Shown: positions 1-64,000 of the stretch, piece after piece
How the letters are laid out: each line of letters opens with the position of its first letter
Numbering within the stretch: the first letter of the stretch is position 1
NCBI GenBank assembly: GCA_009392215.1
Contig: VFGZ01000039.1
Span: forward strand, 9,633-73,632
Direction: 5' to 3'
Origin: SAR202 cluster bacterium
Lineage (GTDB): Bacteria; Chloroflexota; Dehalococcoidia; Lucifugimonadales; Lucifugimonadaceae
DNA length: 64,000 nt
Position numbers and translations under genes: made by a program
Notes under the pieces: generated by a model
Database searches by the model: none
The model's input: only the letters and a program-made list of their open reading frames with translations
Told to the model about the DNA's origin: nothing

Positions 1-860
1 GCAACATCCGGTCCAAGGACGTTCACTGCATTTCGTTCGATCAGCTCGACGAAATTTTGCCGTAGATAAATCTGTTCGCCAGTGTGAATCGGAGTCGAGG
101 TGTACGGCGTGACCTGTGTGTAAAGATCGGCTAGCACGTAGGGTGAGTAGTCGCCCGTAATCATGTCTTCGAGCCACATGATGTTCGATCCTTCAAGCTC
201 TTTTCCAAGTTTTAGGGCATCAGGAACCGTCATACCCGGGCCACAGTCTAGGGCGAGCCCGACATCGTCTCCTAGAACATCGAGCATAGCCTCGATACGC
301 GTCATCAGATAGCTAAACCCTTTGCCTGTAATCGTGCCGCGGTTTGGGTGCCTCATGTTCTTTACGGGCGTCCCATAGTAAAAACCGTCAACATTCTGCA
401 TTCCGCCATGAAACGAAACAGCCTGTTTGATAATTGAGAAGTTGTACGGATGATCCTTCATCTTCTGCATGTTCTCGGCGTAATGTTCTGGTTCTTTACC
501 TTTCATGTCGAACCGAACACTACCGTTGTAAACCTGAACTCTGTCTCGAATCTTGCCGCCAAGTAGTTTGTAAACCGGTAGACCTGCAGATTTTCCTGCG
601 ATGTCCCACAGAGCCATCTCGATTGCGCTTACGGCCGCACCCCAGGGCTTGAACGATCCCATTCGGCGTATGCCGAGCATGACCCGTTCTACATCGGTCG
701 GATCCTTGCCGATGATCATGTCCCGGTAGAACTCGATCATTGGCTTTAGATACGGCTTCCAATATTCAGCAGCCCCAACGCCGTCGATGCCTTCGTCGGT
801 TGTGATTCGCACTATTGGTGCATCGCCGATGATTGCAACTTTTAGGTCGGTGATTTTCAA
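1..860 (-). CDS. Mandelate racemase/muconate lactonizing enzyme family protein (enolase superfamily); 3' end runs off the window; missing from ORF track
   Basis: Manual translation from TTG at 860 (AGAAGGA upstream): MKITDLKVAIIGDAPIVRITTDEGIDG...SAIEMALWDIAGK...LPVYKLLGG...LALDCG...WLED...TGEQ. Near-identical to the adjacent paralog. Confidence 0.92.
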   Translation of the reverse strand, partial: MKITDLKVAIIGDAPIVRITTDEGIDGVGAAEYWKPYLKPMIEFYRDMIIGKDPTDVERVMLGIRRMGSFKPWGAAVSAIEMALWDIAGKSAGLPVYKLLGGKIRDRVQVYNGSVRFDMKGKEPEHYAENMQKMKDHPYNFSIIKQAVSFHGGMQNVDGFYYGTPVKNMRHPNRGTITGKGFSYLMTRIEAMLDVLGDDVGLALDCGPGMTVPDALKLGKELEGSNIMWLEDMITGDYSPYVLADLYTQVTPYTSTPIHTGEQIYLRQNFVELIERNAVNVLGPDV

Positions 861-969
861 AGTTCTGTTTCCTTCTAGCGATCCCAAGAGGAATTTTTAC
901 GAGAAATATCTAGCCTCACAATTAATCACTCACATTGTCATATATTTTTATATTCCTAGCTAAAGTTTC

Positions 970-2181
970 TTATTCGTTAAAGAAATCTTTGTCTTCTTCC
1001 CTTAGGTATTTCTTAGTCTCTTCAGGAATAAATTTCACTCCGAGTCCGGGAGTGTCAGTCACGGATATATGGCCATCTTCAACAGAGAACGTATCACCCT
1101 CCATGATGTGGTACCACCATTTTGGGTCAACTTTCGGCAGTTCAAACGCGATGAAATTGTCGGGAAGCACCGCTGCCAGATGCACTTGTGCGGCAAGTCC
1201 TATTAGTCCGTTGAAGAGCCCATGAGGCGCAAATTGAATTCCATGTAGGTCAGCGTATTCTGCTATGAACTTCATCTCGGCGATACCGCCGACATCGGCA
1301 ACATCTGGTCCAAGCACGTTCACTGCGTTTCGTTCGATCAGCTCGACAAAATTTTGGCGTAGGTAAATCTGTTCGCCAGTGTGAATCGGAGTAGACGTGT
1401 ACGGCGTGACCTGTGTGTAAAGATCGGCCAGAACCCACGGTGTATAGTCGCCTGTAATCATGTCTTCGAGCCACATGATGTTTGAGCCTTCTAGCTCTTT
1501 GGCGAGTTTCAAGGCATCCTGGACGGTCATACCTGGTCCGCAGTCTAGCGCTAACCCAACATCGTCTCCTAGAACATCGAGCATCGCCTCGATACGCTTC
1601 ATCATGTATTTGAAACCCTTACCGGTGATTACACCTCGGTTTGGGTGCCGCATGGCTTTAACTGGAGATCCGTAATAGAAATCCTGGACATCCTGCATTC
1701 CTCCGTGGTCAACATTTTGCATTCCACCATGAAACGAAACCCCATGTTTGATGATCCTGAATTTGTAAGGATGTTCTTTCATTTTTTGCATGGTTTCCGC
1801 GTAATGTTCTGGTTCTTTACCTTTCAATTCGAACCGAACACCGCCGTTGTATACCATGACACGTTCTCGGACTTTGCCGCCAAGTAGTTTGTAAACCGGT
1901 AGACCTGCTGACTTACCTGCGATGTCCCACAGAGCCATCTCGATTGCACTGACGGCCGTGCCCCAAGGCTTGAACGATCCCATTCGGCGTATACCGAGCA
2001 TGACGCGTTCTATGTCCGTCGGATCAAGTCCGATTATCTTGTCGTGATAAAACTCCACATGTGGTTTAAGGAATGGCTTTTTCGATTCACCGGCTCCGAT
2101 ACCGTCGATACCCTCGTCGGTTTGTATGCGGACAACCGGAGCCTCTCCTATGATTGCTACTTTTAGATCGGTGATTTTAAT
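970..2181 (-). CDS. Mandelate racemase/muconate lactonizing enzyme family protein (tandem paralog); start either ATT at 2181 or ATG at 2268
   Basis: ALWDIAGK..GLPVYKLLGG, metal ligands D/E/E (ALDCG, WLED, TGEQ), APHG, PGLGV. N-terminus aligns with the neighbouring paralog from the codon at 2181. Confidence 0.92.
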   Translation of the reverse strand: MKITDLKVAIIGEAPVVRIQTDEGIDGIGAGESKKPFLKPHVEFYHDKIIGLDPTDIERVMLGIRRMGSFKPWGTAVSAIEMALWDIAGKSAGLPVYKLLGGKVRERVMVYNGGVRFELKGKEPEHYAETMQKMKEHPYKFRIIKHGVSFHGGMQNVDHGGMQDVQDFYYGSPVKAMRHPNRGVITGKGFKYMMKRIEAMLDVLGDDVGLALDCGPGMTVQDALKLAKELEGSNIMWLEDMITGDYTPWVLADLYTQVTPYTSTPIHTGEQIYLRQNFVELIERNAVNVLGPDVADVGGIAEMKFIAEYADLHGIQFAPHGLFNGLIGLAAQVHLAAVLPDNFIAFELPKVDPKWWYHIMEGDTFSVEDGHISVTDTPGLGVKFIPEETKKYLREEDKDFFNE

Positions 2182-2371
2182 TTCAGGTTCCTGTGTGATT
2201 GAATGACGATTATTGATATTCGTCCGAAACTTTACGTCTGAGACGCACTTCGGAAGCGTAACAATCATCCTGAATTAGTTTTAAGTATCGGAACTCTAAA
2301 GTACACGAATATTCGATTTTGGTATTACTATTTGTGCTTAGAAAATCTTTTTCTATTTAAACGGAGAGAAA

Positions 2372-3376
2372 ATGCGCGTAGCAACTTGGCGTGGTGGTAG
2401 TGAAATAACGATTGATACGGTTCCTGACCCTCGACCTGCGCCAGGTCAGGTGCTGCTAAAGGTTCACTCTTCAGGTATATGTGGTACAGACATCCATAAG
2501 ACACAGGGTCTTTTTCCTGGCATTCCGCCTGAAGTGCTAGGGCATGAATTCGTTGGACCGGTTGTGGAGGTAGGTGAAGGTGTCGATCCTAAATTGATCG
2601 GTAAAAATATCGCATGTACATTGAACGCTTCATGTGGAGAATGCCAGAGCTGCATGACATGGTCCGCTATGCACTGTGAGCGTGAGCCTAGACTTGCAGG
2701 TGGTTTTGCCGAGTATGTTATCGTCGACCAACGGCAAGTTCATATAGTCCCTAATTCACTTGACCCAGAAACTGCTGCGATGACTGAGCCAGCAGCCTGT
2801 GTAATCTCCACGCTTAACATGCTTGGTGAAATCGAAGCGGGTTGTGATGCCCTAGTGGTAGGAGGCGGTCTTCTTGGATTACTGACTGTTGGTGTCTTGA
2901 AACTACGTGGTGCTGGTCGCATCATACTGTCTGAGCCCAACCCGACCCGACTTTCTATGGGAAGGCAGTTTGGAGCGGATATTCTCAATGATCCAACCGA
3001 AGTTGATGTCGTCGATCTGGTCAATGACCTCACAGATGGACATGGTGTCAAGATAGGAGTCGAAGCAGTTGGAGTCCCTGAACTGGTCGCAAACGTTTCA
3101 AAAATGATCAGGCCGCGCGGAAATCTGGTTCTTGTTGGAGTCAGCCCCCAAGGGTCTGCTTTGCCCGTCGATCTATATGACTTCCACTACAAAGAAATAA
3201 CGATGAGTGGTGCATTCGGTGCAGGGGATGCATTTGGTGAGGCTCTTGAAACACTCCCTAATCTAAATCTTGCTGGAGTGGTGAGCGGACGTTTCCCGCT
3301 TGAACGAACAGCCGAGGCGCTTGAAATTTCTTCCAGTGGGACCGGTGTGAAATATATGATCGCACCCCATGATTAA
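2372..3376 (+). CDS. Zinc-dependent medium-chain alcohol dehydrogenase (threonine/sorbitol dehydrogenase-like)
   Basis: CGTD...GHE catalytic Zn motif, CGECQSC...C structural Zn loop, GGGLLG Rossmann motif; GGAGA SD. Confidence 0.9.
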   Translation: MRVATWRGGSEITIDTVPDPRPAPGQVLLKVHSSGICGTDIHKTQGLFPGIPPEVLGHEFVGPVVEVGEGVDPKLIGKNIACTLNASCGECQSCMTWSAMHCEREPRLAGGFAEYVIVDQRQVHIVPNSLDPETAAMTEPAACVISTLNMLGEIEAGCDALVVGGGLLGLLTVGVLKLRGAGRIILSEPNPTRLSMGRQFGADILNDPTEVDVVDLVNDLTDGHGVKIGVEAVGVPELVANVSKMIRPRGNLVLVGVSPQGSALPVDLYDFHYKEITMSGAFGAGDAFGEALETLPNLNLAGVVSGRFPLERTAEALEISSSGTGVKYMIAPHD

Positions 3377-3493
3377 CTCCTATATTCGTCGGCCATGAGT
3401 GGCGTACTGTTGCCAACAGAGTTACTCTTCGTTCGCTTGTTAATTTCAACCTAAATTGTGATCGAAATGGTTTATTTGGTGCAGAGGTAATTC

Positions 3494-5149
3494 ATGGCAA
3501 AACTTTCCGGTGGGGAAGCCCTAGTAAAATCTTTAGTTCGTGAGGGTGTAGAGGTTGTTTTCGGACTACCTGGGGTACAGATGTATGGAATCGTCGCAGC
3601 CTTGCGAGATGAGCCAAGCATAAAATTCGTTGTAACAAGGAACGAAGCAGCGACAACATATATGGCGGACGGTTATGCAAGAACGACCGGAAAGCCTGGG
3701 GTTGTTATGGTTGTTCCGGGGCCAGGTATATACAACGCTGGCGGCGGTCTTTCGACGGCTTTTTCCAGATCATCTCCGATAGTGCTTATCGCAGGCCAGA
3801 TACCCCGATCTACCATCGGTAAGAATTTTGGCGGGTTGCACGAGGTAAATGATCAGAAAGAAATCACGAATCCGGTAACCAAATGGCAGAAGCTCGTACT
3901 TCGTCCCAGCGAAGTTCCTGAGAATATTCATGAAGCTTTCAGGCAGGCTAAGTCTGACCGTCCATCGCCTGTTCATTTTGAACTTCCGCCCGAGACCATG
4001 GTTGAGCGAGAAGAAGTCCAGTTGCTTGAACCCGCCCAGATCATACGCAAGTTACCCAGTAACTCTCTCATAGAACAGGCAGCGAAGGAAATAACGGCAG
4101 CACGTAAGCCCGTGATTTACGCAGGCGGTGGTATAGCGCGCTCAGATGCCGAAGCTGAGTTGGTTGCATTCGCAGAGTCGGCTGACATAGCTGTTCTAAC
4201 ATCTGCCGGTGGTAAAGGCACAATGTCCGAGAAACATCCACTTGCACTTGGTGGGTCACTTGGACCGTCTGGTCTTCTCAAAGACTACATAGAGGACGCA
4301 GATCTAATCATAGGCATAGGTACCCGTTTCTCAATGCGGAACCAGGCCGGAGATAAAGCTCGGCTGGTTCATGTCGATGCGGATCCTGAGATGATTGGAC
4401 ACGTTCACAAGAATACTTTGGGACTCGTTGGAGACGTGAAAGCGACTCTGCCAGTGCTGGGAGCAGCTATAAAATCTGCGGGTGGCGGGGGTTGGAACTC
4501 TCCTGTGGAGGAAGTTCGAGATATCCAGCGAAAGCTTGCCGTTAGCGAAGATGAATTGAACCATCCACAGGAAGATTATATTCAAGCTCTCCAAAAAGGA
4601 GTTCCAAGTGAAGCCATAACGGTTTTCGGAATGACCCAGCTCGGTTACTACTCACGTCCACGATGGATCACTGAGAATCCAAAGACCTACATCGACTCAG
4701 GATATTCAGGGAACCTCGGATTTGCATTCCCGACCGCCCTTGGAGCGAAAGTAGGAAATCCCGGTAAGGATGTGGTTTGTGTATCAGGCGACGGTGGTTT
4801 CATGTACAACTCGTCAGAAATCTCCACAGCGGTCAAGTACGGCATCAATCTGGTGACCGTTATTTACAACGATGGTCATTACGGTAACGTAGCGCGGGAT
4901 CTAGACGATGATTTTGGCGGCGATTACGAGACCGAATTCTCGAATCCGGATTTTGTGAAACTTGCCGAGGCATATGGTGCGATAGGACTTCGTGCTGCAG
5001 ATCCGTTTGATGTACAGAATGTGATTCCCAGAGCCCTAGATATGAAAAAGCCAGTATTCATTGATGTACCGGTTAGTCGTGTCCCGCGACCCAAGCAATG
5101 GGCAGCCAGAGCACCCTGGACCAAACCACAGGAAGGGTTGATCGACTAA
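3494..5149 (+). CDS. Thiamine diphosphate-dependent enzyme (acetolactate synthase/decarboxylase family)
   Basis: VFGLPG, RNE..A.YMADGY, PGPG, GDGGF...YND ThDP motif; GAGGT SD. Confidence 0.9.
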   Translation: MAKLSGGEALVKSLVREGVEVVFGLPGVQMYGIVAALRDEPSIKFVVTRNEAATTYMADGYARTTGKPGVVMVVPGPGIYNAGGGLSTAFSRSSPIVLIAGQIPRSTIGKNFGGLHEVNDQKEITNPVTKWQKLVLRPSEVPENIHEAFRQAKSDRPSPVHFELPPETMVEREEVQLLEPAQIIRKLPSNSLIEQAAKEITAARKPVIYAGGGIARSDAEAELVAFAESADIAVLTSAGGKGTMSEKHPLALGGSLGPSGLLKDYIEDADLIIGIGTRFSMRNQAGDKARLVHVDADPEMIGHVHKNTLGLVGDVKATLPVLGAAIKSAGGGGWNSPVEEVRDIQRKLAVSEDELNHPQEDYIQALQKGVPSEAITVFGMTQLGYYSRPRWITENPKTYIDSGYSGNLGFAFPTALGAKVGNPGKDVVCVSGDGGFMYNSSEISTAVKYGINLVTVIYNDGHYGNVARDLDDDFGGDYETEFSNPDFVKLAEAYGAIGLRAADPFDVQNVIPRALDMKKPVFIDVPVSRVPRPKQWAARAPWTKPQEGLID

Positions 5150-6081
5150 TTCCCCCCAAATTCATGGGGTCTGAGGGCAGCTTCTATCGCGAAGTTAGCG
5201 GGGGTCTTAATGTTGTGCTTTGTTCCGAGTTCGACTACGCGCGCGTTCAAAAGGCTGATTTCTATCGGGTTATTGGCGATCAGATCGTGACCCATCGAAC
5301 CGATGATGAACGGTTCTCTTGCCTGGGTGGTAGCCAAAAGATCTGCAGCTATTGACTGCGGCAAAGGGATACCGGTTGCCCGTCCGACTTCAGCTACCTC
5401 TGATAGAACCTGTCGGTACATCTGGGTTGTGGATTCCTGTGCGAAAATTTCTCCTATCGGTTTGCGTGTCAGTGCCGTCATACCGCTGAGCGCACAAATG
5501 AAGGTGAATTTCTCCCAGATAGCCAACTCAATATTTTCATGTGTCTCAGCTGCGATTCCTGCCGCAACACATTGAGTTGCCAGATCGTTTACACGCGCAC
5601 TTTGACCCTCAGTTAAAGCACCTACCACAAGTGAACCAGGGCCACCTGCCTGTGTTACGACTCCGGGGCTGGTGATCATCGATGAAACGGTTGCCGTACA
5701 ACCCAGAACATGTTCTTTCCCGAATGCATCACTTAATAAGCGTTCGCTGTCGATTCCGTTTTGCGTCGAAATGATTAGTGTGTTGTTCCCCACTAGTCCT
5801 GCCATGTCTGCAATGGCAGTCTCAGTTCCCCAACTTTTAACAGCGAAAATCACCAGGTCCACGGGACCGATGGACGACATGTCATCTGTTGCGGGTGAAT
5901 CTAGGTGGAAGTCACCCAGCAAAACAGTATTTAATTGAAGACCACTTTTGTTTATTGCATCCAGATGTGATCCACGTGCGATAAAAGTTACGTCGTGACC
6001 CGCCTTCGCAAGTGCTCCTCCGTAATATGCTCCTGTGCCGCCAGCTCCCACCACCGCCACTTTTAGTTTTTGAGATGCCAA
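5146..6081 (-). CDS. 2-dehydropantoate 2-reductase (PanE/ApbA) family protein
   Basis: GAGGTG Rossmann motif, AVKS, QNG, WEK, GSM..D...EI...N motifs. Confidence 0.88.
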   Translation of the reverse strand: MASQKLKVAVVGAGGTGAYYGGALAKAGHDVTFIARGSHLDAINKSGLQLNTVLLGDFHLDSPATDDMSSIGPVDLVIFAVKSWGTETAIADMAGLVGNNTLIISTQNGIDSERLLSDAFGKEHVLGCTATVSSMITSPGVVTQAGGPGSLVVGALTEGQSARVNDLATQCVAAGIAAETHENIELAIWEKFTFICALSGMTALTRKPIGEIFAQESTTQMYRQVLSEVAEVGRATGIPLPQSIAADLLATTQAREPFIIGSMGHDLIANNPIEISLLNARVVELGTKHNIKTPANFAIEAALRPHEFGGN

Positions 6082-6155
6082 ACGTTACTCCTTGGGACAT
6101 CGTTTTTTGAATATTAGGGTATTCACTAATATCTGTGAAACGTTATCATCTGATT

Positions 6156-7739
6156 ATGTTGCAACTTCTTATTCATAACGCAAGGATAATCGATGGAACT
6201 GGATCGCCCTGGTTTAGGGGGTCCGTTCTTGTGGATCAGAATACCCTGACTGTGAAGCGCGGGGAACTGAACCTGCTTGATTACGAATCCGAACGGGTAA
6301 TTGATGCTCAAGATAATATCGTGTGTCCCGGATTTGTTGACCTTCATTCTCACGCCGGTTTGACCATTCTTGGAGATCCTCATCATGATCCCAAGGTGCG
6401 GCAGGGAGTCACTACAGAACTTGTAGGCATCGACGGTATTTCACATGCTCCGTTTAAAACAAGAAAGGAGCTCGAAAGATATATATGGCTGGATGCTGGG
6501 CTCAACTGGTATCCCCCGGAACCTGACTGGTTGACGACGCAGCAACTACTTAATAAATACGACGGTTCGGTCGCAATTAATATCGCCTATATCTTAGGGA
6601 ATTCTCCGGTTAGGATCTGGGCTTCTGGTTGGGAAGACAGACCGGCGACTGAATCCGAGATTGCGAATATGAAATCGGTAATTCGTGAATCGATGGAAGA
6701 AGGTGCCTGGGGCTTATCGACCGGTCTGGACTATCCTCCTGGGGCATACGCCTCAACAGAAGAACTTATCGCCATCTCGACTCAAACTGCCAAGATGGGC
6801 GGGATCTATCACACTCACACGCGTGCCTCGTTGAAATCTCAAGGAGTTTATGCGCCTTGGGAAGAGGCCGTGGAAATCGGCCGTAAATCTGGTATACCGA
6901 TCCACCTTACACATTACCGTCAGCCAAAACAGGGTGAGGGAACATCTGAGGGGTATCTGGGATTGGTAGAAGATGCACGCAACGAAGGTGTTGACGTGAC
7001 ATTTGATTGTTATGCCTATCCATACTCCGGAACTGCGGTTTCAATAATGCTGCCTTTCTGGGCCAAAGATGGCGGTCCGGAACGCACTATGGCTGCTTTG
7101 TCCGATCCATATGATCGGAATAAGATGAAGCGGGAGTTGAATTCTCGATCAGATATACAGGAAATATGGAATGAGCGTTGGTTGCATAATTTCCGTGAAC
7201 CACACAACGTCAAGTATGACGGTAAGTCGATATGGGACATAGCTGAAATGAGAGAGCAGGAACCGGCCGATGCCTTGTTTGATCTCCTCTTAGAGGAAAG
7301 GCTCGGTATCAGCGAAGTAGGGACCGGAACCAATGCCGATACACTCCCAGAGTTCGTGTCTCATCCATTCGGCATGATTGCATCTGACGCAATTTTGTTC
7401 GGAGAGTACCCCAATCCTAGGACTTACGGGTGTTTCCCTGTTGTCCTATCCAAGTTCGTGCGGACTGAAAAACACCTGAAACTACCTGAAGCCATTAGGA
7501 AGATGACCTCTTTTCCTGCGCAAAGGATCGGGTTGATGGATCGCGGACAGTTAGCGGATGGATTCAGGGCAGACATAGTTATCTTTAATCCTGATACTGT
7601 CCACACCGATGCTACCAAACAGGACCCTAAACACTACCCAGTTGGGATTGATTTCGTCATAGTGAACGGTGAGGTAGTTATCGAGAAGGGCAAGAACACT
7701 GGCGCTACCCCTGGCAAGGCATTGCGACGCGGCCACTAA
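6156..7739 (+). CDS. N-acyl-D-amino-acid deacylase (D-aminoacylase, amidohydrolase superfamily)
   Basis: IIDGTG, PGFVDLHSH, GVTT, GLSTGLDYPPG, HTH, ASD, AIRKMTSFPA..GL.DRG; ATG at 6156 preferred. Confidence 0.9.
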   Translation: MLQLLIHNARIIDGTGSPWFRGSVLVDQNTLTVKRGELNLLDYESERVIDAQDNIVCPGFVDLHSHAGLTILGDPHHDPKVRQGVTTELVGIDGISHAPFKTRKELERYIWLDAGLNWYPPEPDWLTTQQLLNKYDGSVAINIAYILGNSPVRIWASGWEDRPATESEIANMKSVIRESMEEGAWGLSTGLDYPPGAYASTEELIAISTQTAKMGGIYHTHTRASLKSQGVYAPWEEAVEIGRKSGIPIHLTHYRQPKQGEGTSEGYLGLVEDARNEGVDVTFDCYAYPYSGTAVSIMLPFWAKDGGPERTMAALSDPYDRNKMKRELNSRSDIQEIWNERWLHNFREPHNVKYDGKSIWDIAEMREQEPADALFDLLLEERLGISEVGTGTNADTLPEFVSHPFGMIASDAILFGEYPNPRTYGCFPVVLSKFVRTEKHLKLPEAIRKMTSFPAQRIGLMDRGQLADGFRADIVIFNPDTVHTDATKQDPKHYPVGIDFVIVNGEVVIEKGKNTGATPGKALRRGH

Positions 7740-7892
7740 ATTTGTGAGAGATATGGAAGATATTCCTTGTGGTTTGTTCTTAAAGACGAGCTTTGTCTCC
7801 GTTACACAAGAAAATAGATTTCGTGAATTTCCCCTGAAGTGGGCAAATTCTGTGTAAAGGACATCAAGCTATAGCGATTAGTATGTAAAGGC

Positions 7893-9737
7893 ATGTCACA
7901 GAGTAACGTTAGAAATTTTTGCATAATCGCCCATATCGACCATGGGAAGTCCACCCTTGCTGATCGTTTGATTGAAATAACGGGTGCGGTAGCCGCGCGT
8001 AATATGACTGAACAACATCTTGACACAATGGAGTTGGAACAAGAGCGTGGTATCACCATTAAAGCTCAGGCGGTAAGGCTTCAGTTCACTGCCCGTGATG
8101 GCGTCGACTACCAACTCAACTTAATTGATACACCTGGGCATGTTGATTTCTCTTATGAGGTATCGAGATCTCTTGCCGCGTGTGAGGGTGCAGTGCTGCT
8201 TGTTGATGCGACTCAGGGCATTCAGGCACAGACGATTGCAAATGTTTACCTTGCATTGGAACATGACCTCGAGATCCTACCAGTCATCAATAAGCTTGAT
8301 ATGCCGGCAGCCCAGCCGGATCGAGTTATGACTGAACTCGAGCAGACATTTGGATTTAAAAAATCGGAAGTTCTGCAAATTTCAGCCAAGACCGGTGAAG
8401 GAGTTAGCGATCTACTTGAACGGATCGTTGAGCAAGTAGACCCACCTAGTGGCATCAGCGATGCACCTCTTCGGGCATTGATATTTGATTCAAAATATGA
8501 TCAATTCAAAGGTGTGGTTGCGTATGTTAGGGCGATGCATGGTTCCCTTGGAAGTTCCGATCGCGTACGCCTAATGGGCACCAATGTCGAAACTGAGGTT
8601 CTTGAAACAGGATTCTTCAGTCCTGTACTTGAAAAAACTTCTGGTTTGCGCACCGGTGAGGTTGGTTATGTGGCAACGGGGCTAAAAGACGTTAAATCAG
8701 TGCGTGTCGGCGACACGATGACACTTTCCTCTAATCCTGCTACTGAACCGCTTGCTGGATATGCCCCACAAAGTCCTATGGTTTTTACCGGTATTTTCCC
8801 AACAGAAGGAGAGGACTACCCAGAATTACGTGACGCATTGGAAAAATTACAGTTGAATGACGCTGCATTGGTTTTTGAACCTGAGTCTTCAGCTGCACTG
8901 GGTTTCGGTTACCGATGCGGATTTTTGGGTTTACTCCACATGGATATCGTCCAGGAACGACTTGAAAGAGAGTACGGGCTAAATCTTATAGCTACTGCTC
9001 CCAGCGTTAGTTATGAGGTGCTGTTAAAAGACGGCGAAATCATGACCGTTGACAATCCGTCCAGACTACCTGAAAACAATGCATACGATGAAATCCTCGA
9101 ACCATGGGTCAATATAACCATCGTTTCCCCGGCGCGATACATAGGTGTCATCATGGAACTAGTAACCGGTAAGCGAGGGGAGTACAAAAAAATAGAGTAT
9201 CTAGAGTCGGTTGGCGCAAAAAACACTAATGGCGATAATGCGTCAGCGCGTGATGGTAGGGTCATGCTTGAATATGACATGCCATTGTCGGAGATACTCG
9301 TTGATTTTCATGACAAATTGAAGTCGGGTACTCAGGGTTATGCGTCAATGGATTACGCGAGAATCGACAACAGACCTGCGGATCTGGTCAAGCTCGATGT
9401 TCTTGTGAATCATGAGCCTGTCGATGCACTCTCAATGATCACCCATAGGGATGAAGCTGCTTCGAGTGGTCGTTTACTCGCATCAAAACTTAAAGAACTG
9501 ATTCCTCGGCAGATGTTTGCTGTTCCGATACAGGCTGCCATTGGTGGCAAAATTGTTGCCCGCACTAATGTGAAGGCACTGCGCAAAAACGTCTTGGCCA
9601 AATGCTATGGTGGTGACGTGACACGCAAAAGAAAACTGCTGGAGCAACAGAAAAAAGGTAAAAAGCGGCGCATGAAGATGGTGGGTTCGATCGAAGTTCC
9701 TCAGGAAGCATTCATGGCGGTGTTATCACTTGAGTAA
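7893..9737 (+). CDS. lepA: Translation elongation factor 4
   Basis: [60 protein letters not shown]. Confidence 0.98.
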
Positions 9738-9781
9738 TAACTGCCCAGCACCGTCGTTCGTTTTATGAAACCGCAAATTTA

Positions 9782-10999
9782 ATGCCTGCTGTATTTAGTG
9801 GGGCGATTCGCTCATTTTCTTATCCCCTATATCGGCGCATATGGGCTACATCTGTTGTGTTCGCACTAGGGAACTGGGGCGAACGACTGGCCGTTGGATG
9901 GGTGGTTCTGAACGAAACCAATTCGATATTTCTCACGGCCGCTACATTCGCTGTGCGACAGGCGCCACAGTTGTTTGCTGCGCCCGTAGGAGGTGCTTTA
10001 TCCGATAGGTTTTCCCGTGGAAAAATCCTTATGTTAACCGGCGTGTACAAGACGTTGGTGCTGTCCTTCATGGCATTGATAGTGGTGAACGGTCTGGAAC
10101 CTTTGTGGCTTATGTTTGTCCTTCTTGGACTTTCAGGGATCGGGCATTCCTTTGAAATACCGTGTGTACAGGCTATGGTCACGGGGTCTGTGCCTAGGGA
10201 AGTTCGGATGAACGCTGTAGCGGTTCAATCGACCGGTATGCGGGCCGTTGGGGCCCTAGGAGCGCTGGTTACAGGCCTCGCGATAGACGAATTGGGTGTG
10301 CCGGTCACCCTCATCACATCAGGTGTCGTCTTTCTGACAGCCGGTTTTCTAGCTTTGATTGTGAACCGAGGTTTACAGGTTGAGGTTGCATTACAGACAA
10401 AATCTATCGTTCGAGATGTTCTTGATGGTATTCAGCTAATGTCACAGTTACCCCTGGTGCGGATGATATTGATAACAGCTGTACTTGTAGAGGTATTTGG
10501 ATTCGCTTATGGCGCGTTAATGCCGGCGGTTGCGAGGGAGGCACTTGAGGTAGATGTCAAGGGTCTCGGCACTTTAACTATGATGGCGGGCGTTGGGTCA
10601 GTGGTGGGTTCTGTATTTCTTATGGCCCTTGGGAATTTTTCAAAAAAAGGTCTGTTGCTCATTGGCATTGCGGTGTCCTACGGTGTTTTCGTATCTACAT
10701 TTTCCGCATCGGGATCATATGCAGTTGCACTTATTCTTATTCTTGGAGTGGGCGCATCGGCTGCGGCCTTCGATGCGATGCAATGGACTCTCTTGCAACT
10801 CAATGTGCCGGACGAAATGAGAGGCCGAGCTGTTGGTGCCTGGGTGTTCGCTATAGGATTCGGTTGGGTAGGGCACCTTGGCCTCGGGGTTATTGCTGAA
10901 AGTGTAGGAGTCCAGTGGGCTCTTGGTGTAGCGGGATGTTCGGTTATCGTCACCGCGATGACAGCAATCATTTTTTCAGAGAAATTACGCAGGGCTTGA
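9782..10999 (+). CDS. Major facilitator superfamily transporter
   Basis: About 12 hydrophobic segments; GALSDRFSR motif A; VPDEMRGRA. Confidence 0.88.
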   Translation: MPAVFSGAIRSFSYPLYRRIWATSVVFALGNWGERLAVGWVVLNETNSIFLTAATFAVRQAPQLFAAPVGGALSDRFSRGKILMLTGVYKTLVLSFMALIVVNGLEPLWLMFVLLGLSGIGHSFEIPCVQAMVTGSVPREVRMNAVAVQSTGMRAVGALGALVTGLAIDELGVPVTLITSGVVFLTAGFLALIVNRGLQVEVALQTKSIVRDVLDGIQLMSQLPLVRMILITAVLVEVFGFAYGALMPAVAREALEVDVKGLGTLTMMAGVGSVVGSVFLMALGNFSKKGLLLIGIAVSYGVFVSTFSASGSYAVALILILGVGASAAAFDAMQWTLLQLNVPDEMRGRAVGAWVFAIGFGWVGHLGLGVIAESVGVQWALGVAGCSVIVTAMTAIIFSEKLRRA

Positions 11000-11022
11000 T
11001 TTGCCACTAACGCAGCTAACTG

Positions 11023-11889
11023 TTAACTGTTCAGCAATTCATTTACGACGTTTGAAAACCCAGGATCTTGTTTGGCCAAATGGACAGCTGCTTCGAGCAT
11101 CCCTTTAGGGTTTCCTGTGTCTGCGTGGAAACCGATTAAAGTTGCGGCGTGAACGGGTGAAATTCCAATAAGAGCGGCAATAGCGTCTGTGATTTGGATT
11201 TCATTGTTGGCACCAGGATTTTCTGTCGCAAGGTGATTAAATACTCCATTATCAAGCACGTAACGCGCCACGATTGCCAAGTTGCTGGGCGCGTCTTCTA
11301 ACGCAGGTTTTTCAATGAGAGCTTCAACCATATGGACATTTTCGCTTACTGGATCCCCGCTTATGATTCCTTTGGTCGGTATGACTTCTTCTGAAGCCCT
11401 GTTTACTCCGATGACTGTCCCGCCGCGTTCTTTATATACCTCAATCAATTGTTGCGTTGCAGATGGGTGGTTAATTATTACGTCATCAGGGAAGATCACT
11501 AGAAATGATTCGCCTTCACAAAATTCTCTGGCCTGTAATATCGCATGTCCTGGACCCTTTGGCTCGTCTTGGTAAATAGTGGTTATATTTGCTAATGAAG
11601 CCAATTCGATTTGCCTGGTCAGGAGTTCATACTGGCCTCTTTGCTTTAACTGTTCTTCAAGTTGGGGTTGTCTTTGAAAGTAATCAACTACCGCCTCCAT
11701 ACCGTGAGACATTACGATCGCAATATCTGTGATCCCTGCATCTGCAGCTTCACGGACTGCGTATTCGATGACCGGCACATTCAAAATCGGCAGTAGCGGC
11801 TTAGGGATCGTTCTGGTAGCAGGTAGGAAACGTACACCGAGTCCACCCACAGGGATAACGGCCTTTGTTATACGAGGAAAATCTTGCAT
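11023..11889 (-). CDS. galU: UTP--glucose-1-phosphate uridylyltransferase
   Basis: KAVIP.GGLG.RFLPAT..IPK, Q.EPKG.GHAI, EKP, EIQITDAI, DTG. Confidence 0.88.
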   Translation of the reverse strand: MQDFPRITKAVIPVGGLGVRFLPATRTIPKPLLPILNVPVIEYAVREAADAGITDIAIVMSHGMEAVVDYFQRQPQLEEQLKQRGQYELLTRQIELASLANITTIYQDEPKGPGHAILQAREFCEGESFLVIFPDDVIINHPSATQQLIEVYKERGGTVIGVNRASEEVIPTKGIISGDPVSENVHMVEALIEKPALEDAPSNLAIVARYVLDNGVFNHLATENPGANNEIQITDAIAALIGISPVHAATLIGFHADTGNPKGMLEAAVHLAKQDPGFSNVVNELLNS

Positions 11890-11972
11890 CTTAGAATTCT
11901 ATCCGGAATATCGTGCCAATATTAGTATTCGATCCCAACGACTATTGGAACCCTGAGTAGTAGGATGAAAGT

Positions 11973-12244
11973 GGTCGTGCTAGGTGGGGCGTTAGCGGTG
12001 CCCTGTACTCGCAATCCGCTATAGCGAGGCTGAAATCCCCTGTTGAGGCAGTTCATGTATGGCCACTGAAGGCAGTCTTTAGATGTTGACAGCTTGGTCC
12101 CGCGCGGCGAGGCCTCGTGAACCCCGTCAGGACCGGAAGGTAGCAGCGGTAAGCGATACACCTTGGGTGCCGTGGGAACGCCGGGCTGGAGTCGGGTCTG
12201 TCATTCAAGCCATATGAGTCTGTCGACACTGGGGTGCACGGTCA
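11973..12244 (+). ncRNA. ffs: Signal recognition particle RNA, long (Alu-domain, Bacillus-type) form
   Basis: Helix 8 core CCGTCAGGACCGGAAGGTAGCAGCGG; 5' Alu region GCGGTGCCCTGTACTCGCAATCCGCTATAGCGAGG; termini GGTCGTGC/GCACGGTC pair. Confidence 0.96.
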
Positions 12245-12317
12245 TATTTGTCTGTCGAAATTTAATCGACAAAAAACCGAAATCGGTCTGGGTAACTAAC
12301 ACAGGTTTGATTCTTCT

Positions 12318-13166
12318 ATGACCGCACAACGCCTAGGGCAACATTTTCTGACTGATAACTCAGTAGTAAAAGTGATTGTTGATGCCGCTGATTTGCGACA
12401 CGATGACATTGTTGTAGAGGTCGGCCCCGGACGAGGTGCACTTACGAAGGATATTGTTAGCCAGTCAGGAAAAGTATTGTTGATTGAATACGATGCAGAA
12501 ATAGCATCGCGGTTGGCGTTGAGATATGAAACGAATTCAGACGTAGAAGTGCTCAACCTTGATGCTCGACACTTCGGATCAGACTCTCATGCCTGGTTGT
12601 CAGATGGTAATTACAAGGTCGTAGCCAATCTGCCCTATTATGCCGCCAATCCTATAGTACGGAACTTCCTTGAATCTACTCATCAGCCGACCTCTATGGT
12701 AATTATGGTTCAAAGAGAAGTTGCGCGAGATATGTCAGCGGAACCTGGGGACATGAGCCTCCTCTCTCTGGCCGTTCAAATCTATGCATCTGTAGAACAT
12801 GTCATCGACGTACCACCGGAATGTTTTGACCCTCCACCGAAAGTTCATTCTTCAGTGTTGAAATTGGAACCTGTAAGTATTCCCAGATTAGAGTTCCACT
12901 CAAGTGAAGATTTTTTTAAGTTGGCCAGAAGTGGGTTTAAAAGTCCTCGTAAACAACTCCATAATTCCCTTGCAGATGGTCTTTTTATTGATTTGGATGA
13001 TGCAAGGAAATTGGTGAATAAGACAGGGATTGCAACAACGAGGCGACCGGCCACTTTGTCCATTGATGACTGGCAGGTTCTGTATGACGTGTGGGTTGAA
13101 AATGGAAGACCTTCAAACCCTCCCGGCTCGGTTCGTCGCAGTTATAGGCGAAGAATTAATGACTGA
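12318..13166 (+). CDS. rsmA: 16S rRNA adenine dimethyltransferase KsgA
   Basis: LGQHFL, EVGPGRG, ANLPY, MVQREVA, F.PPPKVHS. Confidence 0.95.
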   Translation: MTAQRLGQHFLTDNSVVKVIVDAADLRHDDIVVEVGPGRGALTKDIVSQSGKVLLIEYDAEIASRLALRYETNSDVEVLNLDARHFGSDSHAWLSDGNYKVVANLPYYAANPIVRNFLESTHQPTSMVIMVQREVARDMSAEPGDMSLLSLAVQIYASVEHVIDVPPECFDPPPKVHSSVLKLEPVSIPRLEFHSSEDFFKLARSGFKSPRKQLHNSLADGLFIDLDDARKLVNKTGIATTRRPATLSIDDWQVLYDVWVENGRPSNPPGSVRRSYRRRIND

Positions 13167-14046
13167 AAAAAGAAGCATTGTTCAAAAGGCCTATGCAAAG
13201 GTTAATTTGACCCTTGAAATTCTTGGTAAACGTAGAGACGGTTACCACGACCTAGTGTCTGTGATGCAGACAGTCAATTTGTTCGATACTGTTACGGTTT
13301 CTGAAGCTGACTCAATTGTAGTTGACTGTGATGATAGCGAAATCACTGCCGACGACAACCTGGTCACCAAAGCAGCTATTGAGTTGAAAAATCGTGCTGC
13401 TATCTCCGAAGGAGCGAAAATTTCTGTTGAGAAAAGGATTCCTGTTTCAGCTGGGCTAGGCGGTGGTTCCGCCGATGCTGCAGCGACGTTAAGAGGCTTG
13501 AACTATCTTTGGAATCTAGGACTTACGGATGGTGATTTGCTAGAAACAGCAGCTTCTGTCGGTTCGGATGTGCCGTTCCTCATAAAAGGAGGGACTTCCC
13601 TCGTGGGGGGGAGAGGGGAGGAAGTGGTACCTATCCCATCAGCTAAGATCCCGAAATTTCTGATCGTTACACCTGATGTCCATCAACAACCTGGAATTTC
13701 TAAAACGGCATTTGCGTTCTCTCGGGTTGATAAGTCGATGTATACCCTTGGCAACCTCACTCACAAACTAGCCGCGAGGATTCGATCTGGTGGTGATTGT
13801 CCTCCAGAACTTTTTTTTAACCAGTTCCAGGTGTTAGCAGAAGATATTTACCCTCGCTGGGCACTCTCGTTGCAACGCTTGAACAATATCGGGGTTAGTG
13901 AAGTCATATTGTGTGGTTCAGGACCATCGATTTTCACGGTTCCACCATCAAAAGAAATAGGGACAGCTTGGCACTTATTGTTGTCAACAACCTACGGAGA
14001 GAAAGCGTTTCTCGTAGAGCCTGTCCCGTCCGATACGGAGTCCTAA
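13159..14046 (+). CDS. ispE: 4-diphosphocytidyl-2-C-methyl-D-erythritol kinase
   Basis: AKVNLTL..LGKRRDGYH, KRIPVSAGLGGGSADAA, GSDVPF, GSGPS; ATG at 13159 overlaps the rsmA end. Confidence 0.95.
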   Translation: MTEKRSIVQKAYAKVNLTLEILGKRRDGYHDLVSVMQTVNLFDTVTVSEADSIVVDCDDSEITADDNLVTKAAIELKNRAAISEGAKISVEKRIPVSAGLGGGSADAAATLRGLNYLWNLGLTDGDLLETAASVGSDVPFLIKGGTSLVGGRGEEVVPIPSAKIPKFLIVTPDVHQQPGISKTAFAFSRVDKSMYTLGNLTHKLAARIRSGGDCPPELFFNQFQVLAEDIYPRWALSLQRLNNIGVSEVILCGSGPSIFTVPPSKEIGTAWHLLLSTTYGEKAFLVEPVPSDTES

Positions 14047-14478
14047 ATGGAAGAGTCGCTACGTACGGTAGTTGCTGGAATGATCGGTGGAGCATTGATG
14101 GGTCTGCTGTTTTTGGCGCACATCTCTATTTTGCTGGTTAACCACCCACCTTCTGCGCTACTAAAACGCGCAACTGTATCTAATGTTTCCAGATTGATAA
14201 CCATCAGTGCTTTTGTGACATTTGTTGGATGGAATGTTCTTGCAATACTTATGTCCTTTGCGGCTCAGGGTATCTTGGAAATGTCATCGTTGGGCGTAAC
14301 TTTTGCTCCGAGCGTAGACTATCTATTCATACTCGCTTTTCTTACCCTTTTGATCGGAATTCCCTCGTTCGTAATGTTTCGAGACCGGAAAATTCATGTT
14401 TTCGCTGAACTACTTGTGTTCCTAGGCGTGTTCGGCTTTTTGATTCCAAATCTCGTGGTGGCGGTTCACAACTTGTAA
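14047..14478 (+). CDS. Hypothetical membrane protein (~4 TM helices)
   Basis: Starts immediately after the ispE stop; four hydrophobic segments. Confidence 0.7.
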   Translation: MEESLRTVVAGMIGGALMGLLFLAHISILLVNHPPSALLKRATVSNVSRLITISAFVTFVGWNVLAILMSFAAQGILEMSSLGVTFAPSVDYLFILAFLTLLIGIPSFVMFRDRKIHVFAELLVFLGVFGFLIPNLVVAVHNL

Positions 14479-14552
14479 TTTGTGTTTTTTCGTCACTGGA
14501 ATGGCACGTACAGTACTAAAATTAAGTAAACATAAACATTTCTGAGGAAAAA

Positions 14553-15380
14553 GTGATGATGAGGTACCCTGATCGTTTCGCCGGAAAGGTCGCATTGTTA
14601 ACCGGTTCAGCAGCAAGCATTAAGAATGAATTGATGGGATTCGGTGGAGCTACGGTATGGAGATTCCTCGAAGAAGGTGGGCGAGGGGTCGTCATCACTG
14701 ACGTTCAGGATGATGTTGGTGAACGTGCTGCTGCGCAGTTGCGTCAAGAAGGCCACGATGCTATTTACCTTCATCTTGATGTGACAAACGAAGATGAATG
14801 GGATAGGACAGTATCCTCGACGATAAAACACTTCGGAAGGATTGATATCCTCGTGAATATCGCAGGGATTTTGGATCCAAAATCGATACTCGATATTGAA
14901 CCATCTGTATGGAAAAAGACGATGGAAATAAGTACGGTCGGAGTATTTCTTGGCACTCGCGCCGTTGCGAGGCCCATGGAAAAAAACGGCGGCGGCGCGA
15001 TAATCAATCTTGCTTCTATGGCGGCCAAACAAGGTTCTGGTAGTTACGGATCTGCCTACTCGTTCTCACGTGGGGGCATGCACAACTTCACTCAATCCTC
15101 AGCCTTGCAACTTTCCGGCATGGGGATCCGTGTTAACACGATCATGCCCGGTTGGGTGCACACCCCATTTACGGATTATCTTTACACGGACCCTGAACAA
15201 AGTAAGTATCGTACTGATCGTGTACCGCTGGGACGCTGGGGTGAGCCAGAAGATATCGCTGCAGGCATCCTGTTTTTGGCCTCCGATGACTCTTCCTATA
15301 TGACCGGAGCGGAACTTCTTATGGATGGCGGCGTGAGCGCAGGATCTGTTCGGCCGGCTAATCCACGTAACAAAGATTAG
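14553..15380 (+). CDS. Short-chain dehydrogenase/reductase with atypical motifs
   Basis: LDVT, GRIDILVNIAG, INLAS, IRVNTIMPG, LGRWGEPEDIA, SSYMTG..L.MDGG; catalytic YxxxK reads YSFSR. Confidence 0.88.
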   Translation: MMMRYPDRFAGKVALLTGSAASIKNELMGFGGATVWRFLEEGGRGVVITDVQDDVGERAAAQLRQEGHDAIYLHLDVTNEDEWDRTVSSTIKHFGRIDILVNIAGILDPKSILDIEPSVWKKTMEISTVGVFLGTRAVARPMEKNGGGAIINLASMAAKQGSGSYGSAYSFSRGGMHNFTQSSALQLSGMGIRVNTIMPGWVHTPFTDYLYTDPEQSKYRTDRVPLGRWGEPEDIAAGILFLASDDSSYMTGAELLMDGGVSAGSVRPANPRNKD

Positions 15381-15398
15381 TAATCTGAAATATGAGAA

Positions 15399-15427
15399 AT
15401 GGCTGAGATCGAAAAGATTTCAGCCAT
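15399..15427. terminator. Hairpin between convergent genes (probable bidirectional terminator)
   Basis: ATGGCTGAGATC-GAAAA-GATTTCAGCCAT, 12-bp stem. Confidence 0.65.
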
Positions 15428-15432
15428 GAGTA

Positions 15433-17988
15433 TTAGTGGCTGTGCACTGGTCCATTACCATGTCTATGTGGAATTTTCTTTTTCACTTCTTCGATTGCAT
15501 CGGTGAAAACTTTGCGTATGGTGTTTTGTCGTTTGGCATCGCTGCGTGTTGCTAAAGTGTCAAGCCAATCCACCCCTCCCTGCATAGTTGTTATTAGATA
15601 TTCTCCCAGAGCGACATCAAAAACATCTGCATTTCCCGCCTTGACGTATACAGGTGAAGTGTGCGCAGCGAAATTTACCGGCCAAACATGCCAGGCTACA
15701 TGGTCGCTCACTGCACGAGCAGCGATCCACCCACTGCCTGGAATATTCACCTGTTGGTTGATGGCGAGCAATTTTTCGCCCTGAACAGATGATTCCTCAG
15801 CAATTACTTGTCCATTGAAAACTATTTGTAGCTTGTTGATTGGTGCTGAGCATGAAGCTGAGGCGATTACATTGACCCTACCACCTGATTCTGGAAGATT
15901 AAGTTCGTCTCCCGGTCGTAGTCCTTCGATCGCGAAATCCATCAATGGACCGCTCGTTGTGTAAGTTCGTCCTGATCGGACTGCATCACTCCACGAATCG
16001 TAGGATAAGTCGCGTTCGCCTATGTAGGCATAGGTTCTTACTCCACCTACCGGCATGCCGGCCGACATTTTATCTGTGCCACCTACAGCCGGAACACGGT
16101 AACCACAGTTCAATAGGCGGTACCATTCATGCACGGCGAAGGTGTCCATAGTAGGTTCGTGAAAATCTCGGATTTCCAGCCCGTCGACTTTCCCCAGCAC
16201 TACCTCTGCGATCACCTCTGAGTGTGGAAATGGAAAATGCGGAACTATTGCCAGCCCGCCCTTGTCATGTGCCTCGTCAGCCCATTCGCTCATTGCTCGA
16301 ACCGTTGGATCTCCTATATACCCTTCGGTTGGGCCACTGGTCGACATAGGGAAAATGGGAGATCCAGTAGCACCCATAAGGCTTATATGGCCCATGAAAT
16401 GTTGACGATTTTCCGTACCTACCCACACGATTGTTTCATCTGAAGATGTTCCTGATAATTTTCCTGTCAGATCGCCGACATTGGTGTAAAGATCTCCCCA
16501 CTGTGCGGCCAGCAGGTTGATTATGTTGATGTCCTCGGCTCGTGCTTCAAGATGAGCCGTTTCTGGGGTCAGGAAGTGAGTATGAGTGTCGGCGGTTACC
16601 CATCCTGATTGGCGCAGGTTTGAATTGCGCTTTAGTTGTATTTCTAGATTGCGTTGTCCGGGCTTAATGCGTATCTTCTGTCGTATCGGCTCAAATTCGA
16701 ATCCTTTTGCTACCTCTAGGAACACATCTCCTACGGGTAGTTCGCCTTGAAAGGTGCCATCCACGTAGGCATATTGAGTATCACCAAGAAGCAGATCTGC
16801 TCCGTAATCCTCGAACCAATTGTCATTCACTTCATGGGTATGTCCGTATGGTGGAAAATATCTGCCATCAGGTGATCGGAAATGAACACGCGCTGGCGTT
16901 GGCTTTCCAGAACTGGCGTCAACTATTTTCCCATGCACCCATGTACGCTGAGAGGTAAGAACTCGTGTTGTGATTTTGCCGTCTTGGCTTGATGCCTGTC
17001 CCGCTTCAAGTAATTCCCCTGCGTCTATGTCTGAGCCATTTATCGATATCGTTGCGCTCTTAGACGCTGCGAGATCAATCGTCGGCATCTCAGTGGTTGT
17101 ACTGAGCGATTCTCCCCAGCCTTTAACAGGATTCGCCAACCAGTCTTTGTGGTTGAAGTTTGGTACGTTCTTCTGGCGGGCTATGACCCCGAGGTCTACC
17201 TCTGTTCTGATTTCATCTGCAGACGTTTCGTCAGCGTTGATGGCGATCGTTTCAAGTGGTTCATGACGCAATGGATGTTGCTTTCCGTCAAACATGGTTA
17301 TCGCCCCAATAGCGAACACCGCCGCACCGGTTGGTTCGATATTGACGCTGGCGATTGTTTGTGACAAATCTGGAATTTCCAATGCGAATATAGTCCATGC
17401 GCCGATTGGATTTGAACGTGACTCTCTGTCTTCTTTGGCCGGCGTTCGTCCTGAGGATGGTGGTTCACCGACCATAACTCCGGTCTGCCATCTACCCCAG
17501 CCGTTGTCCGGATACGGTCCTCGAAATGGAAGGGTGCTTAGACCATGGTGCTGTCGTGAAGTAAAACCACTTTGCATACGCGTCTGTATCTGGTTTATTT
17601 CAAACCGCCTTCTGATTTGCTGACGGTGTTCGGAACCGTCAGCAAAAGACAATACGTAGTCAGCGATATGCTCGCCGGGTGCTGTTACCACAGGGTTAAG
17701 GTAATCAGATGATTGCCCGGCAACCGTTGTTGACGCTCTTTCATCACAAAAATGTGCGAATACCAGATGTGATCCTTTGTGATTCAAAGGTATTGCTGTA
17801 CTGGTTTTGCCAGAAAGTACAATAAGGTTTTTCTCTGTGGTAGAAAAGTCGAATGGGATACCCCAGAAAACCTGGGATCCAGTTGGCAAATTTGAGGCGG
17901 ATCTAGCCGTTTTAGTTTGCCAGTACTGGGCATCTGACAGTGAAGCGTTGGTAAAAGGACTAATGGGAATTGTTCTGAACTTTGGCAT
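15433..17988 (-). CDS. Large CehA/McbA-like (PHP-fold) metallohydrolase
   Basis: ADTHTH, E...H..GH, PHFP, WYRLLNCG...GGTD, G..RTY, GRTYTTSGP, AHTSPVYV motifs. Confidence 0.75.
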   Translation of the reverse strand: MPKFRTIPISPFTNASLSDAQYWQTKTARSASNLPTGSQVFWGIPFDFSTTEKNLIVLSGKTSTAIPLNHKGSHLVFAHFCDERASTTVAGQSSDYLNPVVTAPGEHIADYVLSFADGSEHRQQIRRRFEINQIQTRMQSGFTSRQHHGLSTLPFRGPYPDNGWGRWQTGVMVGEPPSSGRTPAKEDRESRSNPIGAWTIFALEIPDLSQTIASVNIEPTGAAVFAIGAITMFDGKQHPLRHEPLETIAINADETSADEIRTEVDLGVIARQKNVPNFNHKDWLANPVKGWGESLSTTTEMPTIDLAASKSATISINGSDIDAGELLEAGQASSQDGKITTRVLTSQRTWVHGKIVDASSGKPTPARVHFRSPDGRYFPPYGHTHEVNDNWFEDYGADLLLGDTQYAYVDGTFQGELPVGDVFLEVAKGFEFEPIRQKIRIKPGQRNLEIQLKRNSNLRQSGWVTADTHTHFLTPETAHLEARAEDINIINLLAAQWGDLYTNVGDLTGKLSGTSSDETIVWVGTENRQHFMGHISLMGATGSPIFPMSTSGPTEGYIGDPTVRAMSEWADEAHDKGGLAIVPHFPFPHSEVIAEVVLGKVDGLEIRDFHEPTMDTFAVHEWYRLLNCGYRVPAVGGTDKMSAGMPVGGVRTYAYIGERDLSYDSWSDAVRSGRTYTTSGPLMDFAIEGLRPGDELNLPESGGRVNVIASASCSAPINKLQIVFNGQVIAEESSVQGEKLLAINQQVNIPGSGWIAARAVSDHVAWHVWPVNFAAHTSPVYVKAGNADVFDVALGEYLITTMQGGVDWLDTLATRSDAKRQNTIRKVFTDAIEEVKKKIPHRHGNGPVHSH

Positions 17989-18053
17989 CGTTTTAATTGT
18001 TTCTAGGGAAGTTTTTTGTGTTGTGCGAATGATGCTCTAGGTTTTTAAATCAA

Positions 18054-18081
18054 ACAAGCCCCGAACTAATCCGGGGCTTGT
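18054..18081 (-). terminator. Intrinsic terminator of the peroxiredoxin gene
   Basis: ACAAGCCCCG-N8-CGGGGCTTGT perfect 10-bp stem with a T-rich run following on the minus strand. Confidence 0.75.
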
Positions 18082-18097
18082 AATCTTGTGATCGAGT

Positions 18098-18571
18098 TTA
18101 ACCCAGAGCTTCTACCTGGGACTTGACTTCGTCGAATGGTGGCAGGTCGCTCGGTACATTGCACAACCATTTCCAACTGATTTTGCCGTCGGACCCGATG
18201 ACAAAAACAGAACGTTGTGCTGCAGTGAAACCGTCCATACCAGCGAAATCAGGCCAGGTTACACCGTAATCTTCGATTGTTGATTTCTTGTAGTCACTGA
18301 GTACAGGAAAATTAAGCCCGTGTTTATTTTTGAATTCAGCATTACCAAATCGCGCGTCAGTCGATATTGCTACCACAGAAGCGTTTAGTGAGGAATACTC
18401 AGATAGGGCATCTCGGAATGTACACATCTCGTCGTCGCATACACCGCTGAACACTGCTGGAAAGAATGCGAGAACAACCTTCTTTCCTTTTAGACTGCTG
18501 AGACTAAACTCGTTGCCGTCTGTGTCAAATAATGTGAAATCAGGTGCCGTGGCGCCTACTTCAGCAGACAT
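18098..18571 (-). CDS. Peroxiredoxin (AhpC/TSA, AhpE-like)
   Basis: APDFTL, FFPAVFSGVC (PxxxSxxC peroxidatic motif), LSD, RSVFVIG. Confidence 0.92.
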   Translation of the reverse strand: MSAEVGATAPDFTLFDTDGNEFSLSSLKGKKVVLAFFPAVFSGVCDDEMCTFRDALSEYSSLNASVVAISTDARFGNAEFKNKHGLNFPVLSDYKKSTIEDYGVTWPDFAGMDGFTAAQRSVFVIGSDGKISWKWLCNVPSDLPPFDEVKSQVEALG

Positions 18572-18637
18572 AGTTTTCTCCTAAGAATTTTTATAGTGGA
18601 ACATGTTGAACACGCGAAGATTATGTCATCCGTTTGA

Positions 18638-19603
18638 TTAGAAAGACATTGCAATCTTGATTACTTCGTCCTCTCTTAGCCTGTACATCTCGAAGGCTTG
18701 TTGCGCTTCCTCAAACTTCATTTCATGGGTTTTGAGGACTCCTGGATCAATCCATCCGCGTTCTTTGAGCGCAACGATATCTCGGATTTCCTGAACAGGT
18801 TCTTGGGTAGCAGCTATAACGGTTGCATTCATCTGGATGTTTTTAGCCATCCATTTTCGATGATCAAAAGTGACCATCGACGGGTCTACAAGGCTGAAGG
18901 ATATTATTTGGCCCTGCGGTTTGACCAGATCTACAGCTGTAGCCAATCCTGCGGGACTGCCGCTGGCATCAACCACTACATCGAACATTTGACCCTCAGT
19001 TATTTCTTCAGATGCCTGAACAACATCATCATTAGATGCGTTGATTGTATGCGTCGCACCGAGGCTAGATGATGTTTTGCAACGATATTCTTCCAGGTCG
19101 ATTCCAACGATCTGACCGGCCCCTTGTCTTTCAGCGATCATAGTGAAAGTGAGCCCAATTCCTCCTTGGCCAAGGACAGCAATTCTTTTACCCATAGGGT
19201 TTCCCCATTGTCGTGCAGAAAATAACGCAGTTCCGGAATGCTGACACATGACCCACTCGGAAAGATTACCCCATTCCGGCAACTTAATTAATCTGTCAGC
19301 TGTTTGTACGATCTGCTCTTGCATTCCGGCCACATCGCGTGGAATTACGATTACACGCTGGCCTAGATCGTATTCTGGGTCTCGGCTGTCTACGACGATA
19401 CCGGCGCATTCGTGCATTGGGGCTCCAGGTAGGAAAGGATAGTCTGCCTCAGGTAATTCAGCGTCGTATTCAAGGTATATATCGCTGCCGCAAATTGACA
19501 AAGATTCGAGTTTTATCTGTACCTCGCCTTCTTGCAGCGCTGGTGGTTCAGGTACGTCGAGGAACTCGATTGTTCGGCGGGCTACTACTCTGGCTGCTTT
19601 CAA
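18638..19603 (-). CDS. Zinc-binding medium-chain dehydrogenase (no structural Zn loop)
   Basis: ICGSD...HE, GQGGIG, DVVVDASG; TTG start with GAGGA SD. Confidence 0.85.
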   Translation of the reverse strand: MKAARVVARRTIEFLDVPEPPALQEGEVQIKLESLSICGSDIYLEYDAELPEADYPFLPGAPMHECAGIVVDSRDPEYDLGQRVIVIPRDVAGMQEQIVQTADRLIKLPEWGNLSEWVMCQHSGTALFSARQWGNPMGKRIAVLGQGGIGLTFTMIAERQGAGQIVGIDLEEYRCKTSSSLGATHTINASNDDVVQASEEITEGQMFDVVVDASGSPAGLATAVDLVKPQGQIISFSLVDPSMVTFDHRKWMAKNIQMNATVIAATQEPVQEIRDIVALKERGWIDPGVLKTHEMKFEEAQQAFEMYRLREDEVIKIAMSF

Positions 19604-19754
19604 TAAATTCCTCTTGAGTTACAAATATTTGTGCTAGATCGTTAATACGATTATTTCCGTTAATGTGGCGAGCCTAATTCTAACGCGATAACGGGGTATA
19701 CTCGCCCTTCTTCGGACTTTAAACAAAGAAAAAGGGCAAAGGTGCTTAAAGAAT

Positions 19755-21062
19755 TTGAAGATCAGTAATATCGAAACTGTACGGGTCAGTGATCCTGCAG
19801 ATGCAATATGGGTGAGGGTTCATACTGATACCGGGCTCATTGGATTAGGTGAAACCTGGTACGCGTCGAGAACTGTAGAGTCTGCTGTGCATGATCATTT
19901 TGCACCTTTGATAGTCGGACGTGATCCATTCGCTATTGAGAGACATTGGCTGAATATGTTCCGACTTTCGGATCATGCCGGTTACGGTGGCGCCGAACTA
20001 AGGGCGATATCTGCTATAGATATGGCGTTATGGGACATAAAAGGTCAAGCAGCAGGCGTTCCGGTTTATGAATTACTGGGAGGTGCTGTTAGGAAAAAGA
20101 TTCGTGTTTACGCCACTGGAGGCCCGTTTGAAGGATGTGGGGAACTGGCAAAAGAATTGATTGAGGACGGAATCGTCGCGATGAAAATTGGACCGACAAT
20201 TCCAGTGGCAACCCCCTCTGAGGGACAGTACCTGGCGCCGAAGGAACTTGATCACGTTCTTAAACCGTTTCGTGATATTCGAGATACTGTCGGTGGCGAT
20301 ATTAAAATTGCTAACGACGGGCACGGAAAGTGGTCTTTACCAGTTGCCGTCCAGATCGCAAAAGAGATGGAAAAGCTCGACATAATGTGGCAAGAAGACC
20401 TTATGCCACTCCTGAATTCTCATTCCCTAAGACAACTTCAAGAAGCCACAATTACCCCTGTGTGTATATCGGAAAGATTACTTACTAGGTGGCAACTTCG
20501 TGAATTTATCGAGAATGGCGCTGCGCAGATCGTCATGCCTGATTTAATCTGGACGGGAGGTATCACCGAGACGCACCGTATTGCAATAATGGCTTCGGCA
20601 CATCAGGTTCCAGTCGCTCCTCATGATGCTACCGGGCCGGTCAATATATTTGCGTGTGCACAAATATGTATGAATTCGCCCAACGCGATGATTATGGAAC
20701 ATGTGAGACCGTATTTATATGGCTGGTACGGTGAGATGGTAGATCCGCTTCCACCGATAGAAAATGGTTGGTTGCATGCTCCGGAGAATCCGGGTATTGG
20801 CACACGTTTACGTCCTGAAGTGTTTGATCGGCCTGATGTTGAGACTAGGGTCACTGGTGTTGATGCAATGATTCCTGGAATGTCTGACGAAGGATGGGTT
20901 GGCGTAGGTCTGTACGATCCAAACAAATCAACAGACAATTTCTCTGCTGCCATGTGGTCGGACATGGAGAATATATTTGAATTCCGAGCTCAAGGATCAA
21001 GGTTTGATGAACAAGTCGATACTGAAACTGATGAAGCTCAGAATACTGGTGATGCGAAATGA
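19755..21062 (+). CDS. Mandelate racemase/muconate lactonizing enzyme family protein
   Basis: GLGETW, SAIDMALWDIKG, NDGHG, WQED, ISER, PD...GGI, APHD, PGIG. Confidence 0.92.
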   Translation: MKISNIETVRVSDPADAIWVRVHTDTGLIGLGETWYASRTVESAVHDHFAPLIVGRDPFAIERHWLNMFRLSDHAGYGGAELRAISAIDMALWDIKGQAAGVPVYELLGGAVRKKIRVYATGGPFEGCGELAKELIEDGIVAMKIGPTIPVATPSEGQYLAPKELDHVLKPFRDIRDTVGGDIKIANDGHGKWSLPVAVQIAKEMEKLDIMWQEDLMPLLNSHSLRQLQEATITPVCISERLLTRWQLREFIENGAAQIVMPDLIWTGGITETHRIAIMASAHQVPVAPHDATGPVNIFACAQICMNSPNAMIMEHVRPYLYGWYGEMVDPLPPIENGWLHAPENPGIGTRLRPEVFDRPDVETRVTGVDAMIPGMSDEGWVGVGLYDPNKSTDNFSAAMWSDMENIFEFRAQGSRFDEQVDTETDEAQNTGDAK

Positions 21063-22318
21063 TAATTTCCCGAATTGAGACAATCCGTGTAGCGCAGTTT
21101 CCGGATCTTATCTTTGTTCAAGTTCATACCGATACCGGACTCACTGGTCTCGGTGAGACGTGGTATGCGGCCGCAACAGTCGAGTCAGCCATACACGATC
21201 ATTTTGGACCACTTCTGGTTGGTCGAGATCCATTCGAGATCGAAAGACACTGGCAGACCATGTTTCGACTATCCGATCATGCGGGTTATGGCGGAGCGGA
21301 GTTACGTGCCATTTCCGCAATCGATGTTGCCCTGTGGGACATAAAAGGCCAGTCTCTGAACATGCCGATATTCGAGATCATAGGTGGCGGGACAAGAAAC
21401 CGGATTAAGGTTTACAACACTCTGGGAGTTTACGGTGAGATTGATGAGGCGCATAAAGTCTGGTCAGACCCCGTTGAAGTTGCCAAAAGTCTTTTGGATC
21501 AGGGCATCACAGGGATGAAAATGTCCCCAACCGACTTCATTGCAAGAGAATCCGACGGTCAATTACTGTTTCAGGATGATCTTGATTGGGCATTGCGACC
21601 TATTCGTGAAATTCGTGAAAAACTTGGCATGGAGATCGATATAGCCAACGATGCACACGGAAAGTGGAATCTGCCAAACGCTATGCGCATTGTTAGGGAA
21701 CTGGAATCGATGCGACTGATGTGGCACGAGGAACTGATTTCCCCTCTGAACGAAGAAGCACACCAGAGACTGCAGGCAGTGACCTCAACGCCTATCGCTG
21801 CGGCGGAACGTTTGATGACGAGGTATCAACATCGTCGATTTATCGAATCTTCAGCTGCTCGAATTTCGATGCCGGATCTCACATGGACTGGGGGTATATC
21901 GGAGGTAAAAAAGATAGCTGTCATAGCATCAGCTCATCAGAAGCCGATTGCGCCTCATGATTGTGTTGGTCCAGTCAACATGATGGCTTGTGCCCATATC
22001 GCTATGGCCACACCAAATGTCATGATTATGGAATATAACCGAGCAATGCATCTTGGTTGGTACCGCGATTTTATCGAACCGGATTTCGTGATTGACGGGG
22101 GTTTTCTGATGGCACCCACTGAGCCTGGATTGGGTACTCGACTTAAGCCATCTGTCAAAGCTCGTCCAGATGCTATTGTGCGCGTAAGTGGTGGGAAATC
22201 TGAATCATGGCTTACATCACTTAATCGATATACCTATCCACCTAAAGAACTTCAAAGTGAGTTTGTACACAGTACGAAACGCAGGCGAACAGGCTTTGAT
22301 GCCAGTTACTACAATTAG
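21059..22318 (+). CDS. Mandelate racemase/muconate lactonizing enzyme family protein
   Basis: Same motifs (SAIDVALWDIKG, NDAHG, WHEE, AAER, APHD, PGLG); ATGA overlap with the upstream paralog. Confidence 0.92.
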   Translation: MIISRIETIRVAQFPDLIFVQVHTDTGLTGLGETWYAAATVESAIHDHFGPLLVGRDPFEIERHWQTMFRLSDHAGYGGAELRAISAIDVALWDIKGQSLNMPIFEIIGGGTRNRIKVYNTLGVYGEIDEAHKVWSDPVEVAKSLLDQGITGMKMSPTDFIARESDGQLLFQDDLDWALRPIREIREKLGMEIDIANDAHGKWNLPNAMRIVRELESMRLMWHEELISPLNEEAHQRLQAVTSTPIAAAERLMTRYQHRRFIESSAARISMPDLTWTGGISEVKKIAVIASAHQKPIAPHDCVGPVNMMACAHIAMATPNVMIMEYNRAMHLGWYRDFIEPDFVIDGGFLMAPTEPGLGTRLKPSVKARPDAIVRVSGGKSESWLTSLNRYTYPPKELQSEFVHSTKRRRTGFDASYYN

Positions 22319-22355
22319 TCATATTCCCAAACCAAAACAGCGCGAGTAATCAGTT

Positions 22356-23429
22356 ATGTCAGATCAAATTAAAACCAAACGTATTATTTTTATTGGCGCA
22401 GGGGCTGTCGGCTCATATCTAGGCGGTTGGCTTTCCCATACCGGGCATGATGTCACCTTGGTAGATATCTGGGACGAACATGTTGCAGCAATTCGTGAAA
22501 ATGGGCTAATTGTCAATGGGCCACATGAACCATTTGTAGCACGTCCCGAGATTTATCACCTTCACGAAAACGAACATATCGCGAGGCAACCCTTTTTTGA
22601 CATAGGATTCGTGGCGGTTAAGGCATATGATACTTCATGGGCTGCAACGTTTGTTGACAAGTTCGTTGATCCTGATGGCTATATAGTTTCTTCGCAAAAT
22701 ACATGGACTGATCCTGAATTGGCTGCTGCAGTAGGAGCCGACCGCGCGGTGGGATTGGTTATGTCTAGTATTTCTGTTGCAATGTGGGAGGCAGGAAAAG
22801 TTGAAAGACCGGGAGATACACGGAGACGCGATCACGGGCATATCGTATTCAGGGCTGGCAATCACGACGGTACTGACACCCCTCGACTTCACGAGTTGAT
22901 TGAAATACTTGATCCAATTGATGGCGGCAAAATTACAACCAACTTGTGGGGAGAACGTTGGGCAAAACTCGGCCAGAATTCGATGGGTAATCCGGTCGCT
23001 GCATCAACCGGAATGGGAATGTCGGATCTAAATAAACATCCCAGAGGACGAGAATTGCAAATTCGGTTGGCCCAGGAGTGTGCTTCGGTTGGTCTGGCAC
23101 ATGGATATGAAGTTGAAAATTTCGGAGGACGCACAGCACTGGAATGGGCCAGTGCCTCGCGAGGAGAAGTCTACGAACTCCTGGACGCAGCCCTTGCTGA
23201 GCGATCTACAGGGGCAAACTGGCGGCCATCCATGGCTCAAGATGTTGTCAAAGGTCGACCCACCGAGATCCTACAGATGAACGCATTTGTTTGCGATCAA
23301 GGGGGACTAGTTAATGTAGACACTCCGGTCAATGAAGCTATGGTAAATGTGGTTAAGGCCATTGATGCTGGAGAACTGGAATCTGGATTCGAAAATGTAG
23401 AGCTCGTACTAAGTTCAGCCGGTCATTAA
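22356..23429 (+). CDS. 2-dehydropantoate 2-reductase (PanE/ApbA) family protein
   Basis: GAGAVG, AVKAYDT, SQN, RWAKL..N...N, PSMAQDV.KGRPTEI..MN. Confidence 0.85.
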   Translation: MSDQIKTKRIIFIGAGAVGSYLGGWLSHTGHDVTLVDIWDEHVAAIRENGLIVNGPHEPFVARPEIYHLHENEHIARQPFFDIGFVAVKAYDTSWAATFVDKFVDPDGYIVSSQNTWTDPELAAAVGADRAVGLVMSSISVAMWEAGKVERPGDTRRRDHGHIVFRAGNHDGTDTPRLHELIEILDPIDGGKITTNLWGERWAKLGQNSMGNPVAASTGMGMSDLNKHPRGRELQIRLAQECASVGLAHGYEVENFGGRTALEWASASRGEVYELLDAALAERSTGANWRPSMAQDVVKGRPTEILQMNAFVCDQGGLVNVDTPVNEAMVNVVKAIDAGELESGFENVELVLSSAGH

Positions 23430-23561
23430 ACTGGTGTAATCTACATAGATCTGATTACTCGTTAAAAGAATCATCAAATTTAACAGGTATACGACACAGT
23501 TTCTTGCACACGTATCCTGTGACACCCGTTGAATAATCGCGCCCGGTGGAAGCGCTGGAAA

Positions 23562-26363
23562 TTGCCCCCAATCAAACAAGATGTCCTCGTCTCTCTGGAC
23601 TTAGAAACTACAGGTCTCAACCCTAACTCCGAACGGATTATCGAAGTCGGTGCAGTTAAGTTCAGGGGTGAAACTGAGATCGACACGTTCAGTGCGTTGG
23701 TTAATCCAAACCGAAAACTTTCTAAGCTTATTCTTCAGATGACTGGCATCACTCAACGGGAAGTAGATGATGCACCTGATTGGGATGAGATTAAGCCGAG
23801 CGTCATGGAATTCGTGTCCGGAGTTCCCATCATCGGACACAATGTTGGGTTTGATGCATCATTCCTACGTAGTCACGGAGTGAAAACCAATCGGTTGTAC
23901 GACACTATGTCCATGGCTGAAATAGCTCTGCCCGGAGGTCCTGAGTACAGTCTGGTGCGGTTGTCTGAAAGGTTCGGTTTTCAACATGACAATCCCCACC
24001 GTGCATTATCTGACGCGCTCGCGACACGTGATCTTTTTTTGCATTTGGCAGAGATTATCGGGGGATATGATCGTGGAGTATTGGAGCAGATTCAACGCCT
24101 AGGCTCATATTCCGGGACACCGTTATCTGGTTTAGCCAAGAGAATGTTAGATACGGTTGGGGCAACCTCTATCGGTACAGCTCATACACTCAGTGGTATT
24201 GATCCCAAGGAAATTTCGTCACGGATACGTTCTGCTACAAGAACGCCCAAAATAAAGCCCCATGAGTATAAAACTGACGAAAACACTCCGTCAGACCATG
24301 TAAAGAACATCTTTGGTGAATCTGGAGAACTCGAACGGTCACTTCCAGATTTTGAACATCGCCCTGAACAAATAGAGATGGCGGAAGCGGTCTCAGCGGC
24401 AATAAATTCCGAGCGTAATCTAGTAGTCGAAGCGGGGACTGGTGTCGGGAAGTCCCTGGCCTATCTGATTCCATCTGCGCTGCACGTTCTTCATACCGGG
24501 GCAAGGGTCGTTATTTCTACCAACACCATTAATTTGCAAGAACAGTTGATCAGGAAGGACATAGAAATAACCAGATCAACTTTGAGTAATTATGGCGTTG
24601 CAGCAGAAAATATTTTCGCGTCACAACTTAAAGGCAGAAGTAATTATCTGTGTGTCAAGCGATGGCAGAATTCTATGTTGGACACGGAACCTAACGATAT
24701 TGAATCAAAATTGCTATCTAAATTACTGGTCTGGTTGAACGATACAGAGACGGGCGATAAAAATGAGTTGGCTCTAGGGCGGATGTCACCATTATTTAAT
24801 AGATTTTCAGCTCAAGGTGCCTTGAACTGCCCGACAAATGATGGCCCTTGTTTTTTACGTAAAGCTCGCAACGATGCTAGCCATTCAAACATCGTAATTA
24901 TTAATCATGCTTTGCTAATGTCCGACATTGCTATGGGAGGCGGATTACTTCCTGAACACGACGTTTTGATAGTGGACGAGGCACATCATCTCGAGTCGGC
25001 TGCTACCAAACATTTGGGATTTTCAGTTAATCAGTTTCAGTTAGAGAGTGAACTGCGACGTTTGATTGGACCAACAGGTCTCGCGCACAGGTTAACTCGA
25101 GTTATATCGAAATTGGATACTAACTTACTGGATTTTTCAGAGAACACTGCTCTCGCCTTTAACGATGCGGTGGAAATAGCGATTAAAACGTCTTCGGAAA
25201 TGTTCAATTTTGCTGCACAGATTGGTGCTGACGCACAGAGTTATTCCCAGCAACAATCTGAACTAAGATTGACCGATGCAGTTCGAGCGCAGCCGATTTG
25301 GAGTGACTTTGAAATCACATGGGAAAACATGAACACTCGCCTGTTAGAAGTTTCACTTCAACTGGTGGATTTATGCGATCAGGCATCTCGTTCGAAAGAA
25401 AAGTCTGATGAGGGACTCGTTTTGGATGCTCATTCGATAGTAGAGTCAATTCAGCTAGCGGCTTCAAATCTTCGTGAGGCAATACCTGAACCGAAAGCGG
25501 ATGGTGTGTATTGGCTTCGAACTCGACCTGGTCGGCGTGGTACTAGCATCAATGGAGCGCCACTTGATGTTTCGGATGTGCTTAGAAATGCATTGTTTGA
25601 GTCAGACCGTTCCGTCGTACTCACGGGAGCGACGGTCGCTTACCAGAATTCATTTGAACGTTATCGTGCATCTATCGGGATGGAAGGCGGTGAAGACCTT
25701 GTTCTTGGATCGCCATATGATTATGAGAAAAATACTTTGATAGTCGTACCTGAGGATTTGCCCGCACCAGGAGAGCCAGGGTTCGCTAAGGCCTCAGCTG
25801 AAGCTTTAATCGATATAGCAAAAGCGAGTGCCGGACGTGTCTTAGTACTTTTCACATCTATTTCTGCGTTAGATAACGCTCGTAAGGCCATTTCACCGGT
25901 GTTAAATCCATCTGGGATTCGTGTTATTGCACAAGGTACCGATGGTTCACCGGCCCGTATTATGCGAATGCTCGCGGAAACCACTCCGACGATAGCTTTG
26001 GGTACAAACAGCTTATGGGAAGGCGTGGATTTGGAAGGTGAATCAATTGATGTACTTGTGATGGCGAGATTACCGTTTCCTGTCCCGTCTGATCCGATTG
26101 TTGCTGCCCGTAGCGAATTACTAGAAGATGGTTTCAATGATTATAGTATTCCAGAAGCCGTACAACGATTCAGGCAGGGATTCGGTCGATTAATAAGGTC
26201 GCAAAATGACCGTGGAGTTTTTGTCGTTCTGGACAACAGGATTGTTCGAAAGCAATATGGTGTTAAGTTCCAGAAATCACTGCCGAAATGCAATGTTCGG
26301 AGATTGAGTGTTGAGCGCTTGTCAGAAACTTTGGGAAACTGGCGTAATAACACGTTAACATGA
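23562..26363 (+). CDS. dinG: DEDDh 3'-5' exonuclease-DinG family helicase fusion
   Basis: DLETTG...GHNV.FD...HRALSDA exonuclease domain; EAGTGVGKS, DEAH, LWEGVD, RLPFPVP, QGFGRLIR; start 23562 (TTG) or 23529. Confidence 0.9.
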   Translation: MPPIKQDVLVSLDLETTGLNPNSERIIEVGAVKFRGETEIDTFSALVNPNRKLSKLILQMTGITQREVDDAPDWDEIKPSVMEFVSGVPIIGHNVGFDASFLRSHGVKTNRLYDTMSMAEIALPGGPEYSLVRLSERFGFQHDNPHRALSDALATRDLFLHLAEIIGGYDRGVLEQIQRLGSYSGTPLSGLAKRMLDTVGATSIGTAHTLSGIDPKEISSRIRSATRTPKIKPHEYKTDENTPSDHVKNIFGESGELERSLPDFEHRPEQIEMAEAVSAAINSERNLVVEAGTGVGKSLAYLIPSALHVLHTGARVVISTNTINLQEQLIRKDIEITRSTLSNYGVAAENIFASQLKGRSNYLCVKRWQNSMLDTEPNDIESKLLSKLLVWLNDTETGDKNELALGRMSPLFNRFSAQGALNCPTNDGPCFLRKARNDASHSNIVIINHALLMSDIAMGGGLLPEHDVLIVDEAHHLESAATKHLGFSVNQFQLESELRRLIGPTGLAHRLTRVISKLDTNLLDFSENTALAFNDAVEIAIKTSSEMFNFAAQIGADAQSYSQQQSELRLTDAVRAQPIWSDFEITWENMNTRLLEVSLQLVDLCDQASRSKEKSDEGLVLDAHSIVESIQLAASNLREAIPEPKADGVYWLRTRPGRRGTSINGAPLDVSDVLRNALFESDRSVVLTGATVAYQNSFERYRASIGMEGGEDLVLGSPYDYEKNTLIVVPEDLPAPGEPGFAKASAEALIDIAKASAGRVLVLFTSISALDNARKAISPVLNPSGIRVIAQGTDGSPARIMRMLAETTPTIALGTNSLWEGVDLEGESIDVLVMARLPFPVPSDPIVAARSELLEDGFNDYSIPEAVQRFRQGFGRLIRSQNDRGVFVVLDNRIVRKQYGVKFQKSLPKCNVRRLSVERLSETLGNWRNNTLT

Positions 26364-27292
26364 CGACTTTCGAACACAACGCATTGACTGAACAGTCAGT
26401 TTTTATCCCGCTTGGTTTTGTAGATATTGGTGCGACCTTAGACGGTGGGCAGGCGTTTCGCTGGCATTCAGACAATTCAGGATATAGAGGCGTTATAGGT
26501 CGCAGGGTGGTGCATATCAGTGAGGGTAGTGGAGGAGTAGAAGTAACGGTTAAGGACGGTAAGGGCGTCTCGGGGATTTATCATTCTGCAAGCCAATACC
26601 TAGGCCTGGGACAAGACCTGGATGGGTTTGCACGGCGATTTGCCGATGACCCATGTCTTGGGCCCGCCTTGAATGGATTTCCTGGCATAAGGGTATTGCG
26701 ACAAGATCCTTGGGAATGCCTTTTCAGTTTTATTACTTCTAGCACTTCCAACATTGCACGCATTAAATTGAATGTTGGATCGGCTGCTGAGAAATTAGGT
26801 TTTTCTATAGGCCCGAATATCACCGATGTAATTTTTCCTGAACCGGAAGTTATAGTGGAGTCCGGTGAGCAATTTCTTCGTGACCTTGGGTTCGGATTTA
26901 GGGCTAAGTACCTTGTGCTGTGCGCCGAAGCAGTAGCGTCCGGTCAATTGAATCTTTTCGACTTGCGAGAATTTTCTTACACAGATGCCAGAAACACCCT
27001 TACTGAGTTGCATGGAGTGGGAGAAAAAATTGCAGATTGTGTCCTTGCATTTTCTTTGGACAAGCCTGAATCGTTCATAGTTGACCGTCATATCCTCCGA
27101 GCACTTCGCAAGTGGTATGGACTTTCTGAAAAGTGTAGCTTGAGTTACGCGTCAGAATGGGCACGTGATCATTTTGGCGAATATTCGGCTCTTGCAAATC
27201 AATATATGTTCCACCGCGAACGTCTTTTTAGGCGCGCTATCGCTTGGGGTGGGACCCATGTTGACCGAGCTTTGCCGGAAGATGGAATTTAG
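26360..27292 (+). CDS. 8-oxoguanine DNA glycosylase (Ogg1-like, HhH-GPD)
   Basis: TL.GGQAFRW, GIRVLRQDPWECLFSFI.S, G.GFRAKY, GVGEKIADCV...VDRH; ATGA overlap with dinG. Confidence 0.9.
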   Translation: MTTFEHNALTEQSVFIPLGFVDIGATLDGGQAFRWHSDNSGYRGVIGRRVVHISEGSGGVEVTVKDGKGVSGIYHSASQYLGLGQDLDGFARRFADDPCLGPALNGFPGIRVLRQDPWECLFSFITSSTSNIARIKLNVGSAAEKLGFSIGPNITDVIFPEPEVIVESGEQFLRDLGFGFRAKYLVLCAEAVASGQLNLFDLREFSYTDARNTLTELHGVGEKIADCVLAFSLDKPESFIVDRHILRALRKWYGLSEKCSLSYASEWARDHFGEYSALANQYMFHRERLFRRAIAWGGTHVDRALPEDGI

Positions 27293-27314
27293 CTGGCAGT
27301 ACTAGTAAAGCATC

Positions 27315-28592
27315 CTAATCATGAGTGAGAAATTCCGGAAGTTGGCTTCTAACCAGCTCGAGTTCGTCTTTTCTGGAACTAACTTTTCTATCTAAACGAG
27401 CTCGTTTCACCAGTTCCAAAAGTTGTCCTATGATAGGACCCTCAGGCACGCCTATAGCAATAAGGTCCTCACCTGTAATGTCAGGTTCCACGAATCGAAT
27501 TGTTTCCAAATAATCAATCAATCTTCCGCGTCGAGGTAGGGTCGAGCCCGTTGCAATGTATGCTCGTATGCATTGCAACGGGATTGTGTCTAAGACGTCT
27601 GCAATTTCACTTGGGGTTATCGATGGGTTATCTAGAACTTCCACTACGGAAGCTAACTTTGCATTCCCGGTAATCGATTCACTCCAACTTTTGGGTCCGT
27701 CAAACCTCTTTGATGTCAATCTTGCCTCGTGTTCATTGAGACTGAAAGTGACTCTGGCAAGTAAATCCTCAAGATGTGATTTCTCTGGACTTTCTTGTAA
27801 TAGCTTGCCTGTGATTTTCAAGGCCATTGGACCGACTCGTAACGCAGGAGTGATTGCAGCCAGTAAACCAAGTTCTTCTAAGTTCCGTAAGATTTCACAA
27901 ATTTTTGGTTCCTTAAGTATGTGATCGAATTCGTTTCTGACCCGCGTGCCGCTCAATAAGTCAACGTGCTCGCGGGCATTTGTAATTAGTTCAATGGTAT
28001 GAGGATCAATACCGAAACCGAGGCGTGTTGCGTAACGCACTGCACGGAACATCCTCGTCGGGTCATCTATGAAACTAGAATCATGCAATACCCTGATACG
28101 CTTGCGCATGATATCCCCGAAACCATTAGACGGATCTATCAATTCTCCCCAGCTTTGACTGGTGAGAGATATGGCCATTGCATTAACCGTGAAATCTCTA
28201 CGTGTTAAATCGTACTCGATCGATGATGGACTTACTTCTGGTAGTGACGCCGGTGCAGAATACGTCTCGTCGCGACACGTAACGATATCGATTGATTTGA
28301 CGTCGGCGTCCGCTTCCTTTGCGGCAAGCTTGAAAGTCATGAATTCTGATTCAAAGGATTTCTCTAAATCCAGTCTATTAGCGAGGGTTTCTGAAAAAGT
28401 TGTGGAGTCGCCTTCTACGCAAAGGTCGATATCTTGGGTCGGTTTGCCCAGTATGAGGTCACGAACATAACCACCACATACAAACACATTGGCCACATCA
28501 GCATGTTGCAAATGGAGATCCTTGCATTCATTAAATAACCGTAGATGTTCAGGTTTTGCTTTTGTTTGAAGTAGTTGGGAGATATTTGGCAT
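27315..28592 (-). CDS. Class II tRNA nucleotidyltransferase (CCA/A-adding)/poly(A) polymerase family
   Basis: GGYVRD...DIDL, RRDFTVNAMA, SFIDDPTR.FRAVRY; ATG at 28592. Confidence 0.88.
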   Translation of the reverse strand: MPNISQLLQTKAKPEHLRLFNECKDLHLQHADVANVFVCGGYVRDLILGKPTQDIDLCVEGDSTTFSETLANRLDLEKSFESEFMTFKLAAKEADADVKSIDIVTCRDETYSAPASLPEVSPSSIEYDLTRRDFTVNAMAISLTSQSWGELIDPSNGFGDIMRKRIRVLHDSSFIDDPTRMFRAVRYATRLGFGIDPHTIELITNAREHVDLLSGTRVRNEFDHILKEPKICEILRNLEELGLLAAITPALRVGPMALKITGKLLQESPEKSHLEDLLARVTFSLNEHEARLTSKRFDGPKSWSESITGNAKLASVVEVLDNPSITPSEIADVLDTIPLQCIRAYIATGSTLPRRGRLIDYLETIRFVEPDITGEDLIAIGVPEGPIIGQLLELVKRARLDRKVSSRKDELELVRSQLPEFLTHD

Positions 28593-28720
28593 TTGGATCA
28601 AATTTGTTCGATAGATCAATACTAAGCTTTAAACATGAGCGTTTCTTGAAATGTTTATACATAGCGTTGTTAGAATTTGTATAAGTGGTTTCAAGCACCT
28701 ATGAAAGCATTTGGCAATTC

Positions 28721-29356
28721 ATGTCGATTAATAAACTAATTACATTCGATGTATTCATTGATTACACCTGACCTTGGGTTCGACAGGCTGGCATGTGGCT
28801 GGCCATGGTGAAAGAGGAATTAGGCGAGACCCTCCAAATTAATTGGCGTAGTTTCGCTCTTGAGCAGGTTAACTCCAAGCAGGAGGGTAACTGGAAGGCC
28901 TGGGAGCAGGGTCCCGATTATCTTAGCAGGGGTCTGTGGGCACTGCGGGGTGGTATCGCAGCTCGACAACAAGGATCGATGATCCATAACGAATATATGG
29001 CAGAAATATTGCATGCAAAACACGTTGAAAGAACGGACATACGCACTCGCGAGGCGATAATTGAAATTGCATCGACTGTCACATTGGATATTGATAAATT
29101 CGTCGATGTTTTAGACGATAGTAAATCTCTGAAAACTATAGGATCCGATCATGAATATGCCAAAGCGATGGGAATTTTTGGGACTCCGACATTTGTTTTT
29201 GAAAACGGATTTTCCGCGTTCTTAAAAATGTTCACCCCGCCAAGAGAAGAAGCCATGAGTGCATTCGAACATTTCATGGGCATTGCCAGAGAACGTAAGT
29301 ATTTTGGTGAAATTAAGCGACCGCAACCGCCTTGGCCTCGCGGGGCAGGGGATTAA
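28721..29356 (+). CDS. DsbA-like (Rv2466c-type) thioredoxin-fold oxidoreductase, selenoprotein (Sec17 from TGA at 28769-28771)
   Basis: ATG 28721 is in frame with the 28793 ORF and gives MSINKLITFDVFIDYT-U-PWVRQAGMWL. The TGA sits at the family's D-x-x-C-P-W catalytic Cys. GTPT cis-Pro loop, EIKRP C-terminus, downstream hairpin, and tRNA-Sec in the same window. Confidence 0.85.
28786..28804 (+). promoter_or_regulatory. Candidate bacterial SECIS element
   Basis: GGCTGGC-ATGTG-GCTGGCC 7-bp stem; G-containing loop begins after a 21-nt spacer from the in-frame TGA. Confidence 0.6.
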
Positions 29357-29360
29357 ATAT

Positions 29361-30092
29361 TTGCCCACAACGCCACTAAGGATTAACGAAATCTACGACG
29401 TTGAAGATGCGTTGGGCTACAAATTTAATGATCGTAAACTTCTTGCTCTTGCGCTAACCCATCAGTCTTACGTAAATGAACATCCAGACGTTCCCCCGGT
29501 ATCGAACGAAAGACTCGAGTTTCTAGGTGATTCTATCGTGGGAATGGTCGTAGCGGAGAGGATATTCAACGGCGCTCCTGAATTGCCTGAAGGTGATTTG
29601 ACAGTGAGACGTTCACAAGTGATTCGTAAAGAAACTTTAGCCGCAGCCGCCAGATCGATTGGTCTTGGAGACTGGTTGGTGATGGGGACAGGAGAAGCGG
29701 CTACTGGAGGGAATTTTAGGGAATCGAATTTAGCTGACATGTTCGAAGCCATTACTGGCGCCGTGTACTTGGATGGAGGTTACAAACAGGCTAACCGCTT
29801 GGTTGTTAAATGGTTGGGACAATATATAAATGAGGCTCTTGAATCTGAAACTAAAAAAGATCCGAAATCTCTTTTACAGGAGTACCTGCAGGCGAATGGC
29901 AAACAACCTCCCCGATACGAATTATCCGCCCAATCTGGAACTCCACACGATCCGGTCTTTACAATCAATGTGTTAGTTGACAACACATTAGTTGCAACGG
30001 GCATGGGGTCCAGAAAACTTGACGCAGAACGTCAAGCGGCCACCAAGGCATTACAAAAATTCAACTCCGTTACCAGTCATACCGATTCATAA
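29361..30092 (+). CDS. rnc: Ribonuclease III
   Basis: ALTHQS, NERLEFLGD, LADMFEA.TGAVYLD, dsRBD DPKSLLQE...AERQAA; TTG start 4 nt after the selenoprotein stop. Confidence 0.96.
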   Translation: MPTTPLRINEIYDVEDALGYKFNDRKLLALALTHQSYVNEHPDVPPVSNERLEFLGDSIVGMVVAERIFNGAPELPEGDLTVRRSQVIRKETLAAAARSIGLGDWLVMGTGEAATGGNFRESNLADMFEAITGAVYLDGGYKQANRLVVKWLGQYINEALESETKKDPKSLLQEYLQANGKQPPRYELSAQSGTPHDPVFTINVLVDNTLVATGMGSRKLDAERQAATKALQKFNSVTSHTDS

Positions 30093-30113
30093 ATTAAGTT
30101 CGAGGAACCCACA

Positions 30114-31046
30114 CTGTTTGGTTTACTAAAAAAAAGACAAAAAACTGCCGAAAGTGCGGTTAAAACCGGCACGGCATGGCATCGACGGTTATCCGGTTTG
30201 TTTAACCGATCGGATATTGATGATGATTTTTGGGAACAGCTTGAAGAAGCACTGATCGTTTCTGATGTCGGTCTTAGAACGACCATGCGCCTGTTGGATA
30301 AGACCCAGGTAGTCGTTGAAGATCAATCTATAACAAAACCTTCGGACGTTAAGTCTTTGATGCGTGACCAAATCTCCCACATTCTGAAAGAAGGTTCAGA
30401 GACTGAACCCATCCCAACTGATACGCCTGTTGTTTTACTTGTTGTTGGGGTAAACGGTGCTGGTAAAACGACGTCTATAGCTAAGATGGTTAATATTGCT
30501 AAGAATGAAGGTCGTAACGTGATGCTTGCAGCGGCCGATACGTTTCGTGCAGGTGCAATAGAGCAGATAAACATCTGGGGTGAACGATTAGGAGTTCCAG
30601 TTATCTCTCATCGGCCTGGTAGTGACCCAGGAGCAGTTGCTTTCGATGCATTGAACGCTGCGCGTGCTAGGACCATTGATCTTCTAATCATAGATACCGC
30701 AGGGCGTCTTCATACCACCCACAACTTAATGGAAGAGCTTCGTAAAGTGCGGGGTATTGTCAATAAAAACTGTTCAGGTTTCGATGTAAAAGTACTATTA
30801 GTGATTGATGGCACTACAGGTCAAAACGGTTTGATTCAGGCGAAATCTTTTACGGATGCAGTCGAATGTGATGGTGTTTTCCTTACCAAGTTGGATGGTA
30901 CTGCCAGAGGTGGGGTAGCCCTTTCGATATCTGTGGAGTTGGGTCTGCCGATTTGGTTTATTGGCACCGGAGAACAGGCGGATGATATGTCGGCTTTTGA
31001 TGCGGATGCGTTTGCTGAGGCCGTGCTTCCTGAAGTGCCGAGTTAG
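30114..31046 (+). CDS. ftsY: SRP receptor FtsY (probable CTG start)
   Basis: GVNGAGKTT, DTFRAGA, DTAGR, DGTTGQN, TKLDGTARGG; frame extends to CTG at 30114 (MFGLLKKR...) behind a GAGGA SD. Confidence 0.95.
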   Translation: MFGLLKKRQKTAESAVKTGTAWHRRLSGLFNRSDIDDDFWEQLEEALIVSDVGLRTTMRLLDKTQVVVEDQSITKPSDVKSLMRDQISHILKEGSETEPIPTDTPVVLLVVGVNGAGKTTSIAKMVNIAKNEGRNVMLAAADTFRAGAIEQINIWGERLGVPVISHRPGSDPGAVAFDALNAARARTIDLLIIDTAGRLHTTHNLMEELRKVRGIVNKNCSGFDVKVLLVIDGTTGQNGLIQAKSFTDAVECDGVFLTKLDGTARGGVALSISVELGLPIWFIGTGEQADDMSAFDADAFAEAVLPEVPS

Positions 31047-31082
31047 TTGCGACATCCTAAAACTTGAAATCTTGATATAGAA

Positions 31083-33464
31083 ATGCTGCCAGTAATCGCA
31101 ACTCTCATAACGGTTCAACTAGTCGGTCTTGCGGTCTTTCCGATTGTCCAGCGAGCCTTTCCCTTAATGTCCGATCGTGGGTGGGCCATTTCGAAGGCTC
31201 TAGGGATATTGTTGATATCGACCGCCGTGTGGCTACTTTCTTATGTTCATTTGCTTCCGAATACCATGTTTTCTTGGTGGATTGTTTGGCTTGTTTTAGC
31301 TTTTATAAGCCTCTGGTTTCTCCGAAAGGATTTTGACAACTTCAGAAAAAGCGTAAAAAGAAGATGGAAAATCATTGTTTCGATCGAATCAATATTCTTG
31401 CTGTTCTTCCTAATGTTTCTTTTGTTGCGTGCTTTCGATCCTGCCGCATCAGGAACCGAAAAACCAATGGATATGATGATGTTGTCATCTGTTACTAGCG
31501 CTCAATATGCCCCACCACAAGATTTATGGTTGGCCGGAGAACCGATTGCTTATTATTACTTCGGTTACTGGATGTACGGTGGGGTTGGAACTATGTCAGG
31601 GACGCCAACCTTTATCAGCTTTAACGTCAGTCTGGCTTTAGCCGCCGGACTTGCTGCCTCAATAGTAGCTGCACTCGTATGCACGTTGGTTCGTAGGGAC
31701 GGGGCTACAAATAGAGTATCAATCTTGTGCGGTACTGTTTCGGCCGCGTTGCTGTTATTGGCTTCGAATTTATCAGGCTTGTGGACCATACTTGATATTA
31801 CTCGTTTGGCTTCGACCAAGTTACTCAACTGGTATCACGGTTTTGAGTATCAACGCGTAAATGACATACTCGTGTGGCGGCCGGATGATTTTTGGTGGTG
31901 GTGGAATAGCTCCCGAATCACCAATTCATATGACAGTGGTGGAAATAGTCTAGATTTCACCATTCAAGAGTTCCCGTATTTCAGTTTTTTGCTAGGTGAT
32001 TTACATCCGCATGTGATGTCTATACCGTTTCTTCTAACAGGTTTGACGGTTTTAGCTTCCCTTTTTATGGCGAATCGATATCTATCGTTTCGAACCCTTA
32101 GGCGCAACATCACCGCCACTCTAATGGTTGCTTTAGTGATTGGCTCTTCTGGATTCATAAACTTCTGGGATATCGGACTGTTCTTGCTACTTACTATGTG
32201 CTTATTGGTTGCCGGATGGGTTGGTACACGGTCTTATGGCATTGGTGCGTTTTCTCGATTTGTGACTCCGATAGGGGTGGTATGGATTATCGGGATTGCC
32301 ATTTTTTCGCCATTCTATTTTGGAACAGCGGAAAGCCAAGTTCAATGGCCTCCCATAGCGCCCGTTGAGTACGGTTCCCGCTTGATTCACTTTATTTCTG
32401 TCTGGCTGTTTTTATTCTTAATTACCACACCAGCTGTTTTGTTAATTTCAACCAAATTCTTGCGGGTCCTCACGTTGAAGTTTAAGGATCCAAACTCCAT
32501 CTCCCAGTCTGAGGGAAATCTCATATGGCGACCTGCATGGATGATCGCCATCATGTTGGTTGGCATCCCATGGTTTTCATGGGCTGTAACCCACATTTGG
32601 TTCAACGAAAATTCTGCGTTTTCAGACTTATTTGAAAGGTTGCCAGTTACCGGATCGCTTGGAGTGGTAGCTGCAATTATGGTCGCTGTGACCCTAACGC
32701 GGGCTAGGCGAGGTGCGGACGACGGTGCCAATTACGCCATATTATTGGCTACTGTCGCGATTTATCTCTTGTATGCTGCGGAACTGTTTTTTGTACATGA
32801 TTTGTTCGGAAACCGGATGAACACCGTTTTCAAATTCTATTACCAGGCTTGGATACTTTTATCCGTCACCGGAGGATACGGCGCCTATGTATGGTTGAAA
32901 CAGGGAACTCGACTGACCGGGGTCATTCGGCCGATTAACAGAGCTGCACTGTTCTTAGTATTCGTTCTGATTATTAGTTCTGTATATTTTTCGGTCGCCT
33001 CTGCTGTTACCAAGACAACTTCATCTAATCTTGGACCCAGTCTGGATAGCATGAAATTTCTAGAAAAACGAAATCAGGATGAAAAAGAGACTATTATTCG
33101 GATTGGAAAAATAGCTGAGTCAGACGATATTCTTGTTGAATCCGTTGGTGGAAGTTATAGCGACCACGGTCGGATTTCTGGATATTCAGGTGTGGCAGGC
33201 TTGTTAGGCTGGAAAGGTCACGAAGTTCAATGGCACGGTGATGACACATTGTTTATGGATCGGGAAGATGACGTTGAAACTATTTACACAACCACCGACC
33301 ATGCAGAACTGAACAGGTTGATCGATAAATATTCCTTGACAATGGTTGTTGTTGGACCTCGGGAAAGGTCAGCCTACGGTGACATCGATCTGGCGTTGTT
33401 CGATACTTTTGGTGATCGGGTAATAGAAAGTGGCTCCTACACAATATTTAAAATTGATCAATAA
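31083..33464 (+). CDS. DUF2298/YYY-motif (Chlor_Arch_YYY) multi-pass membrane protein, GT-C-like
   Basis: EKPMD, PP.D.WLAGEPI.YYYFG, TIQEFPYFSFL.GDLHPH, RMNTVFKFYYQAW, GW.GHE.QW. Confidence 0.88.
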   Translation: MLPVIATLITVQLVGLAVFPIVQRAFPLMSDRGWAISKALGILLISTAVWLLSYVHLLPNTMFSWWIVWLVLAFISLWFLRKDFDNFRKSVKRRWKIIVSIESIFLLFFLMFLLLRAFDPAASGTEKPMDMMMLSSVTSAQYAPPQDLWLAGEPIAYYYFGYWMYGGVGTMSGTPTFISFNVSLALAAGLAASIVAALVCTLVRRDGATNRVSILCGTVSAALLLLASNLSGLWTILDITRLASTKLLNWYHGFEYQRVNDILVWRPDDFWWWWNSSRITNSYDSGGNSLDFTIQEFPYFSFLLGDLHPHVMSIPFLLTGLTVLASLFMANRYLSFRTLRRNITATLMVALVIGSSGFINFWDIGLFLLLTMCLLVAGWVGTRSYGIGAFSRFVTPIGVVWIIGIAIFSPFYFGTAESQVQWPPIAPVEYGSRLIHFISVWLFLFLITTPAVLLISTKFLRVLTLKFKDPNSISQSEGNLIWRPAWMIAIMLVGIPWFSWAVTHIWFNENSAFSDLFERLPVTGSLGVVAAIMVAVTLTRARRGADDGANYAILLATVAIYLLYAAELFFVHDLFGNRMNTVFKFYYQAWILLSVTGGYGAYVWLKQGTRLTGVIRPINRAALFLVFVLIISSVYFSVASAVTKTTSSNLGPSLDSMKFLEKRNQDEKETIIRIGKIAESDDILVESVGGSYSDHGRISGYSGVAGLLGWKGHEVQWHGDDTLFMDREDDVETIYTTTDHAELNRLIDKYSLTMVVVGPRERSAYGDIDLALFDTFGDRVIESGSYTIFKIDQ

Positions 33465-33467
33465 CTC

Positions 33468-35831
33468 GTGATGCAAAAAAGCAATTTAAAAACAGAAACC
33501 CTACTGAGTGGACGATGGGTTAAAGGACGCTGGGTACGACAGAAAAATGATCTGTCAGGTAGTTTCAGCGCTGAAGATTTTTTGTCCAAACTCGAGAATC
33601 GTCGGGTTGCCCCGGGAATATTGATTCCGTCACGAATCGAATGGGGTGTTTACGCCACTCTTGTACTTCTTGCTCTTGCCATGCGTCTTTATGACCTTGG
33701 CGGAAGAGCCGTACACCATGATGAGAGCTTGCACGGTTATTTTGCGTACCAGATGTTCATTGGTGGCGGGTATGATCACAACCCTTTAATGCACGGCATG
33801 TTCCTGTTCCATTCAATAGCCACATCTTTTTTCTTGTTTGGTGACAATGAATTCTCCATGCGTTTGCCGATGGCTCTATTCGGCGCGGGTCTTGTTCTGG
33901 TTCCGTTGATTCTCAAACCCCGTATTGGGCAAATTGGTTCCTTAGCCTGTGCAATACTGCTGGCATTCTCACCTTCTCTTATTTATTACAGCAGATTTGC
34001 CCGTAATGACATTTTTATGGCTGTGTTTACGATCGCTTTGGTAGGTGTGATGTGGAGATACATTGATGAGCGCAAGAACCGATGGCTTTATCTCGGCGCG
34101 GCAATAATCGCTTTAGGGTTTACTACTAAGGAAACTCAATACATAGTCATCGCCGTACTGGGTTCTTATCTTTTGACTCAGGTTTGGGGTGAACTTAAAG
34201 AATGGCTTTATGCTCGGCGGTCTCTTAGCGAGTTCAGCCCTGCAGCGTCGTTTTTCGTTTTGATTACTGTTTTGAGTTTGCCTCTTTTAGCTGCAAGCGT
34301 GGCAATATTTCAAAACACTCTTGGCATTACGTTAGCTGCAGAAGATGGCATCCCTGGAATTGTTACAGGTAGCCCTAACGGAGTTGGGTGGAATGTGGCA
34401 ATAGGACTCGGCGCTATTTTTCTGGCAGCCTCTTTAGGTCTTGGGTGGTTTTGGAAACGCACCGTGTTTCTGGCAGCTTTTGCTGTTTTCGCTTTCATAT
34501 TCGTTATGATTTTTTCGAACTTTGGTTCCTACCCAGCTGGTGTTGGCAGCGGATCTTGGCAGTCGCTTGGTTACTGGATCGCGCAACAGGATGTAGCTCG
34601 GGGAAACCAACCTTGGTATTACTACTTCATCCTTGGATCAGTCTATGAATTTTTACCTTTGACTATCGCACTTGTTGCGGTTGTTTATTACGGTTTCAAA
34701 TCAGGATTCCGTCCATTGATCAGCATCGCATTAATTACTCTGGGGTTCATAGTGCTTGCAAACGATAATCTCAGCTTCCAAAACGGACTGGTTAAGGGTG
34801 AAGAACGAGACGTTCTTACCAATGTTGGGCACTTATCTTTACTAATTGTTTATGGTTCTTTTATTGCCTTACCTTTCACTCTAAAAATTTCTCGATTCAA
34901 TCGGTTTTTGATTTTTTGGATCATTGGTACGTTCATCGCCTATATTCATGCGGGGGAGAAGATGCCATGGCTTTTGGTTAACCTCGTGATTCCTGTGATT
35001 GTTTTCGCCGGATCAACAATGAATGACGTGGTTTCTGCTATCAGATGGCGAGAGGCCTGGAACAATTTCGGTGGACTTTGTTTGATCGGAGTGCCAGTTT
35101 CATATTTGCTGATCTGGAAACTCCTCTTTAATGACCTGGCCAGTAGTACTAATCAATTTTTAACCACCTGGATGATTTTCGCTAGCCTAGGATTTCTAAT
35201 ATTAGGTTTTCAGGTTTTTTCACAACGGATCGGAAAAGCACAATCTATTGCAATTATTGGATTGGTCTCCATACTGGTTTTATTTGGGTTCACATTTCGT
35301 GCGGGGTGGATTGCTAACTACGAAAACGGTGATGTACCGGAAGAAATCCTCGTATACACGCAAACATCACCCGACATTCATAACCTGGCTAAAGAAATCG
35401 AACGCACCGCGGCTCTAACCGGAGATCGTACTGCAATCAAAATTGCGATAGACACGAGGGATGCATACCAATGGCCTTGGCAGTGGTACCTGCGTCGTTA
35501 TACCGATGTCAGTTACAGCGATCATTCTTCCGATAAAGCGGTGGTCGGAGAAGATAGATTGATTGTTGTTGTCAATGAACATAACAATGCAAAGTTGATT
35601 ACCAAATTACCAGATGGATTTTCAGAGGGACGTAGACTCGTCCACCGCTGGTGGTTCCCAGAGCGATATAGAGATTTAAAACCTGGGGAATTCTTTGCAA
35701 CCCTGGTCGATCGCAATCGCTGGAAAGGTCCGGTTGATTATTTCATGTACAGAGAACTATCTAATCCGTTAGGGTCGATAGATTCATATGTTTATTTTTC
35801 TGATGAAATCCCTATAGCACAGGCCGAGTGA
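33468..35831 (+). CDS. TIGR03663/Agl23-like GT-C (PMT/GT39-like) membrane glycosyltransferase
   Basis: RAVHHDESLH, Y...P.MHG, SP.L.YYSRFARND, TKE, EKMPWL, LVYTQTS, WPWQWYLR. Confidence 0.85.
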   Translation: MMQKSNLKTETLLSGRWVKGRWVRQKNDLSGSFSAEDFLSKLENRRVAPGILIPSRIEWGVYATLVLLALAMRLYDLGGRAVHHDESLHGYFAYQMFIGGGYDHNPLMHGMFLFHSIATSFFLFGDNEFSMRLPMALFGAGLVLVPLILKPRIGQIGSLACAILLAFSPSLIYYSRFARNDIFMAVFTIALVGVMWRYIDERKNRWLYLGAAIIALGFTTKETQYIVIAVLGSYLLTQVWGELKEWLYARRSLSEFSPAASFFVLITVLSLPLLAASVAIFQNTLGITLAAEDGIPGIVTGSPNGVGWNVAIGLGAIFLAASLGLGWFWKRTVFLAAFAVFAFIFVMIFSNFGSYPAGVGSGSWQSLGYWIAQQDVARGNQPWYYYFILGSVYEFLPLTIALVAVVYYGFKSGFRPLISIALITLGFIVLANDNLSFQNGLVKGEERDVLTNVGHLSLLIVYGSFIALPFTLKISRFNRFLIFWIIGTFIAYIHAGEKMPWLLVNLVIPVIVFAGSTMNDVVSAIRWREAWNNFGGLCLIGVPVSYLLIWKLLFNDLASSTNQFLTTWMIFASLGFLILGFQVFSQRIGKAQSIAIIGLVSILVLFGFTFRAGWIANYENGDVPEEILVYTQTSPDIHNLAKEIERTAALTGDRTAIKIAIDTRDAYQWPWQWYLRRYTDVSYSDHSSDKAVVGEDRLIVVVNEHNNAKLITKLPDGFSEGRRLVHRWWFPERYRDLKPGEFFATLVDRNRWKGPVDYFMYRELSNPLGSIDSYVYFSDEIPIAQAE

Positions 35832-35867
35832 CAAACGTTTGCCTAGCAAGTTCACCTGCCAAATATC

Positions 35868-36953
35868 ATGTTAATACGAAACAAAGCTTTTTGGATCGGT
35901 GCTGTCGGCAGCGCTGTATTTCTTGCTGTTTTCGTTGTGCTATTTGTAGATTTGGGTACCATCGGCGAGATTCTGCGGGATGCCGATTATGCCTATGTCG
36001 CCCCTTCAATCTTGTTCTATTTTCTGGCTGTTTGGTTTAGAACCGCGAGGTGGAAGTTTTTACTTCGTCCTTTAATCGGTAAACCAAAAAAACGAATCTA
36101 CTCTGTGGTCATCGTCGGTTACATGGCCAACAATCTGATACCGATTCGTATTGGAGAAGTGATTCGATCTTATTACTTGAGCTTGCGAGAGGAATGCTCA
36201 ACTTCAGCGGCCTTTGGCACCGTCGCAGTTGAACGAGCCACGGATGTACTTGCTTTACTGCTCTTTCTGGGCGCAGCTGGACTGATGAGTACGTCAGGAG
36301 TTGAACGAGTATTTGGTGACATTTCTTCAAATGTACCGGGAGGAACCTGGATCATGGTTACAGCCGCGCTGCTGCCTTTCATCGTGGTGTTTAGCGTGGT
36401 CCTTTTAATCTCCATTTCAAGTAAACAAAAAGTTACTGACTTTTTTGCTCACGTTCTAATTGTCGTGGGGTACAAATACCGGAAACGTATGCTCGCTATC
36501 ATTGGCCGATTACTTGAAGGTCTAACGGTTGTAAACTCGGTTTCTGATCTTATAAAAGTTCTTGGTTGGTCATTACCGGTTTGGGCAGCGGAAGCAGCCA
36601 TGTACTATCTGATAGCGATGGGATTTGATTTAGGTTCTAACTTTACTACTGAACTAGAATTCCTGTCTGCGATATTGCTTTTTACTGCCGCGGCAAATCT
36701 AGCTGGAGTTTTTCCCTCCACTGCCGGAGGCTGGGGTCCGTTTGATTTTTTTGGAGCAGCATCCTTGATCGCGCTTGGCGTGCAAAATGAAATAGCAGCT
36801 GGATATGCTTTAACTGTGCATGTTGTTGTTTGGGTGCCTCCGACCCTACTTGGTGCACTGTTACTCATATTGGATGGCACTTCTCTTACTCGGCTGTTGC
36901 AAGGTGCAAAGACCTCAAGCCAACATTCCGTACATCAAGGCCCTGCCAAATGA
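35868..36953 (+). CDS. Lysylphosphatidylglycerol synthase TM-domain (UPF0104/flippase-like) protein
   Basis: RW..LL, GYMANNLIP.RIGE..R, ER..D, P...GG.G.F motifs; multi-TM. Confidence 0.85.
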   Translation: MLIRNKAFWIGAVGSAVFLAVFVVLFVDLGTIGEILRDADYAYVAPSILFYFLAVWFRTARWKFLLRPLIGKPKKRIYSVVIVGYMANNLIPIRIGEVIRSYYLSLREECSTSAAFGTVAVERATDVLALLLFLGAAGLMSTSGVERVFGDISSNVPGGTWIMVTAALLPFIVVFSVVLLISISSKQKVTDFFAHVLIVVGYKYRKRMLAIIGRLLEGLTVVNSVSDLIKVLGWSLPVWAAEAAMYYLIAMGFDLGSNFTTELEFLSAILLFTAAANLAGVFPSTAGGWGPFDFFGAASLIALGVQNEIAAGYALTVHVVVWVPPTLLGALLLILDGTSLTRLLQGAKTSSQHSVHQGPAK

Positions 36954-38287
36954 AGATAGGAATTATTGGCGCCGGCGCAGCTGGTTTATCGGCAGCTTTT
37001 GATTTTACGGCAAAAGGTCACGATGTGACCGTGTACGAATCTGCTCCTTTTGTTGGAGGGCAAGCATCAACTATTCCGGTTGGCGGATCTGCATTAGAAC
37101 GTGGTTATCACCATTTATTTACGAATGATCAAGCGATTCTGGATCTCATGAAGGATCTGGATATTTACGACAACATGAAATGGTATCCGTCCAAAGTTGG
37201 TACATACACTTCGGGCAAGGTCTATAAAACCACTACACCCGTTGACTTACTTCGATTAGATGCGATCCCAATAATCGAACGAATCAAACTTGGCCTGTTT
37301 GCTATGAGAGTGAAACGTATCAATGATTGGAAGGATCTGGAAAACCAAACTGCCGATTTCTGGTTGCGTGAAAGGCTTGGTGGAATGGCCTATGAAAAAG
37401 TTTGGGCCCCGTTACTGAAAGGTAAATTCGGCAATTTTTATGATCAAATTGGCATGCCATGGTTTTGGTCAAAAATCCAGACCAGATTTGCTTCTCGTCA
37501 AGGGATTCGGCAGAGGGAGATGCTTGGGTACCCGGACGGTAGCTTCGACACGATATTCAATAAATTACAGGCATCCATTAAATCAAAGGGTGGAGAGATT
37601 CATATTTCAACCCCGGTCATTAAAATTAACGTGGCTGACGGTGTTGCAACAGGATTGAAAACGGTTAAGCCTGACGGTCAAGAGTCTGATAGGGATTTTG
37701 ATTGTGTCCTCTCAACGGTTCCATCTTTTTCATTTCCTAATTTAGTAGACCTGCCTTTCGAATATCGCGAGCGACTTACCAGCGTTCATTACCTGGCGGC
37801 TGTTGTGCTAATTTTGGAAATGACTCATTCACTTACAGATTTTTACTGGATGAATATAGCCGACCCTGACGTACCTTTCCTCGGTTTGATAGAGCATACC
37901 AACATGCTGCCGAAAGAGTGGTACGGGGGCAACAATATTCTGTACATGACAAATTATCTTGATCGTCAAGATCCGATATACGCTCTTTCGCAAGATGAGT
38001 TGCTCGATCTGTATCTGCCCCATCTGAACAAATTTAATCCGAATTTTCAGCGTTCGTGGATCAAAGCTATTCATTACAACGCTCTAAGCGCTGCACAGCC
38101 GATAATTGGTACTAACTATTCCAAGGTTATACCCGATCACCGAACCCCAATCAAACGTTTGTATCTAGCTAACACTACACAGGTATATCCTGAAGATCGG
38201 GGAACCAATTACAGCATACAGATGGGACGCAAGCTCGCCACGACAATATTGGATGATCAAAGACGGCAGTGGCGATCTTGGAAGTGA
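36950..38287 (+). CDS. FAD-dependent oxidoreductase (amine oxidase/protoporphyrinogen oxidase-like)
   Basis: GAGAAGLSAA, E....GG, LERGYHH, PLL.GKFG, YPEDRGTN; ATG at 36950 overlaps the upstream stop. Confidence 0.85.
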   Translation: MKIGIIGAGAAGLSAAFDFTAKGHDVTVYESAPFVGGQASTIPVGGSALERGYHHLFTNDQAILDLMKDLDIYDNMKWYPSKVGTYTSGKVYKTTTPVDLLRLDAIPIIERIKLGLFAMRVKRINDWKDLENQTADFWLRERLGGMAYEKVWAPLLKGKFGNFYDQIGMPWFWSKIQTRFASRQGIRQREMLGYPDGSFDTIFNKLQASIKSKGGEIHISTPVIKINVADGVATGLKTVKPDGQESDRDFDCVLSTVPSFSFPNLVDLPFEYRERLTSVHYLAAVVLILEMTHSLTDFYWMNIADPDVPFLGLIEHTNMLPKEWYGGNNILYMTNYLDRQDPIYALSQDELLDLYLPHLNKFNPNFQRSWIKAIHYNALSAAQPIIGTNYSKVIPDHRTPIKRLYLANTTQVYPEDRGTNYSIQMGRKLATTILDDQRRQWRSWK

Positions 38288-38332
38288 AATCGAGTACAAC
38301 ATACCGAATTTGATTACTGGAGATATTTTAAT

Positions 38333-39106
38333 ATGGGTCAACTTGACGGTCAGATAACAATCATCACTGGGGCAGGAACCGGAATTGGTCGCGAGGCAGC
38401 ATTAATGTTTGCGAAAGAAGGCGCCCGACTAGTATTGGCTGGGCGCCGTATAGATCCATTGAACGCCGTCGCTGAAATAATCAGATCTAAAGGTGGATAC
38501 GCCGTTGCTCGTTCTGTGGATCTTGAAAACGGGGACTCTGCAGCGGAACTTGGTACCTGGACACTGGAACAATATGGTCAAGTTGATGTCCTCGTAAACA
38601 ACGCAGGGCATAGTTCTCGCGTTCGTTCTATCAGGTATGTAGGTCCGGAGGAGTGGGATAGTGTGTTCCGGGTGAACGTAGAGGGGGTTTATCGACTCAC
38701 TCAATCCGTAGTCGGAGCAATGATACAAAAGGGTCACGGGACAGTAATAACAATATCCTCCTATGCCGCCCTACATCCTGGGCTTTTAGGAGGATCACCT
38801 TACAGCGCTGCTAAAGCTGCGTCTTTTAACATGATGCGAGGCGTCAATGCTGAGTTAAATGCTAAGGGAATACGGGCATGTACCATTCTTCCAGCCGAGG
38901 TTGATACCCCAATACTCAACAATCGCCCTTTGAATCCTGACGCATCAGCGCGTGCGACCATGATGATGCCTGAAGATGTTGCCCATGCCATTCTCTTATG
39001 CGCGACGCTGCCGGTTCGGACTGTTATCGAAGAGATCGTAATGTCGCCGACCCAACCAAGAGATCGAACATTAGATATGGAAGCTGCTGCGAAAGCCGGT
39101 TCTTAG
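38333..39106 (+). CDS. Short-chain dehydrogenase/reductase
   Basis: TGAGTGIG, VNNAG, TISS, YSAAK; GGAGA SD. Confidence 0.92.
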   Translation: MGQLDGQITIITGAGTGIGREAALMFAKEGARLVLAGRRIDPLNAVAEIIRSKGGYAVARSVDLENGDSAAELGTWTLEQYGQVDVLVNNAGHSSRVRSIRYVGPEEWDSVFRVNVEGVYRLTQSVVGAMIQKGHGTVITISSYAALHPGLLGGSPYSAAKAASFNMMRGVNAELNAKGIRACTILPAEVDTPILNNRPLNPDASARATMMMPEDVAHAILLCATLPVRTVIEEIVMSPTQPRDRTLDMEAAAKAGS

Positions 39107-39140
39107 GCCACTCAATCGTCCTGCCAAATGGGCTTTCTGT

Positions 39141-40421
39141 TTAGATCATTGCATCTGCAACCATGTCAGGATCGGCTCCTGACCAGGTATCCCGGTATTT
39201 GACTCGTCGTTTCCCATGCGGTCCAACAACTTCAAATGCAGGAGATTCGTGACCTCCCCAATGGAAATGCTCGCGTGGCTCGTCAGTGATTTCTACGGTT
39301 AAATCTGGTCGATCAAAAACATCAGGTCGTAACCGGGTTCCCAGCCCCGGACCTTCAGGTGCTAATAAATGTCCGTCTTCTATTTTTATGTTGGTCTCCA
39401 GGACTTTGTCATACCAACCGCCTGGCCCGTAGAAAGCTCTGCAGGTTTCCATCAGGAAGACATTTGGGGCGTTCATAGAGATGTGCGCGCAAGCAAAAAC
39501 ATTAACTGGTCCGGTCATATCATGGGGTGCGACGGGTCGCTGCTCAGCTTCTGCCATTGTGCAAATCTTTTTCGTTTCTGTAATCCCACCTGTCCATATA
39601 AGATCGGGCATAACGACTTCCGCTGCTCCGGCTTTCAAATATTCTCGGAACTGGTATTTGCTTATAAGTCGCTCTGAAACACATATCGGAGCTTCAATTT
39701 CATCCGCAAGTCTTAGATGACTATCAACGTTTGTAGGTTGGATTAATTCCTCTTGCCACATCATGTCAAGATGATCCATGGCCTTACCAATTTTGATGGC
39801 AGAATTCAGGTTCCACCTTCCATGACCATCGTTAGCAACCTCGATCCGGTCTCCGACAGCTGCGCGAATATCAGAAACAGGTTTTATAAGGAGTTTTAAA
39901 TCTTCGTTAGAAATATGTGTGCCACGGTTAATATCGGCAAATTGATCAGTAAATGCCCATTTCATAGCAGTGATGCCGTCGTCGATAAGACTTTTAGCAA
40001 GTGTTCCTGCATCGACTATGGCCATCTCCATATCTTTATTATCTCCGTATTGGCCAGTGGTGTTGTAGGTACGGATACGGTCACGACATGCGCCGCCTAG
40101 TAGGTTATAGATGGGTTGTCCGGCTATCTGCCCGGCTATATCCCATAAAGCGATGTCAATTGCCGATATCGCTCTCGCTTCAGCTCCCGCATAGCCATAT
40201 GCGTTGGCCATGTCGAACATGTCACGCCAGTGGCGCTCAATCGCTAATGGATCTTTGCCGATCAGCATCGGGGCGAACATTTCGTGAACACAACCTGCGA
40301 CCGCCCTTGGGCCAAAAAAAGTTTCTCCTAGACCAATGTGACCAGAGTCAGTTTTGACTTGTACCCAGATGATGGCTGGGAATTCCTCAAGATAGATCGT
40401 TTCGATAGACTTGATCTGCAA
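39141..40421 (-). CDS. Mandelate racemase/muconate lactonizing enzyme family protein
   Basis: GLGETF, SAIDIALWD, NDGHG, WQEE, VSER, APHD, PGLG; clearly related to the 19755 and 21059 paralogs. Confidence 0.92.
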   Translation of the reverse strand: MQIKSIETIYLEEFPAIIWVQVKTDSGHIGLGETFFGPRAVAGCVHEMFAPMLIGKDPLAIERHWRDMFDMANAYGYAGAEARAISAIDIALWDIAGQIAGQPIYNLLGGACRDRIRTYNTTGQYGDNKDMEMAIVDAGTLAKSLIDDGITAMKWAFTDQFADINRGTHISNEDLKLLIKPVSDIRAAVGDRIEVANDGHGRWNLNSAIKIGKAMDHLDMMWQEELIQPTNVDSHLRLADEIEAPICVSERLISKYQFREYLKAGAAEVVMPDLIWTGGITETKKICTMAEAEQRPVAPHDMTGPVNVFACAHISMNAPNVFLMETCRAFYGPGGWYDKVLETNIKIEDGHLLAPEGPGLGTRLRPDVFDRPDLTVEITDEPREHFHWGGHESPAFEVVGPHGKRRVKYRDTWSGADPDMVADAMI

Positions 40422-40507
40422 CGTCGGGACTCCCTTTATTTGATGACATTGATAGCTCTAAATCGTATTCTAATTGTCCAATCGACCATGTAGGGGTATT
40501 CACAATA

Positions 40508-41155
40508 ATGAATAACATCACTAATAGACTTTCGAAGTGTTATACCGGGGCTGTTTACGATGTGATGCGTGAAATGGGACATCCTGATTGTGCGCTTCCG
40601 CATGATATACGTCCCTTAGATGACTCTCAGACGTTGGCTGGCCCAGTGTGGCCCTGTAGTGGTGTTATTGATGAAACTATCTCCGACGACGATTCTCTTT
40701 TGAGTTGGACCGGGTTGTTGAGTAAAGCGCCGAGTGGATCGGTGTTAGTTTGTCAGCCCAACGATTCCACCATCGCTCATATGGGCGAACTTTCGGCAGA
40801 AACTCTGAAATATAGAGGAATTCTCGGGTATGTGGTTGATGGTGGAACCCGAGACGCTGATTTTATAAAACGTTTGGATTGGCCTATCTATTTCCGTTAT
40901 TACACACCACAAGATGTTGTTGGAAAATGGAAAGTGGAATCAATGGGGAAACCAATCACTATCGGTTCTGTATTGATTTCCCGAGGAGATTGGATTCTTG
41001 CAGACATCGACGGTGTAATTGTAATTCCCCAGTCTTTGATCATGACTGTTGTGCGCAAGACAGAAGAGATCATGACAACCGAGAGTGAACTGAGGTCGAT
41101 GATTCTAGGTGGTATGGACCCTCAAGATGCTTACAAAAAATATCGTTTATTTTGA
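40508..41155 (+). CDS. RraA family/HMG (4-hydroxy-4-methyl-2-oxoglutarate) aldolase-like protein
   Basis: MGEL, G.VVDGGTRD, GDWILADIDGVIVIP. Confidence 0.85.
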   Translation: MNNITNRLSKCYTGAVYDVMREMGHPDCALPHDIRPLDDSQTLAGPVWPCSGVIDETISDDDSLLSWTGLLSKAPSGSVLVCQPNDSTIAHMGELSAETLKYRGILGYVVDGGTRDADFIKRLDWPIYFRYYTPQDVVGKWKVESMGKPITIGSVLISRGDWILADIDGVIVIPQSLIMTVVRKTEEIMTTESELRSMILGGMDPQDAYKKYRLF

Positions 41156-41258
41156 GGTAAGAGTTTTTGCCAAAATTCGTTGTATGCCTAATTGGGCTCT
41201 GCTAGGATTGTGATTCGAGTATTTAAGTCGAATTTTCCATATTCCAACCGAGGTTATA

Positions 41259-41753
41259 TTGACAACTGCTGATACGAAGCAGAGTTCAGCATTACGAGTT
41301 GAAATTCAACGGATTCTGAGCGCACAAAAGCAACCGACAATCACCATATTGTCGTCCTTACTTGCAGTACAAGATTCTATTCATTACCTGCCGGATGAGG
41401 CTATCAAGGAAACCGCGAGATTCACAGGCGAGACTACAAATGAAGTCTGGAGCGTGGCGTCTTTCTATACCAACTTTCGTTTTACCCCACCAGGTGAAAA
41501 AACGTTAGACGTGTGTTGGGGTCCATCGTGCCACTTGCTCGGAGCCCAGAACATTCTTGAGTCGGTTCACTCCGCACTAGAGATCACTGAAGAGAGCGAA
41601 AGTCCTGATGGAAAGGTCACCCTGAAATACAACACATGTCTTGGAGCCTGTGCGCAAGGTCCCTGTATCGCAATTGATCATCGAGTTTTTGGTAAACAAA
41701 CTCCGGAGACTGCAAACAAGATAGCCAAGGATTTGCGGGGACTTAAATCCTAA
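41259..41753 (+). CDS. NuoE-like [2Fe-2S] subunit
   Basis: VASFY..F, CWGPSC...CLGAC ligand set. Confidence 0.9.
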   Translation: MTTADTKQSSALRVEIQRILSAQKQPTITILSSLLAVQDSIHYLPDEAIKETARFTGETTNEVWSVASFYTNFRFTPPGEKTLDVCWGPSCHLLGAQNILESVHSALEITEESESPDGKVTLKYNTCLGACAQGPCIAIDHRVFGKQTPETANKIAKDLRGLKS

Positions 41754-41792
41754 CTTCAAACTTCCGATCTAGCTACCGAGGAAATCATACAG

Positions 41793-43514
41793 ATGTCAAC
41801 TCCGTTCGAAGAACTAAAGACCCGTGCGCTAAAACGCTGGGACGAGTTCACGAGTACTGAGAAAGCTTGGATCCGTATCGGAGGCGGAACTTCAGGTCAG
41901 GCTTCTGGCGCCGACGAGGTTTTTAACTCATTCAGAAGTACTGTTGAGAAAATAGGTGCCAACGCAAATGTTTCTATGGTTGGGGCAATGGGACTTATGT
42001 ACATGGAACCCCAGGTAGACGTTCTGATGCCGGACGGGGTTAGGGTGTTCTATGGGAATGTTCATCCGGATGAAGCCAAAGAAATTGTTACTCAACATGT
42101 CAATGATGGAAAACCTCTCCTTGACCGAGCGTTTGCATATAGCGGCGGGGACGGCACGACTACAGGCTCTCTTCCGTCATTAGACTCGCTGCCAACGATG
42201 TCTTTTCAAGAACGAATTGCCACAAGAAATTTTGGCGAAACAGACCCTCACGATCTATTGCAGTATATAGCCCGAGGCGGTTACGAGGCACTTAACCGAG
42301 CCCTCACTGAGATGACGCCAGAGGAGATTGTTGAGGAAGTTAAAGCATCAGGATTGCGTGGTAGGGGTGGTGCTGCATTCCCGGCGGGAGTCAAGTGGGG
42401 TTTTCTGGCTCCGTCCACTGCACCAATAAAATATGTGTTGTGTAATTGCGAGGAGGGAGATCCGGGAGCTTTCAATGATAAAGGGATTATCGAAAATGAT
42501 CCTCATACTCTCATAGAAGGACTCATCATCAATGGATATGCAACAAAATCCACGCACGGATATGTCTTTATCCGAACCGGTCATAATCTCCCGATTGAAG
42601 CAGCGAGGAAAGCTATACAAGATGCTTACGACGTAGGTCTTCTTGGCAAAAATATTCTGGGATCTGATTTTTCTTTCGAAATGGAAGTGTCGTTAACTGG
42701 TGATTCTTACGTTGCTGGTGAAGAAACTGCGTTGATGGAGGCCATAGAAGGAAAACGGGCCACTCCTAGATTTAAACCGCCATTTCCTGCTGCTGCTGGA
42801 CTTTGGCAGAAGCCCACAAACATCAATAACGTCAAAACGCTAGCCTATGTGCCGGAGATTGTCCGTAACGGTTCAGGATGGTTTAAGGATATTGGTACCG
42901 AGACCACATCAGGTACAGCGATTGTTTGTTTGTCAGGACACATTACTTATCCAGGGATGTATGAAATTCCAATGGGTATGACGATTCGTGACGTATTAGA
43001 AAAAATTGGAGGCGGGGTTTCTGAAGGTGAACGTATTAAAGTACTTCAAGCCGGTGGGCCTCTTAATGGTTTATTGGGGGAAGATGCATTCGACACTATG
43101 ATTGATTTCGACGCTATGTCAGAAGCTGGAGCATCCATTGGTTCCGGTGGAATCATAGTGGGTAATGAATCCACCAACGTGGTTGATCTACTCAGAAATC
43201 TTATCGCATTCAACCAATTTGAATCTTGTGGGAAATGCTTCCCATGCCGGTTAGGCAATACCCACATGCTAGAGATTTTAGATCGAATGTGCCAGAACAA
43301 GGCTAAGCCTGCAGATTTAGCTTTAATTGAACGAGTGGGCATAAGCATGAAAGCTGGATCACTGTGTGGCCATGGGCAACTTGGTTTTAACCCAATCGCA
43401 TCTGCCCTCAAATATTTCGGCGATGAGATTGACGCATGCCTGGCTGGAGAGCTTCCTGCCCCAGGTGTTTTTGGTGACGGCACAATGATTCTTCCCACAC
43501 GTACTCGACCTTAG
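41793..43514 (+). CDS. NuoF-like FMN/NADH-binding subunit with N-terminal thioredoxin-like domain
   Basis: SGLRGRGGAAFPAGVKW, NCEEGDPG, YVAGEETAL, ESCGKCFPCRLG...SLCGHG. Confidence 0.92.
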   Translation: MSTPFEELKTRALKRWDEFTSTEKAWIRIGGGTSGQASGADEVFNSFRSTVEKIGANANVSMVGAMGLMYMEPQVDVLMPDGVRVFYGNVHPDEAKEIVTQHVNDGKPLLDRAFAYSGGDGTTTGSLPSLDSLPTMSFQERIATRNFGETDPHDLLQYIARGGYEALNRALTEMTPEEIVEEVKASGLRGRGGAAFPAGVKWGFLAPSTAPIKYVLCNCEEGDPGAFNDKGIIENDPHTLIEGLIINGYATKSTHGYVFIRTGHNLPIEAARKAIQDAYDVGLLGKNILGSDFSFEMEVSLTGDSYVAGEETALMEAIEGKRATPRFKPPFPAAAGLWQKPTNINNVKTLAYVPEIVRNGSGWFKDIGTETTSGTAIVCLSGHITYPGMYEIPMGMTIRDVLEKIGGGVSEGERIKVLQAGGPLNGLLGEDAFDTMIDFDAMSEAGASIGSGGIIVGNESTNVVDLLRNLIAFNQFESCGKCFPCRLGNTHMLEILDRMCQNKAKPADLALIERVGISMKAGSLCGHGQLGFNPIASALKYFGDEIDACLAGELPAPGVFGDGTMILPTRTRP

Positions 43515-43531
43515 ATTTCGGAGATTCCTGG

Positions 43532-46231
43532 ATGGCAGACGGAACTATTTTTAAGATTGATGGCCGCGAATTAACAGCGAAACCTGGTCAGACTATTTTG
43601 CAGGCTGCGCTGGATCAAGAAATATACATTCCCTATCTTTGTTACTTTCCAAAAATGAAGCCTCAAGGTTCATGTCGGGCATGTATGGTCGAGGTCGATT
43701 CAAACGGCAGGAAAATGACAGTGGCCTCTTGTACGACGCCACCTATGCCGGACGCTGAGGTCACAACGAACAGTGAAGAAATTCAGGACCTACGTAAAAA
43801 TATAATTGAATTGTTAATGGCTGAACATCCGCACGGATGTTTGACTTGCCACCGAATAGAACTCTGTGGGCCACAGGACATATGCCAAAGGCATGTAACG
43901 GTCACCGATCGTTGCACTATCTGCCCGAAAAACGAGAGATGCGAACTAAAAGATACTGTACGAATGGTTGAGCTCGATCTACGGACACCATTGAATTACC
44001 ACAGACGTGATCTTCCTATTCACGCAGATGATCCGTTTTACGACCGAGATTACAATCTTTGTATCGTGTGCTCACGATGTGTCCGAGTTTGTGATGAAGT
44101 TCGTTTTGATACAGCTCTAACACTTACATCGCGATCAGGCGTTGCGTTAGTAGGCACCTCGCAGGGTACCTCATTACTTGAATCGGGGTGTGAATTCTGT
44201 GGGGCTTGTATAGATGTATGCCCAACTGGCGCACTTACTGAAAGAAATTATAAGTGGGAGAAGGCAGTATCAGAAGTTACTACAATTTGTACGAACTGCC
44301 CCGTAGGTTGCCAAATGGTGGCTGAAGTGAATAAGTTCGGTAAAGTTGTGCGTTTTAAAGGTGATTTGTCAGGTGCTGCCAATAATGGTCAAGCTTGTAT
44401 GACAGGCAAGTTTGGATATGAATATACCAATCATAATTCACGGTTACGTCGACCTTATGTGCGAGAGGGCGGGATCCTACGGAAAGCGACTTGGGAAGAG
44501 GCTCTCAATAAAATAAGTCTTGGTTTGGGTGGTAAATCCCCAGATGAGGTAGCAGTATTAACTTCACCAAGAGGATCAAATGAAGATCAGTTCGTAGCTG
44601 CCAAATTCGCTGAAACGGTTCTACGCACACCAAATGTTGATTCAGGACTAAACGTAAATGACGCGCTTTTGTCCCAACTGGAAAAACGCATTGGTGCTGG
44701 AGCTGCAACCAACTCCATATGGGACCTCGAAAAATCACGTAGCCTCATGGTCGTAGCAGGAAATCCAACTGAGGAGCAAAACGTATTAGCCGTAGCGGCT
44801 AAAAAAGCGATACGTGAAGGAGCTAAACTGGTAGTAATAGACTCTAGGGAGACGGAATTAACACGTTATAACGCTGAATGGTTACGTCCGAAACCTGGCT
44901 CCGAGCCTCTGTTGGTTGCTGGCATTTCACGAGCGATTCTTGATGAGTCACTTGAAGATAAACACTATCTAGATACTCGCTTGAATAATGTCACTGAATT
45001 AAAGCAATCACTATGGTCATTTGACCTTAAAAAAGTAGCCAGGCAAACCGGAATAGAAGAATCTCAGATCCGTCGAGCAGCACGTATATTCGCTGATAGC
45101 GACGCCGGTGCCATCCTTGTCGGAAATGACGGTCTTGACGATACGGCGACAACGCAACTGGTGGATGCGGTTGTCGACCTTGCAGCTATAACCGGGAATA
45201 TAGGCGGGGATGCAAGCGGGGTTTTCCCATTGTTCAAAGGAGCCAACACACTAGGCGCCCGTGATTTGGGGGCTCGACCCGGAGAAAATGGGCTTGGCGT
45301 GAAGGAAATAATATCCGGCATGATGGACAATAACATCAAGGCAGCGCTTGTAATGGCGGATGGTTTATCCGGTCATTCCGCAGTTCTTGAAGGTCTTACA
45401 TCAGGCCTGGAGAAGCTTGAATTCCTCGCCGTATCAGCTGTCTTTGATTCGGAAATTACTGCCCACGCTGATGTAGTTTTACCAGCTGCAACATACGCAG
45501 AACAAACATCAACCGTGACCAATTTGGAACGTAGAGTCCAGCTCTTGAGGATTACTTCAGAATCTCGAGAAGAAGTGCGTACAGGCTGGGAGACAATATG
45601 CCACATCGCTAACGCTATGGGTGGTTCTGGATTCGATTATTCTTCATCATCGGAAATATTTTCCGAGATCTCACGTACCTTCAAAAATTATGCTAATTTA
45701 TCGCATACTCAACTGGAATCAGGTGGCATACAGTGGCCGACCGTTGATGGAGATAATATTGGTACGCCAACGCTGTTCGCTGCTTCAGATGAACTGATTA
45801 CTGTTATACCGCTGGATTATGACGAATTCGCTAATTCAGTTAGTGAAAATCAACTGATTTTCGCACCCGGACGGGTTCTAAGTCAGCCAGAGCGTGACGT
45901 TCAGATTAACAAGGCTGATGAAATGAATTACATTAGTCGAGAACAGTTTGTCCAGATCCATCCTGCCGACGGTGATGCGGCTGGAGTAAACGAAGGTGAT
46001 GCTGTTTATGTCAAGCATGTAGACGGACACACACTTGCTTATGGAAAAGTTGTGTTCGAGTCTCCTCATCCAGGCTTGGTAGGGGTAACTACATTGTTCG
46101 GAGAACTTGCATCCAGAATCCACGACCTTGAAATTCCTGATTGGTCTCCTCATATGCCAAACTTAGGTTACTCAAAAGTTACTTTGGAATTAGTTACTAA
46201 TGAACAGGAATCAGAAACGGCTGCTGACTGA
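43532..46231 (+). CDS. NuoG/FdhA-like multi-Fe-S protein with degenerate molybdopterin domain
   Basis: [2Fe-2S] C...GSCRAC...C; HxxxCxxC; CIVCSRCVRVC and CEFCGACIDVCP; CTNCPVGC...C; ADVVLPA...E...TNLERRVQ. Confidence 0.88.
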   Translation: MADGTIFKIDGRELTAKPGQTILQAALDQEIYIPYLCYFPKMKPQGSCRACMVEVDSNGRKMTVASCTTPPMPDAEVTTNSEEIQDLRKNIIELLMAEHPHGCLTCHRIELCGPQDICQRHVTVTDRCTICPKNERCELKDTVRMVELDLRTPLNYHRRDLPIHADDPFYDRDYNLCIVCSRCVRVCDEVRFDTALTLTSRSGVALVGTSQGTSLLESGCEFCGACIDVCPTGALTERNYKWEKAVSEVTTICTNCPVGCQMVAEVNKFGKVVRFKGDLSGAANNGQACMTGKFGYEYTNHNSRLRRPYVREGGILRKATWEEALNKISLGLGGKSPDEVAVLTSPRGSNEDQFVAAKFAETVLRTPNVDSGLNVNDALLSQLEKRIGAGAATNSIWDLEKSRSLMVVAGNPTEEQNVLAVAAKKAIREGAKLVVIDSRETELTRYNAEWLRPKPGSEPLLVAGISRAILDESLEDKHYLDTRLNNVTELKQSLWSFDLKKVARQTGIEESQIRRAARIFADSDAGAILVGNDGLDDTATTQLVDAVVDLAAITGNIGGDASGVFPLFKGANTLGARDLGARPGENGLGVKEIISGMMDNNIKAALVMADGLSGHSAVLEGLTSGLEKLEFLAVSAVFDSEITAHADVVLPAATYAEQTSTVTNLERRVQLLRITSESREEVRTGWETICHIANAMGGSGFDYSSSSEIFSEISRTFKNYANLSHTQLESGGIQWPTVDGDNIGTPTLFAASDELITVIPLDYDEFANSVSENQLIFAPGRVLSQPERDVQINKADEMNYISREQFVQIHPADGDAAGVNEGDAVYVKHVDGHTLAYGKVVFESPHPGLVGVTTLFGELASRIHDLEIPDWSPHMPNLGYSKVTLELVTNEQESETAAD

Positions 46232-46342
46232 ACAATATTCACAGTTTTTACCACTGCGTCATGTTGATAACTAGTAAACTTAACTGAAGAAAAACTTATC
46301 GAGATAATACAAATCAACTGTTATAAGAAGGGGTGAACTGGA

Positions 46343-46672
46343 ATGTCAAAACCGCAGGATGTCAACGACGCTGAATTCGGTACGGAAGTCATCGACTCTG
46401 AGATACCAGTACTCGTGGATTTTTGGGCTGAATGGTGCGGACCCTGCAAGATGATTGCCCCAGTGGTTGAAGAACTTGCAAGTGAATATCAGGGCAAGGC
46501 AAAATTCGTTAAACTTAACGTGGATTTCAACCCGGAAACCTCAGCGAAATATGGTGTTAGAAGTATTCCGACGTTGTTGATATTTAAGGGAGGCGCACCT
46601 GTTGGTCAGGTGGTTGGTGCGGTCCCTAAGCAACAATTACAGGCACGGCTGGACGACGCGCTGGATGCTTAA
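46343..46672 (+). CDS. trxA: Thioredoxin
   Basis: DFWAEWCGPCKMIAP, SIPT. Confidence 0.97.
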   Translation: MSKPQDVNDAEFGTEVIDSEIPVLVDFWAEWCGPCKMIAPVVEELASEYQGKAKFVKLNVDFNPETSAKYGVRSIPTLLIFKGGAPVGQVVGAVPKQQLQARLDDALDA

Positions 46673-46771
46673 TGTTGTTTAAGTGATAGAGCACACTACT
46701 AAACTGTATTACAAAGTCCTCAGCCAAATTAATGAGCACCTTTAACTTTTTATAGTTACGTTATCTGGTGG

Positions 46772-46869
46772 GGGAGTGGATGGGTCCCGGTGGACCTTGC
46801 GGACTTCAACTCCGTTGGCGTGCGCCCTTCGGTGTGCGCGGAGGGTTCGACTCCCTCGCACTCCCGCCA
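46772..46869 (+). tRNA. selC: tRNA-Sec (anticodon UCA at 46806-46808)
   Basis: 6-bp D-stem GGGTCC/GGACCT with CGGT loop; anticodon loop CTTCAAC; 9-bp variable arm; T-arm GAGGG-TTCGACT-CCCTC; 13 nt from T-loop to discriminator G; encoded CCA. Confidence 0.95.
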
Positions 46870-46912
46870 TAAATCCAACTTGGCAAAACATTATCTCTGT
46901 AGGAGTTCAACT

Positions 46913-47905
46913 GTGCTATATAAAACACTCGGCAATACAGAAATTGAAGTGTCGGAATTTGCTCTCGGTTGCTGGCCATTTGCTGGTGGGAAAGTTTGGG
47001 GCCCTCAGGATGATTCACTGTCTATCCAAACGGTTCACGCTGCTTTAGACAACGGGATAAACTTTTTTGATACGGCCGAAGGTTATGACGATGATTCACA
47101 TTCCGAGGAAGTATTAGGACGAGCACTTTTAAACCGACGATCACAGTCTGTAATTGCTACAAAAATCAGTCCAACACATTTAATCCCAGAATCAATCGAA
47201 AAAACGTGTGATGAAAGTCTGCAAAGACTTCGAACTGATTACATCGATCTCTACCAGATTCATTGGCCTAATCACTCTGTATCAGTTGAAGATTCATTGG
47301 ATGTTTTGCTGCGATTACGTGATGCGGGCAAAATTCGCGCTATCGGTGTTTGTAATTTTGGGATACAAGACCTCTCAGATGCACTGGACGCGTCCGAAAT
47401 TGTAACTAACCAACTGCCATATAACCTCTTGTGGAGGCCGATAGAACGTGAAATATTGCCTAAATGCTTAGAACACAACGTCGGTCTGATTTGTTACAGC
47501 CCACTTGCTCAAGGATTGCTTGCAGGGCGATATGCGTCGCCTGATGATGTCCCTGATGGGTTGTCGCGTTCTCGCTTGTTTAACGGTAATCGACCATTAG
47601 CTACGCATGGGGAAGAAGGCGTAGAAGCCGAAACCTTCAACGCAATTTCCGAAGTCGTTTCATTGGCTGATGAGATGGGACAACATCCCGCCAAAATATC
47701 ATTGGCCTGGGTTCGGTCAAGGCCTGGTATAACTGCCCTTCTTGTAGGGGCAAGATCTCCGCAAGAGTTAGATTTGAATATACCTGCTTTTGATTATTCA
47801 TTACCACCATCTGATGTTGATCGCCTATCGTCGATAACGGATTTAGTCAAACATAAACTTGGGACAAATGCCGATATGTGGAATGCTGATAATCGTATGC
47901 GCTAA
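46913..47905 (+). CDS. Aldo/keto reductase
   Basis: GTG at 46913 after AGGAG; FFDTAEGY, IATK, DLYQIHWP, IGVCN, YSPLAQG. Confidence 0.92.
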   Translation: MLYKTLGNTEIEVSEFALGCWPFAGGKVWGPQDDSLSIQTVHAALDNGINFFDTAEGYDDDSHSEEVLGRALLNRRSQSVIATKISPTHLIPESIEKTCDESLQRLRTDYIDLYQIHWPNHSVSVEDSLDVLLRLRDAGKIRAIGVCNFGIQDLSDALDASEIVTNQLPYNLLWRPIEREILPKCLEHNVGLICYSPLAQGLLAGRYASPDDVPDGLSRSRLFNGNRPLATHGEEGVEAETFNAISEVVSLADEMGQHPAKISLAWVRSRPGITALLVGARSPQELDLNIPAFDYSLPPSDVDRLSSITDLVKHKLGTNADMWNADNRMR

Positions 47906-47939
47906 TTGGGACTTAATGATGTTCCCTAAAATCAGTTGT

Positions 47940-49157
47940 TTAATTTGCCAAAGAGAAGTTTCTCGCAGCTAACTGGGCAATATGTTGACCGATAACCAGC
48001 GAAGATGTGGCACCAGGAGAAGGAGCATTCAACACGTGGATAGCACGGTGTGATTCTTCAATCCTAAAATCGTCAATTAAATTGCCTGAACGATCGACAG
48101 CTTGTGCTCTCACACCAGAACCTGTTCCCGCAAGATCATCGGCAGATAATTCCGGGACTAGTTGTTGCAGACTGTCTAAAAATACTCCTTTTCGTAATGA
48201 TCTGTTGATTTCCCATAATCCTGTTTTCCACTCGCGGACACTCATTTTCCAGAAACCAGGGAAAGTTATGGTGCGCATAAAGTCATTTAACGAAAAATCA
48301 CGTTTGCGATAGCCTTCGCGTTTTGCTGCCAGTACTGCGTTAGGGCCTGCCTCTACCCAACCTTTCATTGTCTGAGTGAGGTGTACACCCAAAAAAGGGA
48401 AGGCGGGATCAGGCACAGGATATATAAGCCCTTTCACAAGAAATTCGCTTTCTTTTCTGAGCTTGTAATACTCTCCTCGGAAGGGAATTATTCTGAGATC
48501 TGTTTGCACCCCCATCGTTTCGGCTACTAGATCTGAATGCAGTCCTGCGCAATTTATTACACTTGAGCATTCATATTCTCCATTTTTGGTTTCAAGGATA
48601 GTGGTTGAACCTATTGCCCTTGATCCGGTCAAAGTAGAATTGAAGAAAATTTTTCCACCCAGTGATTTGACACGATCTGCATAGATTGCAGTTACATTAC
48701 GATAATCAACGATGCCGGTCCCGGGTGCATATAACGCCTTACGTGCCCTGACATGCGGTTCGATTTCTAACATTTCTTCTTGGTTGACAAATCTCAGTCC
48801 TTCGACTTGATTAGCTGTTCCACGTTCTTCAAGGGCTTGCAGGCGTTTTTCACCTGCGACATCTGTAGCAACAATGAGTTTTCCACAAGTTCTTACCGGT
48901 ATTTCGTTCTCTTGGCAAAACTGAGTCATTGATGCTCGTCCCGCCACACAAAACTTGGCTTTCAATGAACCAGGTTTATAGTAGATGCCTGAGTGTATGA
49001 CCCCAGAATTATGCCCGCTTTGCTGACTACCCTCTTTGCTGTCTTTTTCTAAAATGGCAAGATTGATATTTGGAAACTGCTCTAGCAATTTCATGCCCGT
49101 TGCCAATCCAATTATTCCGGCACCGATGATCACAATGTCATATTTAGTAGATGGCAC
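47940..49157 (-). CDS. lhgO: L-2-hydroxyglutarate oxidase
   Basis: GAGIIG, QSGHNSGVIHSGIYYKPGSLKA, PFRGEY, YPVPDP.FPFLGVH, GVRAQA, NAPSPGATSS. Confidence 0.92.
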   Translation of the reverse strand: MPSTKYDIVIIGAGIIGLATGMKLLEQFPNINLAILEKDSKEGSQQSGHNSGVIHSGIYYKPGSLKAKFCVAGRASMTQFCQENEIPVRTCGKLIVATDVAGEKRLQALEERGTANQVEGLRFVNQEEMLEIEPHVRARKALYAPGTGIVDYRNVTAIYADRVKSLGGKIFFNSTLTGSRAIGSTTILETKNGEYECSSVINCAGLHSDLVAETMGVQTDLRIIPFRGEYYKLRKESEFLVKGLIYPVPDPAFPFLGVHLTQTMKGWVEAGPNAVLAAKREGYRKRDFSLNDFMRTITFPGFWKMSVREWKTGLWEINRSLRKGVFLDSLQQLVPELSADDLAGTGSGVRAQAVDRSGNLIDDFRIEESHRAIHVLNAPSPGATSSLVIGQHIAQLAARNFSLAN

Positions 49158-49271
49158 TGGTTACTTGTTCCCGATTTAACCTAATATATATAGCAACTAT
49201 CATAGTCACGAACACTTTTTAACGCTCCGCTAAACCGCTTATATATCAAGGGAATCTGATAATTTTTGCTG

Positions 49272-50060
49272 ATGTCTGAAACCTCAAATAACAATCTAGG
49301 TACCAGGTCGGTCACTCTTTTTGCAACCTGCATGGTTGATCAAATCTCCCCTTCTGTTGGTGAAAGTACCGTTGAGGTTCTTGAGCACCTCGGTCTCGAC
49401 GTGAAATTTCTCGACGAACAAACTTGCTGTGGGCAGCCTGCATTTAACAGCGGGTTTCGCTCAGAATCTGAACCTGTAGCCCAACGGTTTCTGGAACTTT
49501 TCGAAAAAGTTGATGGTCCAATAATCGTACCTTCGGGATCATGCGCAGCTATGGTTAGAAATTTTTACGCCGATCTATTCAGGCATGATAAAGGTCTTGT
49601 AGAGCGGGCAAGAACTTTGAGTGAACGGCTTTATGAATTCACAGAGTTCATTCACCGTTTTTTCGGATCTGACGCTATTACCGGCATATGTGATGATCGA
49701 GTCACATATCACAAATGTTGCCATCTATTGCGTGAAGTTGGAATTGATGAGCAGCCCATCGAAATGCTTTCTAACATTGAAGGTCTCAAGATGGTGCAGA
49801 TGAATCGATCTGATGTTTGTTGCGGCTTTGGTGGAGCCTTTTCAGTGAAAATGCCAGATATATCATCTGCCATTTTGGACGAGAAACTCGACAATATTGA
49901 AGCAACTAAAGCGAATCGTGTAGTGGCCGGAGATATCGGATGCATTTTCCAGATCCAAGGAGGTCTTAGGCGTCGGGGATCAACCACACGGGTACTTCAT
50001 CTCGCAGAAATTCTTTCCGAATCTATTCGCAACGCCAAAACAGGAAAGGTTACTGAGTGA
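49272..50060 (+). CDS. lutA: Lactate utilization protein A (CCG-domain Fe-S protein)
   Basis: LFATC..D, QTCCGQPAFNSG, PSGSC, YH..CH, CCGFGG.FSVK. Confidence 0.9.
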   Translation: MSETSNNNLGTRSVTLFATCMVDQISPSVGESTVEVLEHLGLDVKFLDEQTCCGQPAFNSGFRSESEPVAQRFLELFEKVDGPIIVPSGSCAAMVRNFYADLFRHDKGLVERARTLSERLYEFTEFIHRFFGSDAITGICDDRVTYHKCCHLLREVGIDEQPIEMLSNIEGLKMVQMNRSDVCCGFGGAFSVKMPDISSAILDEKLDNIEATKANRVVAGDIGCIFQIQGGLRRRGSTTRVLHLAEILSESIRNAKTGKVTE

Positions 50061-51493
50061 AACCTCTCACCATTAACTTTCGTTCAAAAGCCGCTCAAAC
50101 AATCGGTGATGAACAGGTTCAGAATTCGTTAGAACATGTTTACACAGGTTTTTACCGGGGAAGGCTTAACGCTGCCGCCGATACCCATAATTGGGAAGAA
50201 CTACGTACTAAGGGTAAGGCTATAAAAGACCATACCATCGCTCACTTAGATCATTATTTGGAGATGTTCAGCGAAAAGGTCGAGGAAAACGGTGGGAATG
50301 TTTTTTTTGCCGACAACGCTGATGAAGCTCGCCAGTACATCACCGAATTAGCCACAGATCGTGATATTGAAACGGTTATCAAGTCGAAATCCATGGTTTC
50401 AGAAGAGATGGCTCTGGCCGAAAATATGAATGAATCAGGATTTGAAACAATAGAAACTGATCTTGGGGAATACATTATTCAACTAGCCGGAGAGACCCCG
50501 TATCACCTGATTGCGCCAGCAGTGCATAAATCCCGTAAGGATGTAGCAGAATTATTGGACAAGGATTTTGCGGATGGAGATCGAGTCCCTGATGCGACGG
50601 AGTTGACTATGCTGGCTAGAAAACAGCTCCGGGATGTTTTCGCTCGCGCTGACATGTCTGTGACTGGTGTGAACTTTGCTGTAGCAGAGTCAGGCTCTAT
50701 CGTCCTTGTAACCAACGAAGGCAACGGAAGAATGTCGACAAGTGTTCCTCGAGTTCACGTTGCTGTCATGGGTATGGAGAAAATCATACCGTCAATTCAA
50801 GATCTTAGTACTATGCTGAGAATTCTTATAAGGTCGGCAACTGGTCAGCGTATTTCCACATATGTGACGATGGTAAACGGTCCTAAAACACCCGACGAAG
50901 AAGAAGGACCTGAAGAATTTCACGTAGTGATTATGAACAATGGTCGTCATAAACTTCTTAAAGATCCGTTTCTACGAGAGTCTTTGAATTGCATTCGTTG
51001 TGGAGCATGTTTAAATGCCTGCCCGGTATATCGGAAGGTTGGAGGACATGCTTATGGATGGGTTTATCCAGGGCCAATAGGCGCTATCGTAACGCCTGTA
51101 ATAACGGGTCTCAAGGATGCCAATAATCTACCGGCTGCTTCATCATTATGTGGAGCCTGTCATGAAGCATGTCCCGTTAAAATAAACATTCCCCGAATGC
51201 TATTAGAACTTAGACACAAAACAGCCGAAGGCTCTTCCGATCCTAATGAACGGACGTCTAAATTCGCTGAACGTGCTATTTGGAAGGCATGGCGAACAGG
51301 GATGATGGGGCGAGGTCGTTTCGATTGGGGAGCACGTCTAGCGTATCTGTTAATGCGACCGTTTTCCATCAACGGTTGGATCAAAAAGGCTCCGCCGCCT
51401 ATCTCAGGTTGGACGTTGTCGCGCGACTTCCCATTGATCGCTGGTGAATCTTTGAAATCTCGACTTAACCGTCGGCGCAAAAAGGACATTTGA
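50057..51493 (+). CDS. lutB: Lactate utilization protein B (LUD domain plus 4Fe-4S)
   Basis: KSKSMVSEE, ETDLGEYIIQL, VTNEGN, CIRCGACLNACPVY, YPGPIG, LCGACHEACPVKI. Confidence 0.93.
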   Translation: MKPLTINFRSKAAQTIGDEQVQNSLEHVYTGFYRGRLNAAADTHNWEELRTKGKAIKDHTIAHLDHYLEMFSEKVEENGGNVFFADNADEARQYITELATDRDIETVIKSKSMVSEEMALAENMNESGFETIETDLGEYIIQLAGETPYHLIAPAVHKSRKDVAELLDKDFADGDRVPDATELTMLARKQLRDVFARADMSVTGVNFAVAESGSIVLVTNEGNGRMSTSVPRVHVAVMGMEKIIPSIQDLSTMLRILIRSATGQRISTYVTMVNGPKTPDEEEGPEEFHVVIMNNGRHKLLKDPFLRESLNCIRCGACLNACPVYRKVGGHAYGWVYPGPIGAIVTPVITGLKDANNLPAASSLCGACHEACPVKINIPRMLLELRHKTAEGSSDPNERTSKFAERAIWKAWRTGMMGRGRFDWGARLAYLLMRPFSINGWIKKAPPPISGWTLSRDFPLIAGESLKSRLNRRRKKDI

Positions 51494-52242
51494 TGACCGC
51501 TAAGGTCCGTTTCATTAATCAGGTGACTAAAGCTTTAGGTCGAACAAAGATAATTCGTCCTAAGGAAAATTATGCCACGGCAATTTTTGAAGATAGGAAT
51601 CTGGCGAGTTCCAAAGCTGCGCAGGCACTCGAGGATGCCAAGGCGATGACGACAACATTGATTGACCAGATGGTTGAATCGGCTGATGAGGCTGGATGGA
51701 AAGTTCACCGTACAGACAATTTTGAAGAATCTGCTGAGCTTATTGTCAGTATTTGTGAAACCCATCGCGCTAAATTTGTTTTACGCTCTGCGCACAGTGT
51801 CTTAACTGATATTCCATTAGACAGCGCTTTGAGTGCATCTGGAACGGTTTTGGAGATAACAGAACATTCATCAAAAGGTAGTAATCAACAGATTGAGAAA
51901 TCCAAGTCTGCGGCTTTCAATGCAGACGTGGGAATCACGGGTGTAGATTATGCCATCGCCGAAACAGGGACAGTTGTACTACACCCACGTGCAGGAGTTT
52001 CAAGGCTTCTATCCTTGGCACCACCAACCCATATAGCAGTACTGCGTCCTGGGGATGTTTTAGCGTCCCTTGACGAGTTATTTGCCATTCAAAGGGGCGA
52101 TTTCCTAAATGGGAAACTTCAAGGTTCTATGAATCTGATATCCGGTCCTAGTAAAACCGCGGATATCGAAGGTACAACCGTCACGGGGATACACGGACCA
52201 CTGGAAGTCCATCTGATCATCGTTGAAAATGATCAATATTGA
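51493..52242 (+). CDS. lutC: Lactate utilization protein C (LUD domain)
   Basis: GIT...AIAETGT, SL.PPTHIAV, ISGPSKTADIE...GIHGP. Confidence 0.9.
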   Translation: MTAKVRFINQVTKALGRTKIIRPKENYATAIFEDRNLASSKAAQALEDAKAMTTTLIDQMVESADEAGWKVHRTDNFEESAELIVSICETHRAKFVLRSAHSVLTDIPLDSALSASGTVLEITEHSSKGSNQQIEKSKSAAFNADVGITGVDYAIAETGTVVLHPRAGVSRLLSLAPPTHIAVLRPGDVLASLDELFAIQRGDFLNGKLQGSMNLISGPSKTADIEGTTVTGIHGPLEVHLIIVENDQY

Positions 52243-52244
52243 AC

Positions 52245-53381
52245 CTACGATTTTAGGTCAACAGCGCGACAGGCTTCTTCAGTCGCAATAGCAACAAGTC
52301 TCTTGGTATCTTCCATCGCCGCTTTTAATGACATTGGTCGATTGACGAGACTAAAAACGGCATCAATTCCGTGTTGGTGAACTTCTCTGAATCCAGCACC
52401 AAGTGAGCCCGCTATACCGATAACTGGAGTGCCATGCTTTTTTGCCCGTTGAGCAACAGCTACCGGTGATTTATTGAAAACTGTGGATCTGTCAAATTGA
52501 CCTTCCCCCACGATGACTAGGTCTGCATCTACAAGGTGTTCTTCCAGAGAAACAGATTCCAACACGATGTCCGCCCCGAGTCGCAACCGCGCATCAAAAA
52601 ATCCCATCAAACCAGCACCAAGGCCACCGGATGCACCAGCGCCAGGTATTTCAGCAACGTCAGTGTGCAAGTCCTTTGCAATCACATTGGCATAATTGGC
52701 CAATGCCGCATCAAGTTCCTGGACATCTTCAAACGTGGCTCCTTTTTGAGGACCGAAAATAGCTGAAGCACCACGCGGACCGCAAAGAGGATTGTTTACG
52801 TCGCAAGCGACCACTATATCCGCGTTATGCATACGCGGATCCATGCTCGAAAGATCAATTGTAGCCAGACGTGAAAGGGCGATTCCACCGCGTGGTAATT
52901 CTTCCCCGTTTTCGTCAGTGAGCTTCCCACCCATGGCCTGAATCATTCCTGCCCCACCGTCGTTTGTCGCGCTTCCGCCCACGCCGATGATGAAATTACT
53001 GAATCCCGCATCAAGGGCTTCAATGAATAGTTGTCCAATACCAAAAGTGGAAGCATGACGAACATCTCGTTCTTCAGGGTTCAAACGAGCAAGACCCACC
53101 GCGTTCGCAATTTCAATCACTGCCGTGGATGCGTTTCCCAGCGCGCCCCATTCCGCCGTTATTGTTTGCCCGATAGCATTTTCAACCTTTGCAGTGCGCA
53201 CTTCACCGCCTGAACTATCCACTAAAGCCTGCAAGGTGCCATCTCCACCGTCTGCAACGGGAATTAATACCGTTTTGGCTTCCGGCCACACGCGTTTCAC
53301 GCCCAAAGACATAGCTTCGGCGATCTCCATGCCTGAGAGACTCTCTTTGAAACCTTGAGGTGCTATAACGATTTTTTTCAT
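52245..53381 (-). CDS. glxK: Glycerate kinase (GlxK/GarK family)
   Basis: IAP..FKESL, PVADGGDG, GGSATNDGG.G, CDVNNPL.G..GA..FGPQKGA, GA.GGLG, GEG..D. Confidence 0.9.
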   Translation of the reverse strand: MKKIVIAPQGFKESLSGMEIAEAMSLGVKRVWPEAKTVLIPVADGGDGTLQALVDSSGGEVRTAKVENAIGQTITAEWGALGNASTAVIEIANAVGLARLNPEERDVRHASTFGIGQLFIEALDAGFSNFIIGVGGSATNDGGAGMIQAMGGKLTDENGEELPRGGIALSRLATIDLSSMDPRMHNADIVVACDVNNPLCGPRGASAIFGPQKGATFEDVQELDAALANYANVIAKDLHTDVAEIPGAGASGGLGAGLMGFFDARLRLGADIVLESVSLEEHLVDADLVIVGEGQFDRSTVFNKSPVAVAQRAKKHGTPVIGIAGSLGAGFREVHQHGIDAVFSLVNRPMSLKAAMEDTKRLVAIATEEACRAVDLKS

Positions 53382-53491
53382 GTTCAAAATTATAGCCAGT
53401 TACCAGCACTACTCATATCAGATTGTATGGGTTAACCGTTTAGTCACTGCTAAACTCACACCGTTCATTTAAATCTCCACTATTCAATATC

Positions 53492-54817
53492 ATGACCGAC
53501 ACTAACGTTATAAAAACAATTTTTTCAAACGCTATCGACGGAAGAATAGATGAGGTCAAACGGCTCACTCTAGATATCTTGCACCATCCCGAAACTGGTT
53601 ATAGAGAATACCGGACATCCCGATTGGTTGCTGATTGGTTTCGAACGAATGGATTTCACGTTCAGACAAATGTAGCCAAAACAGGGGTGATAGCGACAAT
53701 TGAAACAGGGAGGGCGGGTCCTCATGTTGCGGTGCTGGGCGAACTGGATGCATTGATAGTTCCTGAGCATATATACGCGGCCCACGAAACGGGCGCAGCG
53801 CATGCCTGTGGGCATCACGCCCAAATAGGTTCAATGATAACCGTTGCAGCTGGATTGCTTACTGAATCTGTTATCAAAACTCTAACCGGCAAAATTAGTT
53901 TCATGGCCACACCTGCAGAGGAATACATAGAACTGGGCTATCGTCAAACATTGGTTGACAACGGTGAAATAGAATTTTTTGGAGGCAAACAAGAATTCAT
54001 CAAACTTGGCTTTTTTGACAGTGTAGATATCGCGATGCTTACTCATACGGGCAGTGAAATCGCTGGAACCTTAGGAATTGGTGGCTCTAATAATGGAATG
54101 GTTGGTAAAACCGTTAGGTACTTAGGTAAAGCGGCACACGCCGGCGGTGCACCTCATCTTGGAATCAACTCATTAAATGCAGCACATCTGGCGTTAGCCG
54201 CTATTCATGCACAACGAGAAACGTTCCGCGAGTCAGATACGGTTAGAGTTCATCCAATTATCACTAAAGGCGGAAGTGCGGTTAATTCTGTTCCCAGTGA
54301 TGTCAGAATTGAAACATATGTCAGAGCATCTAATGTTCCAGCGATCTTAGTAACGTCTCAGAAGATCGATCGAGCATTTAGAGCTGGAGCACTTGCCACA
54401 GGAGCTGCTGTCGAAATCACCACAAATCCGGGATATTTACCGGCCAAATATGATTCCGCTTTAACGGAACTGTATCGCCTGAATGCATCGTCATTGATTG
54501 GTCACGACAACATCATCCAACTCAATCATGGGACTGGATGTACTGATATGGGAGACGTCAGCCAAATTATTCCCGCGATACAGCCAACCGCTAACGCAAC
54601 CACTGGAAGTGGGCACGGGGTGGATTATCGGGTTGAAAACTATGAACTGGCTATAACCAAAGCAGGGAAAGCCATGGGCATGACATTGATTGATCTGTTA
54701 ACAGCAGATGGTGCAAAAGCTAGGGATATAGCGGGTTCATTTGATGCCCCGATGACAATTCGCGATTACCTGCATCGAATGCGCAGTTTTCGTTCTCGCT
54801 CCACTTATCAGGAATAA
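53492..54817 (+). CDS. M20 family amidohydrolase
   Basis: PETGY.E, ELDAL, HACGH, PAEE, AHAG..PH.GIN, TDMGD. Confidence 0.9.
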   Translation: MTDTNVIKTIFSNAIDGRIDEVKRLTLDILHHPETGYREYRTSRLVADWFRTNGFHVQTNVAKTGVIATIETGRAGPHVAVLGELDALIVPEHIYAAHETGAAHACGHHAQIGSMITVAAGLLTESVIKTLTGKISFMATPAEEYIELGYRQTLVDNGEIEFFGGKQEFIKLGFFDSVDIAMLTHTGSEIAGTLGIGGSNNGMVGKTVRYLGKAAHAGGAPHLGINSLNAAHLALAAIHAQRETFRESDTVRVHPIITKGGSAVNSVPSDVRIETYVRASNVPAILVTSQKIDRAFRAGALATGAAVEITTNPGYLPAKYDSALTELYRLNASSLIGHDNIIQLNHGTGCTDMGDVSQIIPAIQPTANATTGSGHGVDYRVENYELAITKAGKAMGMTLIDLLTADGAKARDIAGSFDAPMTIRDYLHRMRSFRSRSTYQE

Positions 54818-54822
54818 TCTAT

Positions 54823-56169
54823 ATGAACGTGCCAAATTTGGATGAATTGCGATCTACTGTAAGTCGATTGATTGATGAATCTAGCGAAGACATGATTGCT
54901 GCGGCCAAGTCTGTGTACGCTATGCCCGAAACCGGTTTCAACGAACACAAAACTTCGAGATTCGCACAAAAAAAATTACAACAATTGAATCTAACCGTTG
55001 AGACAGGGATAGCCATAACCGGACTGAAGGCTGTGATCGAAGGGAATAAACCTGGCCCGACAATTGCCGTGATAGCAGAACTCGACGCACTAAGGGTCCC
55101 ATCTCATCCTGGGGCTGATAGCAATTCTGGGGCGGCGCATGCCTGTGGGCACCATGTACAAATCGGGGCATTGCTGGGAGTGGCCACAGCGCTGGTTAAT
55201 CCTGAGGTCAAACATTCGATTTCAGGTAATGTTGTTTTTATTTTGACACCAGCTGAAGAATTCATCGATATCGAGGAGCGATTAGTTAGAAGAAAGAATG
55301 GTGAAATAGAGTTTTTGTCCGGCAAACAAGAAATGATTCGTTTGGGAGCATTCGATGGAATAGATATGGCAATGATGATCCATGCTTCAAATGACGATGG
55401 TAAAGGAACTTTCACTGTCGGTGGCACAACGAATGCTCATGTAACACACCAGGTTCGCTACATGGGAAAATCTGCACATGCTGGTGGTGCACCGCACAAA
55501 GGAATTAATGCATTACAAGCCGCAATGATTGCCAACGCAGCAATAAACACCCAAAGAGAAACCTTGCCAGAAGATTATGTCGCAAGAGTCCATGGAATCA
55601 TCTCAAGCGGAGGCACTTCGGTTAATGCTGTCCCCGACGAGGTGCTCTATGAAGGCCGTGTTAGAGCTGGATCGATTGATGCTTTACGTTTAGTAGAAGA
55701 GAAAGTGATTAATTGTTATAAAGCTGGCGCTTTGGCAATGGGTGCTACGGTTGAGATCCAAAGAGTCGCCGGATATCACCCTCTCACTCAAAGCGATACG
55801 ATGGAAAAAATATTTATCGAAAGCACAAACCAATTATTCAAGCAACATCCCGTCATATCCGAGCCCAGAGATCGGAACTATGGGGGATCAACCGATATGG
55901 GAGATCTGAGTAAAATAATGCCGGTTATACATCCGTACACTAAATCCGCTTCGGGTATTGGCCATGGTGAGGATTACATTATTGAGGATTACAACACGGC
56001 AGTGGTCTCTTCTGCAAAAGCCATGGCGGCAACTGTACTCACACTGCTACATGACGATGGACTAAAGGCCAAAGAAACGCTAAACAAATTCCAGCCTTAT
56101 TTCAGCCCGAGCCAGTACGTGAAATATCAACGTGAGCGTTTCACCACGACTATTTATCGATCTGAGTAA
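54823..56169 (+). CDS. M20 family amidohydrolase (tandem paralog)
   Basis: PETGF.E, ELDAL, HACGH, PAEE, AHAGGAPH.GINAL, STDMGD. Confidence 0.9.
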   Translation: MNVPNLDELRSTVSRLIDESSEDMIAAAKSVYAMPETGFNEHKTSRFAQKKLQQLNLTVETGIAITGLKAVIEGNKPGPTIAVIAELDALRVPSHPGADSNSGAAHACGHHVQIGALLGVATALVNPEVKHSISGNVVFILTPAEEFIDIEERLVRRKNGEIEFLSGKQEMIRLGAFDGIDMAMMIHASNDDGKGTFTVGGTTNAHVTHQVRYMGKSAHAGGAPHKGINALQAAMIANAAINTQRETLPEDYVARVHGIISSGGTSVNAVPDEVLYEGRVRAGSIDALRLVEEKVINCYKAGALAMGATVEIQRVAGYHPLTQSDTMEKIFIESTNQLFKQHPVISEPRDRNYGGSTDMGDLSKIMPVIHPYTKSASGIGHGEDYIIEDYNTAVVSSAKAMAATVLTLLHDDGLKAKETLNKFQPYFSPSQYVKYQRERFTTTIYRSE

Positions 56170-56195
56170 CGAAAAACGAACAGTTCCGGTCCAAC

Positions 56196-56225
56196 CAAGT
56201 TAAATTGTTCGGCTAATTTAGCTTG
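56196..56225. terminator. Hairpin between convergent M20 and gmk genes
   Basis: CAAGTTAAATT-N8-AATTTAGCTTG 11-bp stem. Confidence 0.5.
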
Positions 56226-56243
56226 TAAAACGGTTATGGATTG

Positions 56244-56873
56244 TTAAAAACTAATCTCTCGCGGCTCTCCTATCAAAGATTCCGTTTCAATGATTTCTAT
56301 CACACGATTTACTGCTTGATCAAGTTGGTGTTCTTTGTTTGTCACAGTGAAATCGAATTGTTCAGCTTGGCTGATCTCTTGTGTAGCAGCAAGCAACCGT
56401 TTGTTCATTTCAATTTCTGTATCGACACCCCGGTTTTTGAGACGGGATCGAAGAACATCCAAAGATGGTGGGAGTATGAAGATCAGAAGTGCCTCAGAAA
56501 TTATCTCTTTTAGGCGTTTTGCGCCCTGTACGTCCACACGAATGATGACATGTTTACCAGCTGTAAGAGCATCACGGACTTGCGCTTTAGGCACACCATA
56601 ATAATTATCGTACACCTGGGCCCATTCAAGCAATTTGTTGCATTGTATTAAGTCTTTGAAATAATCAACCGAAACGAAATTATGGTTGATTCCTTCTTTT
56701 TCCCCTGGTCGGGGCGAACGAGTGGTGGTTGTGACAACGAAGTGAAATCCCAAACGTTTTGAATCAATCATCTGATCGATGATCACATCTTTTCCTACTC
56801 CCGAAGGCCCTGAGATTACAACCACTAGAGGCTTTTCGGTTGATCCTCGTTCGTTATCCAACCAGTCCGCCAA
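56244..56873 (-). CDS. gmk: Guanylate kinase
   Basis: SGPSGVGK, TTR.PRPGE..G, LEWA.VY.NYYG, DVQGA, IFI.PPS. Confidence 0.95.
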   Translation of the reverse strand: MADWLDNERGSTEKPLVVVISGPSGVGKDVIIDQMIDSKRLGFHFVVTTTTRSPRPGEKEGINHNFVSVDYFKDLIQCNKLLEWAQVYDNYYGVPKAQVRDALTAGKHVIIRVDVQGAKRLKEIISEALLIFILPPSLDVLRSRLKNRGVDTEIEMNKRLLAATQEISQAEQFDFTVTNKEHQLDQAVNRVIEIIETESLIGEPREISF

Positions 56874-58164
56874 GTTCTCTTATAGTTTGCCAAAATCCTG
56901 GGTAGGAAATTGCAGCCACATCAGGGTCTGAGATCGTGATTGGATGCTCAGATATCAACCCGGCTATGCCTAAACTCATTGCAAGCCTATGATCGTCATA
57001 GCTTTGGAAGCAACCGCCGTTAATTTTTTGATTCCCCTCAATGATCATGCCGTCCGCAGTGCCTTCAATGTTAATGCCTGCCGATCTCAGCCAAGATACG
57101 CTCGATTCGATACGATCAGACTCTTTTACTCTTAATTCTTGAGCATCTTTTATAACGGTCTCGCCGTCTGCCACAGACGCGGCTACCGCTATGACGGGTA
57201 TTTCATCAATTAGTAGTGGCACTGTTTCACCCGATAATTCGATACCCTTAAGGTCGCTTGTTCGTATCAAAACATCTGCAACAGGCTCGCCAGCAACTTG
57301 TCGTTCATCCGTCAACTCCACCTGAGCGTTCATCATGTTAAGTGCAGTGAGGATTCCAGTTCGAGTTGGATTCACTCCTACATTTCGTATCAGTAATTCG
57401 GCATCGGGATGGCATGCTGCCGCAATCATCCAGAAAGCCGCACTGCTTATGTCGCCCGGCACCTCAACGTCAATGGTTTCTAATTCGGAGGGTTGGAGAA
57501 TTAGGTCTAATCCTTCTTTTTTCAGTTCTGCTCCCATGGACGAAAGCATTCGTTCAGTATGATCTCTCGATTCAGCAGGTTGAGAAAGTCTGGTTATTCC
57601 ATCTGCTCGCAAGCCTGCTAATAAGAGACATGATTTCAGTTGCGCCGAAGCAACCGGCATCTTGTAATTGATGCCTTTCAGATAACCCCCATGAAAAATC
57701 AGAGGGGCCAATGTGTTATTAGCACGACCGGAAATTTTGGCTCCCATGTTTGTTAATGGGTTCACCACGCGGCCCATTGGTCGAGTTTTCAGCGATTGAT
57801 CGCCGGTAAGTACAGATAAAAAACTCTGACCGGCGAGTATTCCAGCCAACAAACGGGTGGTTGTGCCACTATTACCTGCATCTAAAATATCGGCAGGTTC
57901 CACCAGACCTTGCAAACCGACACCTTTGACCGTAAGACTATCTCCAACCGCGTTACCACCTGGCTCGCGAGTTATCTCCACCCCTAAGGCACTCATTATT
58001 TGTTCGGTGGATGAGCAGTCAGCGCCAGGGGAAAAATTTGTAATTTGTGCGGTTCCGCTATCGGATAGGGAGTTGAAAATAACGGCCCTGTGCGAGACCG
58101 ATTTGTCTCCGGGAGAGATAATCTCACCACGAAGTGAACGGGGTCGTGTGATGGTAACTGACAT
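56854..58164 (-). CDS. aroA: EPSP synthase
   Basis: PGDKSVSHRA, GNSGTTTRL, RPM, ASAQLKS, RDHTE, IDEIP, ELRVKESDR, DHRLAM. Confidence 0.97.
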   Translation of the reverse strand: MSVTITRPRSLRGEIISPGDKSVSHRAVIFNSLSDSGTAQITNFSPGADCSSTEQIMSALGVEITREPGGNAVGDSLTVKGVGLQGLVEPADILDAGNSGTTTRLLAGILAGQSFLSVLTGDQSLKTRPMGRVVNPLTNMGAKISGRANNTLAPLIFHGGYLKGINYKMPVASAQLKSCLLLAGLRADGITRLSQPAESRDHTERMLSSMGAELKKEGLDLILQPSELETIDVEVPGDISSAAFWMIAAACHPDAELLIRNVGVNPTRTGILTALNMMNAQVELTDERQVAGEPVADVLIRTSDLKGIELSGETVPLLIDEIPVIAVAASVADGETVIKDAQELRVKESDRIESSVSWLRSAGINIEGTADGMIIEGNQKINGGCFQSYDDHRLAMSLGIAGLISEHPITISDPDVAAISYPGFWQTIRELGGLVG

Positions 58165-58174
58165 CTGATTCCTA

Positions 58175-59206
58175 TCAGTTCAGTTTACGTCTGTCATATT
58201 TCGTAGGATCCGGTTTTTTTTCTTTTCCACCACTCATGACTCCGGCTACCTTGCTGCCAAAGAAAAGGCTCATCATACTTTCACTTGACGAAGGTATATC
58301 GGTATCTCCTCCTGTGTCAGGTCGGCGATCTGCTACACCTGCCTCAAGACGAGCACGCTGCTCCCATGCCTGTACAAATGAATCACTTAATATTCCATCC
58401 GAAGCAAATCTTTCCTCGTCATCCAGTAAACCATCTCGCATGGATCTAAGTCGTTCCATTACTTGGTCTATCCAATGGGCCAACATATCTGAATTGGTTA
58501 CTGCTGCGCTTTGCGATGAGGCAGGGTCTGCAGATGCCGGTGTTGTCATTTGATCAAATTCCAGACCGACAAACCTGCTTATTTCAGACCAGGAAGGCGA
58601 TGTACTTACGGCATTCATGAGCGCGGTTGCGACTACTGCGGGCAGACCAGTTGTAGCGGCTGAAAAAGAGTCATGTTCGTCTGGATCCATGAAAACTGGT
58701 TTGGCGTCTATACTCTCGATTAAGTCTGTCAATGTTTTGATCGACTTTTGGTCTGCAGATGGTGAAGCCACAACCGCCCATTTAGTGTCGTGGAAAATAT
58801 GACCAGATGCATCTTTTTGCTCCTTAACAGAGGCCCCAGTCAACGGATTACCACCTACGAATGTTGCATGATCGGGTAACAGCTCTGCGGCCCATTGCGT
58901 AACAGCCCGTTTTGATGGTGATGTGTCTGTGACTACTGCACCTGCCTTTAGATGTGCTGCTATAGCTTTAAAGACATCGTAAACAGATCTTGCAGGAGTT
59001 GCTACTATGACTAAATCAGCGTCTCCGACTGCTTTACTAAGATCCCATTCAACGCTATCGACCGCCCCCATGCGTTGGGCAAGGCCCTGCGTCTTGTTGT
59101 CAGCGTCGTAACCGATCACGGTAGATTTTTTGCCGTGACGGCCTCTAATTGCCATCCCGAGAGATGTTCCAATTCGACCTAGTCCAATAATTGTGTAATT
59201 TGCCAT
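58175..59206 (-). CDS. Prephenate/arogenate dehydrogenase (TyrA)-like protein with degenerate active site
   Basis: GLGRIG.S Rossmann motif, A.P, TD....K, EHD; directly upstream of aroA; the usual GGHP motif reads GGNP. Confidence 0.75.
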   Translation of the reverse strand: MANYTIIGLGRIGTSLGMAIRGRHGKKSTVIGYDADNKTQGLAQRMGAVDSVEWDLSKAVGDADLVIVATPARSVYDVFKAIAAHLKAGAVVTDTSPSKRAVTQWAAELLPDHATFVGGNPLTGASVKEQKDASGHIFHDTKWAVVASPSADQKSIKTLTDLIESIDAKPVFMDPDEHDSFSAATTGLPAVVATALMNAVSTSPSWSEISRFVGLEFDQMTTPASADPASSQSAAVTNSDMLAHWIDQVMERLRSMRDGLLDDEERFASDGILSDSFVQAWEQRARLEAGVADRRPDTGGDTDIPSSSESMMSLFFGSKVAGVMSGGKEKKPDPTKYDRRKLN

Positions 59207-59265
59207 GGTTGTTGTGCTTATATTTTCCTAAGATTAGCAATTGATGTGATTTGTCTTGATATTCA

Positions 59266-60009
59266 TTACTCCCAGTCATCCTCCTCATGCTCAATAACAT
59301 CAGTTTCATCAAGTGAAGATCCACTAGAAGGTAAAACGGCAGGCGCTGCCCTTTTTTCTTTTCTTGGTTCGAGTTTATCTATAGATTCCTTAAGATTAGC
59401 GAATCCTGTTGTTTTTACATCACTAATATCGTAAAGCAAGGCAGAGATTCCTATATCACGTAAAAGTTCTAGATCTTGATTGGTCGGTAGTTGAGTCAGG
59501 CGTAAAAATATGTGCCTTGAGTAATAGGATATTTGTTCTTGTAGATCCAGGACCCCGCGGACATCTAACGGTAAATTCAATGAACTCGCATCAAGTATCA
59601 AAAAATCAAAAGGGCCGTTATCTACTGCCTTGGCACGTTTTTCCGGGAGATCCCAATCTACAACAAATCCTTTACCTGTATCCTCTCCACACAAGAAAAC
59701 TCCAGGAGCAGAATCTTTCTCAATAAGGAGAAAATCAGCTCCTGAACTTACTAAAGCATCAATGTCAGACTCGCTTCTATCTGACACTGAGACTCCCCAA
59801 ATATCAGGGCCTATCAATTTTTTTGGCTGCTGTAATCCATCCGAGATAATGAACAGGTCCGCGTCTAAATCCTTTATGTCTGTTGGTTTATGAATGGTCA
59901 CAGCCGTAAGAATTAGGGGAATTTTTCTAGTGAGAGATCGCACTCCGAATCCAAAACCAATGGTTTCGGTCTGGCCAAGTTTCGACAATCGATCTGAGAT
60001 CTTACTCAA
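59266..60009 (-). CDS. Hypothetical protein
   Basis: 247-aa ORF overlapping the upstream gene by 4 nt; acidic C-terminal tail; no recognisable catalytic motif. Confidence 0.7.
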   Translation of the reverse strand: MSKISDRLSKLGQTETIGFGFGVRSLTRKIPLILTAVTIHKPTDIKDLDADLFIISDGLQQPKKLIGPDIWGVSVSDRSESDIDALVSSGADFLLIEKDSAPGVFLCGEDTGKGFVVDWDLPEKRAKAVDNGPFDFLILDASSLNLPLDVRGVLDLQEQISYYSRHIFLRLTQLPTNQDLELLRDIGISALLYDISDVKTTGFANLKESIDKLEPRKEKRAAPAVLPSSGSSLDETDVIEHEEDDWE

Positions 60010-60905
60010 TCCGAGGATTCCTTGGTCTCAGAAGTGGAATCGGTATCCCGCTGTTGGCGTAAAAAATCTTCAAGTTCTTGGACGAGCGCTGCAGGCTCTG
60101 GGCTTTGTCGATACTCTTCTTCAGAATCGTATCTCTCTTCGAGTCGTTTAACATACCCTTCAATTTCTTGTTGATCCGCAAGAGCTCTGACCAGGTTTTC
60201 ATCAAATTCTTCAGAATCGCGCGCAAGTTTTGTCAGATCCACCGGTGCTGATATAAATTGCTGTAACTCTGAAAGTATTGCGTGGGTGAGAGTGGGATTT
60301 TGGGCCACTTGCAGATAATGCGGAGAATGTCCCCAGATACTGGCTGCCGGGACCCCATCAACAGAGAGCCGATCGATTAATACAGATGTCAGTCCCGACG
60401 GACCTTCGTAATTTGGGACTGCGTATTTAATGTGCTCAAATTCCTTTCCGAGATTTGTGTTCATTGAAGAACCAGTTACCCTCGGTGATCGGGTATGAGG
60501 CACTGAATCTAATAGGGCACCAACTGTCACCAGAAGCTTGGTGTCGCTCTCATTTGCAACCTGGTGGATCAGGTCAGTGTACGTCCTCCATTTCAAATTT
60601 GGCTCAACGCCTATGAAAATCAGTAGATCGCGTCCTCCATCATCGGCTTTCCAGTAGAAGAACTCGTTTTTTGGCCAAGTCAGTTTTCTGGACCCATCTG
60701 ATCGATTGGAAATTACCGGTCTCTGCTCCGCAAAATCGTAAAAGTCTTCTGAGTCGATTGAAGCAAATTTGGTGGCAGAAAATTGGCGTACTAGCTCTCT
60801 TAGCGATCTTGTGGCCGATTCTGCTGCGTCGGGCCAACCGCCCCATGCAGCCAGAAAAACAGTGTTACTAAGAATAGGATGTTCGGTATATTGAAGTGCC
60901 GACAA
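60006..60905 (-). CDS. PAC2 (proteasome assembly chaperone-like) family protein
   Basis: GW.DA.E.A, ID.EDFYDF...RP, EPNLKW, GALL..VPHTR, YEGP.G, PHY, YV..LE; TTG at 60905 with GGTGG SD (ORF track start 60956). Confidence 0.85.
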   Translation of the reverse strand: MSALQYTEHPILSNTVFLAAWGGWPDAAESATRSLRELVRQFSATKFASIDSEDFYDFAEQRPVISNRSDGSRKLTWPKNEFFYWKADDGGRDLLIFIGVEPNLKWRTYTDLIHQVANESDTKLLVTVGALLDSVPHTRSPRVTGSSMNTNLGKEFEHIKYAVPNYEGPSGLTSVLIDRLSVDGVPAASIWGHSPHYLQVAQNPTLTHAILSELQQFISAPVDLTKLARDSEEFDENLVRALADQQEIEGYVKRLEERYDSEEEYRQSPEPAALVQELEDFLRQQRDTDSTSETKESSD

Positions 60906-61132
60906 GTTACCCCACCAGTCGTCCCTTTTTGAGTTTGTTGCAAAAACCAAGGTCATATTAAGTGGCCGTTACACGAACCTGTGTTCGCGCTAAACAGCAA
61001 GTCTAGCATTCATTATGTTATTGATCTGCACAGGTATCAAATTTAGACCTAATCATAGAAAGCAATGATAGGTGGATTCTTGCAGAGGAAATGGAAACAG
61101 TTCAAATAATTCGGTATTGAGCCACGTACATG

Positions 61133-62305
61133 TCAGATTTGAGCAACTGTATTTTCATTAATGATATTCCAATCAATCTCAACGCCAAGCCCGGGTTTAG
61201 TCGGGGCTAACACATAACCTTCGTCATTGATTGCTAACGGATTCTTGATCCCAAAACTTGCTCCGTCTGGATAGGGCAGTTCGATATATCTACAATTTTT
61301 GATGGCTAGTGCGACATGTAAGTTCGCAACATCCATTAATGAAAGTACGGTCATATGGATTTCACAATTGACGCCGAAACCTTCAGCAATATGCGCAGAC
61401 TTTAATGTTCCAGTAATACCGCCAGTCCAGGAAACATCAGCGCGAATGATGTCAGCCGCACCAGATTTCAGGTAATTGATTTTTGAAAAAACATCTGAAT
61501 TCCATTCGCCCGCACAAATTGCAATGTCTAAAGTATGAGTAAGTTGTTCAAGACCATGAATGTCGTGATCATAGAGAGGTTCTTCAAGCCATAAATATTT
61601 CAATTTTTCCAATTCGCGTCCCACTTTTACGGCGTCCTGATGATCATAATTTCCGCCAACCGGGTCACTCATCAACACAAAACCGGGTCCGACGGCTGAT
61701 CTAACTGCCTCGCAGCAAGCAATGTCAAGATCGGGTTCGCCCGGCGGGTGAAGTTTGAAAGCCGTAAATCCGTCAAGTTTCGCTTGAATTGCCAATGAGG
61801 CATATTCCTCCGGTGTTTCCATAAATGGGGAACTAGCGTACGCAGGTATTCGATCGCGATAAGCTCCGATGTATTTATACAAGGGAAGATTCGCAGATTT
61901 GGATGCAATGTCCCATAAAGCTACATCAAGTGGGCCATATGAGTTGAATGATGCAAGGCCTCCGTAACGATCTGCCCGATGCGCCGCATGCCATAATCGT
62001 TCGCGATCAAGAGGGTCATTTCCAATCAATTCAGGGCGAAAAACTTCAGCAATAGTATGGGCCAATCGCATACCACCTTTTGTCCCCCAGCCAAAGCCGT
62101 ACCCTTCTAATTCTGAGTCTGTTTTCACCACAAGTACTACTATTTGGGGGGAGGTGCAATGAGGTGTCTCGGAGATTTCGGATCCAACAGATTGGTGCCG
62201 GATCGATGATTTCAAGGGTAAGGCACCTGGTTTCACTGGAGACTTATCCATCATCCCTGGCTCGGGTATATCCACGACAATGATTTCAACATCAGTGATT
62301 TTCAT
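61133..62305 (-). CDS. Mandelate racemase/muconate lactonizing enzyme family protein (distinct subfamily)
   Basis: DVALWD, FKLH, MSD, WLEEP, AGE, EIH, PGLG. Confidence 0.9.
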   Translation of the reverse strand: MKITDVEIIVVDIPEPGMMDKSPVKPGALPLKSSIRHQSVGSEISETPHCTSPQIVVLVVKTDSELEGYGFGWGTKGGMRLAHTIAEVFRPELIGNDPLDRERLWHAAHRADRYGGLASFNSYGPLDVALWDIASKSANLPLYKYIGAYRDRIPAYASSPFMETPEEYASLAIQAKLDGFTAFKLHPPGEPDLDIACCEAVRSAVGPGFVLMSDPVGGNYDHQDAVKVGRELEKLKYLWLEEPLYDHDIHGLEQLTHTLDIAICAGEWNSDVFSKINYLKSGAADIIRADVSWTGGITGTLKSAHIAEGFGVNCEIHMTVLSLMDVANLHVALAIKNCRYIELPYPDGASFGIKNPLAINDEGYVLAPTKPGLGVEIDWNIINENTVAQI

Positions 62306-62360
62306 TATTTTCTCGTTTATAAATTTCTATCATCAGCCGATTAACTCGCCAAGCATCGTG

Positions 62361-62384
62361 AAACTTAGTCGCTGGACTAAGTTT
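62361..62384. promoter_or_regulatory. Perfect inverted repeat upstream of the enolase-family gene (operator or hairpin)
   Basis: AAACTTAGTC-GCTG-GACTAAGTTT. Confidence 0.45.
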
Positions 62385-62508
62385 AGACCTCATCGATATT
62401 ACAGATGACAAAACACTTATAGCCTGAAAACTTTGCAAAACAACTAATATTTAGCCGGTGCCGCCTATTCCCGAAAAGTGATTCTGGAAGTTAACCAGAC
62501 AATAACAC

Positions 62509-62676
62509 GTTGTTTGATATGTGGTTTAAATGATTTGGCTCTGGCGGTGATAGAGGTCGTTATCAGGCACCAGAGCCAATATTGAGCGAGATTGTTTCGC
62601 TCTCGCCATATGGATCAGTTGGATAGTTGTCGCTTTGAATGATGGCGACACAACTGAACCACATAGTCAAGTTAAC
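62509..62676 (+). ncRNA. Candidate structured non-coding RNA (closing stem plus three hairpins), family unknown
   Basis: TATGTGGTT/AACCACATA closing helix encloses TTGGCTCTGG/CCAGAGCCAA, GAGCGAGA/TTTCGCTC and TCAGTTG..TGTCGCT/GGCGACA-CAACTGA; G-U pairs favour the + strand. Confidence 0.55.
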
Positions 62677-62759
62677 ACATGCCCATCAGCCAACAGGGGA
62701 GTGGGGTTTATTGAAATGCGTTATATTTATATATAGTCGTGATGTTTTATCAGCGTTGC

Positions 62760-63881
62760 CTATTGCCCAATGCACTCGACAAGACGATCAGCCACAACTT
62801 GCTCTTGACCTTTTGACAAATTGACCATGTTAGCTGCCAATCCTCCATCAATCCTCGCTATATAAATGCGGGGGTTTCCTTCATGAAGTTCTTGCCAAAC
62901 CCGATCGGCTTCAATTGAACCATTCTTGAACTTGATCACGCAGTTTGGGACATGAAACTGCAAGTAATCGTGTTCGACGGAAACGGTAACTTTCGTATTG
63001 TCTTTCAAGCGATCATTAATATGTTCGGCTTGGGCTTTCATCGTCGTCATCCGAACATCGTCGTCTGACTCTATAAACAGTTGCAATGCTGTGGCCATTC
63101 CAATTAATTCTTCTCGACCGACCTTGGCCGGCCGTCCAATTGCCATTTCTGGTCCACTATTCAATAATGCAGCTTCTACAAGGTCTCTCCGTCCCGCTAA
63201 AAGGCCTGCGGATTGTGGTCCGCCTATGTATTTACCACCGGAAAATGTGACTAGGTCGGCTCCGTCATCGATATATTGAGTTAGATTCGATTTGGGTGGA
63301 AGCATGGCTGCACCATCAACAATAACCGGCACACCATGGTCGTTAGCTATTTCAACGACCTGTTTAAGTGAAAGCCCATTTCTTGGTGGTCCATAAGCGA
63401 ATGTGTAAAGAATTCCAGCCGTTTTTTCTGTTATTGACTTGGCAAATTGACTTGCCGACGCCCCATTTTCATCTCCAGAAAGTTTGATTTCAGCACCAGC
63501 GTACTCGTGACATTTCATGTAGCCCGCAGGATTATTGTGCTGTGTAAGGATTTCATTCTTCAACCCAGTTGTATTTGGAAGTTGTGCAATCTTTTTTGAA
63601 TCCGTTCCTGTCATAACCGCAGCGGTTGCCAGTAGAAGCCCGCCGGCCGCTCCTGAGCAAATGAGTCCGCTTTCTGCTCCTGTCACTTCGGCGACAAAAT
63701 TTCCGGTTGCTCGTTTTAATTCGACAAGGTTGACATAAGACTCCGATGCCAGGCTCATTGCCTCTCGAACCTCCGCGCTCATCATAGAACCACCGTGTGT
63801 GGTGTGGGTTCCCCCAGCATTTATTAATGGCGTTACACCAAATCTCGCATATACCGGGTTATTAAGCGGGTCGCTAGACAT
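62760..63881 (-). CDS. SelA-like PLP-dependent enzyme (DgaE/D-glucosaminate-6-phosphate ammonia-lyase-like), not true SelA
   Basis: INAGGT.T..GGS, G.D..KI.QLP, VDGAA, FSGGK.IGGPQSAG...GR, IGRP.KVG.EE. Confidence 0.85.
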   Translation of the reverse strand: MSSDPLNNPVYARFGVTPLINAGGTHTTHGGSMMSAEVREAMSLASESYVNLVELKRATGNFVAEVTGAESGLICSGAAGGLLLATAAVMTGTDSKKIAQLPNTTGLKNEILTQHNNPAGYMKCHEYAGAEIKLSGDENGASASQFAKSITEKTAGILYTFAYGPPRNGLSLKQVVEIANDHGVPVIVDGAAMLPPKSNLTQYIDDGADLVTFSGGKYIGGPQSAGLLAGRRDLVEAALLNSGPEMAIGRPAKVGREELIGMATALQLFIESDDDVRMTTMKAQAEHINDRLKDNTKVTVSVEHDYLQFHVPNCVIKFKNGSIEADRVWQELHEGNPRIYIARIDGGLAANMVNLSKGQEQVVADRLVECIGQ

Positions 63882-64000
63882 TGTTCGCATCCTTTACCCA
63901 TTCAGGAGGGTTTTAGAGACTAATTTTCATCAGATAAGCAATCTATATTAAGGCAACTTATGATAGAAATACGCATCGACGAAATAAAACTCAATTTCAT

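Follow-up and report, generated by a model that had tools for sequence, protein, structure and literature searches.

A real, conserved, non-coding structured motif, new in having no match in Rfam, lies in the 454-nt gap at positions 62306-62759 of the 64,000-nucleotide stretch of DNA analysed here (hereafter the window), between the genes for a SelA-family PLP enzyme and an MR_MLE-type member of the enolase superfamily. An RNA from it would very probably be made from the minus strand, judging by the way in which substitutions fall within its helices, and among the genomes and metagenomes searched the element is restricted to a small sub-clade of one marine Chloroflexota genus. It is tentatively regarded here as an RNA that acts in cis on the MR_MLE gene, either as its leader or from between the two cistrons, and that is confined to this lineage; the conserved core hairpin, P2, would then serve as a terminator-type or factor-binding hairpin.

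Genomic setting and homologues of the element

The window belongs to a marine Chloroflexota MAG of 1.8 Mb and 85% completeness. Both genes flanking the gap are on the minus strand, with the SelA-like gene upstream of the element and the MR_MLE gene downstream of it (Table 1). The SelA-like protein resembles D-glucosaminate-6-phosphate ammonia-lyase (DgaE; PDB 8t7j, 1.4e-38, and 7lc0, 8.1e-34). The closest solved structures for the MR_MLE protein are 1rvk and 4hcd, followed by the L-talarate/galactarate dehydratases; this places the gene among the acid-sugar-type members of the superfamily, apart from enolase itself, and the label "enolase gene", used in an earlier note made on this DNA from the sequence alone, gives way to that of an MR_MLE-type member, by Pfam as well as by the nearest structures. 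The MR_MLE paralogues of the enolase superfamily are strongly expanded in this 1.8-Mb genome (five matches at E<=1e-40) and number 2-8 per genome in 28 congeners.

The gap is the fourth-largest stretch of the window without an ORF of at least 90 aa. The earlier note had described it as the largest unexplained one; two of the larger stretches are accounted for, one by the SRP RNA and the other by a TGA-interrupted selenoprotein gene. The 773 nt at 35832-36604 also lack an ORF of at least 90 aa and exceed the gap in length. At the window end (from about 64038; L085:371-1210), only the start of an uncharacterised 280-aa plus-strand ORF is seen. A second SelA-family paralogue, about 33% identical, lies divergent from the SelA-like gene (L043:6343-8651); in L043 it is followed by an amidohydrolase and, farther along, by an aldo-keto reductase, a sulfatase and another amidohydrolase. 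The genes around this second paralogue appear to form an island for the catabolism of a modified sugar or amino-sugar acid.

Homologues were sought with a covariance model (R1; 196 positions, 38 pairs) in 151 genomes of the family and with BLAST over 152. The two methods together place the element in three other genomes (G003, G009 and G142) among 28 of the same genus, and in none of about 123 genomes from 18 other genera of the family. Scanned with the 20-mer at the apex of P2, metagenomes gave seven true homologues along with four chance matches (L040, L047, L048 and L050), and a pattern scan of genome contigs gave three records from uncultured Chloroflexi/Chloroflexota MAGs, one of which (L088) is 98% identical to the window. 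The sequences form five lineages, namely the window with L088; L009 with L042; L039 with L041, L045 and L049; L010 with L043 and L046; and L044 by itself. The sequences from the pattern scans match the P2 loop by construction, which does not hold for G003, G009 and G142; there the apical 20-mer is nevertheless identical or one base off.

The order of SelA-like gene, element and MR_MLE gene is kept in G003 and G142. In G009 the SelA-like flank is kept and the contig ends just past the element, which leaves the MR_MLE side outside it. In the MR_MLE orthologues at 62-75% identity, from other species of the genus and from other genera, the SelA-like neighbour and the element are both absent, and R1 run with its filters off found no match upstream of 13 such orthologues at 67-75% identity. 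The element is found only at the SelA-like/MR_MLE junction and is absent from the 62-75% orthologues, and is therefore a young, lineage-restricted feature of that junction, the alignment leaving out the upstream DNA of 32 MR_MLE orthologue clusters at 83-87% identity. One 70%-identical orthologue, from another species of the genus, has an upstream gap of about 725 nt with neither the element nor a SelA-like neighbour (L060:2665-3389, G020).

Table 1. Positions in the window of the flanking genes and of the parts of the element
Feature	Position	Strand	Remarks
SelA-family PLP enzyme, 376 aa	62760-63890	-	Upstream gene; Pfam SelA 1.3e-14
AT-rich near-palindromic box CTATATATAAATATA	62722-62736	-	Starts 24 nt past the SelA-like stop codon
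Conserved box CUGAUGGGCAUGUGUUAAC	62671-62689	-	5' of P4; consensus CUGNUGGGYAUAUGUUAAAU; unique in the genome
P4, long irregular hairpin	62606-62666	-	Window pairs 62651-62656/62616-62621 and 62645-62650/62628-62633
P3, 6-bp hairpin GAGCGA/UCGCUC, loop AACAAUC	62584-62602	-	Sequence conserved
P2, conserved core	62535-62579	-	Outer stem of 12 bp (up to 16 bp elsewhere); inner 5-bp stem UGAUA/UAUCA
Tract after P2	62526-62534	-	AUCAUUUAA in the window; UUUCAUUUAA or UUUUAUUUAA in other lineages
P1 5' arm (plus sense)	62518-62526		Partner 62657-62665; 9/9 complementary in the window
Small hairpin UCUGG/CCAGA followed by AUCACUUUUC	62483-62499	-	Flagged as terminator-like by the consensus scan
Spacer to the MR_MLE start codon	62306-62482	-	Poorly conserved, identity 0.39-0.62
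MR_MLE/enolase-superfamily enzyme, 390 aa	61133-62305	-	Downstream gene; Pfam MR_MLE_C 1.6e-51 and MR_MLE_N

Architecture, conservation and probable strand of the element

The helices described in the earlier note are all present in the window. P1 is formed by the two arms given in Table 1, P2 by 62535-62544/62570-62579 (10/10 complementary) with the inner TGATA/TATCA, P3 by 62584-62591/62595-62602 and P4 by 62615-62621/62651-62657 with the inner TGTCGC/GCGACA. On the plus strand the minimum free energy of the 211-nt stretch is -73.6 kcal/mol (z -3.82, with none of 200 shuffles as good), and the fold is a four-helix junction closed by P1. The minus strand reaches -72.3 kcal/mol (z -6.77, again below every shuffle), and the fold consists of three tandem hairpins, the long P4, P3 and P2, with no junction closed by P1. 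The minus strand thus folds about equally well in absolute energy and much better relative to its composition. For a background, 82 other 211-nt segment-strands from the window were folded with the same script as the element; their z-scores have a mean of -0.24, a standard deviation of 1.15 and a minimum of -3.56, and the element in that script gives -4.5 (plus) and -6.9 (minus). The z-score of the element is below that of every one of the 82 background segments, and the fold is therefore beyond chance; the folding check which the earlier note had proposed is borne out on both strands, against shuffles and controls alike.

The individual helices differ in how well they hold across the lineages. 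For the outer stem of P2, every lineage has 11.8-15.8 expected paired bases on minus and 9.7-14.9 on plus. P3 is weakened in two lineages, one of which has an A-C and the other a U-C mismatch, with 0.1-0.9 expected base pairs on the minus strand. A P4 hairpin is present in each lineage in a varying register (GGUUG:CAAUC plus GUUGUU:AACAAC), and the minus-strand fold of the window extends it by pairing CUAUGUGG (62659-62666) with CCAUAUGG (62606-62613). Closure by P1 is predicted for the plus strand of the window and for the L010/L043 lineage only and is weak or absent elsewhere; in the remaining lineages GGUUG of the P1 5' arm pairs with the invariant CAAUC to form the base of P4. The multi-branch structure closed by P1, as originally proposed, is thus the best plus-strand fold of the window, but it reaches no further than one other lineage. 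A mutually exclusive, switch-like pairing of TCGCCAT with ATGGCGA had also been suggested; it is present in the sequence, but lies in a 5-nt insertion unique to the lineage of the window.

Pairwise identity in a sliding comparison of six sequences is about 0.80-0.90 in coding DNA and 0.39-0.65 in the spacer. An island of 0.85-0.88, on par with the flanking coding sequences, falls exactly over P3 and P2 (62540-62599), and conservation drops to 0.39-0.6 right after the U-rich tract; in three lineages it reaches about 45 nt beyond the tail. P4 has an identity of just 0.56-0.63, and the P4/P1 region is conserved no better than background. Within the sequences compared, conservation at the level of coding DNA is limited to P2, its loop and the U-rich tract, and less firmly includes P3.

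P2 has a small pyrimidine internal loop between its two stems and a near-invariant apical loop of 8 nt, ACGACCUC (62553-62560). The columns of the tract that follows are nearly invariant. Of the 8 nt after the stem, 6-7 are U in four lineages and 4 are U in the window's own sequence, and three lineages have a matching A-tract ahead of the stem (GAAA...UUUC). P2 is situated 180-225 nt past the SelA-like stop codon. On the 5' side of the hairpins, the box CUGAUGGGCAUGUGUUAAC falls outside every conserved helix and its predicted partner changes from lineage to lineage. The AT-rich box CTATATATAAATATA is kept in all lineages with a mean pairwise identity of 0.74 and is unique in the genome; it is a candidate promoter (-10 region) or operator, and a scan with the sigma-70 consensus, to which it has no match, did not call it.

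On the 3' side, other lineages have a different small hairpin (CUGC/GCAG or CUAC/GUAG) near 62483-62499, with no U-run after it. The distance from P2 to the ATG of the MR_MLE gene is 258-261 nt in all five lineages despite a spacer identity of 0.39-0.62, and this spacing appears, from the aligned sequences, to be constrained. The spacer of the window also contains a perfect 10-bp hairpin at 62361-62384 (AAACTTAGTC/GACTAAGTTT, with a 4-nt loop), which is not obviously conserved in the other lineages. In L010, L043 and L046, some 73-90 nt beyond the P2 loop (L010:1631-1650, for instance), the sequence AGAGGUC is the exact complement of GACCUCU in the loop and is placed as a Shine-Dalgarno (SD) sequence 7 nt before the ATG of a Lys-rich mini-ORF (MKKKKRY...); in the sister lineage L044 this SD is lost and the mini-ORF is cut to three codons.

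Covariation was examined on nine distinct sequences from the five lineages. In the alignment, 93.5% of the cells are paired and two pairs show double changes; the pair 119:161 is U:A, U:G or C:G across the lineages, and the pair 129:151 is G:C, G:U or U:G. The covariation score of 0.138, compared with 0.125 in shuffles, is reached by 78 of 500 shuffles; the sequences are too similar to one another, and too small in number, for it to be statistically significant. The homologue search suggested by the earlier note thus did yield homologues in five lineages, but not a significant covariation. With only two double-change pairs and a score matched by shuffles, the structure is therefore not yet backed by compensatory-change statistics; it is backed by thermodynamics, by conservation and by an asymmetry of G:U pairs between the strands.

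For the strand of origin, the 38 pairs were scored in both orientations on the alignment of the five lineages. The P2/P3 cells comprise 208 Watson-Crick, 20 G:U and 15 mismatched cells on the minus strand (standard pairs in 228/243), and 208 Watson-Crick, 3 G:U and 32 mismatched cells on the plus strand (211/243). Eleven strand-informative helix positions show, in at least one lineage, a pair that is G:U on minus but A-C on plus, and two show the reverse (binomial p ~0.01), in a test where the helices were partly chosen on the minus strand (the middle of P2 and the base of P4) and the lineages are few. With P2 and P3 as the earlier note had defined them on the plus strand, the count is 6 to 1 for minus. 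Substitutions that are G:U on minus and A-C on plus point to an RNA sense to both neighbours. The plus-strand preference of the earlier note is thereby left unsupported. The G-U wobbles on which it was founded do exist on the plus strand; all of them, however, are at loop-closing ends of helices, where the minus strand merely has larger loops, and they stand in invariant columns and so carry no comparative information. A minus-strand leader of the enolase-family gene, which had been given as the second option, becomes the favoured reading.

Explanations considered for the element

Rfam 15 (4227 models), searched with cmscan at E<=10 over 61500-64000, gave three chance-level matches, none of them over the helices, and no match was found within the element at four homologous loci, in agreement with the earlier note, which could not match it to tRNA, tmRNA, RNase P, 6S or common riboswitches; a whole-window scan at the gathering thresholds recovered the SRP RNA and tRNA-Sec as a positive control. 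BLAST, short-word BLAST, tblastx and the covariance model found no copies of the element elsewhere in the genome, and plasmid and phage collections gave no match to it. A gene remnant or paralogue (best whole-genome tblastx E 0.098), a repeat or mobile element such as a REP, MITE, integron attC or IS end (single copy, no plasmid or phage match) and membership of a regulon (neither the AT box nor the 5' box nor the P2 loop recurs in the genome) were rejected. A small protein gene was rejected as well. A 1-nt indel shifts the open frames across P2 from one lineage to another, and their length varies too; the spacer has no conserved ORF; and a single frame is open and has a start codon in all the sequences, in which one codon, through the covarying columns 151-152, would encode R, Y, P, D or G. 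Among the papers listed in a literature search, none links SAR202 with an RNA motif.

The reading tentatively preferred here is that of a cis-acting leader or intercistronic RNA. The minus-strand RNA would lie within a transcription unit running from the DgaE-like PLP gene through the element to the MR_MLE-family gene. The selected core is the two-tier hairpin P2 with the loop ACGACCUC and the adjoining P3, preceded by the variable P4 and the conserved 5' box, and the element would control the MR_MLE gene in cis, from a leader or an intercistronic position. Most likely, P2 and the U-tract would work as a terminator-type hairpin, and a factor recognising the P2 loop may set read-through, or else mRNA processing or stability. 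This reading draws on the terminator-like layout, on the synteny and on the fixed distance from P2 to the ATG. Masking of the MR_MLE ribosome-binding site by the P2 loop (CCUCU) was rejected, the duplex being no better than those of shuffled loops (fraction at or below the observed value 0.26-0.57). An antiterminator was rejected too, as the predicted folds of truncated transcripts contain no conserved alternative partner for the arms of P2.

Some features count against this reading, among them the two negative results just given, the non-significant covariation and the partial choice of helices on the minus strand for the strand test. With about 260 nt between it and the start codon, P2 is remote for an expression platform. 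The AT box does not match the sigma-70 consensus. The window tail, with just 4 U in 8 nt, counts against a terminator role of P2, and so does its top of 23 nt, which is untypical of intrinsic terminators. The consensus terminator scan did not call P2, since the loop region far exceeds the 3-8 nt of the consensus.

A sense-strand sRNA acting in trans, rather unlikely but the main rival, shares the minus-strand evidence with the leader. Such an RNA would be about 190 nt long, from about 62712 to 62525, and would end at P2 and the U-tract as its own terminator; its 5' end would be set either by transcription starting at the AT-rich box or by processing of the SelA-like 3' UTR. Its layout would be a typical bacterial one, with a 5' box outside the conserved helices, hairpins, and a terminal hairpin with a U-tract, and its conservation is bounded, rising at the AT box, peaking over P3-P2 and falling to 0.39-0.6 after the tail, with about 260 nt of poorly conserved DNA between P2 and the next start codon. 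The consensus scan, however, called neither a promoter nor a terminator for it, conservation in three lineages runs about 45 nt beyond the tail, and the occurrence of the element only where the SelA-like/MR_MLE junction exists suggests a local role.

It is unlikely that P2 is a plain 3' end, that is, a constitutive terminator or protective hairpin of the SelA-like gene with P3 and P4 incidental. The G-C-rich stem with a U-rich tract after it, and in three lineages an A-tract before it, would suit such a role, as would the want of a conserved alternative pairing and the weak covariation. The loops of terminators are not normally invariant, however, and the 18-nt top of P2 is conserved like coding sequence; the hairpin, moreover, stands 180-225 nt past the stop codon, and the conserved 5' box and the AT box would be left unaccounted for.

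Still less probable is a new class of riboswitch or protein-dependent attenuator in deep-ocean Chloroflexota, sensing an intermediate of an amino-sugar-acid or sugar-acid route made up of the DgaE-like ammonia-lyase and an acid-sugar dehydratase, with recognition by the P2 loop and P3 and termination at P2 and the U-tract. The location agrees with such a class, being apparently on the sense strand, 5' of the MR_MLE gene and in conserved synteny. No riboswitch-type expression platform was found: there is no conserved mutually exclusive pairing and no sequestration of the SD beyond that of shuffles.

A plus-strand RNA antisense to both neighbours, with the junction closed by P1 and an end at CCCA...UGGG and UUUAUU, is very unlikely. 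The plus-strand minimum free energy fold is exactly that junction (z -3.8 to -4.5), three loop-closing G-U pairs occur on plus only, and the GUUUAU after the weak hairpin is conserved. These wobbles are, as said, uninformative; the strand-informative positions stand at 11 to 2 and the mismatched cells at 32/243 to 15/243 in favour of minus, and P1 is not conserved. The CCCA...TGGG hairpin, which the earlier note had seen as following the structure together with TTTATT, is conserved in neither sequence nor shape, although the GUUUAU after it is.

A DNA-level site (an operator or recombination site built from the nested inverted repeats and the AT palindrome) or a decayed mobile element or gene remnant is highly improbable, since against the perfect inverted repeats (10 bp, inner 5 bp), the near-palindromic AT box, the near-invariant apical sequence and the catabolic genes, of a kind often under repressors, stand the strand-asymmetric G:U pattern, not expected of double-stranded DNA sites, arms 25 nt apart with an inner hairpin, untypical of operators, a single copy with a best genome tblastx E of 0.098 and no plasmid or phage match, and the fact that no regulator or recombinase gene was seen adjoining the element.

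Significance and comparison with known RNA systems

At present the element is an orphan motif of narrow range, of use as a candidate to be catalogued rather than as a discovery. If real and regulatory, it would join a very small number of RNA control elements so far described from uncultured marine Chloroflexota, and as a leader responsive to a ligand or a protein it could hint at the substrate of the DgaE-like/MR_MLE pair.

Three kinds of known systems bear comparison with the element. P2 is like the intrinsic (Rho-independent) terminators and attenuators in its G-C-rich stem, in the 6-7 U within 8 nt in four of the five lineages and in the upstream A-tract of three, and is unlike them in its 23-nt top with a second 5-bp helix and a near-invariant 8-nt loop, and in the window tail of 4 U. 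The bacterial sRNAs, unlike the element, are not tied to one gene junction, and the element has no recognised chaperone-binding module; it is like the 3'-UTR-derived and stand-alone sRNAs in its length of about 190 nt, its conserved 5' box outside the helices and its terminal hairpin with a U-tract, and like the 3'-UTR-derived ones in standing directly behind a coding gene on the same strand.

The third kind comprises the orphan leader and riboswitch-candidate motifs of the Breaker/Weinberg type, which were obtained by comparative genomics and are held in Rfam (overviews in PMC7266159 and PMC8632094). Unlike these, the element matches 0/4227 Rfam models at E<=10 and is found in five close lineages only, its covariation is not significant, it has no conserved terminator/antiterminator alternative and it lies about 260 nt from the start codon. 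Like them, it has several hairpins, lies in a long intergenic region ahead of a catabolic gene and shares that gene's strand, and it combines an island of coding-level conservation without an ORF with a hairpin followed by a U-tract.
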